Assembly (NCBI GenBank): GCA_963706595.1
Contig: OY970166.1
Span: 4,640,001-4,704,000 of the forward strand
Origin: an uncultured cyanobacterium
GTDB taxonomy: Bacteria > Cyanobacteriota > Cyanobacteriia > Cyanobacteriales > Nostocaceae
Length of the DNA stretch: 64,000 nt
Direction: 5' to 3'
The translations under genes were made by a program, and so were the position numbers. A model generated the notes under the pieces. The model was not told where the DNA came from and searched no databases. It saw only the letters and a list, made by a program, of their open reading frames with translations. Positions 1 through 64,000 of the stretch are shown here, piece after piece (position 1 is the stretch's first letter; each line of letters begins with the position of its first letter).

Positions 1-17
1 AACTCCCCACTCCCCAA

Positions 18-449
18 TTAACTAGCTTGGATAATGCTCAAGGTGATTAGAGTCGCAGAGCCAAGAGAGCCAATGACAAACATTAGCGATCGCAATAAAG
101 GTATATTCAAAATATAAAAAATTGAGTATAGCAAACGCGCCACAACAAAGGCGATCGCTGCTACTGTTGCTCTCGAAGAATCAACACCAGTAACATAAGC
201 CATCAATGCTGCGGTGGCAAACAACATAAATGCTTCAAAGGAATTTTGATGCGCCCAGGTGGCTCGTTGAGCATAGGGGGGCAATTTATCAAATTTGGCG
301 CGAGGAGTAGCTAACGCCTCAAACCCAATCTGCACACGAGCATAAGCTACCAGTAAAAACGGCAGATAAATCAGAACGGCAGCAGCAGCAATAGAATACA
401 ACAAAATAGCAGACACAGGCAGTTGAGAGACCATCATTAAACCAATCAA
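18..449 (-). CDS. MAPEG family membrane protein
   Basis: Hydrophobic 143-aa ORF with the RAxxAHQNSFE motif typical of bacterial MAPEG proteins; exact start uncertain. Confidence 0.8.
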   Translation of the reverse strand: MIGLMMVSQLPVSAILLYSIAAAAVLIYLPFLLVAYARVQIGFEALATPRAKFDKLPPYAQRATWAHQNSFEAFMLFATAALMAYVTGVDSSRATVAAIAFVVARLLYSIFYILNIPLLRSLMFVIGSLGSATLITLSIIQAS

Positions 450-567
450 TAGTAGTTGTTAGTTAACTGTGATTAATCGGTAACAGGTAATTTGGCTAAC
501 CCAACTACCTATTACCAACTCGCAGTTTCCTATATCTATCATTACCTGGGCGAGGACTTACTGCACT

Positions 568-1071
568 TTAGTCAAAGTAGAAAAGCGTTACCACTTTTCT
601 TTGTTCTTCGGCATCTCCACAAGTTTGGAGCAGAGTCCGACTGTCGTGAAATGCAAAACAAATCAGTTGCTGACAGCGAGAAACAATCTCCTTATTACAA
701 ATATAACTAGCTTCAGCTAAAGACAGATTATCATTACTGGGATTTTCTACCAGATGCATCACCTGCTCTAGTTGCTGGCGCGATTCATGGGGCTGGCGTG
801 ACAAACTTTGGGGTAAAATCACCGTTAATAAATTGGGATCTGCCCGCATTGCTCCCTTAATGGCAGCTGAATTTGTACCTGTAGCTCCAGAGGTGATTAC
901 CCGATTCCCTGATAGAACCAGGGCGTAGGTCATCATTTCAATGAGATTCTGATGCGTAATTGGCACATGGCGAGAACCCAGCAAGGCGATTCGCTTAGAA
1001 CCCGTTTGCTGGATGGTCGCCAGTTCCTGCGCTAATGTATCGAGTTTGGTAATATCTGTTGACTGGCTCAA
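568..1071 (-). CDS. DprA/SLOG-like Rossmann-fold protein (conserved cyanobacterial)
   Basis: IALLGSR and ITSGATGTN motifs resemble the DprA/SLOG superfamily. Confidence 0.65.
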   Translation of the reverse strand: MSQSTDITKLDTLAQELATIQQTGSKRIALLGSRHVPITHQNLIEMMTYALVLSGNRVITSGATGTNSAAIKGAMRADPNLLTVILPQSLSRQPHESRQQLEQVMHLVENPSNDNLSLAEASYICNKEIVSRCQQLICFAFHDSRTLLQTCGDAEEQRKVVTLFYFD

Positions 1072-1206
1072 AGAGGGGATGTAATCAGATTAAACAACCC
1101 AGCTATTCTACCAAACAGAGTGTAAGTGAGAAGCCAACTTGAGTTACATATTGCTACATTTTCCCGATGTTGGCTTTATTAGCTGAATATCTAGGTCATT
1201 GCCGGA

Positions 1207-1260
1207 GGCAGGGGAGCAGGGGGAAAGATGCAGGGGAGCAGGGAGCAGGGAGCAGGGGTG
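1207..1260. repeat. STRR-like short tandem repeats (CAGGGGAG/CAGGGAG), with inverted copies at ~1312-1400
   Basis: Imperfect 7-8-mer tandem copies seen directly. Confidence 0.75.
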
Positions 1261-1405
1261 AGTGATAAATTACTTTACATTCCCAGTTGGTGCTTAACAA
1301 CCTTTCCTCTTCTCCCCTGCGCCCTGCCCCTGCTCCCTTTCCTGTTATCTTCTCCCCCGTACCCTGCACCCTGCCCCTCTGCCTCTGCTCCCTGCTCCCT
1401 TACTT

Positions 1406-2500
1406 CTAAGGTAATCTCCCGGCGGGAGTTAAGCCGAGTTTAGATAACAAGCGATCAATGTCAAAATGCTCAGTCATCAACTGGCGAATACACTGAACCT
1501 TAATTGGTTCGTGTACCCGGACTTGACCAAAAGTTCGCTCAATAATTTCCACAGTAGTGAGGGTATCTAAATCAACCGATAGGATCGGGATTTCTAGCTC
1601 TTCAGCACGGGTGAGAATAAACTCTGGTGGTGGCAGTTGTCCAGTCAAAATCAGGCATTGTGTAGAACTTTCTAGGGCGGCTTGTTGAATTTCCACGCGA
1701 TCGCCTCCTGTGACTACTGCCATATTTCGGCGTTTGCGGAAATACTTCACAGCCGAATTGACGTTCATTGCCCCAATTGCCAAACTCTCTACCATCAAAT
1801 CCAGGCGATCGCGGCGACAGAGAACCTCAGCATTTAACTGGTTGACCAGTTGACCAACGCTGACACTGCGTAGCAAGTCACTTTTCGGCAGTGTTCCTAA
1901 TACGGGAATGCCTTGCTGTTCTAGAAACGGACATAATTGAGCGTCAACTATTTCTAATTCTTCAGTAGGGATATCATTAATGACAACACCCACCAAGCGA
2001 TCGCCCATCAGCTGTTTAGCAGACAATAACGCATCAGCGCAAACCAGCAAATTATAACGACATACTAGTAGTACAGACGCGTCCAACGCTTGAGCCACCT
2101 GTAACAAAGACAAATCAAACAGATGTCCTTGTGTTAAATCACCAGGACCCTCTAGCAACACTAAATCTCCTTGGGAAATTTGCAAATATTGCTGTTTTAA
2201 GAGCTGCCGATAATCGGTTTTGTCTTCACCGCGCCAGCGTTTTTGGACATTAACCTCATCCAAAGCCAGCATTGTGGCAGCAACACGGTTTGTCGGCAAG
2301 TTTAGACTATGGGCAATAAACTGGACATCTTCCTCAACTACGGTTCCGCCAGATGCACTAAAACAAGTGCCTAGCGGTTTACTGTAGGCAATATCTAGTC
2401 CTTTTTCCTGTAGCTGATGAGACAAACCCAAAACTGTTGCAGATTTACCACTATAAGTTTCGGTTGAGCCAATCAGCAAACATTTAGCAGATTTTGGCAC
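1406..2500 (-). CDS. Phosphotransacetylase-family protein (BioD-like P-loop N-terminus plus DRTGG domain)
   Basis: SGKS P-loop, LLEG and VVTGGDR motifs; probable GTG start at 2500. Confidence 0.85.
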   Translation of the reverse strand: MPKSAKCLLIGSTETYSGKSATVLGLSHQLQEKGLDIAYSKPLGTCFSASGGTVVEEDVQFIAHSLNLPTNRVAATMLALDEVNVQKRWRGEDKTDYRQLLKQQYLQISQGDLVLLEGPGDLTQGHLFDLSLLQVAQALDASVLLVCRYNLLVCADALLSAKQLMGDRLVGVVINDIPTEELEIVDAQLCPFLEQQGIPVLGTLPKSDLLRSVSVGQLVNQLNAEVLCRRDRLDLMVESLAIGAMNVNSAVKYFRKRRNMAVVTGGDRVEIQQAALESSTQCLILTGQLPPPEFILTRAEELEIPILSVDLDTLTTVEIIERTFGQVRVHEPIKVQCIRQLMTEHFDIDRLLSKLGLTPAGRLP

Positions 2501-2703
2501 AGATGCGCTCCTAATTGCAAAAGGAAGTAGAACCAAGCTAGGTGTTCCCTAATTTTAGTTGGTTCCGGCAACAGGCTGGAGTGCTGACAAACTGGAATTT
2601 CCCAGAATGTACTTTTTGTGAGTATATCTTGAATCTTGCTTAATCGTATTTATACATAAAATCCTAGTAACAAATTTGTATTTAAATAGACATTTTTATG
2701 ACT

Positions 2704-3078
2704 TTATTCGTCTATACGCAACACTTTACGGTAAAAAGCTTGTGAAAAATCCGTCAAGCGATAGCGCTTATAATTTTCCATCAGTTCAATTAAAAAACTC
2801 ATAAATTCAAAACTTGCCATCATCACTTCATAGCTTAGGTCAGCATTCCCCTCAAACTGTATCCGGCAACGTGTTAAATCCGAAGGCAGAGTGGCAACAT
2901 TCCAAGAAGCTACAAAGGGAATACTGTCACTGCCTTCAATTTTGCGCTGTCCCTCCAAAACGCCTTTTTGATAGAGACTCAGGGCATAGGGTAAAAAACT
3001 ACGCTTTGCACTCTGAACATAAGGTGAGTAAACGTTTGCTTGTTGTTGATTGGCAGGCTGGAGTTGCTCAATAGACAT
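2704..3078 (-). CDS. ebsA: EbsA-family type IV pilus/secretion protein
   Basis: 124 aa from ATG 3078 (MSIEQLQP...LPYALSLY...LEGQRKIEG), recognised as EbsA-like. Confidence 0.7.
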   Translation of the reverse strand: MSIEQLQPANQQQANVYSPYVQSAKRSFLPYALSLYQKGVLEGQRKIEGSDSIPFVASWNVATLPSDLTRCRIQFEGNADLSYEVMMASFEFMSFLIELMENYKRYRLTDFSQAFYRKVLRIDE

Positions 3079-3270
3079 CGTTGAATATTTCTCAAGGTAG
3101 TTAACGGTTATTAATATTGTTCCCAAAAAATGTCTATTACTTACACTCAGGTTTGGTATTCCACCGGGTGGATAGTGGGTGAAGGTTGCCTTGTCTTCCG
3201 TTCTGGGTGGAGTTAGCAAATTGAAAAAGAGGCAAGGGAGCAGGGAGCAGGGGGCAGGGGGGAAAGTCGA

Positions 3271-3332
3271 GATGGGGATTCGACCCCACCTGGACGAGAA
3301 GCACTTTGTAGAAGTGGGGGACTCAGACCCAT
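3271..3332. repeat. Palindromic dispersed repeat (MITE/REP-like), related copy at 19186-19243
   Basis: Both copies share GATTCGACCCCAC...GTAGAAGTGGGG and are flanked by CAGGGGAG-type repeats. Confidence 0.7.
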
Positions 3333-3812
3333 GTTCCGCTCCGCTTCACGGCAGGAGGAAGGGGTCATTTCCCCCTGCCTCTTCGTTGAATCCGCAAAAT
3401 ATGTAGAAATGTAGAAATGTAAAAATGTTTCAGTCATACTCTTAGCGGCTTATGCCTTTGGAATTTGGGCTTTTATATCCAATCCCAACTTGGAAATGAT
3501 CGTGATTATAGGAACTTTGTGCTAAGAAATATTAAAATTTCGGTTACAATAAGGCTGCATTGGCTTTTAACTAAGAAGCTGGAGCAATAAAAAGCAAAAA
3601 TCTGCGCTGTCAGGTGTTGGATCATGCTATTGCAGTTTTTAACCACAGCAAACTGCTACCTCGCACTTATTTGCCCCAATCGCTGACTTGACAAACTTAA
3701 TAGTGAGTCAGAATCAACGGTTGCGAGAGTCTGTGCAAGTTGCGTGTTTGAATGTGGAATTTCCTGCTTTTTTCAGGTGTATAACAATACTGGTTTTTGA
3801 ATCAAGTAACCT

Positions 3813-5222
3813 ATGCCAGCGAATTCCTGGCCCGAAGACGATTATTACGAAGAGCTTGACCCACTTAACTCCCTATTATCCGACCAATTGGCAGATGAGG
3901 AGGAGTCAGTGGTAGAGGTAGATCCCATGTCTCTACCATCCCGGTTTCAAGGACGTAGACGCAAAGCCGCTCTGGTTTTGACTGTAGTTTGGAGCGGTAC
4001 GATCGCTCTGCATTTAGCTTCTTGGGGTTCAATATTTATTCTCGGACTGACTACTGTCCTGGGATTCCACGCTTTAGTGGTCGTATTTGCTAGACCCCGG
4101 CGCTATAGCAAAGAAATGCAGGGAGATTTGCCCTCTGTATCTGTGTTAGTAGCAGCCAAAAATGAAGAAGCAGTTATTGGTAAATTAGTCAAGAATCTTT
4201 GTAGTCTAGAATATCCAGATGGGCAGTATGAAGTCTGGATTATTGACGATAACAGCACCGATCAGACACCGCAGTTATTAGCGGAACTAGCCCAAGAATA
4301 TGACCAACTCAAGGTTCTCAGGCGTTCGCCAGAAGCTAGTGGCGGCAAATCAGGAGCCTTGAATCAGGTATTGCCATTGACTAAGGGCGAAATTGTTGCA
4401 GTGTTTGATGCTGATGCTCAAGTAGTACCAGACTTACTGTTACAGGTAGCACCCTTATTCCAACGCGAAAAGCTGGGGGCGGTGCAGGTGCGAAAAGCCA
4501 TAGCCAACGCCAAGGAAAATTTTTGGACTCAGGGTCAAATGGCTGAAATGGCTTTGGATACCTGGTTTCAGCAGCAACGTGTCTCCATCGGTGGGATTGG
4601 CGAACTGCGAGGTAATGGTCAATTTGTCCGGCGTACAGCCTTAGAAAGTTTTGGGGGATGGAATGAAGAAACCATCACCGATGATTTGGATATGACTTTG
4701 CGCCTACATCTGGACAAATGGGACATTGAGTGTACATTGTACCCGGCTGTGCAGGAAGAAGGGGTGACAAATGCGATCGCTCTTTGGCATCAGCGCAGTC
4801 GGTGGGCAGAAGGTGGGTATCAGCGCTATTTAGATTACTGGGATCTAATTCTCAAAAACCGCTTGGGTGTGCGAAAAACCTGGGATATGCTGATCTTCAT
4901 GTTCACTATGTATATTCTCCCCACAGCAGCAGTTCCAGATATCTTAATGGCAGTGGCTCGCCATCGTCTACCAATGTTAGGCCCCGTAACTACACTATCA
5001 GTCAGTATGTCTGTTGTGGGGATGTTTGCCGGACTCAAGCGCATACGCCAAAATCAGGAATTCAATATTTCTACATCTTTCGCATTATTGCTACACACCC
5101 TGCGTGGATCTTTGTATATGTTGCACTGGTTGGTAGTCATGAGTGCTACCACTGCTCGGATGTCCATCAGAGAAAAGCGCCTGAAATGGGTCAAAACAGT
5201 GCATTCAGGAAGCGAAGACTAA
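3813..5222 (+). CDS. mgdA: Beta-monoglucosyldiacylglycerol synthase (GT2)
   Basis: GT2 motifs IDD, DAD, TDDLD and QRSRW; N-terminus MPANSWP matches my recollection of the Anabaena MGlcDG synthase. Confidence 0.85.
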   Translation: MPANSWPEDDYYEELDPLNSLLSDQLADEEESVVEVDPMSLPSRFQGRRRKAALVLTVVWSGTIALHLASWGSIFILGLTTVLGFHALVVVFARPRRYSKEMQGDLPSVSVLVAAKNEEAVIGKLVKNLCSLEYPDGQYEVWIIDDNSTDQTPQLLAELAQEYDQLKVLRRSPEASGGKSGALNQVLPLTKGEIVAVFDADAQVVPDLLLQVAPLFQREKLGAVQVRKAIANAKENFWTQGQMAEMALDTWFQQQRVSIGGIGELRGNGQFVRRTALESFGGWNEETITDDLDMTLRLHLDKWDIECTLYPAVQEEGVTNAIALWHQRSRWAEGGYQRYLDYWDLILKNRLGVRKTWDMLIFMFTMYILPTAAVPDILMAVARHRLPMLGPVTTLSVSMSVVGMFAGLKRIRQNQEFNISTSFALLLHTLRGSLYMLHWLVVMSATTARMSIREKRLKWVKTVHSGSED

Positions 5223-5504
5223 CCGCAGGGCGGAGTCAAAAGTCAAAAATCTTAGCATCCAAAGTTCAGAATTTATTCTCAATTTTGGATTTTTTTTTGG
5301 AAAAAAATTTGGTTAATTCAAAATTTTTCTAGTTTTATGGCCATTTTAAGTAAAAACGAGTCGCCCCCTCAAATGCCAGAGTTTCAAGCCGCAGTCAAAA
5401 GCTGACCTTGAACAGTGTCAACTTCCACTGTCTAGAAAATAATCTCGGTGGATTTGGTAAGTTTGTGGTGGAACTAGTGACTTATAGTGAAGGTGAAAAA
5501 ATAA

Positions 5505-5849
5505 ATGAATCCGCAACCTGATGAAGACTTGCAACGTCGCCTCCAAAATCTAGAGGCACAAATCAACTCTAAATCTGTAGCTGGGGGACAACCACCAGAA
5601 AATACACAGAATTTGCAGTCTGTATTTCTCAACTTTAAATCTCGGTTAGCCAAATTGCAGGTTTGGTTTCAAAACTTGAACGGGATAACCAAGGTGATAG
5701 TTGCCAGTACCGGGGTGCTGGTGGGATTGGCCATGCTACAAGCAGTGATGAAACTAGTCGCATCTGTAATCAGTGTGGCACTGTTGGCATTTTTAGTGTA
5801 TCTTGGGTACAAATTTTTTATATCTGGTAGCTTTCCCAAAAAGCAATAG
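5505..5849 (+). CDS. Conserved hypothetical membrane protein
   Basis: 114 aa with N-terminal coiled coil and C-terminal hydrophobic helices; directly upstream of hglK. Confidence 0.7.
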   Translation: MNPQPDEDLQRRLQNLEAQINSKSVAGGQPPENTQNLQSVFLNFKSRLAKLQVWFQNLNGITKVIVASTGVLVGLAMLQAVMKLVASVISVALLAFLVYLGYKFFISGSFPKKQ

Positions 5850-5903
5850 TATATTTTAACTGTGCCGAGAGTCACTTAAAAATAAATTCAAAGGAATTAT
5901 GCA

Positions 5904-8078
5904 ATGGCGACCCCAATTGTGAGGAGAAATACCAGTCAATCTAGCCAGCCCAACCCACCGGAGAAAGCCATGTCATTGCCCTTAAACACCAGGCGTTTGG
6001 CTGCATGGGCAACTGAAATCACCCTAGTGGTGGTGAGTGGGCTAGTTCCCTTTGGTTTTGGTGTCTATGCCAATTCTAGAAGCGATTTAAACCGCGTGCC
6101 ACTTCATCCTGTATTGGTAGTCACAGAAAGAGCGATCGCTCGACCTTTGGCGTTGCCTGTCAGCTATGGTATTCGCAACGTCGCCGCCCCGACGAATTTT
6201 TTGTGGATCATCGCCTTGTTAGCCCCTATAACCCTTTCATCGTGGCAATTATATTTGCTGGGCAAAACAGGTAGTACGCTTCCCAAGCGGAAGTTTGGTG
6301 TGCGAGTTGTCAACGAAGTCGGCAAACCAGCCGGTTTAGCCGCAGTTGTAGCGCGGGAAGGAGTTGGTCGATGGACTGTACCTGTTTCCATTGCCTATAT
6401 TCTTTGGCGCTACAGTTTTGCCTTTCCCAATTTAGGATTGTTTACATTTTTGACTGTATTAATGGTGCTGGGAGAAGGGGTAGCCCTTCCTGCACGTCGA
6501 GGTCGTCGCGCACTACATGACTGGTTAGCAGGTACGTATACAATAGATGCCACTCGTCCTTTGCCATCCTCTACTCCGGGTCATAAATCTCAGGTATCAC
6601 CGACAGTAGAGGAATTAGCCCCTGTCTCAATGTCAATGTTCACAGGTGAAACTACAAATACGGCTAATTTGTGGCAACAAATGCGACAAAACCCCAGCCG
6701 GACTTTGTTTGGGGTAGCCCTAGTCAGCATGATCGCTGTGCTGGGAACTTTAGTCGCCACCCAAGTTTATATCCAAACTCAACACAACCGCCGGGAAACC
6801 AAGCAAATCAACAGCCAAAAGTTTCTGGCACTTGTAGAAAAATTGAGTCCTAACTCTGGTGCTTCCATAGAGGAACGCCAAGGTATAATTCTGGCGATGG
6901 GTGGTATTAATGATCCTCAGTCTATCCAATTTCTCACAGACCTTCTAGTTAAAGAAACTAACCCCACCCTCCTGAATACAATTCAACAAGCTTTAGCAAG
7001 TGTAGGCCTCGAAGCTATCCCGGAATTAAAAACCAAAAATCAGTTTTTAGCAGGTGAATTAAGGGCTGTGGGCAGCGAAGCATCCCCAGACCAGGAATTG
7101 CGACAACAGCAGTTACATATTAACCAGCAGACAATCAACAAAATTCTCAGCGTCTACAGCACTCAAACCGCAGGGATTGATCTCAGTCGCGCCGAGTTAG
7201 GTCAAAGTGGCACTCCGGAAACTTCATTTTTCAACTTGGTCTTAGATAACATTGATTTGTCAGGAATCAACTTCAAATCGGCAAATCTTAACCAAGCCAG
7301 TTTTAAAGGTAGTATCTTTCGGGGGGTCGGTCAGGACGGACGCTGGGACACTTATGATGATGCGATCGCGGATTTGAGCCAAGCTCAGATGAAACAAGCC
7401 AATTTCACCGATGCTAATCTCAGTCGCGTGATCATGAACCGTAGCAATTTAAGCGGTGCTACCCTCAACAGAGCGAATTTATCCCATGCCCGTTTAATTG
7501 GCGCGGATCTGGGCAGCACCCAGCTAGTAGGAGCCAATCTGCGGGGTGCATACCTAGAAAAAGCCAGCTTAACTGGGGCTGACATAGGTGATGCCAGATT
7601 CAACGAAGCCAATTTGTACGGGGCGCGTTTAAGTCGCGTCATTGCCATCGGCACACATTTATCCTATGCCAACTTAACTAATACTGATTGGCGAGGAGCA
7701 GACTTATCAGGAGCCTATTTAGACCGGGCTAATCTCAGCAATGCCAACCTCAGCGCCACTCGACTGACTGGTGCTGTTTTGCGCTCCGCCAACTTGAAAA
7801 ATACCAACTTGCAGAATGCTGACCTGAGTTTTGTTGATTTACGGGGAGCAAATGTTGCAGGTGCTGATTTTCAAGGCACAATTCTTGCTTCTGTCCCACA
7901 AAATGCCGAAGATCAATTTGTCCAAATGCCAGATTTAGGCTCAATCTCTGCTGTCGTTGAAGGAGTTGATTTTTCTCAAGCCAAAAATTTAGATACAAGG
8001 CAAATAGCTTATTTATGTACCCAAGGCGGTCTGCATTCGAGTTGTGCGTCAGTAGGACTGGGGAGGGTTAGTCAATAG
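5904..8078 (+). CDS. hglK: Heterocyst glycolipid-deposition protein HglK (RDD domain plus pentapeptide repeats)
   Basis: 724 aa; N-terminal transmembrane/RDD region (RRLAAW...RRALHDWLAGT) and a long A(N/D)Lxx pentapeptide array. Confidence 0.8.
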   Translation: MATPIVRRNTSQSSQPNPPEKAMSLPLNTRRLAAWATEITLVVVSGLVPFGFGVYANSRSDLNRVPLHPVLVVTERAIARPLALPVSYGIRNVAAPTNFLWIIALLAPITLSSWQLYLLGKTGSTLPKRKFGVRVVNEVGKPAGLAAVVAREGVGRWTVPVSIAYILWRYSFAFPNLGLFTFLTVLMVLGEGVALPARRGRRALHDWLAGTYTIDATRPLPSSTPGHKSQVSPTVEELAPVSMSMFTGETTNTANLWQQMRQNPSRTLFGVALVSMIAVLGTLVATQVYIQTQHNRRETKQINSQKFLALVEKLSPNSGASIEERQGIILAMGGINDPQSIQFLTDLLVKETNPTLLNTIQQALASVGLEAIPELKTKNQFLAGELRAVGSEASPDQELRQQQLHINQQTINKILSVYSTQTAGIDLSRAELGQSGTPETSFFNLVLDNIDLSGINFKSANLNQASFKGSIFRGVGQDGRWDTYDDAIADLSQAQMKQANFTDANLSRVIMNRSNLSGATLNRANLSHARLIGADLGSTQLVGANLRGAYLEKASLTGADIGDARFNEANLYGARLSRVIAIGTHLSYANLTNTDWRGADLSGAYLDRANLSNANLSATRLTGAVLRSANLKNTNLQNADLSFVDLRGANVAGADFQGTILASVPQNAEDQFVQMPDLGSISAVVEGVDFSQAKNLDTRQIAYLCTQGGLHSSCASVGLGRVSQ

Positions 8079-8132
8079 CTAATTATTTGCTAACAATAGA
8101 TGATATATGCTAACAAATGCTAATGTAGGGGT

Positions 8133-8726
8133 ATGGCTTATGTACCACTACGAGAAGCAGTCAAAAAACTGGGACTGCACCCAAACACTTTAAGGAAGTA
8201 CGCGGACAATGGCAAGATTGAAAGCATCAAAAACGAAGCAGGACAAAGACTTTTTAACGTTGAATCCTACGTCCGTGGTGCAACTAGAACTTCCTTTGTT
8301 TGCTACTGCCGAGTTAGTTCAACCAAACAACGAGACGACCTTAGTAGACAAATTGCCTATATGCAATCACTCTACCCAGATGCCGAAATCATCAAAGACA
8401 TCGGCAGTGGAATCAACTTTAAAAGAAAGGGACTGCAAGCCTTACTGGACAGACTTATGCGGGGAGATCAGCTCACGCTTGTTGTTACCTGTCGTGACCG
8501 ACTCGCAAGGTTTGGATTCGAGCTTATTCAATACATGGTCGAGCAAAACGGTGGACAAATCGTGGTTCTCGACAATACTGTACACTGCCCAGAATCAGAG
8601 CTTACCTCGGATCTTCTCTCCATCCTCCACCTCTTCTCTAGTCGGATGCACGGACTTAGGAAGTACAGTAAAAAAATCAAGGAAGATCCGGATCTTGCTC
8701 ACAACCGCGCAGAGGCGGATGGTTAA
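8133..8726 (+). CDS. tnpA: IS607 transposase TnpA (MerR-like HTH plus serine recombinase)
   Basis: N-terminal HTH, catalytic YCRVSS motif, DIGSG and RDRLARFG motifs. Confidence 0.93.
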   Translation: MAYVPLREAVKKLGLHPNTLRKYADNGKIESIKNEAGQRLFNVESYVRGATRTSFVCYCRVSSTKQRDDLSRQIAYMQSLYPDAEIIKDIGSGINFKRKGLQALLDRLMRGDQLTLVVTCRDRLARFGFELIQYMVEQNGGQIVVLDNTVHCPESELTSDLLSILHLFSSRMHGLRKYSKKIKEDPDLAHNRAEADG

Positions 8727-9777
8727 GCAGTGGTTTGGTGTATCCAGGTTTGTCTACAACACTACTGTCAAATTGCTGCAAGACTCTAAAGTTAAGGCTA
8801 ACTGGAAAGCGATTAAGACTGACATATTGAACGGACTACCAGAATGGAGTAAATCAGTCCCTTATCAAATTAAATCAATCGCCATCAAAGATGCCTGTAA
8901 GTCTGTCAGCAATGCCAAGAAAAAGTTTAAAAACGGTGGTGGTATTAGCAAGATGAGATTTAGGTCAAGAAAAGACACTGTACAATCTTGCTACATTCCC
9001 AAATCTGCGGTAAAAGACTTGGGGATTTACCACACTATATTAGGTCAGGCAACCTTTAAAGAAGCCTTACCCCAAAGCTTTGGCGACTGTCGTTTGGTGT
9101 TTGCGTACCGTGATTACTATTTGACAGTTCCAGAGGATGTGCCACAACAGAAGTCCGATAACCAAGGACGTGTTGTAGCACTTGACCCCGGCATCAGAAC
9201 ATTTATCACCTTCTTTTCTGAATGTAGTTTTGGTGAAATTGGAACATCTGCTAATTTGCAAATTCAGAAGCTATGTTTTCGTTTGGATAAGTTAATTTCT
9301 AAATTCACTAAAGCCAAGTGCAAACAAAGAAGAAGGATGAAGCTTGCCGCCAGTAGACTGCGAGGTAAAATCAAAAACCTTGTAGACGAATTGCACAAGA
9401 AAACTGCTCGATTTTTGGTTGATAACTTTGACATTATTTTACTGCCAACCTTTGAAACATCCCAAATGGCTAAGAAGGCGAAGCGACGGATTAGATCAAA
9501 GTCAGTGCGCCAAATGTTAACACTCTCCCACTACCGATTCCAGCAGTTTCTTAAGCACAAAGCTTTTGAGACTAATAAAGTAGTTATGGATGTCAACGAA
9601 GCGTACACATCGAAAACAGTCAGTTGGACTGGTGAAATAATCCCCAATCTTGGCGGTGCTAAATTCGTCAAGTCTCCATCTGACGGGCAGGTGATGAGCC
9701 GGGACATGAATGGTGCGCGAGGGATTTTCCTTCGTGCATTGGTTGATACACCCTCTCTTAAAGAGTGTATTTGTTAA
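8209..9777 (+). CDS. tnpB: IS607 TnpB RNA-guided nuclease, Fanzor-like/pro-Fanzor type; start uncertain (between 8209 and 8719)
   Basis: RuvC motifs ALDPG, LLPTFE and RDMNGARGIF; N-terminal KIRI...WFGVSRFVYN segment. Confidence 0.88.
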   Translation: MARLKASKTKQDKDFLTLNPTSVVQLELPLFATAELVQPNNETTLVDKLPICNHSTQMPKSSKTSAVESTLKERDCKPYWTDLCGEISSRLLLPVVTDSQGLDSSLFNTWSSKTVDKSWFSTILYTAQNQSLPRIFSPSSTSSLVGCTDLGSTVKKSRKIRILLTTAQRRMVKQWFGVSRFVYNTTVKLLQDSKVKANWKAIKTDILNGLPEWSKSVPYQIKSIAIKDACKSVSNAKKKFKNGGGISKMRFRSRKDTVQSCYIPKSAVKDLGIYHTILGQATFKEALPQSFGDCRLVFAYRDYYLTVPEDVPQQKSDNQGRVVALDPGIRTFITFFSECSFGEIGTSANLQIQKLCFRLDKLISKFTKAKCKQRRRMKLAASRLRGKIKNLVDELHKKTARFLVDNFDIILLPTFETSQMAKKAKRRIRSKSVRQMLTLSHYRFQQFLKHKAFETNKVVMDVNEAYTSKTVSWTGEIIPNLGGAKFVKSPSDGQVMSRDMNGARGIFLRALVDTPSLKECIC

Positions 9778-9950
9778 TGAATGTTAGCAAAAAAGTATCG
9801 GGTAATTAATCGTAGGTGATATACTCCCAAAATTCTACCAGAATCACTTCTTGGTTTTGCTGGTAAATTTTCACCTAATTAATCAGTAATAACGATAATA
9901 TAAGTATTCAAACGAACTTATAAAATTCAAGATGTGTGAGGTTTCCAGTG

Positions 9951-10448
9951 ATGAGGCATCTTTCTTATTTGATTCCAGCTTTAGCGGCTGGCGCGGTCTT
10001 GAGTGTAGCTATTACTATTCAACCAGCACAGGCTCAGGTAGCTTATGGTAGCTACGTCGGTGTAGGACCCACTGTTGGTCTGACTGATGGTATTCAAATT
10101 GGGGGTGTTGTAGCTGTCCGTTACAAGCTTCTAGAATCACCAATTTCTTTTCGCGCTCAAGCTTTAGTTGGCAGGAATACCGCAGTTGTACCCACGGTTT
10201 CTTATGATGTCCCTATCAACTGGCAAACTGATGCTTACTTGGGCGCTGGTTTGGTGTTGGCTGGTGGTGATAGTTCTTCTCCTGTGGGTAACAAAATCAG
10301 TTTTGCCTTACAACCAGGAGTTGATTACATTGTCCCCAATAGTAATACTGTGATTTTTGGTAACGCCATCATTGCTTTTGATGCCTACCGTGACGGTGCT
10401 GGTGGTGCGGCTATCTCTGTGCAAGGTGGTGTTGGTTATAGATTTTAA
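9951..10448 (+). CDS. Secreted small outer-membrane beta-barrel-like protein
   Basis: Signal peptide ending AQA, alternating beta-strand pattern, C-terminal GVGYRF. Confidence 0.7.
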   Translation: MRHLSYLIPALAAGAVLSVAITIQPAQAQVAYGSYVGVGPTVGLTDGIQIGGVVAVRYKLLESPISFRAQALVGRNTAVVPTVSYDVPINWQTDAYLGAGLVLAGGDSSSPVGNKISFALQPGVDYIVPNSNTVIFGNAIIAFDAYRDGAGGAAISVQGGVGYRF

Positions 10449-10509
10449 GGGTTTGTCCATAAATTTGATCCCCGCTACTACAGTACGGGGATTATTTAGG
10501 GGTTTCATT

Positions 10510-11678
<1,169 letters not shown>

Positions 11679-11786
11679 GGATTTACAAACCTTTTTCTTC
11701 TTGATTTCTCTGTGTTCTCTGTGCCTCTGTGGTTTGTTTATTTAATGATATTGTTTCCTTGAATACAAAACCCAGAGGAGCTAATT

Positions 11787-12533
11787 ATGATCCGACTTTT
11801 AATTCTGGGTGGAACCGGAGAAGCGGCAGAATTAGCTGCCAAAGTTGCGAATATCCAGGAAATTGAGGCAATCTCATCTCTAGCCGGCCGCACCCGTGAA
11901 CCGTCAGTCCCATTAGGTGATTTGCGTATTGGCGGTTTTGGTGGTGTGGCTGGACTAGTTAAGTATCTGCATCAGATGAAAATCGATTTGTTGATTGATG
12001 CTACTCATCCTTTTGCTACTCAGATTGCTTTCAATGCGGCTGATGCGGCGATGGAAGTTAAAGTACCTCGTCTGAAGTTAATCCGCCAACCTTGGCAAGA
12101 AGTTAATGGCGATCGCTGGATTAAAGTTGATAGTATAAAAATTGCCGCCGAGGTTCTCGAAAATCAATCACAACGGGTCTTCTTAAGCATTGGTAGGCAA
12201 GAAATCGGTGCTTTTGCTCATTTGCATCAAACTTGGTTTTTAATGCGGATGATTGACCCGCCTGAAGCAAATACATTAGTACCACCAGGAATATTGTTGT
12301 GCGATCGTGGTCCTTTTAACCTCCATAATGAGAGAGAAATCCTGAATCATCATCAAATTGATACCATAGTCAGCAAAAATAGCGGTGGTGATGCCACTTA
12401 TGCCAAAATTATCGCCGCACGGGAACTACAACTCAAAGTTGTAATGGTAAACCGTCCCCCTGTACCGCCAGGAGAGCAAGTCACAGACGTAGATGAAGCT
12501 TTGGTGTGGCTACTACAGCACTTGCATCGGTGA
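11787..12533 (+). CDS. cobK: (Cobalt-)precorrin-6A reductase
   Basis: LILGGT, GGFGG, DATHPFA and SKNSGG motifs. Confidence 0.92.
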   Translation: MIRLLILGGTGEAAELAAKVANIQEIEAISSLAGRTREPSVPLGDLRIGGFGGVAGLVKYLHQMKIDLLIDATHPFATQIAFNAADAAMEVKVPRLKLIRQPWQEVNGDRWIKVDSIKIAAEVLENQSQRVFLSIGRQEIGAFAHLHQTWFLMRMIDPPEANTLVPPGILLCDRGPFNLHNEREILNHHQIDTIVSKNSGGDATYAKIIAARELQLKVVMVNRPPVPPGEQVTDVDEALVWLLQHLHR

Positions 12534-12587
12534 ATCAGTATTTCTGACTTTGCGCCTCTGCGCCTGGTGCGTGACACAAAACAAACA

Positions 12588-12622
12588 TAAAAAACGCCCC
12601 CCATTTCTGAGAGGCGTTTCTT
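12588..12622 (-). terminator. Intrinsic terminator of psbA
   Basis: AAACGCC...GGCGTTT hairpin with A-tract (U-tract on minus strand) just after the psbA stop. Confidence 0.75.
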
Positions 12623-12641
12623 ATTCAGCTAAACTTAATGA

Positions 12642-13724
12642 TTAACCGTTGATAGCAGGTGCTGTTAAAGCAACTGGAGCAACATCAGCAGCAGCCAAAT
12701 CTAGGGGGAAGTTGTGAGCGTTACGCTCGTGCATTACTTCCATACCCAAGTTAGCGCGGTTGATTACGTCAGCCCAGGTAGCGATAACGCGACCTTGAGA
12801 ATCAATTACTGATTGGTTGAAGTTGAAACCGTTCAAGTTGAACGCCATTGTGCTGATACCCAAAGCGGTAAACCAGATACCGATTACAGGCCATGCAGCT
12901 AGGAAGAAGTGAAGTGAACGGCTGTTGTTGAAGGAAGCGTATTGGAAGATTAACCGACCGAAGTAGCCGTGGGCTGCAACGATGTTGTAGGTTTCTTCTT
13001 CTTGTCCGAACTTGTAACCGTAGTTTTGAGATTCGGTTTCGGTTGTTTCACGTACCAAGGATGATGTCACCAAGGAACCGTGCATTGCGGAGAACAAAGA
13101 ACCACCGAAGACACCAGCTACACCCAACATGTGAAAGGGGTGCATCAAGATGTTGTGTTCTGCTTGGAACACAATCATGAAGTTGAAGGTTCCGGAGATA
13201 CCCAAAGGCATACCGTCAGAGAAGGAACCTTGACCAATTGGGTAGATTAAGAATACTGCGGTAGCAGAAGCCAAAGGCGCAGAGTAAGCTACACAGATCC
13301 AAGGACGCATACCCAAGCGGTAAGATAGTTCCCACTGACGACCAAGGTAGCAAGCGCAACCGATCAAGAAGTGGAAAATTACCAGTTGGTAAGGACCGCC
13401 GTTGTACAACCACTCATCTAAGGAAGCTGCTTCCCAGATGGGGTAGAAGTGCAAGCCGATAGCGTTAGAGGAAGGAACAACTGCACCGGAGATGATGTTG
13501 TTTCCGTAAATCAAGGAACCAGCTACTGGTTCGCGGATACCGTCGATGTCTACTGGAGGAGCAGCTACGAAGGCGATGATGAAGCAAGTTGTAGCAGCTA
13601 GTAGGGTTGGGATCATGAGAACGCCGAACCAACCGATGTAAATACGGTTGTCTGTGCTGGTGATCCACTCGCAGAAGCGATCCCATACGTTAGCGCTTTG
13701 ACGCTGTTGTAAGGTAGTAGTCAT
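12642..13724 (-). CDS. psbA: Photosystem II D1 protein (Gln130 form)
   Basis: Canonical 360-aa D1 sequence; YLGRQWE gives Q130. Confidence 0.99.
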
Positions 13725-13785
13725 TTCTATGATTGCGATATGTTGTTAATGAATCAGACGCATCGTTTGCTTGTCTGTCCTAATA

Positions 13786-13815
13786 AACTTAACATCTATT
13801 TACGTTTACTGTAAA
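13786..13815 (-). promoter_or_regulatory. Putative psbA promoter
   Basis: -35 TTTACA, 18-bp spacer, -10 TAAGTT on the minus strand. Confidence 0.55.
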
Positions 13816-13892
13816 GTATTAATTTTGTGATGATATTTGCTACAAACATTAGATTTACTTATATCGAGTTCCCATTACAAGGTAAATAACCC

Positions 13893-15392
13893 TTAAAAAT
13901 CAAAGTAAATATAAGGTAAGCTGCCATCAGGAGCTAATAACCATACGGAGTAGAGGCATAGGGGGACGAAGACAAGCTTGACAGGCCAGTTAAACTCTAA
14001 TTTCAGCCTGCCATTAAAGATATAGATGATACTCATAAATCCAGCTAAAATTCCCAGCAACGCAGTCAGTTGGTATTGGCTCATATTCAGGACTTCTATG
14101 TAAACTTTTTGGACAAACTGTGCATCGGCAGAATGACCCCAGAGATGCTGAATTACCCAAGAAGAGTCCTGGAGGTTGGGGAGACGAAACCAAATCCAAG
14201 AGATAAAAACCATCAGTTGGGTTAAAAACCAAGCGACAACTATACCCACAGGATTTTGCCAGAAATGTGCCAAATTTTCAAAGCGATCGCTCATCACATC
14301 TGTAAGTCGATGCACCCCCAAAGCTAAACCGTGGAATATGCCCCAAACAACAAAACCCCAGGCTGAACCGTGCCAAATACCAGCGATTAGCATCACAATA
14401 AATAAGTTCGTGCAGGTGCGAGTTAAGCCTTGACGCGAACCACCCAAAGGAAAGTAGATATAATTTCGTAACCAATCGCCTAAAGTAATATGCCAGCGTC
14501 GCCAAAAGTCAGCAATGCTGGTACTGAAATAGGGAAAGTTAAAATTTTCAGGTAAAACTAAACCGAAGAGTAAAGCACTTCCACGGGCGATGTCTACGTA
14601 ACCACTGAAATCCAAATACAACTGCAAGCCGTAAGCAAATGTAGCCAACCACAAATCAGTGCTACCCGCCCGTTGTAGATTGCCAAAACATAAATCAACG
14701 AAAATTCCCAAGTTATCTGCCAAAATTCCTTTTTTGACTGCACCCTTAGACATTAACCACAGTGCCTCACTCACTCTCTCCGCAGAGGGAAAGTGTGGTT
14801 TATGCAATTGAGATGACAGGCTGTGATAACGAGTAATTGGTCCAGAAATTAGTTTGGCAAAGAATAATTTGTACGTAGCGAATTTGAGAAACTTTTTAGT
14901 AGCTGGCGCACCGCGATAGATATCTACTAGATAAGCAATACACTCAAAAGTGAAAAATGAAATCCCTAAAGGTGCAATTAATTTAAATGCAGAATCTGGT
15001 GAATTAATTTGCAGATTCAACACATATTTAAAGAAAGCGGGCAGATATTTAAAACTTAGTAACAATAAGACATTTAAACTTACACCCAGCCACAACAATT
15101 TTAGCCGCCGACGATTCCAGTCAGTTTGGGCAAACTGCCACTCTTCATTAGAAAGTTTCCAATCAACAGCATACTGTCCGTGTGCGGTATTGTTGCCAAT
15201 CTCTAACCCTAGACGAAAGTTAATCCAAGTCAGTACTAATAATAAAGGAATGTACTGAATATTCAAAGAACCGTAAAAAACCAGGCTAGCTATCAGCAAC
15301 GTCCACATCCGTAATTTCTGGCTACCTACAGACCAGTAAATTCCCAGTACACTCAGCAAAAACAGTCCATAAAAAATTGATATGAAGTTCAT
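13893..15392 (-). CDS. MBOAT family O-acyltransferase (AlgI/PatA/DltB-like)
   Basis: PLGISFFTF, DFSGY, DFWRRWHITL, GIWHG motifs and terminal YIYFDF. Confidence 0.92.
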   Translation of the reverse strand: MNFISIFYGLFLLSVLGIYWSVGSQKLRMWTLLIASLVFYGSLNIQYIPLLLVLTWINFRLGLEIGNNTAHGQYAVDWKLSNEEWQFAQTDWNRRRLKLLWLGVSLNVLLLLSFKYLPAFFKYVLNLQINSPDSAFKLIAPLGISFFTFECIAYLVDIYRGAPATKKFLKFATYKLFFAKLISGPITRYHSLSSQLHKPHFPSAERVSEALWLMSKGAVKKGILADNLGIFVDLCFGNLQRAGSTDLWLATFAYGLQLYLDFSGYVDIARGSALLFGLVLPENFNFPYFSTSIADFWRRWHITLGDWLRNYIYFPLGGSRQGLTRTCTNLFIVMLIAGIWHGSAWGFVVWGIFHGLALGVHRLTDVMSDRFENLAHFWQNPVGIVVAWFLTQLMVFISWIWFRLPNLQDSSWVIQHLWGHSADAQFVQKVYIEVLNMSQYQLTALLGILAGFMSIIYIFNGRLKLEFNWPVKLVFVPLCLYSVWLLAPDGSLPYIYFDF

Positions 15393-15396
15393 ATTT

Positions 15397-15428
15397 TAGT
15401 CATTGGTCATTGGTCATTGGTCATTAGT
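15397..15428. repeat. STRR (TTGGTCA)n; a similar (TTGGTTA)n tract lies at 18532-18571
   Basis: Tandem heptamers seen directly. Confidence 0.8.
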
Positions 15429-15473
15429 GATTGGGAAGTTACAATCTTTTCCCTCTGCTCCCTGCTTGGCACT

Positions 15474-18400
15474 TTACTTCATCGGCCAAGCAATCATCGG
15501 ATCATTAGCTAACCTTTTTGATACTTCGTATGCCCCAAAGCGGTTGAGATGACTGGGATCAGAAAAGTAATCATTATTTTGTGGCCAAAGTTGGCTTAAG
15601 TCTCTATATATAAAATTGGGATTACTTGCTAGAGATAACATGTGTTGCTGAAATTTTTGCTCATATTTTGTCCGCACTGGATCTAAATAATCAGAGGTCA
15701 GGGGCATATTAATAAATACCAAAGAAATATTTCGAGACTGGGTAAACTGTAAAACTTTTTGGAAGGCAGCATCTTGTTTACCTTCTATCTGGAAATATCT
15801 ATAATCATTGTCATAATTGCCTGCAACTCTAGGGTGTTGTTGATAATATTCTGTAGGGTTAAATCGCACAGATAAAGCCAAAAAACCATCAAAATCTACT
15901 GCCTGCTGGTTAATATCTATTTCTGAATCATCTGGATTTAATTGTGTCTGTGATGCCACAGCCTGATTGTATCCAACTAGAGGCATATCTAAGATTTTTT
16001 GATGTAATAAAGCCTGAATTTTATCACGATTTTGGTAGCTAATAAAAACTTCAGATGCTGCCTGATTTAGCAATTCATTTACGGCTTGATAACTGTTGAA
16101 ATTTGGTTTTCGTACTACTTTTTGCTGACCAGAAGAATTATCTGAATTTTGCGATAATTCATCACTACTTGTGGCGGACAATGCTTTCTGCAATACCTGT
16201 TGATAACCTTCTGATGCGGCGATCGCCTGAAAGGTGACATCCTCGCGATTGCTATTGAAGGCACGAGAACCATCTGCCCAAAGTATGAGTTTTGGTAGTT
16301 CTGATGGTTCTAACACCTGACGAATAATTAAATCGACAATTTGGGCTGTAGCACCGTTAATTCCAAAATTAAATACGTCAATATTGGCATAACCCTGATT
16401 TGCTAAAGCCTGAGAAAGTGCTACTGGGTCAATTCCTCTCAAGGCGCGGGAGGAACCAATAATTAAGACATCTGCTGCTTTACCGTTTTTAGCAACTCGC
16501 TGTTTATACAATGCTAGTTGTTCGTTTAATTGCCGAGAATTGAAACTGGGTATCGGCGTTAGTGAAGCTCCAGCCTTGCGCGATCGCGCTGTCAATAAAA
16601 TTGCTGCGGCGTTGGCTCTTTCTTTGAGTGGACTAGCTCTTAAAATCTGCTCTTGACCATCATCATCTTGAGTGAATCCAGAAGCATTAAAGACATCCTT
16701 TTCACTTTCAAGAGCTTGTTTTCCAGACCGATTAGTAAAAAATGCCGTTCTCTGATTCTGGTCTGCTTGAGAACTCAATGATGTCTCCTGTTGTGAGGAT
16801 GAGGGCGAAGTACTAGTTACTGGTGGTGAACTTGGTGTGGTGCGAGTAATTATGTAATTCAAAATCCCATCAGTTTGCAAAGTCAGCAATAAACCCAATG
16901 TTCCCCAAACTAGAGCTATCTTCAGCCCTTGACTATCAGGGTTTCTTGGTACTAACTGATCACTTTCTCTAAATATCTGCGTTTCTAAGAGCCATTTTTT
17001 CGCAGTGGTGACAGCAGTTGTTGTCCAATCCCGTGCTACTTCTGTAACAAAATTTTGAACTTCTTCTGAGGTTAAATCGCTACGTAAAACTGGTTCATGA
17101 TTTTCAGTGGTTAAAAGCTCACTCATATATTCCGAAGCAGCAGCAAATTCGGGGGTGGCTTCTGGAACTAAACGTTGGCGTTGGACTAAATCTTCGCCAT
17201 GATGCCAAGATGGTTCTTGATTGCCAGCCCGGCGACCGTAAACACGCACCCCAGAAATCTTGGGCATTTTTAACTGCCGCAAAAGCTGGGTGACTTTGTG
17301 AGCGACTTGTGCGCGGGCTGGGCAAATGGGCGCATCACACATAACGTGCAGCAAGTCACCTTTGCGTAGTAGCATGACACGAATACCACCTGTCTTTAAA
17401 CGCCAATCCAAATCAATATTGAGTAAGCGCTCTAGTAGAAAAATAATTGCGTCTTGATCACCATCACTGGCCAATTCCAGAGGTAATGGGGCTAGGGCTG
17501 GATGTTCTGTAGCAGGTAAATTGAGCCAGTCAATCCAAGCTGGTTGCTGATTTGAAGTTTTTTGTCCGTAAACACTGGCAGCGAGAATACCTTGGGGAGC
17601 GATCGCTTCGAGGTGGCGGGATATGATCTCTAAACATTGGGCTTTATCTGGCACGGGTTCTGTTGCTAAGGAATCAACAGCCGCAGTACAAAAAATATGT
17701 AGGGTTGATTCTTTGAGAGAAACTTGGACAGCCACCTTTAACTCTGACAACAGGGATTGTAACAGCCTGGCGATCGCCTGTACATCTCCCCACCTCGCCC
17801 AGTCCTTGAGCATCATTTCTGGAGGTCGCAGATCCACTCTGAGCAGCCAATCAGATGCTGTTTCACCAGTTACTTGGGAAATAATCACCGCATCTTGATA
17901 ACCCTCCAGTTTCAAATCCCGTAACTGCTGGGCGACTGGTTCAGCTAATAATGATGAATCGGGGCTATAGCTAGATTGACAAAAAATCAACAGGCGATTA
18001 ACTACCCCTTGATTGCCATCTTTCGGCTGATACTCCTGGGTTTTTACCTGTACCGACACACCTAACAGACTCAGACTTTGGCTGAGATAACGGGCAATGG
18101 CATTGGGGTCTCCCCGACGTGCCAAACTTTCATTAGAGACAATCAGTGATCCACCCACTTGAGCAGATTTTTCCGAGTCTTCCAGGACTTGTTCTACCTG
18201 TTCTAGATGCCTTTCTAGTTGGTTTAAATAAACGCGATGGCACCACTGGGGTCGATATTCCCCTTTCTTCCGCCCATAGACAAATACTTGGTATATTGAG
18301 GGTTGTTCGTTACTGGTTAAAAGATCCAAATCTGTTTGCTGTAGCGCGTGAAGCAAGTCAGACAGAGTGCGCCACCGTTGAGGAGACTCTAAACTTTCAC

Positions 18401-18518
18401 ACAAAATGTGGAGGTCATTTCCTCGCAACCGGACTTTTACCCCAAAAGAGTTGATTCCTGTGGCTTGGCTCACCCACTGCACTAGTGATTTCTGACTATC
18501 TAGTAATACTGTTTTCAT
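15474..18518 (-). CDS. Large membrane-anchored SGNH/DltD-like (DUF1574-type) protein
   Basis: Central transmembrane helix; C-terminal IIGSSR, FNFGING and DPSHLN motifs; same strand and directly upstream of the MBOAT gene. Confidence 0.7.
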   Translation of the reverse strand: MKTVLLDSQKSLVQWVSQATGINSFGVKVRLRGNDLHILCESLESPQRWRTLSDLLHALQQTDLDLLTSNEQPSIYQVFVYGRKKGEYRPQWCHRVYLNQLERHLEQVEQVLEDSEKSAQVGGSLIVSNESLARRGDPNAIARYLSQSLSLLGVSVQVKTQEYQPKDGNQGVVNRLLIFCQSSYSPDSSLLAEPVAQQLRDLKLEGYQDAVIISQVTGETASDWLLRVDLRPPEMMLKDWARWGDVQAIARLLQSLLSELKVAVQVSLKESTLHIFCTAAVDSLATEPVPDKAQCLEIISRHLEAIAPQGILAASVYGQKTSNQQPAWIDWLNLPATEHPALAPLPLELASDGDQDAIIFLLERLLNIDLDWRLKTGGIRVMLLRKGDLLHVMCDAPICPARAQVAHKVTQLLRQLKMPKISGVRVYGRRAGNQEPSWHHGEDLVQRQRLVPEATPEFAAASEYMSELLTTENHEPVLRSDLTSEEVQNFVTEVARDWTTTAVTTAKKWLLETQIFRESDQLVPRNPDSQGLKIALVWGTLGLLLTLQTDGILNYIITRTTPSSPPVTSTSPSSSQQETSLSSQADQNQRTAFFTNRSGKQALESEKDVFNASGFTQDDDGQEQILRASPLKERANAAAILLTARSRKAGASLTPIPSFNSRQLNEQLALYKQRVAKNGKAADVLIIGSSRALRGIDPVALSQALANQGYANIDVFNFGINGATAQIVDLIIRQVLEPSELPKLILWADGSRAFNSNREDVTFQAIAASEGYQQVLQKALSATSSDELSQNSDNSSGQQKVVRKPNFNSYQAVNELLNQAASEVFISYQNRDKIQALLHQKILDMPLVGYNQAVASQTQLNPDDSEIDINQQAVDFDGFLALSVRFNPTEYYQQHPRVAGNYDNDYRYFQIEGKQDAAFQKVLQFTQSRNISLVFINMPLTSDYLDPVRTKYEQKFQQHMLSLASNPNFIYRDLSQLWPQNNDYFSDPSHLNRFGAYEVSKRLANDPMIAWPMK

Positions 18519-18824
18519 GAGCAGTTAACTTTAGTCATTGGTTATTGGTTATTGGTAATTGGTTATTGGTCAATCAAACATGAACTCAACACTTTATTGT
18601 ACAGACGCAATTGATCGCGTTTGTACGCAGGACTTGGGAACGGTAGTGCCTGTACTTGTAAACTAGAAACATAGGTCTATCATATTTTGCCGTTTTTTTT
18701 TAACAATTTTGTTACTTTGTGGGCTTGCAAAATCGGCCAAAATAGACAAGTAGGCCTGGAAGTCGCACAGATGTTGAATGCGCGCGTTTCTTTTTACTCA
18801 TTTGCCAACAACCAAAAATTAGCA

Positions 18825-19082
18825 ATGACTCCTACTACCCAAAAATCCTCGGATCATTCCGGATGCAATCTGCCTTTGTTTAGCATTCCCCAATCTTTTC
18901 TTTTACAAATAGGTACAGCGTCTATACTACTGCTGCTCACCACTCAAAAGGCTACAGTAAAAGCCCTAGAATCTATGGGACAAGCCAGTGAAGAATTATT
19001 TCGAGGCGATCGCCTGCCAATTCTCCCGTTCCCAGAGGCCGCAGGTGACAATACAAGCACCAGAGGCGGGGAAAGAGGTTAA
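18825..19082 (+). CDS. Small conserved hypothetical protein
   Basis: ORF with SEELFRGDRLPILPFP motif upstream of ppc. Confidence 0.6.
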   Translation: MTPTTQKSSDHSGCNLPLFSIPQSFLLQIGTASILLLLTTQKATVKALESMGQASEELFRGDRLPILPFPEAAGDNTSTRGGERG

Positions 19083-19353
19083 AAAGTATATTTAAAACCT
19101 AAAATGCTCATGGTTTTACCTTGAGAATTAATTGCCGAATCAGAGGCAGGGGAACAGGGTGCAGGGAGCAAGGGGGATAATTAAAATGGAGATTCGACCC
19201 CACTTGCACAAGAACCATTTAGTAGAAGTGGGGAATCCCCATCAGGTTCCATCTTCTCCTGTTTCCTTCCTTCTGCCTCTTTGTTAAACGGACGGGATTT
19301 ATCGCGTCTTTACGATGTAAACAGTAATCAGCTTACAAGAGCAGAAAGAAATT

Positions 19354-22300
19354 ATGGGTTCTCTTTTATACAGTTTGTCTCATGCAGCGAATTTCTACCC
19401 TGCTTCGGAATTATTTTTGCGTCATCGTCTCCAAGTAGTAGAAGAATTGTGGGAATCAGTACTGCGGCAAGAATGCGGTCAAACGATGGTGGATTTATTG
19501 CGGCAATTGCGCGATTTGTGTTCGCCAGAAGGACAAGCAACAAATGACCAAGCCGCATCTGCCGTTAAGTTGATTGAACAACTCAACATCAATGAGGCAA
19601 TTCGAGCAGCTCGTGCCTTTGCGTTGTATTTCCAGTTGATTAACATCATAGAACAGGAATATGAACAACGTCAGCAATTAACCCGCTATTCTGAGGGGGA
19701 AGCCGAAAAGGTAATTCAGGAGGAGAGGTTATCAAACGCTACCCACTCCGCCAACCAAAAAGAAGATGATTCCATTCCTGAGAACAAAGGCATGGAAATC
19801 GACCTACTATCAAAAAGTTGGCTGACCAAATCAATCGGAAAACAAAAAGGTACTTTTGCGACTTTGTTTCCCCATTTATTCAAGCTGAATGTCCCACCGC
19901 AACAAATTCAACGCCTGATTTCACACTTGGATGTGCGTTTGGTCTTTACAGCTCACCCCACGGAAATAGTGCGTCACACCATCCGCGATAAACAAAGACA
20001 GGTGGTAAACCTGCTGCAAAAACTGGATGTAGTGGAAAACCGCACTGAAAGCACCCTGGGCGGATATCCTTGGGAAGCGGCAGATTTGCGAGAACAATTG
20101 CTCGAAGAAATTCGCCTCTGGTGGCGGACAGATGAACTCCACCAGTTCAAACCCACGGTGCTAGATGAAGTTGATTATGCCTTGCATTATTTCCAAGAAG
20201 TTTTATTTGATGGCATTCCTCAACTCTATAAGCGCTTAAAATATGCTCTGGGTAAAACATTTACTTGGCTAGAACCGCCGCATAAAAACTTTTGCTCTTT
20301 TGGTTCCTGGGTAGGTTCAGACCGCGACGGGAATCCATCAGTGACACCAGAAACCACTTGGCGGACAGCTTGCTATCAGCGCAAAATGGTGTTGGAACGA
20401 TATATTAAATCAGTGAAACAGCTGATTGAATTATTGAGTGTGTCGATGCACTGGAGCGATGTTTTACCAGAGTTGCTGGAATCGTTGGAGATGGATCAGT
20501 CGCAGTTAAGTGATGTGTACGATGCGCTGGCTTTGCGTTATCGCCAAGAACCCTATCGCTTGAAATTGGCTTATGTGCTGAGACGTTTGGAAAATACCCG
20601 CGATCGCAATGTAGCCTTGTATAACAGCGAAAAGTCAACAAATGAAGACTCCCCCATGTATCGTTCGGGATCAGAGTTTTTGGCAGAACTGCGGTTAGTT
20701 GAACGTAACTTGACTGAAACTGGTTTAAGCTGTCGGGAGTTAGAAACTCTGATTTGTCAAGTCGAAATTTTTGACTTTAACTTGACTCAGTTGGACATCC
20801 GTCAAGAATCAACGCGACACTCTGATGCCATCAATGAGATTCTGGAATATCTCCAAATTTTACCCCAATCTTATAACGAGCTATCCGAAGATCAGCGAGT
20901 TGCTTGGCTAACAGGGGAATTGCAAACTCGCCGCCCATTAATTCCGGCAGAATTGCCATTTTCGGAAAAAACCAACGATGTGATTGAAACTTTCCGGATC
21001 TTGCGATCGCTACAGCAAGAGTTTGGTGTCAACATCTGCCAAACATACATTATTAGTATGTGCCGGGAAGTAAGTGATGTTCTGGAAGTTTTGCTATTAG
21101 CCAAAGAATCCCGACTGTTTGACCCTGTGGTGGCAGTGGGGACTGTTCAGGTTGTCCCCTTATTTGAGACAGTAGAAGACTTACAACGCTCTAGAAGCGT
21201 CATGCGGCAGTTGTTTGAACTCCCGTTATATCGAGCTTTATTAGCAGGTGGCTATGAAGCACTCAAAGCCAGTCAAGAAGAAGGCTCTTCATTGCCGATT
21301 GTCCCCACTACAGCGTCTCCTCTCACCCCTAACTTACAAGAAGTGATGCTGGGGTATTCTGACAGCAATAAAGACTCTGGTTTTTTAAGTAGCAACTGGG
21401 AAATTCATAAAGCCCAAAAATCACTCCAGACAATCGCTGAAGGATATGGTTTGAGTTTGCGGATTTTCCACGGACGCGGCGGTTCTGTGGGACGAGGAGG
21501 CGGTCCAGCTTATGAGGCGATTTTGGCTCAACCAGGACACAGTATTAATGGGCGGATCAAGATTACTGAACAAGGGGAAGTATTAGCTTCTAAATATTCC
21601 TTGCTGGATTTAGCTTTGTATAATCTGGAAACCATTACCACGGCGGTAATTCAAGCCAGTTTACTACGAACTGGGTTTGATGATATTGAACCTTGGAATG
21701 AGATTATGGAAGAATTAGCAGTGCGATCGCGTCAACATTATCGCGCCTTAATTTACGAGCAACCAGATTTCATTGACTTTTTCCACCAAGTTACCCCCAT
21801 TGAAGAAATTAGCCAGTTACAAATTAGTTCTCGTCCAGCGCGGCGACCATCTGGAAAGAAAGATTTAAGCAGTCTGCGAGCTATTCCTTGGGTATTTAGC
21901 TGGACACAAACCCGGTTTTTGCTGCCTTCTTGGTATGGTATCGGCACAGCTTTACAGGGATTCTTGAATGAGGAAGAGGAATCAGAAGAACACCTGAAAT
22001 TGCTACGTTACTTTTACATGAAATGGCCATTCTTCAAAATGGTGATTTCCAAGGCAGAAATGACTCTAGCCAAAGTCGATATGCAAATGGCGCATCACTA
22101 CGTCCAAGAACTCTCAAATCCTGAAGATAAAGAGCGGCTAGAAAAAGTTTTCCAGCAAATTGCCGATGAATTCTATCTCACCAGAGATTTAGTTTTAAAA
22201 ATCACTGGTCACAGTCGGCTGTTGGATGGTGATCCTGTCTTGCAACGTTCCGTACAGTTACGCAATGGCACGATTGTACCTTTAGGATTTATCCAAGTTT

Positions 22301-22443
22301 CTCTACTTAAACGTCTTCGCCAATCCCGTAATATTACCGCTACCTCTGGTGTAATTCATTCTCGTTACAGCAAAGGTGAGTTATTGCGAGGCGCACTGTT
22401 AACTATTAACGGTATTGCCGCAGGGATGAGAAATACAGGTTGA
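19354..22443 (+). CDS. ppc: Phosphoenolpyruvate carboxylase
   Basis: [30 protein letters not shown] and terminal RNTG motifs. Confidence 0.99.
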
Positions 22444-22477
22444 TCGAAAGAAGACCAAAATAAATTCCCCAAAAACC

Positions 22478-22507
22478 GTAGGGTGGGTTAGCACAGCGTA
22501 ACCCACC
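22478..22507. repeat. REP-like palindrome (GTAG-headed) downstream of ppc; may also terminate transcription
   Basis: GTAGGGTGGGTTA...TAACCCACC. Confidence 0.6.
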
Positions 22508-22534
22508 ATTGCTAGAAATAGCTGAATTCAACTC

Positions 22535-22783
22535 ATGATTAAAAATAGACTTTTAACTTGCACCTTTTTAGCTTTAACATCAGGATTTTTTGGTGGTTAC
22601 ATCGGTGGACAAATCACATCGATGCTGCATAACCAGAAGTGTCAAAACCAAGCTTGGGGTTTAAAGGTGATGTGTAATGTTTGGGTAACGCCCGGAGCTA
22701 CTTGGCAAGGTAGTACAACCGGATTATGGACAGGTACAATTTTAGGAGCATTTGTTGGCGGTTCCATCACACGCCCAGAATGA
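22535..22783 (+). CDS. Small membrane protein
   Basis: 82 aa with two Gly-rich hydrophobic segments. Confidence 0.6.
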   Translation: MIKNRLLTCTFLALTSGFFGGYIGGQITSMLHNQKCQNQAWGLKVMCNVWVTPGATWQGSTTGLWTGTILGAFVGGSITRPE

Positions 22784-22866
22784 TCAGGGGGCGGACTTGT
22801 TTTTTCATAGTCTTTTGGTGTCAGCAAGACTGTAAAATCTACCCATAGAGTTGAGAATAAATTGCC

Positions 22867-23172
22867 ATGCCTGCTGAAACTAATGAAGTAAATTCTACAA
22901 CCAAGGGTGCTGATGCTATTGACGAAGCGATCGCCAAGGGAATCGATTTTGATGGTTCTGCCATTCCGACTGCAAAGCTAGAACTGTATACCAAAGTCAT
23001 GGCACTAGAGGGAAATAGACAGCGTAGTGGTGTATCTAATACCATGCGATCGCGCATTGTGCGAATTGGCGCAAAACACATTCCTCAAGCAGAACTCGAT
23101 CAATTCCTTGTAGAAGCAGGTTTTGCACCCCTCAAAGAGAAAGAAGTTGCCTTTTTCTATGGCGGTAAATGA
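22867..23172 (+). CDS. Conserved cyanobacterial protein (DUF4090-like)
   Basis: GIDFDGS...RQRSGVSNTMRSRIVRIGAKH. Confidence 0.75.
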   Translation: MPAETNEVNSTTKGADAIDEAIAKGIDFDGSAIPTAKLELYTKVMALEGNRQRSGVSNTMRSRIVRIGAKHIPQAELDQFLVEAGFAPLKEKEVAFFYGGK

Positions 23173-23177
23173 GATCC

Positions 23178-24665
23178 TTATTTTTCTAAAGTTCTCACAG
23201 TCACTACTTGCGGCGGAGTGGAATCGGGTGGATAAATCAAATCTAACTGTATATTGCGCTGAGATGAAGGTAGCAGTGTAACTTGCAATAATGGTTCTAG
23301 AACCTGAGCGGTTCTATGCCATAGATGCACATAGCGTGTTTTTTCTTGTCCCTGGTCATCAACATAGCGCAATCTGACTGTACCCCGAAAAAACGGAAAA
23401 TCCAGGGATGGCTTGCGAAAACGCACACCACCTTGAGATAACTTATCTTCCTTCAAAGGTGTTTCTAGAGTCAGAGTCACCTTCTGGGTGGCGTTCGTGT
23501 TGTTGTTTAGGGGCAAGTTGAGTTTATATTCCACCCCATAATTACCATGCGCTTCATAGGCTGTATCGGCATAGCGTACCAGCATTTTCGCAGTTTGAAT
23601 TTGTGCAGTACCTAATCGACCACTCCGCAGCGTGTCTAAAGCATAGGAAATGCCTTTACCTGGTTGAGGAATTGTCAAATAGTTGGCTTGAGGATTATCC
23701 ACCAGCTTTGCTTGCCACTGGGAACCTTGGGAGACACCAGCGACACGCCCATAAATCAGTTGTCCACTGGTAGCGTCTGGAGAAGTTGGGGTTTTATCCC
23801 TTGGTCCGGCGAAGTTTCCAGTATCCAGTAATGCTTGCCATTCTACAAGAGTGGGTGCGCGATCGCTATCATCAGCATTTTTTTTGGCAAATGTAGCCAA
23901 ACTAGCTGCATAAATTTTGCCATTACTACGCAGACGCATGAAACTAGAGCGACCATTGACAGGTTTTTCTAAATGTCGCACGCGAATAGGATGATTGAGT
24001 AACATTCGACTTTTTCCGGGAGGAATTACCAGTTTGGCGGGAAAATCAGCTTGGCGAATGCCTCGAAGTACGTCACTCACAGCCCGATTGCCTGGACCTG
24101 AGTAGGCTTTACCATCATTATTTTCTACATAAGGGGGTAAGGTAGCAAAGGGTGCATCCTCCATCAAATAACTTGCTGCCTGTAACACATCCACTGTGAC
24201 AGATTTTTTCCCAGGATTATGCAGAATTACGCCTAGATAAAGTGTTTGTAAATCCTTGGGAGTATGGGTATAGTGATGAGCAAATAAATCAAAGCGTCCC
24301 TGAAAAGGAAAATTCAGGTGTGCGGCGGCTACTTTTTTCCCATTTGCAGGAAATGTAGAAAGTAAAATGCCCTCGGTTTTGACCCATTCTGGACTATTGC
24401 TATTAAATACAGGTATTGTATCCAAATTTCCAGGTAAAGCGCGGACTTCCCCAGCTTGTACTATCTCTTGGGGTGTTGGCTTTGGTGAACTTTGGGCAAC
24501 TACTGAATCATCACCAGGAAGATTTAATTTTAAAATATTACATCCACCTACTGGAGTCATCGTAAGTCCCAATAGAAGTAAAAATATAGTTTTAGGTAAT
24601 TTATTTTGAAATTGATTGAATGACATTGATGTTGATTTCCCCGAAACTGTTGATTCAAAGATCAC
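23178..24665 (-). CDS. Secreted/lipoprotein, DUF3370-like
   Basis: Signal or lipobox-like N-terminus; FNSNSPE, GILLSTFP and HGNYGVEY motifs; start may be ~24626. Confidence 0.75.
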   Translation of the reverse strand: MIFESTVSGKSTSMSFNQFQNKLPKTIFLLLLGLTMTPVGGCNILKLNLPGDDSVVAQSSPKPTPQEIVQAGEVRALPGNLDTIPVFNSNSPEWVKTEGILLSTFPANGKKVAAAHLNFPFQGRFDLFAHHYTHTPKDLQTLYLGVILHNPGKKSVTVDVLQAASYLMEDAPFATLPPYVENNDGKAYSGPGNRAVSDVLRGIRQADFPAKLVIPPGKSRMLLNHPIRVRHLEKPVNGRSSFMRLRSNGKIYAASLATFAKKNADDSDRAPTLVEWQALLDTGNFAGPRDKTPTSPDATSGQLIYGRVAGVSQGSQWQAKLVDNPQANYLTIPQPGKGISYALDTLRSGRLGTAQIQTAKMLVRYADTAYEAHGNYGVEYKLNLPLNNNTNATQKVTLTLETPLKEDKLSQGGVRFRKPSLDFPFFRGTVRLRYVDDQGQEKTRYVHLWHRTAQVLEPLLQVTLLPSSQRNIQLDLIYPPDSTPPQVVTVRTLEK

Positions 24666-24792
24666 AATTTGTAACTACAAGTTCCTGGAAGCAGATTTCT
24701 AAAACACGTACATATTTATAGCCGCAGTCAGATATGTGAGGACAGTGTTGATTGTTCCAAGCGTTGAAGCAACTGGGTTTATACTCAGAAAA

Positions 24793-24835
24793 CTCTCCCC
24801 TCTCCTTGCTAAGGAGAGGGGTTGGGGGTGAGGTT
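24793..24835. repeat. Dispersed hairpin repeat (AACCTCACCCCCAGCCCCTCTCCTT...AAGGAGAGGGG); other copies at 35928-35969 and 46583-46625
   Basis: Three near-identical intergenic copies, this one inverted. Confidence 0.85.
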
Positions 24836-24903
24836 CTGTATTTTCTATAAAAAAAAAGACAGGCATTTCGCCTGTCCACAAAAGTATTGATTTAGCAAAG
24901 ATT

Positions 24904-25905
24904 TTAGAAATTAAGTTCAGCAGCTTGAACTTTTTCAACCTGCTTCTTCTTCAACACGAGCATTACTTGAGCTAACATTACAAGAGCAACAAAGGCAATC
25001 ATGCCTTGAACTCTAGTAGAGTCTTGCAATACAATTTCTACATCTTTTTGACCAAATCCACCCACATTGGGGTTATTGGTCAAAGCATCACCAGCACTTA
25101 CAGATTGTCCTTCAGAAACAATCAATTCTGGTCCTGCGGGAATGGTATCAATAGTAGTATCGCCAGCTTCGGTTTGGATATTTACTAGATATTTAGCATT
25201 ACCAGATTCATCTTCTTCTTTGGCAATCTTGCTAATTGTGCCAGTAGCGGAAGCATTGTAAATGGTATTATTGCTCTTTTCACCAGTAGGATAAACTTGT
25301 CCACGTCCCCGGTTCGCACCTAAGTGAACTGAATATTTACCGAAGTGAATATTTTTATCGGTGGCGGGGTTGGGAGAAAGAACTGGGAAGACAATTTCTT
25401 GATACTGTTCACCGGGTATGGGTCCCACAAGCAGAACATTCTCGCTGTCTTCAGTGTAGGTTTGGAAGTAAACATCGCCTACTTCTTCTTTGAGTTCTTC
25501 AGAAATGCGGTCTGCTGGTGCAATTTTGAAGCCTTCTGGTAACATCAACACAGCGCCGACGTTCAAGCCAACTTTAGAACCATCAGCACCAACTTGTTGG
25601 ATGTTGGTATCGTAGGGAATTTTCACTACCGCTTTAAACACGGTATCAGGTAAAACTGATTGGGGAACTTCTACTTCTGCTGGTTTAGCTGCTAGGTGAC
25701 AGTTAGCGCAAACAATCCGCCCTGTCGGTTCGCGGGGGCTTTCAGGATAGGTTTGTTGCGCCCAGAACGGATATGCAGCAGCGCTTTGGGGAAGGGCTAA
25801 ATCGCTAGTGAAGTAAAATGTCAAGGTAGCGATCGCTATGAGCAATGTTTTCATAATTGCTCTAGCATTGCGAGTTACACTCGCTGTGGTACGGGCATTT
25901 CTCAT
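24904..25905 (-). CDS. petA: Apocytochrome f
   Basis: YPFWAQ mature N-terminus, CANCH heme motif, C-terminal anchor. Confidence 0.99.
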
Positions 25906-26021
25906 CTCTATAAGGACAACTATTCTCTGGTTAATTGGTCATTGGTCATTGACTTTGCACTCAAAACTTAGCACTCTCTTGTACAGACGCGATTTATCGC
26001 GTCTCAGAACTCAGCGCTTCA

Positions 26022-26561
26022 TTAAGACCACCAAGGTTCTTCGTCGGTGCGGAAGTCGGTTTCAGTCCAAGGGGTCAAAACGATTTTGTCATTTTCGGTT
26101 TTGGTGTGTGCGAGAGCCAAAGATAGAGGTGCTGGACCTCTGACCACCTTACCAGTTGCATCGTACTGAGAACCGTGACAAGGACATTTAAACTTGTTCT
26201 CTGCGACATTCCAGGGAACAACACAACCTAAGTGTGTGCAGATAGCATTAATGCCGTAATCGCCAATCGCTTCTTTGCTTTCTACGACCATATAGGTGGG
26301 GTCGCCCTTGAGTCCTTGAACTAAGGCGCGATCGCCTACGTTGTGGCTTGCGAGAAAGCCACTGACGCTAACATCGTTACCCAGCTCGTCTTTTGCTGTT
26401 GTACCGCCACCAGCGCCACCACTAGCAGGTGGAATAAAGTAGTTGACTACGGGATACAATGCACCCAGAGCCACACCTGTCACAGTCCCAAAAGTCAGCA
26501 AATTCATGAACTGACGACGGCCCATATCTGGCACGTCCATTGATTCAGAAAATTGAGCCAT
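26022..26561 (-). CDS. petC: Cytochrome b6f Rieske iron-sulfur subunit
   Basis: CTHLGC and CPCHGS motifs; Tat-like RR. Confidence 0.99.
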
Positions 26562-26790
26562 ATTCTACGCGCTCTTTGTGTATTTTGTTAAGCATTCTTA
26601 CAAGAGTACCAGTACTTGAGCAACTCCTGTTTGAGTGGAAATGCCAACGCCTACAACGATGCTAATTTTCTTTATTCCAAGATATATTGAGCATCTCTTC
26701 TGTTAGCATTACATTTCTTTATATGTCTATCATACTTGAGTTACCGAACGTAACATCATAACTAAATGTAAAATCTAATGGAGAAAAGCT

Positions 26791-27099
26791 ATGACAGGAC
26801 AGGAATTACGGAAATTATTGCTTGACAAATGGGGATATTCTTACGATGTCCAGTTCCGGCGCACCAAGGGGAAGATATTTCTGCAAGTGATGTGGAAGTA
26901 TCTTGAGCAAGCTTCTTTTCCCTTGACTGAGGCTGAGTACCAAGAGCATCTTGACAGTATTGCTAATTATCTTCAGGCTTTGGATGGCACTGTGCAAGTA
27001 CAAACATTTATTGCTCAAACGCGCGATCGCCCCCGACTGGGTAAAGCTGTGAGTATTCCCCTCGATTTAGGTGAACGCGCCTCGGAATGGATTGTTTGA
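26791..27099 (+). CDS. DUF3067-family conserved protein
   Basis: KWGYSYDVQ...QVMWKYLEQASFP; divergent from petC. Confidence 0.8.
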   Translation: MTGQELRKLLLDKWGYSYDVQFRRTKGKIFLQVMWKYLEQASFPLTEAEYQEHLDSIANYLQALDGTVQVQTFIAQTRDRPRLGKAVSIPLDLGERASEWIV

Positions 27100-27503
27100 G
27101 AGGCGATGCGATGCGATGCGATCGCCAGTCAGACTAAAAAAATGTTCAGGCTATTCAGCAAGAGTTTACCCATGTCATGATTAATAATCATGGTATAGGC
27201 AGAGTTGCACCATTATAGAAAACAGCTGCTTTACCTTCACTTTTAGCAGCACTAACAGCTTGTCTAGCTTCCTCCCACGATGGCAACGATAGAAACTCCC
27301 ATTTACCATTATTATCATTAGCAATGGCTATAGTGGTTTGCTTTTGTGTCCAATCGCTATCTGAACATTTCTTGTATTACAAGATGAATTACGGAAAGTG
27401 GGTTTTATGTTTTATTTTAAAACTTTGTGCTGAGAAGATATTATTTTTGTGTGCGTGACTTAATATGATTTCTGATTAAAAATTACAACTTTTAATCAAT
27501 TAG

Positions 27504-28712
27504 TTAGTTCCAAGGAGAAACAATTTCAGGGATTATATCAGAATTTCCCATTTCTTTTTTTAGGTAATTTACAATCTCTTCTTCCAAATGATGCTTATTT
27601 TTTAAATAATCAATTATGCTATTACATTTATTTTTCGCATCCTCTGGTGATTCGCCAAATGTTACAATATCTTCTTCATCACTGATATAGACTTTTGGCA
27701 GAATTTTACCAGTGTAAATATCTATATCAAAATCAGCAACCAGTTCTTTAATAAGAAGTCTATATAGATATATAGGCTTTCGTTTGTGGGCATTAAAATT
27801 ATTACTGGTTTCAAGAAAATTATTTCTTATATATTTGAGTTTATTCAATAAATCACTAGAAAAAACTTTATTCATTATATAGTAATCGCTAAAAATTAAT
27901 AATTCTTTAAGACTATCTAATATCTTTTCATAATCATCAAAAAATTGATTTTGCAATTTCTCTAAATTTTTATTCAAATAACGTTTTGATAAATAGTAAC
28001 TTGTGAATATACCAAGAAGGGAAGTGGTGATGATGACAATTCTAACAATTATTATGGTTCTTTTATATTGAGGTTGGTAATTAGTTTGATTAATATAAGT
28101 CCTCTTAACTTTCATATCTTCATTCAATTCAATTTCAATTAACAACCTTTCAAGATAATTCAAGCATTGTTGTAATTGAATTGAGTATTGGGAGATTATA
28201 TCAATATTTTTCTCATCATAAATACCTACTTTATTCAATGCTGTATCATAAGATTTAGAATTAATAAGATCATTTTTATATATTTGTATGTAATTAATGC
28301 CTTCTTTAGGTGAAGTAAATGATAAATAAGTTTTAATAAATTGTAATGATCTCACTTGTGCATCAATAGAGTTTCTAAATAAAACTGCTATTTCTCTCTT
28401 TTCTTTATCATCTGCTAATTTCTTTAAAAATCTATTAGTTGAAAAAGTACCTAATATGATAAATATAAAAGAAATGCTAGAGTTATCTTTAGCCCAACAT
28501 TGAATTGAAGACCAATGACTATAAATAATCTGAACAATAAAGCCAGAGGCTATAAAAATAAAACTTGACATTATAACTCCTGGCGGAGTTTCGTTAGATT
28601 CAGGAATTTTAACACCATGTACGAATGTTAATATAAATAGGCCAGTTATTAAAAATCCAATAATTGCTGGTAAAACTTGTATCATAGGGTATAAATAATT
28701 AAGAATCATCAT
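27504..28712 (-). CDS. AT-rich orphan membrane protein (islet cargo)
   Basis: ~400-aa ORF with several transmembrane segments, visibly very AT-rich, no HIP1 site seen; ATG 28712 chosen as start. Confidence 0.7.
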   Translation of the reverse strand: MMILNYLYPMIQVLPAIIGFLITGLFILTFVHGVKIPESNETPPGVIMSSFIFIASGFIVQIIYSHWSSIQCWAKDNSSISFIFIILGTFSTNRFLKKLADDKEKREIAVLFRNSIDAQVRSLQFIKTYLSFTSPKEGINYIQIYKNDLINSKSYDTALNKVGIYDEKNIDIISQYSIQLQQCLNYLERLLIEIELNEDMKVKRTYINQTNYQPQYKRTIIIVRIVIITTSLLGIFTSYYLSKRYLNKNLEKLQNQFFDDYEKILDSLKELLIFSDYYIMNKVFSSDLLNKLKYIRNNFLETSNNFNAHKRKPIYLYRLLIKELVADFDIDIYTGKILPKVYISDEEDIVTFGESPEDAKNKCNSIIDYLKNKHHLEEEIVNYLKKEMGNSDIIPEIVSPWN

Positions 28713-28731
28713 AAAAACCGATTCAATTAAT

Positions 28732-29886
28732 TTAAACAAATTCAGGTGGTCTGAGGTTTGTAAAGTTAGTAGCAGCATAGTGATTGTCAATCATTTTGGC
28801 GGAGGTTCCAGTCCATCGGCTGATCGCTGTGCTGTTAATATGTGACTCTACACACAAGCTAATAAAAGTATGTCGTGTCTGGTAGCTTTTGCGGTAAGGA
28901 ACGCCACATTTAGCTAAAATTGCCTTCCATGCACGATTAGAAAAGTTGTGATGGTCGATAAATTTACCTGTTGGACTGGTAAAAACGAAGGCTTCAGAAT
29001 TAGGTTCCTGCGTCCGAATTTCAGCTACGATAGCTTGTAATTCCGAATTAATTGGGAAATCACGCTTTGTTTGTGTTTTTAACCCTTCCTTCAGAAATAA
29101 GCCGTTTTCAGAAACAACAACCGATGCCCGAAACTGAATTACACTCTTAGTAATGTGTTTCCACTTCAACCCGATAGCCTCAGATGGTCTGCACCCTGTA
29201 AAAAAAAGGAAGCGCACATAGTTTGTATAGTGACTGTAGTAGCGATCGCTAGCAAAAGTCTGAATAATTAAATCTCTTTCTTCTTTACTGAAGGGTTCTA
29301 TATCTTTTTCTTCAGTCACACCCTTGGGTACTTTGATTTTCATGGGCGTAAAAGGGTTAATATCAATTAATCCCTCTGACATTGCCCAATTACAACAAGC
29401 TTTCAACTGAGTTAAGCAACGTTTCGCAGCATCAGGAGTTAAATTCGCCAAAAGATGATCTCGAATGGCTGATGCTTCGTCTAGCGATCGCGTTGGTAAC
29501 TTAGCGATGTGATTTCGATGTTTAGTAAAGTCTTTAGCGAAAGTACTAGGGCTGACTTGAGGTTTTTTAAACTGGCTATATTTGTCCCAAAGTTTGTCTA
29601 ACTCAGGTTTTGGTTTCTGAATTGGTGTAAGTGGTGTAACCGTACTTAAAGATGATTTAGGTTTGTATTTCTCTAAAGATTCGTCAAACCTTTCCCATAA
29701 GATGTCTTTCTCAACCTCCTCTGCTTTAAGTTCTGCTAGTTTCCGGTTACTAGGAGTATCAGCCCATCCGGTGGAAAAATAATAGCGCCTACCACCATAG
29801 TGAAATCTCAACTGTAATCGACCATTAGAGTTAATGATTGACACAGACCCCTTAGATCCTCGTTCGGTAGCAGTGTCACTGTACAT
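28732..29886 (-). CDS. Tyrosine recombinase/integrase with N-terminal arm-binding domain
   Basis: GRLQLRF N-terminus; catalytic-type motifs TGCRPSE, YQTRHTF and DNHY. Confidence 0.92.
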   Translation of the reverse strand: MYSDTATERGSKGSVSIINSNGRLQLRFHYGGRRYYFSTGWADTPSNRKLAELKAEEVEKDILWERFDESLEKYKPKSSLSTVTPLTPIQKPKPELDKLWDKYSQFKKPQVSPSTFAKDFTKHRNHIAKLPTRSLDEASAIRDHLLANLTPDAAKRCLTQLKACCNWAMSEGLIDINPFTPMKIKVPKGVTEEKDIEPFSKEERDLIIQTFASDRYYSHYTNYVRFLFFTGCRPSEAIGLKWKHITKSVIQFRASVVVSENGLFLKEGLKTQTKRDFPINSELQAIVAEIRTQEPNSEAFVFTSPTGKFIDHHNFSNRAWKAILAKCGVPYRKSYQTRHTFISLCVESHINSTAISRWTGTSAKMIDNHYAATNFTNLRPPEFV

Positions 29887-30008
29887 ATGTATTAATGGTG
29901 TAATTCTCCCCTACTTTACACCACTTTTTTGCCTCAAGGTATCAAAAATGTCCAAAACTTCTCTCAAAATTACAACATTAGTTCTCTATCTTTCAGTCAT
30001 CACAAACT

Positions 30009-30045
30009 AAAAACCCCTGAAAAGCGATGTTTTCAAGGGTTTTTA
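30009..30045 (-). terminator. Intrinsic terminator downstream of tRNA-Phe
   Basis: AAAAACCCCTGAAAA...TTTTCAAGGGTTTTT inverted repeat. Confidence 0.7.
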
Positions 30046-30051
30046 TTTATA

Positions 30052-30124
<73 letters not shown>

Positions 30125-30200
30125 TGGGGGCTTTTGTCACCCACGATTAATAAATGTAGCACAACAATAATTGCTTGGCAAGAGGTTGAAGAAAAAAAGT

Positions 30201-31070
30201 TTATCTGGCTTTGAAATTCAACTTAACGGTAAAGAAAACAGCGACAAAAAACAAAAACTGCACAAGCACAATACTAGGGCCTGATGGCAGGTTAAAAAGT
30301 CCCGAAACCATAATACCAGTCAGGCTTGTGGTTGAACCGACGATAATTGATAAAACCAGAAAACGGTTAAAGTGATGACTCATCAGCTTGGCTGTGGAAG
30401 CGGGAATCACTAAAAAAGCATTGACTAGCAAAACACCGACGGCTGTAATCGCTACGGCAACAGCTAGGGAAAGTAAAATGATAAAGCCATAGCGATATAG
30501 TTGAACTGGAACACCTTGTACTTGCGCTACATCGGGGTTCAGGGTTAACAAAATTTGCTGTTGCAGGGTGGAAAATAAAAATATGCTGCTGGCTATCAGC
30601 AAAAGTAAGGTCAAAATTAAATCTGTATTGTCGATCGCCAGAATATCCCCGAACAATACTCTCATTAAATTGCCACGATAACCCGGAACGAAGCTAGTCA
30701 GGATTACGCCAATACCTAATGCTCCTGATAGCACTATACTCAGGACACTATCGCTGGCTAAATCGGTCTTGTCGATGAAGTAGAGGACAACCACGCCAAA
30801 CACTAAGGTAAAAGGCAACAGCATCCAAGTTGGATTCAACTGTAGCAATACTCCTAAGACTACGCCGATTAATGCTGCATGACCCACGGCATGGCTGAAA
30901 AAAGATAGTTGGCGCAATGTGGCAAAACTACCTAGTAAGCCTCCCAGAATTCCCATTAACACAGCACCTGCGATCGCGCGCTGCATGAAAGGAAATTGTA
31001 ACAAATTTACAAAGTCAAAGTTAGAGGCGATCGCTAGCAAGTTGATTTGGCAAACAGAGCATAAATACAT
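30201..31070 (-). CDS. znuB: Zn/Mn ABC transporter permease
   Basis: SHAVGHAAL, LFGDIL and LPSGPSIV motifs; start uncertain. Confidence 0.88.
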   Translation of the reverse strand: MYLCSVCQINLLAIASNFDFVNLLQFPFMQRAIAGAVLMGILGGLLGSFATLRQLSFFSHAVGHAALIGVVLGVLLQLNPTWMLLPFTLVFGVVVLYFIDKTDLASDSVLSIVLSGALGIGVILTSFVPGYRGNLMRVLFGDILAIDNTDLILTLLLLIASSIFLFSTLQQQILLTLNPDVAQVQGVPVQLYRYGFIILLSLAVAVAITAVGVLLVNAFLVIPASTAKLMSHHFNRFLVLSIIVGSTTSLTGIMVSGLFNLPSGPSIVLVQFLFFVAVFFTVKLNFKAR

Positions 31071-31223
31071 AAGTACAATCTATATATTTTTGAGCCTGAT
31101 TTTATTGATCACAGGCAAAATTTTATCAATATCAATCAAAGATAATTTTTATAATTAGATGGAAATTTAAAACTGGCCAATATTGAGTATAATTTAAGAT
31201 AGATTACTATAGATATTCATATT

Positions 31224-31547
31224 GTGCAACACTTAGCAGGACAAGTTATCAGCACCGAAAAAGCCCAACAGATGGCGGAATTCTTTAGCTTTTTAGGAGA
31301 CCCTAATCGCCTGCGAATTCTTTCTTTTTTGGCTAATAAAGAACTGTGTGTGAGTGATTTAGCAGGATTACTAAATATGAGTGAATCTGCTGTTTCCCAT
31401 CAACTGCGAAATTTGCGAGTCATGCGATTAGTTGGCTATCGGAAGCAAGGACGTAATGTGTTTTATCATCTCCACGATCATCATATTTTTCATCTTTATC
31501 AGGCTGTAGCTGAACACTTGGATGAACCTGCTGAATCGTCAAATTAG
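31224..31547 (+). CDS. ArsR/SmtB-family metal-sensing repressor
   Basis: ELCVSDLA and SAVSHQL motifs; alpha5 site D-x-H...H-x-x-E (DHH...EHLDE). Confidence 0.9.
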
Positions 31548-31631
31548 CGAGTCAAAACTTATTTGGCTTTTACTTTTTGAATCGGGGATGTGAATTATCC
31601 AAAATTGTGAGTAACGGTATTGTTAAAAATT

Positions 31632-32402
31632 TTAATGGTGATGCTTATAAGGACTGAATCCCAGACCATAAGTTGCTAACAGATTTTGGGGTGAAAGGGC
31701 AATTTCGGGTTGACCAGTACAAACAACAGTTTGGTTAAAGCAAAGAACGCGATCGCAATGACGGCTGACCATATCAATATCATGGGAAACCTGCAACACC
31801 GTCCAACCTTCTTCCCGCTTTAATTCATTTAACAAAGCGTAAAAATCTGTTGTCCCTTGGACATCAACACCAGCGAAAGCTTCATCTAGTACCAAAAGTT
31901 GCCGAGGAATTACTAAACAATAAGCCAGCAATACCCGCTTCAGTTGACCACCACTAAGAGTTCCAATAGCTTGATGCTTAAGATGATACGCATCAGTTCG
32001 CCGCAAAGCCTCTGCTATGGCTACAGACTTTCTCTTATCTCTTTTCCACAACTGGGAAAAAAATGAATTCTGATTTTTACTTTCATTCGCCCATCCCAGT
32101 CCGACTAATTCACCTACAGAAATCGGGAAACTGCGGTCAAAGATGAAATTTTGGGGCATATAACCCAATCGATGACGCAAATTTCCCAATTTGGTAATTG
32201 GGCGACCAAAAATTTCAATCTTACCAGCACTGTGAGGAATTAAATTTAAAATTGCCTTTACCAAAGTACTTTTACCAGCACCATTGGGACCAACAATAGC
32301 TGTATCTGTTCCTGGTAGCAATTCAAAGGCTACATCTCGCACAGCTAAATAACTGCCTTGATATACATTTAATCCTTCGACTTTTAAAATGGGAGATGTC
32401 AT
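31632..32402 (-). CDS. znuC: Zn/Mn ABC transporter ATPase
   Basis: GPNGAGKST, LSGGQ and LDE motifs; His-rich tail. Confidence 0.9.
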   Translation of the reverse strand: MTSPILKVEGLNVYQGSYLAVRDVAFELLPGTDTAIVGPNGAGKSTLVKAILNLIPHSAGKIEIFGRPITKLGNLRHRLGYMPQNFIFDRSFPISVGELVGLGWANESKNQNSFFSQLWKRDKRKSVAIAEALRRTDAYHLKHQAIGTLSGGQLKRVLLAYCLVIPRQLLVLDEAFAGVDVQGTTDFYALLNELKREEGWTVLQVSHDIDMVSRHCDRVLCFNQTVVCTGQPEIALSPQNLLATYGLGFSPYKHHH

Positions 32403-32488
32403 GAGTCCTGGATTATGGGTAATTAATTATTAATTGATCATGACATCAAGACAAACGATCATCAGGTATCGCTGTCTTGGTCATTCAA

Positions 32489-33517
32489 TTATTTACACCC
32501 AGCCTCCAGAGTTTGCAAGTTAGTTTTCATTGCCTGAAAGTAATACTGTGGATTTCTGTCATCAGAAGTTTCTAAAGGGTCTAAGTTACGCACAGTTAGA
32601 TTCAAATCTTGGGCAAGACTGGTTAATAATTTATTATCTACCCCTGCTTCACTAAATAAAGCTTTAGCGTTATACTTTTTCACAGCCTTGACAGCTTTCT
32701 GCACATCTGCTGGCGAAAGTTGGTCTTCAGGAAGTTGCACCACCGCCACTTGTTTGAGATTATAACGTTGAGCTAAATATGGAAAAGCATCATGGAAGGT
32801 GATAAAGGTGCAGTTAGGAGTTTTCTGCAAAGTTTGCTGAAATTCTTGATCTAAATTGTTTAATTCTTGAATATAAGCCGCAGCATTAGCTTCATAAGTA
32901 GCTTTGTTAGCAGGATCAGCCGCAATTAATCCATCCCGAATATTTGTTACCTGCTGTTTTGCTAATACTGGATCTAACCAAACGTGAGGATTTCCCTCAG
33001 CATGATCATGGCTATGTCCGTGGCTATGTCCATGTTCTGTTACTGTTTCATCAACCGGGGAAATTTCATCTAAGGTTTTAATCCCTTTACTGGCATCAAT
33101 TTGAACCAAGTTAGGATTTTCGGCATTTTTTACAGTATTGTCGAGAAATTCCTCTATTCCCAAACCATTCTTTACTAAAATACTGGCTGTAGAAATCGCT
33201 TTAACATTATCCGGTGTTGATTGGTAATCATGCACCTCCGTAGTTGGTGGCACGAGAATTGATACATCTGCTGCATCTCCAGCTACAGCCTTAGTAAACA
33301 AATAAGTTGGCAAAATTGTGGCTACAACTTTAACTTTTTCCGAGGTGGCTGGAATCGCTGCTGTTTCTTGTGCTGGGGATGTCTGTTCTGAAGTTTCTCC
33401 GACATCTGGATTTGATTGGTTACAGCCAACAGCAGCTGACAACGTGAATATAGCCATTAAAAGCAGAGGTATCCTGCTTTTTTGGTCTTTTTTAGGTTCT
33501 AAGCGAGTCCAAAACAT
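32489..33517 (-). CDS. znuA: Zn ABC transporter substrate-binding lipoprotein
   Basis: Lipobox VGC, EVHDY, His-rich loop HGHSHGHSHDH, NPHVWLDP, FHDAF. Confidence 0.9.
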   Translation of the reverse strand: MFWTRLEPKKDQKSRIPLLLMAIFTLSAAVGCNQSNPDVGETSEQTSPAQETAAIPATSEKVKVVATILPTYLFTKAVAGDAADVSILVPPTTEVHDYQSTPDNVKAISTASILVKNGLGIEEFLDNTVKNAENPNLVQIDASKGIKTLDEISPVDETVTEHGHSHGHSHDHAEGNPHVWLDPVLAKQQVTNIRDGLIAADPANKATYEANAAAYIQELNNLDQEFQQTLQKTPNCTFITFHDAFPYLAQRYNLKQVAVVQLPEDQLSPADVQKAVKAVKKYNAKALFSEAGVDNKLLTSLAQDLNLTVRNLDPLETSDDRNPQYYFQAMKTNLQTLEAGCK

Positions 33518-33843
33518 GGTTTTCCCCTCTTAATTAATGATTACTTTACTTTTTGGCAATTTTCTATTGAAAATCAAATTAGTCCTACATTATAGAATAA
33601 GTCTCATTCTCACACAATATAGCCAAAAAAATTTCGTAATAAAAAACACAAACTGAATACTGCTTTCACAAGATACTGCGGTTGAAAATTTATCTAGTCA
33701 GCAGGGAAGATAACTTTTTGACTTGTAGTGTTAGGCAAATCCTTAAACTCCTGTTAATATTTGGAATATACATTTTTAAAGAAGGTATTGTCGAAAACGC
33801 CCGGTGTGTGTGCAATCAACCATCAATAAGTGTGAGGAAGGAA

Positions 33844-35403
33844 ATGCGAGAATTCTGGAAATATCTACTTGTTAGTCCGGTATTTGGCGGTACTTTGCTA
33901 TGTTTTAGCACTGCTGTCTATGCAGGGGAAATACCCACCACATCAGCAATAAATAGTCCAGAGATTAAAACTGAGAACCTCACAACAGGTCAGGTAATGG
34001 CGCAAATTACCTCAGTTTCTCAGTTATCCGATGTGCAACCTACTGATTGGGCTTTTCAAGCATTGCAATCTTTGGTAGAACGTTACGGTTGTATTGCAGG
34101 TTATCCAAATAGCACTTATCGCGGTAATCGGGCGTTGACTCGATATGAATTCGCGGCTGGTTTGAATGCTTGTCTGGATCGGGTGAATGAACTAATCGCT
34201 ACCGCTACTAGCGATATGGTGACACAACAAGATTTAGGCACATTACAAAGACTGCAAGAAGAATTTTCCGCAGAACTCGCAACACTACGGGGTCGCGTGG
34301 ATTCACTAGAAGCACGGACATCGGAATTGGAAGCGAATCAGTTTTCCACTACAACCAAACTGCAAGGGGAAGTCGTCGCAGTTATTAGTGATGTTGCTAG
34401 AGGTGACGTTATAGCCGGGAATACCACCCTGGGAGCGCGGACACGGATTCAATTTGTCACCAGTTTTACAGGGAGAGATACCCTGTTTACGAGAATCCAA
34501 AGTAATAATATTGTCAACCCTAGAATTGGGACAGAAGAGGGTAAATTTGCCTTTGCGGGTGAGGATGGGACTAACAATGCGGCAATAGATGCACTGTTTT
34601 ACAAATTTCCCCTGGGTGCAAACACACAGGTAATTGCGATCGCCAATAATGGTGCAGCAGATGACCTCACTAGTACAGTAAATATATTTGATGGTGATGG
34701 TAGTAGTGGGGCTTTGACTACCTTTGGGACGCGTAACCCAATTTACAACCAGATCGGTGGTGCGGGGTTGGGAATTACCCAGGAATTCGGTGATAAATTA
34801 GCACTCAGCTTAGGATATTTAACTGGCACAGCCAGTGACCCCTCACCTGGGAGTGGTTTGTTTGATGGTGCTTACGGTGCTTTGGCACAATTAACATTCA
34901 GACCAAGCGATCGCATTGCGGTAGGTTTAACTTACATTAATTCCTACAAACAGCCACTAATCAGTGGTAGCAATAACGCAACCTCAAATTTTAATGGGGA
35001 TGCCTTCTCCAGCGATTCCTACGGTATCCAAGCATCTCTTGGCATCAGTGAAAAATTGGTCTTAGGCGGTTGGGCAGGATACACCAACAGCCGCGCCTTG
35101 ACAGGCGTTCAAGGCGAGGCTGACATTTGGAATTATGCCGTTACCCTGGGTTTTCCTGACTTGGGTAAAAAGGGTAACTTAGCTGGGATTATTGCTGGTG
35201 TAGAACCTAGAGTCACAAGTTCCACCATCACAGGTGTCGATAGAGATAGAGATACTTCCTATCACCTTGAGGCTTTCTACCAGTACAGGCTGACTGACAA
35301 TATTACTGTTACCCCTGCTGTTATCTGGTTGACATCTCCGGATCATAACAGTGACAACCGTGATGTTGTGATTGGTGCGCTCAGAACTAGATTTAGTTTC
35401 TAG
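33844..35403 (+). CDS. SLH-domain cyanobacterial porin (OprB-like)
   Basis: SDVQPTDWAFQAL SLH domain, coiled coil, QFSTTTKL, terminal RTRFSF. Confidence 0.92.
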   Translation: MREFWKYLLVSPVFGGTLLCFSTAVYAGEIPTTSAINSPEIKTENLTTGQVMAQITSVSQLSDVQPTDWAFQALQSLVERYGCIAGYPNSTYRGNRALTRYEFAAGLNACLDRVNELIATATSDMVTQQDLGTLQRLQEEFSAELATLRGRVDSLEARTSELEANQFSTTTKLQGEVVAVISDVARGDVIAGNTTLGARTRIQFVTSFTGRDTLFTRIQSNNIVNPRIGTEEGKFAFAGEDGTNNAAIDALFYKFPLGANTQVIAIANNGAADDLTSTVNIFDGDGSSGALTTFGTRNPIYNQIGGAGLGITQEFGDKLALSLGYLTGTASDPSPGSGLFDGAYGALAQLTFRPSDRIAVGLTYINSYKQPLISGSNNATSNFNGDAFSSDSYGIQASLGISEKLVLGGWAGYTNSRALTGVQGEADIWNYAVTLGFPDLGKKGNLAGIIAGVEPRVTSSTITGVDRDRDTSYHLEAFYQYRLTDNITVTPAVIWLTSPDHNSDNRDVVIGALRTRFSF

Positions 35404-35436
35404 ATAAGTAGCTCAAACTTAAAAAACGTAATACCC

Positions 35437-35469
35437 AGATCCCCGACTTCTTTGAGAAGTCGGGGATCT
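35437..35469. terminator. Palindrome after the porin gene
   Basis: GATCCCCGACTTCT-TTG-AGAAGTCGGGGATC perfect stem. Confidence 0.65.
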
Positions 35470-35508
35470 ATAATCTTCAAGGTTTTATGTTTAGTTTTTA
35501 GATGAAAC

Positions 35509-35612
35509 AAAAAAGACCAGCATTGCACAGACTGGCCTAAAATATGTTTTTCCGCGTTGTCTTCTCATAGAGTTAAAACCAAATTGCGCGTTCCCAAAAT
35601 CAACGGGCAACC
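35509..35612 (-). ncRNA. Candidate small regulatory RNA (possibly PsrR1-like)
   Basis: Non-coding unit ending in GGCCAG...CTGGTC plus U-tract, preceded by TTGACT and an HLR1-like GTTACAAT-N-GTTAAGAA repeat. Confidence 0.4.
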
Positions 35613-36031
35613 TTTCTTAACAATATTGTAACAGTCAACACAGTTTTTTTATAAAAATAAATCAAAAAAAGATATCCCCGTAGGAAACCAGCCTCTATCT
35701 TTGAGAATAAATTTTAACTACCGTGAGGTATAGCCCGGAGGCTGAGGAAAAGTTTTGACTTCCGAATCACCAATGAATTAGGAATTACGCAAAAACTCTC
35801 TTAAATCCTCTTTCCTCGGTGTACTCTGTGCCTCTGTGGTATGCGCTACGCGTTAGCGGAGCTTTCGCGTTAGCGATACGTTTTCCCATAAATTTGCGTA
35901 AGTCCTGTAAATCAGGAATAAAAAACTAACCTCACCCCCAGCCCCTCTCCTTAGCAAGGAGAGGGGAGACTTTGACACAAATTCTTAGGCGGAGTGAGGT
36001 AAAAACCCAGATGTGAATCTGATTTAAATTC

Positions 36032-36155
36032 CTAATGACTAATGACTAATGACTAATGACTAATGACTAATGACTAATGACTAATGACTAATGACTAATG
36101 ACTAATGACTAATGACTAATGACTAATGACTAATGACTAATGACTAATGACTAAT
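36032..36155. repeat. Perfect STRR array (CTAATGA) x ~17.7
   Basis: 124 nt of uninterrupted heptamer. Confidence 0.97.
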
Positions 36156-37864
36156 TGCGGCTGTCCCCAGAGGATGCGCTCTTGCTTGTAAATGGCAATA
36201 CCTGGCTTGGCTCCTTTGGGTTTGTAAACGTGCTTGGGCTGAGTATAAACGACTGGTACTTGCTCACTCTGACGCGCACGACTGTAGTAGGCGGCGAGAT
36301 TAGCTACAAATTGTAAATCTGCTGCTTCTGGAACTGTACCCGGTTCTAAACGCAGTAACAGATGACTTCCCGGAATTTCTTGAGCGTGGAACCACAAATC
36401 ATAATCTCCAGCTACGCGAAAGCTCAATTGATCATTTTGGCGATTGTTCCGACCGATTAAGACTTCAAAATTGTTAGGGGTGCGGTAACGATGAAAGTTT
36501 GTAGCGGCTGTTTCGCTGGTACTGCGGCTGCGATATCCGGGATCTTCTAAATATTTTTGTCCAATTAACTCGTCGCGGATTTCTTCTAAAGCCTGTAAAT
36601 CTGCTGCTGTTTGGTAGTTTTCTATCTGCGTTATCGCAGCTTCTACTTGTTCTAAATAGCTAATATCTGATTGTACATCCAAAAGTAACGGTTCCACAGC
36701 CGCACGAGCGCGTTTGAGTTTTTGGTGCTGTTTATAAAGGCGTTGGGCATTTTGAACGGCGTTTTTATCTGGTTGGAGAGCGATCGCAATGGGCTGATCT
36801 GTCTCAAAATCAGGTAGGATAATTTCTTTCATCCCTGGTTGCCATTTTTGCAGGTTAGACATCAACAAATCAGCTTTGGCTCGGTATTCATCCGCTTGAT
36901 CTGATTGCCGCAAGCGTTCCGAAAAAGTTTGTCCTTTATTGCGTAATTTTACTAAAACATTATGTAATTTCTGGTTTAATTGATGCCGTAACTGAGCAAA
37001 TACTTGCTGATTTGATTGGTCAGTGTAGTACCTATTCAGTAAGGTTTGGATGTCTTTTTCTGGTGCAACTGCGCCCCAACCCATGACGGTATAACCATTT
37101 GCTGTCCAAGCTGGTTGAAATTTACTTAACTCCAATGCTTGTAGCCATTCTTGCCAACGGGTAAATAGTCTTTGCCAGTCTTCAGCTTTGAGCTGATCGG
37201 TGGTTGTGTCTGGGGCTAAATCTGCTGCAATTACCATAGATTCTACCAGTGCCGAACTCAAGCCGCTATAACTTTTTAATAACTGACGCTTGATTGCTCC
37301 TGGGACTAAGCTTACCCGTTCTTGCCAGCGTTCTGGGGTTTCACTCAAACTGGGAACAGGTCCAGTTAATTTTGGTGGGGTTTCATAAGACTGTCCGGTT
37401 TGGATGGGACGGACGCTAGACTGATGCTGACCAACTTGATGGGCAGCTGTAATAATCATTTTGCTGGCATCGGTGAGGATAGCGTTACTATATTTGCCCA
37501 TCACTTCCACGTATATGTGGTATAATGCCTCTTCTCCAGGACGACGGGCAAATTGCAAGTCCACAACCCGCTCCCAAGGGGCGATCGCTTGAATGTCCAC
37601 CAAGGCCAAACCACCCAATTGGTGTACTAATTGCTGGCTGAAGGTGAAGGTATCTGGTAATCGTGGTGGTGGTTCACCTACACAAATCCGCGCCGCTTGG
37701 GGATGCCAAGAAATCTCTAGCCAATCCCTTTGTTTAAGGGTGCGTAATGCTACCGCAATAGTATAGCGATCGCGCTGATAAACTTGTTCTAATCGAGATG
37801 GCAGCCAGTGAGCGCGTAGTTCGCTACAAGAAGCTGTGAGAGTAGTATAGTCAACTGGTTGCAC
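36137..37864 (-). CDS. rqcH: NFACT/RqcH (FbpA-like) ribosome quality-control protein
   Basis: EVMGKYSN, GRNNRQND and WFHAQEIPGSH motifs. Confidence 0.88.
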   Translation of the reverse strand: MQPVDYTTLTASCSELRAHWLPSRLEQVYQRDRYTIAVALRTLKQRDWLEISWHPQAARICVGEPPPRLPDTFTFSQQLVHQLGGLALVDIQAIAPWERVVDLQFARRPGEEALYHIYVEVMGKYSNAILTDASKMIITAAHQVGQHQSSVRPIQTGQSYETPPKLTGPVPSLSETPERWQERVSLVPGAIKRQLLKSYSGLSSALVESMVIAADLAPDTTTDQLKAEDWQRLFTRWQEWLQALELSKFQPAWTANGYTVMGWGAVAPEKDIQTLLNRYYTDQSNQQVFAQLRHQLNQKLHNVLVKLRNKGQTFSERLRQSDQADEYRAKADLLMSNLQKWQPGMKEIILPDFETDQPIAIALQPDKNAVQNAQRLYKQHQKLKRARAAVEPLLLDVQSDISYLEQVEAAITQIENYQTAADLQALEEIRDELIGQKYLEDPGYRSRSTSETAATNFHRYRTPNNFEVLIGRNNRQNDQLSFRVAGDYDLWFHAQEIPGSHLLLRLEPGTVPEAADLQFVANLAAYYSRARQSEQVPVVYTQPKHVYKPKGAKPGIAIYKQERILWGQPQLVISH

Positions 37865-37935
37865 AAGAGTTAATTTTACGTATTACTGACCAATAGTTCT
37901 TTAATAGTACAAGCCCTCTGATTTATCAGTGGAAT

Positions 37936-37968
37936 CAATCCAAAATCCAAAATCCAAAATCCAAAATC
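37936..37968. repeat. STRR (AATCCAA)n
   Basis: About 4-5 tandem heptamers at the sps stop. Confidence 0.8.
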
Positions 37969-39239
37969 TAAAATTGTTTGGCTAATGCTGGTTCTTTTAC
38001 CGATTGCTGCAAAATTTGGGTGTAAAGTTCACCTAGCTGAGTGGCGACACCATCCCAACTAAACTTACTTTCTACGCGTTTTCTGCCAGCTTGACCTAAT
38101 TCTTCTCCCCATTGTGGATTTAATAAAATGCGGTCAATCGCAGCTGCAAAGGCGGCTACATCTTGGGGTGGAGCTAACAAACCTGTGACTTCGGGAACTA
38201 CAGTAAATTGAAGTCCACCAACATCACTGGCGACGACAGGTGTACCACAGGACATGGCTTCAATGGCCACGAGTCCAAAGGGTTCATAGTGACTGGGAAC
38301 GACGCAAACATCAGCCGCAGCGTAATAAGTGGGCAGTATTTCCTGACTGAGGCGACCGGGGAGGATGGTAAATTCACTCATACCTAATTCGTTGATGATA
38401 TTCTGGATGCGATCGCGTTCAATACCGTCACTATTACCGGGGGTGCTACCACCACCAATAATTAATTTTAGGTTGCGATCGCCACGTAACTGAGATTCGT
38501 TGACGGCGCGGACTAAAGTTTCTATGCCTTTGCGTGGATCAAAACGTCCTACATACAATACAAGTTTAGTTTCTGGAGCAATTCCTAATTCTAACCTAGC
38601 TGCTTGGCGCTCAACAGAACCAAATCGGCGAATATCTGTACCGCAGGGAATAATCTCAATATTACCTTGAGTAGAAACAAGCGATCGCATATGTTGCTGT
38701 TCCTGGGGACTTGTGGCAACAATGCATTCTGCCGTTTCCAATACCTCTTTTTCCACTGCTAATCGCTGACTAGCAATCAGAGGAATTGTTTCTATTGTAT
38801 TATACTTAACCGCTCCTAAAGAATGGTAGGTATGAACCTGCTGAGTACCTTGAATTTTTTTCAGTTGCATCCCTATCCAGCTAGAGTGCCAGTAGTTTGT
38901 GTGAACTAACTGATACGTGATCTGATTCTCTGCTTGGAATTGGAGGAAATTAGCCAAAAATTCCGGCATATAGTCCAAAAGTTGATCTCGTGGCACAAAT
39001 TCTACAGGGCCTGCTGCTAGACGAATATTGCGACAATTTTGGCTAATTTGAACAATTGTCTCTTGCTCTATACTCACTTTGCGGGTAAACGTATCAACTT
39101 GCCATCCTAGCTGTGCTAGTGCTTCACCCACATTACGCACATAAACATTTTGTCCACCAGCTTCTTCCTTACCAATTTCAATCGCCGGATCTCCATGAAC
39201 AGAAATTAAGGCAATACGTTTGTCGGTAGTAGCGTTCAT
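37968..39239 (-). CDS. spsB: GT4 glycosyltransferase, sucrose-phosphate synthase type
   Basis: ISVHGDP...EAGGQNVYV, HTYHSLG and EPFGLVAIEA motifs; resembles Anabaena single-domain SPS. Confidence 0.7.
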   Translation of the reverse strand: MNATTDKRIALISVHGDPAIEIGKEEAGGQNVYVRNVGEALAQLGWQVDTFTRKVSIEQETIVQISQNCRNIRLAAGPVEFVPRDQLLDYMPEFLANFLQFQAENQITYQLVHTNYWHSSWIGMQLKKIQGTQQVHTYHSLGAVKYNTIETIPLIASQRLAVEKEVLETAECIVATSPQEQQHMRSLVSTQGNIEIIPCGTDIRRFGSVERQAARLELGIAPETKLVLYVGRFDPRKGIETLVRAVNESQLRGDRNLKLIIGGGSTPGNSDGIERDRIQNIINELGMSEFTILPGRLSQEILPTYYAAADVCVVPSHYEPFGLVAIEAMSCGTPVVASDVGGLQFTVVPEVTGLLAPPQDVAAFAAAIDRILLNPQWGEELGQAGRKRVESKFSWDGVATQLGELYTQILQQSVKEPALAKQF

Positions 39240-39665
39240 AGTTTGTGTGTTGCTAATTCTAGGAATATATCGTCAAAGTTTCGCCGCGCAAACTTAACTA
39301 AACTATGGAGGAACTTTGAGTAAAATTTATTTTAATTTAATTATGTCAAACATTTTCATCTGCTAGCTTCCCGGTCTATAGTTATTTACACAGTAATTTT
39401 CTGGAACTTCTTTATACATAAATAACTATATTTATATCTAATGCTTTTGATAGATAAACTTCGATTTCACGGTCATAAAAACAACCCACCCCAAAGACTG
39501 GCTCGGAGGTGGTAACTAAGATATGGCGATAATAACTGTGAAAAATTAACCAAAACTGGCGATCGCACTGACAACATTGGCAAAATCACCATTTCAACAA
39601 GGTACTATGGGGAAGTGACACACTCCACACACTGACCTGAGTACAACAGGTACAGTGTGGGCTTC

Positions 39666-40859
39666 TCAACCAATCCGGCTATTGCTTAGGAGGCGTTGAG
39701 CTTTAAGAACCGCGTGACCGTCGGCTCTATTCTTTATATTGATTGCTGCATTGTGGTCACGGTCAAGACTGCATCCACAATTAAGGCAGTCATGCCAGCG
39801 TTCGTGCAGCTTTTTAGGAACTTTCACCCCACAACTAGAACAATCTTGTGATGTACCTGATGGATTCACTGCGATTACCAATAACCCAGCATTTACGGCT
39901 TTGGTTGTCAATATGGACAGGAAGCTTGACCATCCAGCGTCATGTACAGATTTGGCTAGCATGGAAAGAGAAAGACCTTTAACGTTTAAATCTTCATGAA
40001 CTACAACGTCATATTTTTTCAGGAGATTGTTCGCTATTTTCAAGTGAAAGTCTTTACGTTTATCAGCTACTTTTTTGTGCTGCTTGGCGACTTGCTGAAT
40101 AGCTTTTTTACGCCGATTACTTCCTTTTTTCCGGCGTGAGATCCGTTTTTGAATGACCCGTAATCGCTTTTGAGATTTACGGTAATGCTGAGGGATCGGG
40201 ACAACATTACCCTCGGAAGTTGTCAAAAAGTCTTTTAAACCCAGGTCGATACCAGTTATAGAATCTGGATTGAAATCAGGTTTAATTGTGGGAACTGTCG
40301 CATCTTCAAGGCTTAAACTCAAATAATAACCATCAGCTTTTTTTGTTACTGATGCGGTTTTAATTTTAAATCCGTCAGGTATTGGGCGGTGCAAAATCAC
40401 CTTGACCATACCAAACATCGGCAAAGTGATCAGACTGCCTTGTAAACACCCATCTTTTATCTGTGGATATGTAAACGTGCGGTAACGTTCACGAGATTTA
40501 AAGCGAGGTCGCCCACTTCGTTTTCCATTGCTATCACCTTTTAAAAAACGGTCAAATGTCACCTTCACTCGTTTAACTATGTCCTGTAATACCTGCGAGT
40601 AAATTTCGCCGTACCAAGGATGAGTTTTTTTAAGCTGTGGTAGCGTTTTCTTTTGTGAATAATAGTCTGGGTTATCCCTTAATTCTGGTATATGGCAGAC
40701 CAGAGGACAAGCGTTAATCGGTGAACGATTGCGCTCATACCAATCAAATCTATCAGCCAACAGATAGTTGTACTGTGAACACAGCATAGCCAACCATCTG
40801 TCTATTTCAATGGCTTGCTTTGTTGTTGGTCGTAGCTTATATTGGTACGCTGTCCTCAC
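39666..40859 (-). CDS. tnpB: TnpB RNA-guided endonuclease (IS605/IS1341-type)
   Basis: Intact RuvC GIDLG / VHEDL / DRDHNAA and a CxxC...CxxC zinc finger. Confidence 0.95.
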
Positions 40860-40920
40860 TTATCTACCCTCAACTATAAGACTATGATACGATAACAGTG
40901 ACAACAACGGGTAGACAATT

Positions 40921-41124
40921 ATGAAAACTACTAGATTAAATGTCAGAATGTCTGAGCGCAGATTGAACAAACTTCGCTCTTATGCTGTAACGAAAGATAA
41001 AACAGTCACGCAGATAGTAGAAGACTGGGTTGACAGATTACCAAATACACTTGTGTTGAGCGAAGTGGAAACAGAGATCGTTAAAAATAATGCTGACCCC
41101 CTTCCTGTCAATCCTCCGGATTGA
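40921..41124 (+). CDS. Ribbon-helix-helix (CopG/Arc-like) DNA-binding protein
   Basis: TRLNVRMS beta-strand followed by two helices; divergent from tnpB, inside the element. Confidence 0.7.
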   Translation: MKTTRLNVRMSERRLNKLRSYAVTKDKTVTQIVEDWVDRLPNTLVLSEVETEIVKNNADPLPVNPPD

Positions 41125-41263
41125 ATTGGGCGGAGGTCGCGTTATTTTTAATCGCCTTATATCTCACCACTAAACGGAATACCGTTTTAGTGGGAGGCTT
41201 ACGGCGAAATAGCTAAAACCTAAAAACCGCAATTTTTAAGTTTTAATTCCTATCCCCATAGAC

Positions 41264-41761
41264 TTAATTCGTAGTTTGTGCAGCTAGCATCTGCTTGAGC
41301 TTTTCTAATTCAGAAGCCCAACGTGGATCGGGACGAATAGTATCTGAGTCAGCACTTGTGCTGGTTTCCCGGACACCACCGCCACCGCCACGGCGAGACT
41401 TCTTAGCGCTTTTCTCACGACGAGCGCCTTCTTTTTGGATAGTTGGCGCGGGATGACTAGGAGTACTAGTAGCTGCTTTAATGGGCTGCTCGTCACCTTC
41501 CTCACCTTTTGTCCGAGGTAATGCTTTTTCTAGCTTAATGGGAGTCTCTTTAAACAATTGACCACTATACTTTTCAATAATTTGATCAGCTTGTTCGTCA
41601 TTGTTGACTGTGAGAAACCCGAAACCACGGCATTTACCCGTTTTCCGGTCTTTAATTAGTTTTGTAGTCACAGCATCGCCTTCTTCGGCAAAAACTGCTT
41701 GTAGATCCTGACGATCTATTTCTTCTTTTGGCAAATTGCCTATATATAGGCGAACGGACAT
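41264..41761 (-). CDS. rbpG: RRM RNA-binding protein (RbpG/Rbp3 class)
   Basis: RNP2 LYIGNL, RNP1 RGFGFL and C-terminal PDPRWA. Confidence 0.85.
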   Translation of the reverse strand: MSVRLYIGNLPKEEIDRQDLQAVFAEEGDAVTTKLIKDRKTGKCRGFGFLTVNNDEQADQIIEKYSGQLFKETPIKLEKALPRTKGEEGDEQPIKAATSTPSHPAPTIQKEGARREKSAKKSRRGGGGGVRETSTSADSDTIRPDPRWASELEKLKQMLAAQTTN

Positions 41762-42424
41762 GGACTATACCTCCAGAGTTGAACGAACATGGCAAGGCAA
41801 GAAAACAATCACTTGGCTTTGGCTATTAAATAGATGCTATTGACCAAGACTGCCGTAAACCAAATTTTTTACTCCAAACTGTCAATCTATACAATACAGT
41901 TTTTCGTTGGGATCAAGCTTGTTTAATACAAAAGCGTAGACAACGCTCGGCTAATACCACCTTAATTCTAAGAATCGTAAATTTATAAGCCTTGGCTTGC
42001 TAAAGTAAATATCTTCTTTGATAACCTTGCCCGCAGAATTAAATACCATTCCTTACATTACCACGGTATTATCTACGTAGCTAGTTCAGAGCATACATTT
42101 CCAACGATAGCATTAATATATCGTAGCATAAAATACATTTTTTCTCCAGAAAAATTATCAGAAACAAGCACCAGCTATTATCTGGTGAATTTGTTGCTGT
42201 ATAAGGACGATAAAAAGGATATATTTGCACGAATTAGCCAATTTTAGATAACCAAGCTATATTGCTCAGTTAATTCGATTGTGAGGGATTACGTAAATAA
42301 ATGTAACGTTCATTCATAAAATTTGCAACTTTTATTTACATTCCCAATGGTGAAAGAAGAGGGCAGGGTGCAGGGAAGTAGGGGCGTATTGTAATACGCC
42401 CCGGCTGAGGAACGCCTAGCGGTG

Positions 42425-44755
42425 CTAGCCTGTGAGAAAGATGTATGTACCCCAAGCCTGTGCAGCAACGGCCACAACGGTAGACCATAAGGGATGAGGG
42501 CTATAAATGGTTTTACCACTTTGAGTTTGTACGGTGTGAATATCAATCCAAGGTGTTGCTCCCCGGCGAAACCAGCCTGTGACTATAATTTGCCGACCAA
42601 TTAAATCTTGAGGATTAACTGACTGTCCTAAAGAAATGTGGTGTAATTTCACTAGGCCTGTGCTGGATTGTAAAATTAAGTCTTGTCCCAAGCAATTACC
42701 AGCACCTCGGCGACCTAATAGCTTACCCACAAGCCGCACACTCATACTATCAATCGGAATAGCAGATGGGTGAGCTAAGAGGTTGGGCAGGCTTTGCTCA
42801 TTTTGGACACGATTCGTTTTGATATCTGGAAAAAACGCATTCATTCGGAACACCATACCGATGCTGAAGCCAATCAGTAGGCAACCTGTGACAAAAGTCC
42901 AATCTTCGTATATCCACGTTAAGTTTATCCACTTAAGAGTGAAAGCAGTTTGCCATATCAGCCAGATCAGACCCGCTAATACAAAACCAAAAAGAATGCC
43001 CAAAAAGGGAGCGATTTGTAAGAAGAAGGACTGACGCTTTACCTGAAAAGTTGGTTGGACTTCGGCTACGCTCAGTCCAGGGCTAGTGAGATGTAGTTCC
43101 GGATCTATGTGCCAATGGCGGGCAATTTGACTTAGACGTTGGATGCGATCGCCTATTAACGGATGGCTATTATTAATCGTAAACCAGCGCCGATATGGAT
43201 GAACAGTATCCCACATTAATATAGATTCAAAAGGCATTCGACCAGCAATACTACCCAAAGAAATACTCTGCTCATAACCCACTGGGAGTAAGAAATTTAA
43301 ACTTGACAAATGCCAACTGGTTTGTTCGGATTTTTGGATATCAACAGAAATGCCGATAGCAATTTTGAGTAAAGCGCGAGTCAAAGCATTGGGATTGCCA
43401 GTAATTTCCGCCGCCAGGCGATCGCTATAGTAAAGCCGCAACCGCGACAACCATAAACTCACACCAGTCAACAAACACCAAACTCCATAAATCACACCAG
43501 CCAAAATGGTTATTGGTTTATACCAAATCCCCTCTGATTTGCTGTTTCCCCAAGTTGATATTTGCTGATATAGCCGATGAATTGGTAGTGACAGCAGCAA
43601 CACCAAAGACATCACCACAAAATCCCAGTGGGCAATATGTCCTAACTGTGTTGCATAGATAGTCGCAATTTCATCATCTGCCAATTGCTCTAATAGTCCC
43701 TGACTGACCACAATCCTGGCGTTGCGGGACAGATTCCCATAAGTCAGCGCCATTGGTGCAGCTATGGGCAGAATTCGCAGTTTAGGTGATTGCCAGCGAC
43801 GCTGTTGGCAGTAACGTTGTAGTACTCTTACTGTTTCGCGACTACGGCTATGTAAGACATCTTTGGACAATTCTCGCTGTCCATAAAAGTCTGCTAATAG
43901 CCAATCTAGCAACCAGGGTGATAGTCCAATGAGGATGAATAAAGCTATCAATAAAAATGAGGTGGGATTGCGGTAGAGGAACTGTAATGGCTCCAAATAT
44001 GGTAGTTTGACTAAAGCAAAGTTAATCAACCCCGTTAGTAAATTGACTATTTCTCGCAGTAAGTAAAACAAAGCCACAAATGTACCAACTGCTAGAAATC
44101 GCAAGGGAATTAACTTCGGCTTACGCAGTGGTTGCCATACCTTGGCACGTTTTCCTTGTCGCCAATAAATACTGGATGGTGGCGTTTGTGTATAGCTGGT
44201 AGAACCGAAAAAAATGTTTGTGTTGCTAGCAGGTGCTTCGGCAATGGTTGTGTTTTGGTACTCAACTGATGGTATAGCCGTATTCCGCAAGCTACCTGAT
44301 TTGACGGCAGATGAATTGCGATCGCTTGTATTTTCTGCTACTGTATCTTTTGGTTTGCGTTTTGACGCAGCAGAGTTTTGAGCATTTTCCAAAAGTCCCA
44401 ATCCAGTCGCCGAATTCGTGGAAACTTTGCTACTTTTTTTGCGTTTTGTCAAGTGTGTGAGCGCCAGTTCAGCCCATTCTTTCACTTGTGTATTTTGGCT
44501 TTCAGTGAGAGTATGACACAGGGCTGTGGCCTTGCTGATTTGCCCAATCCGGGCGTAAGCCATCACTAAACCAACCCGTGCCTGTAAGTTAGCCGTAGCA
44601 TCTTCTTGAATACTAGCAACAGGTGTCAGTTTAGCGATCGCAACTTGGTAATTTTCTTGTTTGAGGGCGACTAAACCGGCCTCCAAAGACAGTTCGGCAT
44701 CTGAATGCATAGAAATTTTGGCACTCCAATGTCTACTTGATCCACGGTGGTACAC
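42425..44755 (-). CDS. M48/HtpX-like membrane peptidase with N-terminal TPR-like region
   Basis: Degenerate zinc motif TQLGH, SDRLAAEITGNP and SHP motifs; start may be 44710. Confidence 0.75.
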   Translation of the reverse strand: MYHRGSSRHWSAKISMHSDAELSLEAGLVALKQENYQVAIAKLTPVASIQEDATANLQARVGLVMAYARIGQISKATALCHTLTESQNTQVKEWAELALTHLTKRKKSSKVSTNSATGLGLLENAQNSAASKRKPKDTVAENTSDRNSSAVKSGSLRNTAIPSVEYQNTTIAEAPASNTNIFFGSTSYTQTPPSSIYWRQGKRAKVWQPLRKPKLIPLRFLAVGTFVALFYLLREIVNLLTGLINFALVKLPYLEPLQFLYRNPTSFLLIALFILIGLSPWLLDWLLADFYGQRELSKDVLHSRSRETVRVLQRYCQQRRWQSPKLRILPIAAPMALTYGNLSRNARIVVSQGLLEQLADDEIATIYATQLGHIAHWDFVVMSLVLLLSLPIHRLYQQISTWGNSKSEGIWYKPITILAGVIYGVWCLLTGVSLWLSRLRLYYSDRLAAEITGNPNALTRALLKIAIGISVDIQKSEQTSWHLSSLNFLLPVGYEQSISLGSIAGRMPFESILMWDTVHPYRRWFTINNSHPLIGDRIQRLSQIARHWHIDPELHLTSPGLSVAEVQPTFQVKRQSFFLQIAPFLGILFGFVLAGLIWLIWQTAFTLKWINLTWIYEDWTFVTGCLLIGFSIGMVFRMNAFFPDIKTNRVQNEQSLPNLLAHPSAIPIDSMSVRLVGKLLGRRGAGNCLGQDLILQSSTGLVKLHHISLGQSVNPQDLIGRQIIVTGWFRRGATPWIDIHTVQTQSGKTIYSPHPLWSTVVAVAAQAWGTYIFLTG

Positions 44756-44814
44756 AAGCGCGAATCTTGAATGCCGTGGACATTAATTGCACCCGGTTAG
44801 TCCCATCAAGTGAA

Positions 44815-46443
44815 TTATTCTTCCACTGATTGTTGACCAGAATACACCGGGGCGATCGCGCTTAACTTCAACTCTGGATGATCTCCCTGTAACTGTTGGC
44901 AATTCCATTCATTGCGGAACAGCAAAACTGGCCGTCCCAAATTATCTTTGACAGTAGTGGTGTTGAAAATCCGTCCCACTTTATTCAAAGCTTCCCATCC
45001 ACCTTCCACCCAACGGGCGACGCTGTAAGGAAGTAACTCTAAAATGGTTTCTACACCATACTCGTTCTGCAAACGAAACTGCACCACTTCAAATTGCAGC
45101 TGACCCACCGCGGCCATAATCGGGTCACGTTTGGCTTCATCCGATGAATACATAATTTGCACTGCACCCTCTTCGCGCAATTCCGAAATACCTTTTTGAA
45201 ATTGCTTAAACTTTGAGGGGTTGGGATTTCTCAGAGATGCAAACAGTTCTGGCGAAAAATAGGGGATTCCTTCATATTCGAGCTTTTGACCTGTATAAAT
45301 AGTGTCACCAATTGCAAAAACACCCGGATTGTTTAAACCAATGACATCGCCAGGATAAGCTGTATCAATCGATTCCCTCTCCTGGGCAAAAAGTTTTTGC
45401 GGGCGAGACAGGCGAACGAGTTTGCCTGTGCGCGCATGATTCACTGTCATATCTTTTTCAAACTTTCCTGTACAAACCCGGATAAATGCCACGCGATCGC
45501 GGTGCTTAGGGTCCATATTTGCTTGCAGCTTGAAGACAAACCCAGTAAAGTCGGGATAAGTGGGGGGAATTTCGCCCACGCTGCTGTTATGCGCGCCTGG
45601 TTTGAGGGCATACTTGAGAAAGTACTTAAGGAATAACTCTACCCCAAAGTTCGTCATTGCGCTACCAAAAAAGACTGGAGTCATTTTCCCTTGATGTACT
45701 AAGTCCAAATCCAGTTCTGGGCCGACTCCTTCTAAAAGTTCTAAGTCATCTTTAAGTTGCTGATAAAGCTCATCTTCTAGCAGTTCCGCAATTTTGGCAT
45801 CACCTAAATCTACGGTCGTCTCGCGGGCTTCCCGGCTACCGTGGGCGCTGCGTTCAAATAAATGAATTTTTTGCTCGTGGCGGTCAAATACACCTTTAAA
45901 GCGATCGCCCATCCCAATCGGCCAGTTGACTGCATAGGTTTGTAAACCTAATTCCTGCTCAATTTCATCCAGCAGTTCCAGGGCTTCCCTTCCTGGACGG
46001 TCGAGTTTATTTACAAATGTAAAGATGGGTAAACCTTTTAACTTACAGACTTCAAATAACTTCCGCGTTTGAGGTTCCAAACCTTTAGCCACGTCAATCA
46101 GCATCACCGCATTATCTGCGGCTGCTAGAGTGCGATAAGTATCTTCACTAAAATCTTGGTGTCCGGGTGTATCAAGTAAATTGATTTGACAATTTTGGTA
46201 GGCAAACTGTAACACAGTCGAGGTAATGGAAATTCCCCGTTGTTGTTCCATTGCCATCCAGTCTGAGGTAGCCTTACGCTGCGCCCTCCGGGCTTTAACA
46301 GCACCAGCTTCGTGAATAGCACCCCCGTATAACAGGAGTTTTTCTGTGAGGGTAGTTTTACCTGCGTCGGGGTGAGAAATAATCGCAAAATTGCGCCGCA
46401 GTTCCACTGCTTTATCTAGTTCCGTCTGAATTTCAGTTGACAT
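44815..46443 (-). CDS. prfC: Peptide chain release factor 3
   Basis: [20 protein letters not shown] and NKLD motifs. Confidence 0.98.
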
Positions 46444-46817
46444 AAACTGTATTTTTTTCCTTGTTGCTTAATTTATTTTAATTTTTTATCTTGAAAAAGA
46501 ATGGGCGATGCCTACGGCTGCAAGCTACGCACTACCAAGATTAGTTAGAAAAGCCACCACCGGGTGAAACAGTGCTGAAAAGAACCTCACCCCCAGCCCC
46601 TCTCCTTGGTAAGGAGAGGGGAGAGTTTGATACCTGACTTTTCACGGGATCTGGAAAACCTCTCTCCAAACCTCTCCCCTACAAGGGCAGAGGCTTTGAA
46701 TTTTCCCCCTTCCCTGCCTTCGGCACGCTGCGCGAACGTAGGGAAGGGGGCTAGGGGGTTAGGTTTCGCTTTGGTTTTTCCACATAAGGTGAAGAGTGAG
46801 AGTTTGATACAGGTTAT

Positions 46818-47741
46818 TTAATTGACATTTGTTACTGGTGTAACTCCCGCCAAATCTAAGATTGGTGCAATTAAATCTTCCCGTTTTACAGCCATGATAT
46901 GGACACCCTGGCATAATTGGCGGGCAGTTTGCACTTGTTCGGCGGCAATTTTCATTCCTTCTTCCAGGGGATCTTTTGCTTTGGCTAATCGCTCAATAAT
47001 ATGCGGGGGAATATTTACACCTGGAACACACCGATTAATAAACTGGGCATTTTTTGCCGATTTCAACAAAAATATTCCTGCCAAAATTGGTTTCTCATAA
47101 TTAACGGCTACGGTGTCCATAAACTTTTCTAGCCGTTCAAAATCTGTAATCATCTGGCTTTGGAAAAATTGCGCTCCGGCTTCAATTTTGCGTTCAAATC
47201 GCTTTTGTAAACCTGACCAACTGGGAGACTGGGGATCTACAGCCGCACCAGCAAATAACTCAGTCGCCCCATCGGTCAGAGGCTTTTCATTGTCATCAAC
47301 GCCCTGATTTAGCTTCCGAATTAGTTGCAGCAGGCGCACAGATTCTAAATCAAACACGGCTTTAGCATGGGGATGATCGCCAACTTTCACCGGATCACCA
47401 GTTAAAGCTAAAATGTTGCGGATACCCAACGCATGAGCGCCCATTAAATCAGCTTGTAAACCAATTCTATTGCGATCGCGGCAAGCCATCTGACAAATCG
47501 GCTCAATGCCATTCTGTAACAAAATCACTGAGGCTACTAAAGAAGACATCCGCAATACGGCGCGGCTACCATCGGTAATATTGACAGCATGAACCCTTCC
47601 CTTAAGGGTCGCCGCCATTGAAATCATGAGTGTGACATCTACCCCTTTTGGGGGTGCTACCTCGGCGGTCACTAAAAATTCGCCTGCTTGCGCGGCGCGA
47701 CGAAAGGAATTTAAAACTGTGGGATTTTGGGTATCCTGCAT
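46818..47741 (-). CDS. metF: 5,10-methylenetetrahydrofolate reductase
   Basis: TAEVAPP, ACRDRN, LTGDP and FFQSQ motifs. Confidence 0.92.
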   Translation of the reverse strand: MQDTQNPTVLNSFRRAAQAGEFLVTAEVAPPKGVDVTLMISMAATLKGRVHAVNITDGSRAVLRMSSLVASVILLQNGIEPICQMACRDRNRIGLQADLMGAHALGIRNILALTGDPVKVGDHPHAKAVFDLESVRLLQLIRKLNQGVDDNEKPLTDGATELFAGAAVDPQSPSWSGLQKRFERKIEAGAQFFQSQMITDFERLEKFMDTVAVNYEKPILAGIFLLKSAKNAQFINRCVPGVNIPPHIIERLAKAKDPLEEGMKIAAEQVQTARQLCQGVHIMAVKREDLIAPILDLAGVTPVTNVN

Positions 47742-47800
47742 AACATTAATTTTTCTGTTTCCTTAAAGGCTATAACGAATTATGCCTAAAAGCGAAACCC

Positions 47801-48820
47801 TTAAAGAGGTAGAGTATAGCCCAAAGCAGTTTTTACCTGTGTGAGAGTTTGATTAGCGATCGCCTCAGCTTTTTGCCGTCCTTCCCGCAAAACCGAGTCT
47901 AGATAAGCTTTATCTGCCATCACCGCCTGATATTTTTCCTGTATAGGCGTTAAAGCATTAATTGTTGTTTCTGTCAACAAAGGTTTAAATTGTCCCCAAC
48001 CCATATCTTGACATTCTGCGGCGACCTCTTCCTTCTTCTTTCCAGACAGCAGCATATACAGACTTAACAAGTTGTTACACTCTGGACGCTCTGGATCATC
48101 GAAAGTCAAACCCCGAACCTGATCAGTTTTACAACGCTTAATCTTATATTGAATCTGCTCTGGTGGGTCTAGTAAATTAATCCGGCTTAAATCCGAAGGA
48201 TCAGACTTTGACATTTTGCGCGTACCATCAGCCAAACTCATCACCCTAGCCCCTTCCTTGCGAATTAAAGGCTCTGGTAACTTAATCACAGGCTGGTCAG
48301 GTTTACCAAATTGGTGATTAAATCTGTTAACAATATCTCTTGTCAATTCCAAATGTTGTTTTTGGTCTTCACCTACTGGCACTTTATCAGCTTGATACAG
48401 CAAAATATCAGCAGCCATCAGCACAGGATAGTCCAACAAGCCGACATTGACATTTTCACCCTGTTTAATCGCCTTTTCCTTAAACTGAATCATGTCTTGC
48501 AACCAGTTTAAAGGTGTAATGCAATTAAACAACCAAGTCAGTTCGCTGTGGGCAGAGACGTGAGATTGCACAAAAATAGTGGAATGACTTAAATCCAGAC
48601 CACAAGCCAGATAAAGCGCCACCAGGGTATAGGTATCAGACGCTAACAGTTTGGGGTCGTGTGGCACTGTAATGGCGTGCAAATCAGCCACGAACAGGTA
48701 ATTATCGTATTCGCTCTGACCTTCTACCCAGTTGCGAATGGCTCCCAAGTAGTTACCCAGATGGTAATTACCCGTTGGTTGAACTCCAGAAAGAATACGC
48801 TGCTTGCCCATAAATTTCAA
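47801..48820 (-). CDS. trpS: Tryptophanyl-tRNA synthetase
   Basis: HLGN, VPVGEDQ and KMSKS motifs. Confidence 0.98.
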   Translation of the reverse strand: MKFMGKQRILSGVQPTGNYHLGNYLGAIRNWVEGQSEYDNYLFVADLHAITVPHDPKLLASDTYTLVALYLACGLDLSHSTIFVQSHVSAHSELTWLFNCITPLNWLQDMIQFKEKAIKQGENVNVGLLDYPVLMAADILLYQADKVPVGEDQKQHLELTRDIVNRFNHQFGKPDQPVIKLPEPLIRKEGARVMSLADGTRKMSKSDPSDLSRINLLDPPEQIQYKIKRCKTDQVRGLTFDDPERPECNNLLSLYMLLSGKKKEEVAAECQDMGWGQFKPLLTETTINALTPIQEKYQAVMADKAYLDSVLREGRQKAEAIANQTLTQVKTALGYTLPL

Positions 48821-48985
48821 CTTAATTTATCTCAAATCCGCTCTCTGTCAAGTGGCGGTTACAAAACTCATTCAATTTTGACACTTTCCTGAATAAATTT
48901 ATAAATATAACAAAAAATGTAGGGACAATTCATGAATTATTCCTACAAATGTTCTGAAAGACGCATATTTAAATTCAGCCGATGT

Positions 48986-49261
48986 CTATTGAGGTCGAAT
49001 CAGGCTAACGCTTTTGGTTGCACTATCCCAGACTATCCAGGCACAAGAATTATCTACATCTTCTGCATGATTGGTAACTTTAAAATACACCTTATCCTGT
49101 CCTTTGGGTTCAACAGCAAAGTCGGCATTTTGGGCATAAACCACTTTAAAACCTTTGTCTCGCAAGCAATACATCGCCCAAGCTTTCAATGATTGCTTGT
49201 ATGGTTCATGGGGAATTGGTGGTTTAGTGATGGTGTCTTCTATGACTTGAAATATTTCCAT
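48986..49261 (-). CDS. Small conserved hypothetical protein
   Basis: 91-aa ORF; ADF..E..K pattern faintly nuclease-fold-like. Confidence 0.6.
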   Translation of the reverse strand: MEIFQVIEDTITKPPIPHEPYKQSLKAWAMYCLRDKGFKVVYAQNADFAVEPKGQDKVYFKVTNHAEDVDNSCAWIVWDSATKSVSLIRPQ

Positions 49262-49486
49262 TGGTTTTGAGTTTGTAGATATATATATATGTATTTTGTT
49301 GTATCACGCTCCAGAGTCAGAAAAGCAAACAGCGAATCATGAAGCTAAATAACTTCTGGAGACAATAACAAGCGAAACACGGCAGAGAACGTGTTAAATT
49401 TAATTTGCCCATTCAGTTGGAATCACTTAGATTATAAAAATCTAGATTATCTGTTGGGAATATTAGCCTAATTCACTGTTAAGGTA

Positions 49487-51406
49487 ATGAACTCTATACA
49501 AAAACCTTGCTTAACTATTCCTGATTTCCTTGAACATTGGCAAAAAACACAACCAGATGCGATCGCAATTATCGCCCCCCAACGTCAACCCCTAACTTAC
49601 CAGCAACTTCACGCCCAAACCCTGATAGTTGCCCAAGCTTTAGCACAACTCAATATTCATCCTAACGAACCGGTAGCCGTTGCCCTTCCCAACAGTCCAG
49701 AAATGGCTGTGATGTTCCTCTCCGTTGCTTCCTATGCCACCTGCGCCCCCCTCAACCCCAACTATCGAGAAACAGAGTATGAATTTTATCTGAGTGACCT
49801 GCAACCAAAAGCGCTGATTATGCAATCTGGGGTAGCTGACGCAGCCCGCAAAGTCGCGGAAATGCAAAAAATACCAATTATTGAGTTATCACCTAATTTA
49901 GAGGCATCAGCAGGTATCTTTTCCCTGAACTTTACCCCTGCATCTACCGCCCAAATTGACCCCGCCACCCCCGATAATATCGCCCTGATTTTGCATACTT
50001 CCGGCACTACCTCCCGCCCAAAAATCGTTCCTCTCAGCCATCACAATCTTTGTACTTCTGCCAGCAACATTAGCCAAACACTACAATTAACAGCCCATGA
50101 CTGCTGTCTCAACGTCATGCCTTTATTTCATATTCATGGGTTGATAGGCTGTTTGCTCTCCACCATCAGCACCGGGGCAAGTATAATTTGTACTCCGGGG
50201 TTTCAATCACCCAACTTTCTCGACTGGTTACAACAACTGCAACCAACTTGGTATTCTGCTGTACCGACAATGCAGCAGCTAATTTTGGAAAGAGCAAAAT
50301 CTACTTCTGACCTCTCCCACAACTTAAGGCTAATTCGTTCCTCCTCCGCTTCCCTTCCCCCACAAGTAATTCAAGAATTGGAAGCCACCTTCAAAGTGCC
50401 TGTGATTGAGGCTTATGGCATGACAGAAGCCTCCCATCAAATGACCAGTAACCCCCTACCGCCTTTAGTGCGTAAACCCGGTTCAGTTGGTTTACCAGCA
50501 GGGCCTGAAGTTGCCATCATGGATGAAGCTGGTAATTTTCTTGCCGTTGGAGAGGTTGGAGAAATAGTCATTCGTGGTGCAAATGTGACACAAGGATATG
50601 GGAATAATCCTGAAGCTAACACCAAAGCATTTACACAGGGGTGGTTTCGCACAGGAGACCAGGGGATGTTTGATGAGGATGGCTATCTGACGATTAAAGG
50701 ACGAATCAAAGAATTAATCAATCGTGGTGGAGAAAAAATAGCCCCTCGTGAAATTGATGAAGTGTTACTGGAACATCCAAACATTGCCCAAGCTGTAGCT
50801 TTTGCTGTTCCTCATTCTCTGTTAGGAGAAGAAGTTGGAGTAGCCGTAGTTCTCAAACAGGGCAAAACTGTTACCGAGGAAGAAGTACAAACATTTATTG
50901 CCAAGTCTCTAGCAGATTTTAAAGTTCCCCGTCGGGTTGTTTTTTTAGATGCAATTCCCAAAGGTGCTACTGGCAAGTTACAACGGATTGGATTAGCTGA
51001 AAAATTAGGGATCACCTTTGCCGAACCAGCAACAGAACTTTTAAGTTTTATCCCTCCTAGAACATCTTTAGAAATAGTCATCGCCAACATTTGGGCAACG
51101 TTTCTCAAACGGGAGAAAATCGGGATAGAAGATAATTTCTATGCCTTGGGAGGACAATCTTTAGAAGCGGTGGAAATTACAGGTGAAATAGAAGAACTTT
51201 TTGCTATTAAACTACCCTTATTAGCAATCTCTAAAGCTCCTACGGTTGCTAAACTGGCAGAATTAATAATACAAAAATCCTCACAGGCAAAACTCCTAGA
51301 AATAATGGCTCAACAAATTCTCGATGTGGCGGATATGCAAGAAGAAGAAATTGAACAAATGTTAGCTGAACACAACGCTTGTGCTGGGGTAGAAGGAGAA
51401 TCATGA
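49487..51406 (+). CDS. NRPS loading protein: oxalate-CoA-ligase-like adenylation domain plus carrier (T) domain
   Basis: HTSGTTSRPK, PLFHIHG, PTWYSAVPT, RSSSASL, EAYGMTEASHQM, GKLQR; C-terminal DNFYALGGQSL. Confidence 0.85.
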   Translation: MNSIQKPCLTIPDFLEHWQKTQPDAIAIIAPQRQPLTYQQLHAQTLIVAQALAQLNIHPNEPVAVALPNSPEMAVMFLSVASYATCAPLNPNYRETEYEFYLSDLQPKALIMQSGVADAARKVAEMQKIPIIELSPNLEASAGIFSLNFTPASTAQIDPATPDNIALILHTSGTTSRPKIVPLSHHNLCTSASNISQTLQLTAHDCCLNVMPLFHIHGLIGCLLSTISTGASIICTPGFQSPNFLDWLQQLQPTWYSAVPTMQQLILERAKSTSDLSHNLRLIRSSSASLPPQVIQELEATFKVPVIEAYGMTEASHQMTSNPLPPLVRKPGSVGLPAGPEVAIMDEAGNFLAVGEVGEIVIRGANVTQGYGNNPEANTKAFTQGWFRTGDQGMFDEDGYLTIKGRIKELINRGGEKIAPREIDEVLLEHPNIAQAVAFAVPHSLLGEEVGVAVVLKQGKTVTEEEVQTFIAKSLADFKVPRRVVFLDAIPKGATGKLQRIGLAEKLGITFAEPATELLSFIPPRTSLEIVIANIWATFLKREKIGIEDNFYALGGQSLEAVEITGEIEELFAIKLPLLAISKAPTVAKLAELIIQKSSQAKLLEIMAQQILDVADMQEEEIEQMLAEHNACAGVEGES

Positions 51407-53808
51407 GTCAATTTGAACAGCAACCATTAAATTTATCAAGTCACAAGCGGGCTTTATTAAAAAAGCTACAACAGCAGCAAGGAATAAAGGGAGTATCAAC
51501 ACAGAAAATTCCCCAAAGGACGACAGAGGGAGAACTTCCACTTTCTTATTCTCAAGAGTGGATGTGGTTACTGGAACAACTGACTCCTACTGTTTACAAC
51601 AATCCCCTGACTCTGAAATTAACTGGTCAACTCAATTACAAAAGCTTAGAAAGAGCCTTGAATGAAATTGTAGTTCGCCATGAAGCGCTGAGAACAAAAT
51701 CTTATTTATCAGCAGGAATAACAAAACAATTTATTGCGCCTCCCTCAGATTATATTCTCTCAATTGTTGATGTATCGTCAGCATCAGAAGCTAGAGAACA
51801 GCTAATAGCAGAAACTAAACGCCCTTTTCAATTGGAAAAAGACTTGCCTTGGCGTGCAGTTTTATTCCGCATCAGCGAAATTGAACATTGGTTTCATCTC
51901 ACCTTACATCACATCGTTGATGACGATCAATCTGATGTACTTTGGGTTAAGGAACTGACTGTTTTATATGAAGCATTTTCAGAAAATCGTCCATCACCTC
52001 TATCTGAATTACCCATTCAATACGCAGATTTTGCGCTTTGGCAGCGAGAGCAATTACAAGGAGAAAATTACCAAAAACTTCTAAATTACTGGCAAAATCA
52101 ACTAGGAGATTTACCCCCTGCTCTCAATTTACCATTTAAGCAACAACCAGACTTAAAAACATTAGCAGGTGATCAAGAACAGATCAGACTTTCCCCAGAA
52201 TTAACCAGTTCCTTAAAATACCTGAGTCAGCAAGCACAGGTGACTTTTTTCACGCTACTTTTGACTACTTTAAAAATCTTGCTTTATCGCTATACAGGGC
52301 AAAGTGATTTAATAGTTGGTACTCCTACTTCTTGGCGACAAAAACCGGAAACTCAGAGTTTAATCGGGGTTTTCATGAATAACTTAGTATTACGCAGTAA
52401 GCTATCAGGAGATATTAGTTTTCTGACATTCTTAAGACAAGTACAAGATACGGTTTTAGAAGCCCAAGAGCATAGTAACTTCCCCTATCTAGAACTGGTT
52501 ACTCAGTTGGAGAATGGTGGCGTTGATAAAGGAAACTCTCTATTTGAGGTAATGCTGGATTTTCAAGGTCAGTCATTACCAGTAAGGGAGGTTTCTGGTT
52601 TAACTTGGGAATCCCTGGAAATTAATCCTAAAACTGCAAAAGTTCCTCTTGCTTTACACCTGGAAGAAGACAATGGAGAATTGAAAGGCTTTTTTGGATA
52701 TAGCACTGGTTTATTTGATTGAGATACTATTATTCGTGCTGTTGGACATTTTGAAACCTTATTAGAAGGGATTGTTGCTAATCCTGATCAACTTATTTCT
52801 AAGTTACCTTTGTTAACAACTTCTGAGCAACAACAAATTTTAGTTGAGTGGAATCAGACTGAGACAGAATACCCACAAGATAAGTGTATTCATCAATTAT
52901 TTGAGGAACAGGTTGAGAAAATGCCAGATGCGATTGCAGTTGTGTTTGAAGATCAACAACTAACTTATCAACAGTTGAATGAAAAAGCTAATCAACTAGC
53001 ACATTACTTACAAGAAATTGGAGTCAAACCAGAGGTTTTAGTAGGGATTTGTATAGAACGTTCTCTGGAGATGATAGTAGGATTATTAGGGATTCTCAAA
53101 GCGGGAGGAGCTTATGTTCCTCTTGATCCTAATTCTCCCCATGAGCGAATGGAGTATCTATTTGCCGATGCTCAATTTAGTTTATTGATCACAAAAAAAA
53201 GAGCATCATTAAATTTCCCAAAATCCTATCCTTTGATAATTGATATAGATGAGTGTTCAGACGTATTACAACATCAGAGTAAATCTAATTGTCAAAGTGG
53301 TGTAACAGCTAGAAATTTAGGATATGTCATTTATACATCTGGTTCAACTGGACAGCCAAAAGGTGTATTAGTTGAACATAGAAGTGTAGCCAACTTTTTG
53401 TATTTTCGTAACAACGAAATTTTTAAACCAGATGAGTTAAAAGCAGGAACAGTCACAGCTTCTATTTACTTTGATGCTAGTGTTGCTCAAATTTTCTCTC
53501 CCCTAATCATAGGTGGTAAAATCGTTATCATTCCCGAAATAGGCCAATTATTTAAATGGATAGAGCAGGAAAGAATTACTTGTTTAACCATAGTCCCTTC
53601 ATTATTAGAGCAATTACTCCAAAGCTCTTCCCTACCTGATTCTATTCAGGTTATTGGATTAGGTGGAGAAGCAGTAACTGAAACTTTGCTAAAAGAATTA
53701 GTCCAGCATCCCAACGTTAAAAAAATTATTAATTTATATGGTCCAACAGAAGCCACAATTGGTAGCTGTAGTAGTATCATATATGAGCAAATAAATCATT
53801 CAGTGTGA
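51403..53808 (+). pseudogene. NRPS C domain plus N-terminal half of an A domain (a1-a5), interrupted by an in-frame TGA at 52720-52722
   Basis: ORFs 51403-52722 and 52810-53808 share one frame; the paralogous linker at ~58985 has CGA at the TGA position; C motif HHIVDDD; A motifs YTSGSTGQPKG, FDAS, NLYGPTE. Confidence 0.8.
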
Positions 53809-53817
53809 GACTTATCT

Positions 53818-54678
53818 ATGTATTCAAATAATCAAAACATTACATCTAATAACTTATCTAAAAATCATTGGAAAAAAGCTCCCCAATGGTTTGATTTGCT
53901 TAGTTCACCCTTACGTCCAAGTCCTGAAGATATAGATTTTCTGAAACTACAAGTTTTACCTAAACTACAAATAGACTCTGCTGAAACAAAAAAAGTTGTT
54001 TTATTAGGAGTAACACCAGAAATTGCCACTTTACCTTGGTCTGAAAAGACTGAAATTTTAGCTATTGACAGTTCTGATATGATGATTAATACAGTTTGGC
54101 CTCGAGAACAGGTTTCTAGAGGAAAAGCTATTAATGGAAATTGGCAACAACTGCCTTTAGCAGATAATTCCTGTAACCTGGTTTTAGGAGACGGTTGTTT
54201 TACTTTACTTGATTATCCTCATGGCTATAAAACAGTTTTACAAGAAATTCTCAGAGTCCTTAAAACTAACGGATTATGTGTAATGAGATTTTTCTTGCGC
54301 CCAGAGAAAGCTGAGGATTTGCCAACTATATTTGCACAATTACAGAATAAATCTGTTGGTAATTTTCAGGTTTTTAAGTGGCGTTTAGCAATGGCTTTAC
54401 AAAAAAATATTCAGTCAGGAGTTCCAGTCAGAGAAATTTGGCAGGTATGGAATCAAGAAGTTCCTTTCCCAGAAAAACTTATGCAAGAATTGGCATGGTC
54501 GAGCGAATTGCTAGAAACTATAAATATCTATAAAGATTCACCATCTGTTTACACATTTCCCACATTAGCAGAAGTTAGACAGTTGTGTAATTCTGACTTT
54601 ATCGAAGAGTCCTGTTATTTTCCTAGCTATGAGTTGGGAGAACGTTGTCCCACTTTAGTATTTCGCGCTCTCAAGTAA
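53818..54678 (+). CDS. Class I SAM-dependent methyltransferase
   Basis: VVLLGVTPE (motif I variant), AIDSS, LPLADNSCNLVLGDG, EILRVLK. Confidence 0.75.
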   Translation: MYSNNQNITSNNLSKNHWKKAPQWFDLLSSPLRPSPEDIDFLKLQVLPKLQIDSAETKKVVLLGVTPEIATLPWSEKTEILAIDSSDMMINTVWPREQVSRGKAINGNWQQLPLADNSCNLVLGDGCFTLLDYPHGYKTVLQEILRVLKTNGLCVMRFFLRPEKAEDLPTIFAQLQNKSVGNFQVFKWRLAMALQKNIQSGVPVREIWQVWNQEVPFPEKLMQELAWSSELLETINIYKDSPSVYTFPTLAEVRQLCNSDFIEESCYFPSYELGERCPTLVFRALK

Positions 54679-54736
54679 AATTTTTCTGAACCAATATTGT
54701 ATTAAAACGAAGTCACTTTATAGGAGGATGAATTGA

Positions 54737-56305
54737 ATGTTGGATTGCATCGTTATTGGAGGGGGTCCAGGAGGCTTAGTTACTACTAAAGAGCTACTTG
54801 AACAAGGCATAGATAAAGTAGTTTGCTTGGAAAAAACAGAGGAAATAGGCGGTGTTTACATTAATCATGCTTATGATAATTTAATTTTGACTTCTTCTTG
54901 TACATATAGTATGTTTTCAGATTTCTGGATGGGAGATGGAAAACAGCACGAATTCTGGACTAAAAAAGAAGTTGTTGAATATTGGAAAAATTACGCTAAA
55001 CATTTTGGAGTTATAGATAAAATTCGTTTCAACTCTGAAGTTTTATCAATAACTCCACAAGACACAGGAGGATGGCAAGTTGAACTGAAATCACAAGAAA
55101 TTTTACACTCAAAACGAGTAGCATTAGCAATTGGCAATAATAATATCCCTAGTTATCCAGATTGGAAAGAATCATTAACCCAGGTTGAGTTTTTTCATTC
55201 CCAACAATATCGCAATGCTAACGGATTTGTAGATAAAAATGTATTAGTAGTTGGAGGCGGAGAGTCAGGAGCAGATATAGCACTAGAAACATCTAAAGTC
55301 GCCAAAACTTGCTGGAATAGTCTACGGAATTCCGCCGGATGGATTATTCCCAGAAAAAGAGGTGCTTATGCTGCTGACATTGCTACCCATCGAGGGTTAT
55401 ATGGTTTACCAAGGGAATATGGATATACATTTAGTAATCTTCTTATTCAAAATGAATTGAATTACAATGATCCGGTTCATGACACTGTTGTGAAGCTGAA
55501 TCAGAAAATAAAGTCTAAAAACGGAATTTGGGGAATATATGGAACTAAAAACTTGTCATTACCTCAAGCAATTGTTGATCATGGTTGTCAAGTTGTAGGC
55601 GAAATTTCCCAAGTAGAAGATGGAGGTAAAACTTTAATCACTGCGGATGGTGAAATTCTGGAAAATGTAGATGCAGTGGTATTTTGTACAGGTTACAAAA
55701 ACTCTATTTCCTTTCTACCAGATGAGTTTAAAAAAACCGATCCTCGATATCTGTATAAACATATGTTTCATCCAGAATTGCGGGATAAAATTGTTTGGAT
55801 TGGTTGGGCGCGTCCAGGTTATGGTAGCCAATTTCCGATTATGGAAATGCAAGCTAGGTTGTTTGCGTTAATTTGTGCCGATCAAAAAGAACTACCATCT
55901 TTGGAAACTATGAAAGAGGTTGCATTTGTAGATAGAGAAAATTTTTTAAAGCAGTTTGAACATAATGCTGTTCGCATAAGAAGTTTGGTTGATTACCATA
56001 TCTATATGGATGATCTTGCAGATGTAATTGGATGTAAACCGCCATTATGGAAATACTTCTTTTTGCATCCTCGTCTATGGCTACGGATAGTATATGGAGC
56101 AACTCAAGCTACTCAATTTCGTCTCCAAGGACCTGGACAGAAGGAAACTTTAGCTCAAGAGTTTATTAGGAAATTACCTGTAAGTCCCTTCAATCATGTG
56201 GTCAAAGCTGGTTTAATAGGTCGTTTAATTTATGCTTTGAACGCTATAGTTAAACCTATTTCATCTTTACGCTTACGGAAGCTAAAACATAAAACTTTAT
56301 CTTGA
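54737..56305 (+). CDS. Class B flavin-dependent monooxygenase (FMO-like)
   Basis: GGGPGG (FAD), FFHSQQY, VGGGESG (NADPH) and FCTGY motifs; own AGGAGG RBS. Confidence 0.9.
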   Translation: MLDCIVIGGGPGGLVTTKELLEQGIDKVVCLEKTEEIGGVYINHAYDNLILTSSCTYSMFSDFWMGDGKQHEFWTKKEVVEYWKNYAKHFGVIDKIRFNSEVLSITPQDTGGWQVELKSQEILHSKRVALAIGNNNIPSYPDWKESLTQVEFFHSQQYRNANGFVDKNVLVVGGGESGADIALETSKVAKTCWNSLRNSAGWIIPRKRGAYAADIATHRGLYGLPREYGYTFSNLLIQNELNYNDPVHDTVVKLNQKIKSKNGIWGIYGTKNLSLPQAIVDHGCQVVGEISQVEDGGKTLITADGEILENVDAVVFCTGYKNSISFLPDEFKKTDPRYLYKHMFHPELRDKIVWIGWARPGYGSQFPIMEMQARLFALICADQKELPSLETMKEVAFVDRENFLKQFEHNAVRIRSLVDYHIYMDDLADVIGCKPPLWKYFFLHPRLWLRIVYGATQATQFRLQGPGQKETLAQEFIRKLPVSPFNHVVKAGLIGRLIYALNAIVKPISSLRLRKLKHKTLS

Positions 56306-57189
56306 TAATCAAAGTACATAATCAAAGTACGAGTCTTACAAAAACAATGGGAATATCTATTGGTAAACCGATCTTTAATACACAAGTCTATATTCTTGAT
56401 CAAAACTTAAATCTTCTTCCTGTAGGTATTCCCGGAGAGTTACACATCGGAGGAATTGGTCTATCTAGAGGCTATTTGAGGCGCGATGAACTAAGTGAAA
56501 ATAAGTTTATCCCCAATCCTTTTGGTGAGGGAAAGCTATATAAAACTGGAGATTTAGCTCGTTATCTTCTTAACGGAGAAATTGAATTTCTCGGTCGTCT
56601 AGATGATCAAGTCAAAATACGGGGTTTCCGTATTGAATTAGGAGAAATTAAAAATTCTTTATCTCAGCATGATCAAATCCGAGAAACCTTAGTTATTGCC
56701 TACGAAGATTTAGTTGAAAAGCGATTAGTTGCTTATTTTGTTAGCCGTGCTGATGACGCTATTTCTAATCAAGACTTACGAGAGTTTCTAGGGCAAAAAT
56801 TACCCTCTTACATGATTCCGTCTGCTTTTCTACAAATAGAGAAGTTTCCCTTAACTACCAGTGGCAAAATCGACCGTCGCGCTTTACCAAAACCGAGTTT
56901 TGAGCAGATTAATACAGAGTTTGTTCCCCCTCGCACTGAGATAGAAGTCAAAATTGCCGAGATTTGGTCACAAGTTTTGGGGATAGATACTATCGGCGTT
57001 GATGATAATTTTTTTGCCGTAGGAGGACATTCACTTTTAGCAACTCAGGTAATTTCCCGCCTGTTCCAAGTGTTTGGTGTCAAACTTTCTTTTATCAGTT
57101 TTTTCTCTACACCTACTATAGCGGGATTAAGTCAGGAAATAGAGAAGTTGCGCGGGGTTAGTGATGATTATGAAGAGGGAGAAATCTGA
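56302..57189 (+). CDS. C-terminal half of an NRPS A domain (a6-a10) plus T domain and acidic docking tail
   Basis: SIGKPI, GELHIGG, YKTGD, GRLDDQVKIRGFRIELGE, SGKIDR, GGHSL, terminal DDYEEGEI; start TTG 56302 or ATG 56347. Confidence 0.85.
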   Translation: MIIKVHNQSTSLTKTMGISIGKPIFNTQVYILDQNLNLLPVGIPGELHIGGIGLSRGYLRRDELSENKFIPNPFGEGKLYKTGDLARYLLNGEIEFLGRLDDQVKIRGFRIELGEIKNSLSQHDQIRETLVIAYEDLVEKRLVAYFVSRADDAISNQDLREFLGQKLPSYMIPSAFLQIEKFPLTTSGKIDRRALPKPSFEQINTEFVPPRTEIEVKIAEIWSQVLGIDTIGVDDNFFAVGGHSLLATQVISRLFQVFGVKLSFISFFSTPTIAGLSQEIEKLRGVSDDYEEGEI

Positions 57190-57569
57190 ATTATATTCAA
57201 ATTTTACACAAAAACCTCACTATAAGTATCGCTGATTTCCTTGGGCATTGGCAAAAAACACAACCAGATGCGATCGCAATTATAATTCATCGAGAAGAAT
57301 TTGTTGCCCCTACTCATACAACAGAAATTAAATTAGCTCAAATTTGGGAAGAAATATTGAAAATAAAGAACATAGGAATTGATGATAATTTTTTGGACTT
57401 AGGAGGAAATTCTTTACTGGCAACACAAATTATCTTTCGTCTCCGCCCAACCTTTTAGGTAGAAATTTCTCTAAAGAGTTTTTTCAAAACACCTAATATA
57501 GCGGGATTAAGCCAGGAAATAGACAATTTACGCGAGTTTAGTGATAATTATGAGGAGGGGGAAATATGA
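57186..57569 (+). pseudogene. Collapsed NRPS A-T gene relic
   Basis: 57210-57283 copies the 5' end of the 49487 gene; 57295-57569 is a frameshifted T domain (GGNSLLATQ...YEEGEI). Confidence 0.8.
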
Positions 57570-60500
57570 ATTCTATTCAAGTATTATTGGAAGAATTGCA
57601 AGCTGAAAATATTCAGTTGTGGGTTGAGGAAGATCGTCTGCGCTATCGTTGTCCAAATAATGCCCTCACCCCAGAGTTAAGAGAACAGTTATCTGCTCAT
57701 AAATCGGAAATAATTGCTTTTTTGCGACAACAGGAACGAGTGGAAACTATCCCCATTGCTGAGGATGATTTTCTCCCTTTATCCTTCGCCCAGCAACGTT
57801 TGTGGTTTCTCGATCAACTTGAACCAAATCTTGCGGTTTATAATACCCCTCTAGCTTTACGTTTGCAGGGGAATCTTGATATTTCTGCTTTAGAAAAAAG
57901 CCTGGAAAAGATTGTTGAGCGTCATAGTGTTTTGCGTACTAATTTTCCCACGATAGACGGAAAACCTTATCAAAATATAGTATCGGAATTAAGGCTATCC
58001 GTTCCTGTGGTTGATATGCAACATCTTGATTCTGCTACAGCAGAGGCGGAACTTCAAGATATTCTTGTTCAATTCATCAACGAACCTTTTGATTTAGCAG
58101 AAGGAAAGGTAATCAGAAGTCAGATATTTCATATCTCTGCTTCAGAATATATTTTAGTCACTGTTGTACATCATATCGCTTTTGATGCTTGGTCATCAAG
58201 GATTTGGTGGCAGGAGTTAATGAATTTTTATCAGGCTTTTGCTTTCAATGAACCGATATCTTTACCAGAGTTATCGATTCAATATAAAGATTTTGCGGTG
58301 TGGCAAAAATCACGTTTGCAAGGAGATTTTTTAGACCAGGAAGTTAATTACTGGCGAGAAAAACTAGCGGATGCGCCTCAAAATTTGGATCTGCTTACTG
58401 ACAACCCCCGCCCACCTGTACAGACTCACACAGGCGATCGCCAACATTTTCACCTTTCTAGTTCTCAAGTGGTAGCACTCAAACAATTAGGACTGGGTAA
58501 GGGGGCGACTTTGTATATGACTTTACTAACGGCTTTTGCCATCCTGCTGCATCGCTATAGTGGCCAAGAAGATTTTCTGATTGGTTCACCCATTGCTAAC
58601 CGCAACTATACAGAAATTGAAAACTTGATTGGCTTTTTTGTCAATACCCTGGCTTTGCGGATTAATTTAGCTAAAGACATTACTTTCCTGGAACTGCTGC
58701 AACAAGTTCGAGATACTACCCTAGAAGCTTATAGCCATCAAGATATTCCCTTTGAAAAGCTGGTTGAGGAATTGCAACCACAGCGCGATCGCTCCCGTCA
58801 TCCGCTATTTCAAGTCATGTTTGCCCTGCAAAATGTGCAAAGAGCAACCGTGAATTTACCTGACATTAATGTTAGTTCTTTCCCAGTTAGTACCAATACG
58901 AGTAAGTTTGATATCACTGTCATTCTGGAAGAAACCAAGGAAGGATTAAAAGGCTTTTTTGAGTATAGCAATGATTTATTTAATCGAGATACTATTATTC
59001 GTGCTGTTGAACATTTCCAAACATTACTAGAAGGGATTGTTGCTCATCCCGATCAACTTATTTCCCAGTTACCGCTATTCACAAATTCTGAGCAAAAACA
59101 AATTTTAGTTGAGTGGAATCAGACTAAGACAGAATACCCACAGGATAAGTGTATTCATCAATTATTTGAGGAACAGGTCGAGAAAACGCCAGATGCGATC
59201 GCAGTGGTGTTTGAAGATGAACAACTAACTTATCAACAGTTGAATGAAAAAGCTAATCAACTTGCTCATTACCTAAAAGGTTTAGGGGTTGGTACTGATG
59301 TTTTAGTAGGGTTATATGTAGAAAGGTCTGTTGATATTATGGTTGGTATATTAGGCATTCTCAAAGCTGGTGGTGCTTATGTCCCCCTTGACCCCAAATA
59401 TCCATCGGAACGTTTGGCATTAATGATACAGGAGGCTCAAGTTGAGGTTATATTAACACAACAACACCTAATAAATTCACTGCTAAAAACAGAGGCAAAA
59501 ATCATCTGTTTAGATACAGATTGGCAAGTAATATCATCTTCCCATTCTCCTCAATCTTCCCCCAGTCCTCAATCCCCTAATGATCTAGCTTACGTAATTT
59601 ATACATCTGGTTCAACTGGTAAACCCAAAGGCGTTGCTATGCCGCATCGTCCTTTGGTGAACTTAATTACTTGGCAATTACAAACATCCACCATTGAACC
59701 CCAAAGCAGAACACTGCAATACACACCCATTAGTTTTGATGTCTCCTTTCAAGAAATCTTTTCCACCCTGACCACAGGTGGCACATTGGTCTTAATCACC
59801 GATGAGACACGACGCAATCCCAGCAGTTTATTGCAACTTCTTCAGCAACAGCACATCAATCGTTTATTCTTACCCTTTGTTGCCCTACAACAATTAGCTG
59901 AGGTGGTACAGCTAGAAGGTATACTCCTCAGTAGTTTGCAGGAAGTGATTACTGCCGGCGAACAGTTACGGATTACGGAGGCAATCGCACATCTGTTCAC
60001 CCATTTACCCCACTGCACACTACACAACCATTATGGGCCGTCAGAAACTCATGTTGTAACTGCCTATACCTTGACAGGTTCAGCCCAAGATTGGGCGATG
60101 TTACCACCGATTGGTCATCCCATAGCCAATACTCAAATTTATCTCTTAGATGCTTACGGACAACCAGTACCAATTGGGGTAGCAGGGGAATTATATATTG
60201 GGGGTGCTGGTATGGCTAGAGGTTATCTCCATCGTCCTGAACTAACTGCTAAGAAATTTGTTTCCCATCCCTTGAGCCATGAATCAACCGCAAAACTCTA
60301 TCGCACTGGTGATTTAGCACGTTATCTTCCTGATGGAAATGTAGAATTTCTCGGTCGTCTAGATGATCAAGTCAAAATACGGGGTTTCCGTATTGAACTT
60401 GGAGAAGTGGAAGCTGTTCTCAATCAACATCCTCATGTCTTCAATACAGTGGCGATCGCCCGTGAAGACATTCCCGGAGATAAACGCCTCATAGCTTATA

Positions 60501-61822
60501 TTATCCTTGAACCCCAAGCAACACCCTCTCAGAGCGAATTGCGGGAATTTCTGAGACAGAAGCTACCAGATTACATGATTCCCTCTGTTTTCGTATTTTT
60601 AGACAAGTTTCCCCTGACTCCCAATGGTAAAATCAACCGTCGCGCTCTGCCCAAGCCTGAATTAACTCTGCAAGAACGAGAGGAAACTTTTATCGCGCCA
60701 CGTAATGAATTAGAAGAGAAACTGGCAGTAATTTGGCAAGAAATTTTAAAGATTGAGCCAATTGGTATTCACGATAACTTCTTTGAACTAGGAGGTCATT
60801 CCCTACTCACAGTCAGTCTGGTAACTAAAATCGAGACGACGCTGGGGAAAAAACTGCCAATTACAGCTCTATTTGAGTTAACAACCATTGCTCAGTTAGC
60901 CAATTATCTTAAAAATGAAGATATTTTAGACAACCCTCCCGCTCATCCCACTATTTACGATTACCAACTTTCTGGAGAGCAAGAAAAACAGCTTTTAGCC
61001 ATTATCGTTGGTCGTCAAGGTGAACGACCTCACCCGCACTCATTCATGGTGAAAATCCACTCAAAAGGTGATCAGGAAAAACCGTTTTTTTACTGCGCTA
61101 ATAGTTATAAAGAAGCTCTACCTTTAGCCAATTGTTTAGAATATTCTTTTTATTTACTCGAATCAGGTTATACTGTCTTTGGTAGTGATTATGCTTACGG
61201 CATTAAGGCTTTAGCGGCGCGCCATGTGGAAGATATTTTAAGAGTCCAGCCTCACGGATTTTATTCCATTGGTGGTTATTCTTATGGAACACTGGTAGCT
61301 TACGAAATTAGTCAGCAACTGCAAGCACGAGGAAAAACCGTAGATTTATTAGTGATTTTTGATCGTCCAGGTACTCATTTTCTTTACGTACTTTATCAAT
61401 ACTTCTACAAGCTACCGTCTCATATTAGTTGGATTTTGTCTACTCTCCAGCAGTCTCACCCCAGAAAACGTTTGCAAGATTTGCAACAAAAAGGATTAAG
61501 GATTTTGCGGAGGTTGGGATTAAATCAGATACCACAGCAAGCAACAACAGAAATACAACTATCAGAACAGAGCCTATCTTCCCCAATGCTGAACACATCT
61601 CCTTATCAATTTGCGCCCTATGAAGGTCGTGTAGTCTTGTTGTGTGCAGAGGAAAGAAAAACGCCACTGTGGTTATTTCCCCACAATGGGTGGAGTCAGA
61701 AAATCCTACCCAATTTGGAGGTATACAAAGTACCTGGGACGCACCACAACATGATTAAATCTCCCCATGTCGAAGTTTTGGCAAAACAACTGAAAACGTG
61801 TTTACAACGCATCGCATTTTAG
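57566..61822 (+). CDS. Terminal NRPS: docking domain-C-A(Pro)-T-TE
   Basis: TubC-type N-terminal docking sequence, HHIAFD, manually read specificity code DVQFIAHVVK (Pro), GGHSL, TE GYSYG. Confidence 0.92.
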   Translation: MNSIQVLLEELQAENIQLWVEEDRLRYRCPNNALTPELREQLSAHKSEIIAFLRQQERVETIPIAEDDFLPLSFAQQRLWFLDQLEPNLAVYNTPLALRLQGNLDISALEKSLEKIVERHSVLRTNFPTIDGKPYQNIVSELRLSVPVVDMQHLDSATAEAELQDILVQFINEPFDLAEGKVIRSQIFHISASEYILVTVVHHIAFDAWSSRIWWQELMNFYQAFAFNEPISLPELSIQYKDFAVWQKSRLQGDFLDQEVNYWREKLADAPQNLDLLTDNPRPPVQTHTGDRQHFHLSSSQVVALKQLGLGKGATLYMTLLTAFAILLHRYSGQEDFLIGSPIANRNYTEIENLIGFFVNTLALRINLAKDITFLELLQQVRDTTLEAYSHQDIPFEKLVEELQPQRDRSRHPLFQVMFALQNVQRATVNLPDINVSSFPVSTNTSKFDITVILEETKEGLKGFFEYSNDLFNRDTIIRAVEHFQTLLEGIVAHPDQLISQLPLFTNSEQKQILVEWNQTKTEYPQDKCIHQLFEEQVEKTPDAIAVVFEDEQLTYQQLNEKANQLAHYLKGLGVGTDVLVGLYVERSVDIMVGILGILKAGGAYVPLDPKYPSERLALMIQEAQVEVILTQQHLINSLLKTEAKIICLDTDWQVISSSHSPQSSPSPQSPNDLAYVIYTSGSTGKPKGVAMPHRPLVNLITWQLQTSTIEPQSRTLQYTPISFDVSFQEIFSTLTTGGTLVLITDETRRNPSSLLQLLQQQHINRLFLPFVALQQLAEVVQLEGILLSSLQEVITAGEQLRITEAIAHLFTHLPHCTLHNHYGPSETHVVTAYTLTGSAQDWAMLPPIGHPIANTQIYLLDAYGQPVPIGVAGELYIGGAGMARGYLHRPELTAKKFVSHPLSHESTAKLYRTGDLARYLPDGNVEFLGRLDDQVKIRGFRIELGEVEAVLNQHPHVFNTVAIAREDIPGDKRLIAYIILEPQATPSQSELREFLRQKLPDYMIPSVFVFLDKFPLTPNGKINRRALPKPELTLQEREETFIAPRNELEEKLAVIWQEILKIEPIGIHDNFFELGGHSLLTVSLVTKIETTLGKKLPITALFELTTIAQLANYLKNEDILDNPPAHPTIYDYQLSGEQEKQLLAIIVGRQGERPHPHSFMVKIHSKGDQEKPFFYCANSYKEALPLANCLEYSFYLLESGYTVFGSDYAYGIKALAARHVEDILRVQPHGFYSIGGYSYGTLVAYEISQQLQARGKTVDLLVIFDRPGTHFLYVLYQYFYKLPSHISWILSTLQQSHPRKRLQDLQQKGLRILRRLGLNQIPQQATTEIQLSEQSLSSPMLNTSPYQFAPYEGRVVLLCAEERKTPLWLFPHNGWSQKILPNLEVYKVPGTHHNMIKSPHVEVLAKQLKTCLQRIAF

Positions 61823-61879
61823 TTTGGTAGAAAGGATTGCCCGCCCTTGTGTACCTCACCCAAATGAAATGTGCTGTAA

Positions 61880-64000
61880 CTATTCCTCATCCAGTTGCAT
61901 TTGATGGCGATTTGGTTTGAATAAACTGGCTGTGGTTGTTTTCATCACAATATACAAAATTGGCACGACAAACAAACTCAGAAAAGTAGCGATTAACATC
62001 CCGCCAAATACCGTAGTTCCCAAAGACAGACGACTTCCCGCACCAGCACCTGTGGCAATAGTTAAGGGGAAAATACCCAGAAGCGTAGAAAAGGCTGTCA
62101 TCAAAATCGGGCGTAAACGTCCTTGTGCAGCCTCTACAGCCGCCTTAGTAATGGAAAGCCCTTCATCCCGCAGTTGATTGGCAAATTCCACAATCAAAAT
62201 CGCATTCTTACTCGCCAAACCAATCAACATGACTAGACCGATTTGACAGTAAACATCATTAGCAAAACCTCGCATTGATTGAGCTACAAGTGCGCCAAAA
62301 ATTGCTAAAGGCACTGATAAGAGAATAATTAAGGGGTCTATGTAGTTCTCATACTGAGCAGCTAGCACTAAAAAGACGAAGACAATTCCTAAACCAAAGA
62401 TAATCGGGGCTAAACCGCCAGATTCTATTTCTTCTAATGCGGTTCCTGACCACTCATAACCAAAACTAGGTGGTAAAATTTCTTCTGCTAGGTTTTCCAT
62501 TGCTTGAATAGCCTTACCAGAACTAGAACCGGGAGCCGCAGAACCATTAATTTCAATTGAACGAAATAGATTATAGTGATTAATTGTTTGCGCCCCGACA
62601 ACAGAAGTCGTTGTAATTAAGTTTCTCAAAGGAATCATTTGATTGGTTTGAGAACGAATATGTAGTTGACCGATATCTTTGGGGTTAGAGCGAAACTGTT
62701 GATCGGCTTGGATATAAACTCGATAATTACGCTGCTGGAGATTGAAATCGTTAACGTATTGAGAACCCAATGCAGTTTGCAGAGTCCGGAAGATATCATC
62801 GATGGAAACTTGCAGTGCTTTGGCTCGATTGCGGTCTACTTCTACCAGCAATTGTGGTGTTTCGGCGGCAAAAGTGCTAAATACAGCTTGTAATCCTGGT
62901 GTTTGGTTGGCGCGACCCAGCAATTGACCCATTGATTGGACTAAACTATCTAAGCCACTACTACCTCTACGGTCTTGTAGTTGAAAATTGAAGCCGCCAA
63001 AGTTACCTAATCCTTGAATGGGTGGTGGATTTACAGGAAAGACTCTGGCTTCTGAGATAGCAAATAATTGCCCTTGTAATTTACCAATGATTGCCTGTAC
63101 TGTTTGGTCTGGTCGTGAGCGTTCTCCCCAAGGTTTTAAAGTTGTAAAGATAATGCCGTTATTTGCAGTGTTACCACTAAAACTAAAGCCGCCAATAGCG
63201 AAGGTTCCCACGACTTCAGGAATTTCTAAGATTTGTTTTTCTACCTGGGCAATGACATCACTGGTATATTGCAGGGAAACTCCTTGTGGCCCTTGGAGCA
63301 GCGTAATAAAATAGCCTTCGTCTTCGTCTGGGAGAAAGGCTGTAGGTACTGTGATATACAGCCAAGCTGTCATTCCCAAGGAGACGATGAATAATCCAAT
63401 AATAATGTTTTTGAAGCGGATGAGAAAGTGGAGCGATCGCTCATAACTTCTTTGTACCGAGTCGAGTACCTGATTAACTCGATCAAAAAACCGCCCCAGC
63501 CAACCTGAAGCTTTCTGTCCTGGACGTAGCAGCAAGGCACACAAAGAAGGTGTCAGGGTCAAGGCCAGAAACGTAGAAATCACAATAGAAAAGGCGATAG
63601 TCAGGGCAAATTGCCGATAAAGTGCGCCTGTAGTTCCCGGAAAAAACGCCACGGGGATAAATACCGCCATCAACACCAAGGAAGTAGCAATAACTGCACC
63701 AAAAAGTTCAGCCATTGACTCACTGGCGGCTCGGCGAGGACTCATGCCTTTATCCTGGATAAAACGGCTGATTTGCTCAACCACCACAATCGCGTCGTCT
63801 ACCACCATCCCAGATGCTAAGGTTAGACCAAATAAAGTCAAACTATTAATGGAAAAGCCAAAAATTCTGGCAAAAATAAATGTCCCAATCAGAGACAAAG
63901 GAACAGTCAAGGCGGGAATTAAAGTAGTTCGCCAGTCTTGCAAGAAGACAAAAATCACAATCACAACCAGTATAATTGCTGCAATTAGAGTCTTGACTAC
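61880..64000 (-). CDS. RND (HAE1/AcrB-like) efflux permease; 5' part lies outside the window
   Basis: GMVVDDAIVVVE, KNAILIVEFA and RLRPILMT motifs. Confidence 0.95.
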   Translation of the reverse strand, partial: VVKTLIAAIILVVIVIFVFLQDWRTTLIPALTVPLSLIGTFIFARIFGFSINSLTLFGLTLASGMVVDDAIVVVEQISRFIQDKGMSPRRAASESMAELFGAVIATSLVLMAVFIPVAFFPGTTGALYRQFALTIAFSIVISTFLALTLTPSLCALLLRPGQKASGWLGRFFDRVNQVLDSVQRSYERSLHFLIRFKNIIIGLFIVSLGMTAWLYITVPTAFLPDEDEGYFITLLQGPQGVSLQYTSDVIAQVEKQILEIPEVVGTFAIGGFSFSGNTANNGIIFTTLKPWGERSRPDQTVQAIIGKLQGQLFAISEARVFPVNPPPIQGLGNFGGFNFQLQDRRGSSGLDSLVQSMGQLLGRANQTPGLQAVFSTFAAETPQLLVEVDRNRAKALQVSIDDIFRTLQTALGSQYVNDFNLQQRNYRVYIQADQQFRSNPKDIGQLHIRSQTNQMIPLRNLITTTSVVGAQTINHYNLFRSIEINGSAAPGSSSGKAIQAMENLAEEILPPSFGYEWSGTALEEIESGGLAPIIFGLGIVFVFLVLAAQYENYIDPLIILLSVPLAIFGALVAQSMRGFANDVYCQIGLVMLIGLASKNAILIVEFANQLRDEGLSITKAAVEAAQGRLRPILMTAFSTLLGIFPLTIATGAGAGSRLSLGTTVFGGMLIATFLSLFVVPILYIVMKTTTASLFKPNRHQMQLDEE

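Follow-up and report, generated by a model that had tools for sequence, protein, structure and literature searches.

In the 64,000-nt stretch of DNA analysed here (the window), the adenylation (A) domain of a nonribosomal peptide synthetase (NRPS) module is divided between two genes, with a methyltransferase gene (MT) and a monooxygenase gene (FMO) lying between them. Does such a domain work as two chains, or has the module been broken or kept for another use? A preliminary description had offered four options: a two-chain A domain that reassembles, a snapshot of an interrupted A domain in formation, an excisable cassette, or an inactivating insertion. The features of the locus are as follows.

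49487..51406, + strand: starter A-T protein of the oxalate-CoA ligase family (Pfam AMP-binding and PP-binding)
51403..52722, + strand: condensation (C) domain of the C-A(N-half) gene, in frame with the N-half and truncated by a TGA at 52720-52722
52723..53808, + strand: remaining C domain, C-A linker and A-domain N-half (a1-a5, with the entire substrate pocket), a member of the N-half clade
53818..54678, + strand: free-standing MT gene, predicted class I SAM-dependent methyltransferase fold (Pfam Methyltransf_11)
54737..56305, + strand: flavin-containing monooxygenase (FMO-like) gene (Pfam FMO-like, 1e-61; FMO matches in the PDB)
56305..56330, no strand: 13-bp tandem duplication (ATAATCAAAGTAC x2) in the spacer between FMO and C-half, an exact repeat with no assigned role
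56347..57189, + strand: A-domain C-half (IGKP "G-motif", a6-a10) and T domain, probable start ATG 56347
57192..57569, + strand: remnant, about 25 codons resembling the start of the starter gene (88% DNA identity to 49495-49572) fused to a copy of a T domain that contains a stop codon
57566..61822, + strand: terminal NRPS module (docking domain-C-A-T-TE) with an intact A domain

The top PDB matches of the starter protein were oxalyl-CoA synthetase (6qjz) and oxalate-CoA ligase (5ie0), at E about 1e-130, and this protein likely loads an oxalyl starter; a homologue 57% identical is present in the cluster of G876, one of the related loci described below. The pocket residues of the terminal-module A domain read DVQFIAHVVK, which we take to be the code for Pro, and a similar terminal module lies 3' of the C-half in G431 and G876. 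The split-module clusters, with their oxalate-ligase-like starter and unassigned pocket code, were orphans in the searches made. Promoter and terminator scans of the locus gave no signal above chance level.

The N-half frame, open from TTG 52810, ends in ...NLYGPTEATIGSCSSIIYEQINHSV* with the last base of its stop at 53808, 18 residues past YGPTE (a5) and not 17 as first counted. The A domain restarts at the IGKP motif 2,538 bases after the N-half end, the gap being filled by the MT and FMO genes. As originally described, the domain resumes at the next expected motif: a1-a10 are all present, shared out over the two ORFs and neither lost nor overlapping, with the cut between a5 and IG[KR]P, and in the C-half IGKP and a6-a10 are followed by a T domain whose motif reads GGHSL. 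The halves retain the P-loop, a4 Asp, a7 Asp, a8 Arg and a10 Lys, and the core motifs and T-domain Ser are retained in the loci wherever the DNA extends far enough. Stops at 53806, 54676 and 56303 separate the genes. The FMO gene indeed has its own ribosome-binding site (AGGAGG, 9 bases 5' of its ATG), and its TGA overlaps the TTG at 56302 that had been taken as the C-half start. The C-half, whose 280-aa product is already on record in a protein collection, probably starts instead at ATG 56347 (MGISIGKP); a Met stands 4-5 residues ahead of IG[KR]P in 5/5 other loci, and the relative P0267 begins MGISIGKP. The 13-bp duplication was held to mark the right junction, but with a start at ATG 56347 it would fall in intergenic DNA. 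Record 14 of X2, which is 15 bases shorter over 54385-57199, is compatible with a lack of this duplication but is no proof of it.

This strain's copy also carries a stop outside the A domain. The TGA at 52720-52722, overlooked in the first reading, cuts a C domain that is whole in close orthologues, and orthologue P0241 (801 aa, 89% identical) has Arg440 there. The halves are separate, as described, but the N-half did not originate as an independent gene; it is the last part, still in frame, of a C-A gene that begins at ATG 51403. Because of this stop the split module of this strain is rather likely to be inactive; a sequencing error at 52720 is possible as well. Compared with a control, this genome is hardly more damaged (7/133 against 5/147). 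An inactivating insertion is unsupported for the split itself; what appears to have broken this copy is the nonsense codon of the C domain, a distinct lesion.

The split is not unique to this strain. Both halves with the identical cut were found in 6 loci (the window, G431, G042, G876, L106 and G844:C4). Of the five outside the window, four lie in genomes that each belong to a different further cyanobacterial family and the fifth is on a metagenome contig; their identity is about 50-60%. Among 120 proteins listed, 8 C-A chains of this group end 18-25 residues past the a5 start. Short C-half-like proteins beginning near the G-motif (30/120) lacked DNA, were mostly possible fragments and were left out of the counts. 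The N-halves of the clade (n=12) all end in a loop, 10-22 residues past YGPTE, and keep the strand after a5, with position +10 hydrophobic in 12/12. N-half tail and C-half head together make 14-22 residues; in 115 intact domains the corresponding length was 16-26.

All 12 N-halves formed one group among 42 tree rows (support 94/82). No unsplit member of this clade was found in the genomes searched, and N-half contig scans returned only ordinary A domains among the matches listed. The C-halves were scattered in the free tree (4 changes), though a single clade was not rejected (p-AU 0.385). The proposed dN/dS check gave values well below 1 for both halves, 0.17-0.42 in 15 N-half pairs and 0.10-0.27 in 9/10 C-half pairs, the majority of pairs being near saturation; the unsaturated L106/G876 pair gave 0.22 at dS 0.34, and the pocket part alone 0.25 at dS 0.21. 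Homogenisation with intact modules could account for part of these low values; over 315 bases, the C-half of G876 and the module upstream of it in the same cluster share 84-97% identity. Conserved split, a single N-half clade, intact motifs and low dN/dS support the prediction of a two-chain A domain.

The cut is fixed, but the nested genes differ among loci in kind, order and strand, over lengths of 930-3332 bases. An MT homologue lies behind the N-half or between the halves in five other loci. FMO is nested also in G431, which has the gene order of the window, in G876 and, frameshifted, in L106; it is not in the G042 block. The MT model (pLDDT 90.7) resembles class I MTs at 10-17% identity and has the predicted class I SAM-methyltransferase fold; motif I reads LLGVTPE, and SAM binding and the reaction are putative. 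MT homologues also occur without a nearby NRPS (L027, L028 and L111), the single-protein MT scan gave 1 unrelated locus, and the neighbours of 160 MT loci (polA-like, kinase-like and CoA-ligase-like, named by eye) offered no substrate clue. PDB 8odw is presumably linked to lobatamide-like O-methyl oxime chemistry. That FMO and MT form an O-methyl oxime of the kind in passages of PMC7586987 is a lead only. Comparison of L106 with G876 revealed mosaic borders: DNA identity was 44-65% in C, 78-95% in the A-domain N-half and 82-100% in FMO and MT; the C-half began at 86% over 45 bases and continued at 53-82%.

We consider it probable, on these sequence comparisons, that the locus encodes a two-chain A domain, which is divided at the edge of the specificity pocket and moves between NRPS modules as a cassette with tailoring genes. 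One gene would end behind the substrate pocket (C-A, a1-a5) and the other would start at IGKP (a6-a10 and T); the halves would be translated separately and then associate in trans into a working module. Association seems likely because the interruption is confined to a variable polar loop, the one joining the strand after a5 to the G-motif. Against this reading, a cut in the A-core near the active site is a larger demand than the known a8-a9 split; the lesions at the window locus (the stop at 52720 and the gene remnant) and in L106, the N-half of G844:C25 with no C-half beside it, the scatter of the C-halves and the presence of MT away from NRPS genes also count against it. The N-half modelled alone, from a 9-row alignment, reached a pLDDT of 39.9, too low for use. 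The two-chain option of the preliminary description is partly supported: the split is conserved, and reassembly into an active domain is putative. The block of linker, N-half, stop, tailoring genes and first C-half codons may move by recombination in conserved flanks; if it moves as one unit, pocket and tailoring enzymes would therefore travel together, and MT and FMO might make or modify a non-standard building block. A more speculative and rather doubtful extension is a plug-in module, in which the pocket is an exchangeable subunit docking on a generic a6-a10-T chain and its gene moves between clusters with tailoring enzymes. Two different N-halves and one free C-half-T-TE were found in G844, where the N-halves may share one C-chain, the module switching building blocks.

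The halves might instead have been kept for reasons other than adenylation, the N-half as a structural partner of C or a binder of the MT substrate, and the C-half only to carry T, which another A domain would load or which would be skipped. G844:C25, with C-A(N) and MT but no adjoining C-half, would fit, as would the homogenisation of C-halves with host modules. We hold this unlikely in view of the retained P-loop and a4, a7, a8 and a10 residues, the low dN/dS of the pocket and a C-half that begins at the same motif in 6/6 loci. Very unlikely is a single insertion that killed the module, the dead split then spreading or decaying as a passenger. The lesions in the window locus and in L106, which also has a C-T unit without A, would suit it, as would the patchy distribution (5/401 genomes of the order), yet frames and motifs were kept through 40-50% protein divergence, dN/dS is far below 1, C-A(N), MT and FMO are whole in named Aphanizomenon records, and the nested genes were reshuffled around an unchanged cut.

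As previously described, MT (53818-54678) is in frame with the N-half behind a single stop, TGA in the window and TAA in G431, so that read-through could give a single polypeptide or a route to a fused A-MT(-FMO)-A. This is at best a marginal prospect: the gene next to the N-half is a dehydrogenase in G042 and FMO in G876 and L106, the nested gene of G844:C4 is on the opposite strand, the FMO of the window is in another frame than N-half and MT, and six-frame genome searches found no fused form. To see in the locus an intermediate in the making of a fused interrupted A domain is a weak reading, because the split persisted through about 40% protein divergence and these searches found no fused form.

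Heterocyst-forming cyanobacteria can carry developmental excision elements, and xis-type elements contain a recombinase gene and have direct repeats at their ends. Excision or splicing at AATCA could restore a whole A domain, since the copies at 53794-53798 and 56320-56324 are in place, as described, and join in frame. The match is chance, as the preliminary description had allowed: an in-frame 5-mer common to both flanks appears in 69% of 5000 shuffles. Furthermore, the nested genes of the window are MT and FMO with no recombinase among them, no repeat pair brackets the block, every C-half has its own Met, and nested genes and lengths vary by locus. The joint 53798/56324 was not among the 15 joints listed of 30 from contigs, which can show presence only. 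Excision is extremely improbable. No transposase, terminal inverted repeats or target duplication was found, and the 13-bp duplication is tandem and at one end only. Misassembly is negligible: although no run of the exact strain is listed, independent contigs from relatives span N-half/MT (X1 record 3, X5 record 19), another (X2 record 14) runs across MT/FMO/C-half, and G431 and the other independent loci contradict it.

A working two-gene A domain has been reported once, at the a8-a9 hinge; a conserved natural A-core cut behind the pocket would show that a pocket can form a chain of its own. If the halves work, NRPS engineers would have a tested split point at which to mix specificity chains with one catalytic chain, and there would be an example of how tailoring genes can accompany their pocket. 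Modules of this kind will be scored as defective by annotation tools.

In the reported case, corallorazine, activity in vitro needs both Crz1 and Crz2, and it was called the first such report (PMC11342130). There, as here, one A domain lies on two ORFs with its motifs divided without loss or overlap, and the C-terminal piece continues the rest of the module. The Crz1/Crz2 cut falls after a8 (A-core/A-sub hinge), the two ORFs adjoin and the first chain includes a fused N-methyltransferase, whereas here the A-core itself is cut, between a5 and the G-motif; the second chain holds a6-a8, and one to three free-standing genes keep the halves apart. Interrupted A domains (Lundy 2020; families 1-7) each consist of one polypeptide that has its insert at a2-a3, a6-a7 or a8-a9 (PMC8341866). 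The present locus resembles them in having an MT inside the A domain in gene order with all core motifs a1-a10 kept; it differs in that the auxiliary functions are separate genes, as in all six loci, the site is a5/G-motif and the MT family has no close solved relative. The A-MOx-A proteins MtaG and MelG (myxothiazol, melithiazol), described in passages of PMC11411415 and PMC11342130, have a monooxygenase inside the A domain, fused, in Gly-type terminal modules, while the FMO-like gene here is free and missing from 2/6 two-half loci. Finally, A-core subdomain exchange swaps the pocket between modules, with a border near a5-a6/G-motif (PMC8097286, PMC9205934, PMC10212144); the border just before the G-motif, where the present cut lies, was used in subdomain swaps (PMC10212144) and is seen in natural recombination (PMC9205934). 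In contrast to such exchanges, the block that appears to be swapped here includes complete tailoring genes together with a stop and a start, and it extends 5' as far as the end of the C domain.

The split adenylation (A) domain belongs to a small NRPS cluster in a cyanobacterial genome (4324 HIP1 octamers), and the closest orthologues of the window's genes carry the NCBI name Aphanizomenon sp. Re-reading the DNA confirmed the coordinates and sequences of the preliminary description. The N-half (motifs a1-a5) does stop after a5, at 18 residues past YGPTE and not 17 as first stated; IGKP, a6-a10 and GGHSL are all present in the C-half. The cluster is ordered as follows:

49487-51406, A-T starter of the oxalate-CoA ligase family
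C domain
A-domain N-half
53818-54678, gene with a class I methyltransferase fold (MT)
54737-56305, flavin monooxygenase (FMO)
C-half and T domain
57192-57569, chimeric remnant in which the beginning of the starter-ligase gene runs into a T-domain copy that contains a stop
terminal C-A-T-TE

An IS605-type TnpB gene lies at 39666-40859.

The split proved to be conserved in homologous loci and is not strain-unique.

Other split loci, read from DNA. A(N), N-half closed by a stop; A(C), C-half.
G431: C-A(N), MT, FMO, A(C)-T-C-A-T-TE
G042: C-A(N), zinc dehydrogenase (IolM family), MT, A(C)-T
G876: starter ligase, isocitrate-lyase-family gene, long NRPS ending in A(N), FMO, MT, A(C)-T, C-A-T-TE
L106 (metagenome contig): C-A(N), FMO (frameshifted), chorismate-lyase-like, MT, A(C)-T
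G844:C4: A(N) (truncated by contig end), unrelated MT on the opposite strand, A(C)-T-TE
G844:C25: C-A(N), MT, with no C-half alongside

With the window, the split loci cover five families (f1, f7, f8, f14 and f27), and their nested blocks measure 930-3332 bases. One of 80 metagenome loci had the layout. Among 80 loci of another search, the two titled records L026 and L036 also show it; they were not counted again. Eight of the 120 protein matches listed were C-A chains of the N-half group ending shortly past a5; three repeat or nearly repeat known loci and five are new, including Planktothricoides sp. SR001. Two Aphanizomenon records contain, under consecutive accessions, a whole C-A N-half chain, the MT and the FMO. 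Misassembly, raised in the preliminary description as a possible refutation, was ruled out because independent contigs of relatives from three runs span the junctions. The split is real and conserved, and a private accident was rejected as its explanation.

The layout is rare. With profiles that included the sequences found, and the best 6-10 candidates scored per genome, the MT search, covering 401 genomes from the order, recovered it in 5, and the N-half search in the same 5 plus one weak match within a 2586-aa frame; within the window's own family it occurred in 1 of 389 genomes.

Several neighbouring arrangements were recorded. In G844 (L263 6161-9456, L295 11090-13938) a single free C-half-T-TE occurs alongside two N-halves that differ from each other, and the nested gene of C4 is antisense. 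Upstream of the split module, G042 (L016 6315-9942) carries an A-T-deaminase-methyltransferase fusion beside a PTPS/QueD-like gene, and L106 (3-3243) a dioxygenase-like domain in fusion with a T domain, together with a C-T unit that lacks an A domain. The G876 starter ligase (L262 5932-8739) adjoins a gene of the isocitrate-lyase/PEP-mutase family, a possible source of oxalate.

In a 42-row tree of a3-a5, with distant rows and near-copies removed, 12 N-halves formed one side of a branch (support 94/82); a second tree of 94 rows grouped 11/11. The two G844 rows are long, and their placement is less sure. Intact A domains of the YGPSEDTTY type, which we take to be Ala-type, form the sister group of the N-halves, and no unsplit member of the N-half clade was found in the genomes searched. 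The dN/dS comparison proposed for both halves (Nei-Gojobori) gave 0.17-0.42 for the N-half (15 pairs) and 0.10-0.27 for the C-half (9/10 pairs), with 0.35-0.51 for MT and 0.13-0.18 for FMO, most pairs being near saturation; the unsaturated L106/G876 N-half pair gave 0.22 at dS 0.34. These sequence comparisons indicate that the N-halves have one origin and are kept under selection. Every N-half retains the strand after a5, with the stop in a polar loop. An aromatic residue stands at +11 in 8/11 N-halves (12% of intact domains are hydrophobic there), and Ile or similar lies two places ahead of IG in 5/6 C-halves; these residues may perhaps form an adapted interface.

ATG 56347 is the probable start of the C-half, since Met stands 4-5 residues ahead of IG[KR]P in 5/5 other two-half loci and the relative P0267 opens with MGISIGKP. 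Four short a6-a10-T proteins (P0273, P0274, P0289, P0314) share the start M[LF][GS]YS.[PS]IG and may represent another group of natural C-halves. The AATCA repeat (53794-53798 and 56320-56324), earlier proposed as an excision junction, is what chance would give: an in-frame shared 5-mer arose in 69% of 5000 flank shuffles. An excision element was rejected as the explanation of the nested block.

L106 and G876 were compared at the DNA level. Identity was 44-65% in the C domain, 72% at its end, 78-95% in the N-half and 82-100% in FMO and MT; in the C-half the first two 45-base windows gave 86% and 77%, followed by 53-82%. The G876 C-half matches neighbouring modules of its own at 82-97%. From this one close pair we infer that the N-half and tailoring genes were exchanged as a unit, which would comprise N-half, stop, tailoring genes and C-half start, with recombination in conserved flanks, as in A-core swaps (PMC8097286, available part). 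C-halves are scattered in the tree, a single clade not being rejected. In the window, 52660-53138 of the split module and 58925-59403 of the terminal module (linker and a1-a2 in both) are 84.5% identical in DNA, apparently a sign of local gene conversion.

The window strain seems to carry a second, private break. Its C domain and N-half form a single reading frame interrupted by TGA 52720-52722. The orthologue P0241 (801 aa; 89% identity over the C domain) has Arg at that codon, and its end coincides with that of the window N-half. The TGA probably inactivates the module, though a sequencing error could also account for it. Genome-wide, gene damage is little greater than in a control (7/133 conserved genes flagged, against 5/147 in the reverse test on G003, some flags sitting at alignment ends). 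For testing, the window strain is ill suited; loci without such a break are available elsewhere.

The cut lies directly ahead of the G-motif. In the available text of PMC10212144, this motif splits the a5-a6 region by substrate information, bonds to a5 and a7 residues and served as a cut point in subdomain swaps; that of PMC9205934 places a natural breakpoint there. Because of this position, the first chain would hold the C domain, P-loop and pocket, and the second would carry T together with the mobile and ATP-binding parts. The conservation of the cut, and the precedent of the corallorazine synthetase Crz1/Crz2, in which activity was regained on mixing both proteins (PMC11342130, available part), lead us to infer that the halves associate in trans. 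Against two-chain working stand lesions in two loci, the unpaired N-half in G844 and the presence of MT also away from NRPS genes.

Anchored on motifs, and with residue numbering that we assume, the pocket reads about D-A-A-T-G-G-L-I-G-K. We know of no specificity code that matches it, and its glycines point to a substrate that is large and unusual. A class I fold was predicted with confidence for the MT, which has no close solved relative; the FMO matches flavin monooxygenases. An FMO homologue (66%) in G003 (L017 10277-17650) is without NRPS, its neighbours being two P450-like, a chorismate-lyase-like and a cyclase-like gene (named by eye).

No report of an A-domain split at a5/G-motif was found in the literature searched (main texts, few subscription papers), nor in the available parts of PMC11411415, PMC7586987, PMC8857579, PMC7966384 and 10.1101/560987. 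Interrupted A domains, as far as the available parts of PMC8341866, PMC11355689 and PMC8949500 describe them, carry fused inserts at a2-a3, a6-a7 or a8-a9, whereas the cut here falls at a5/G-motif. Relative to the known split A domain of Crz1/Crz2, the present one is new in its different cut and its nested free genes.
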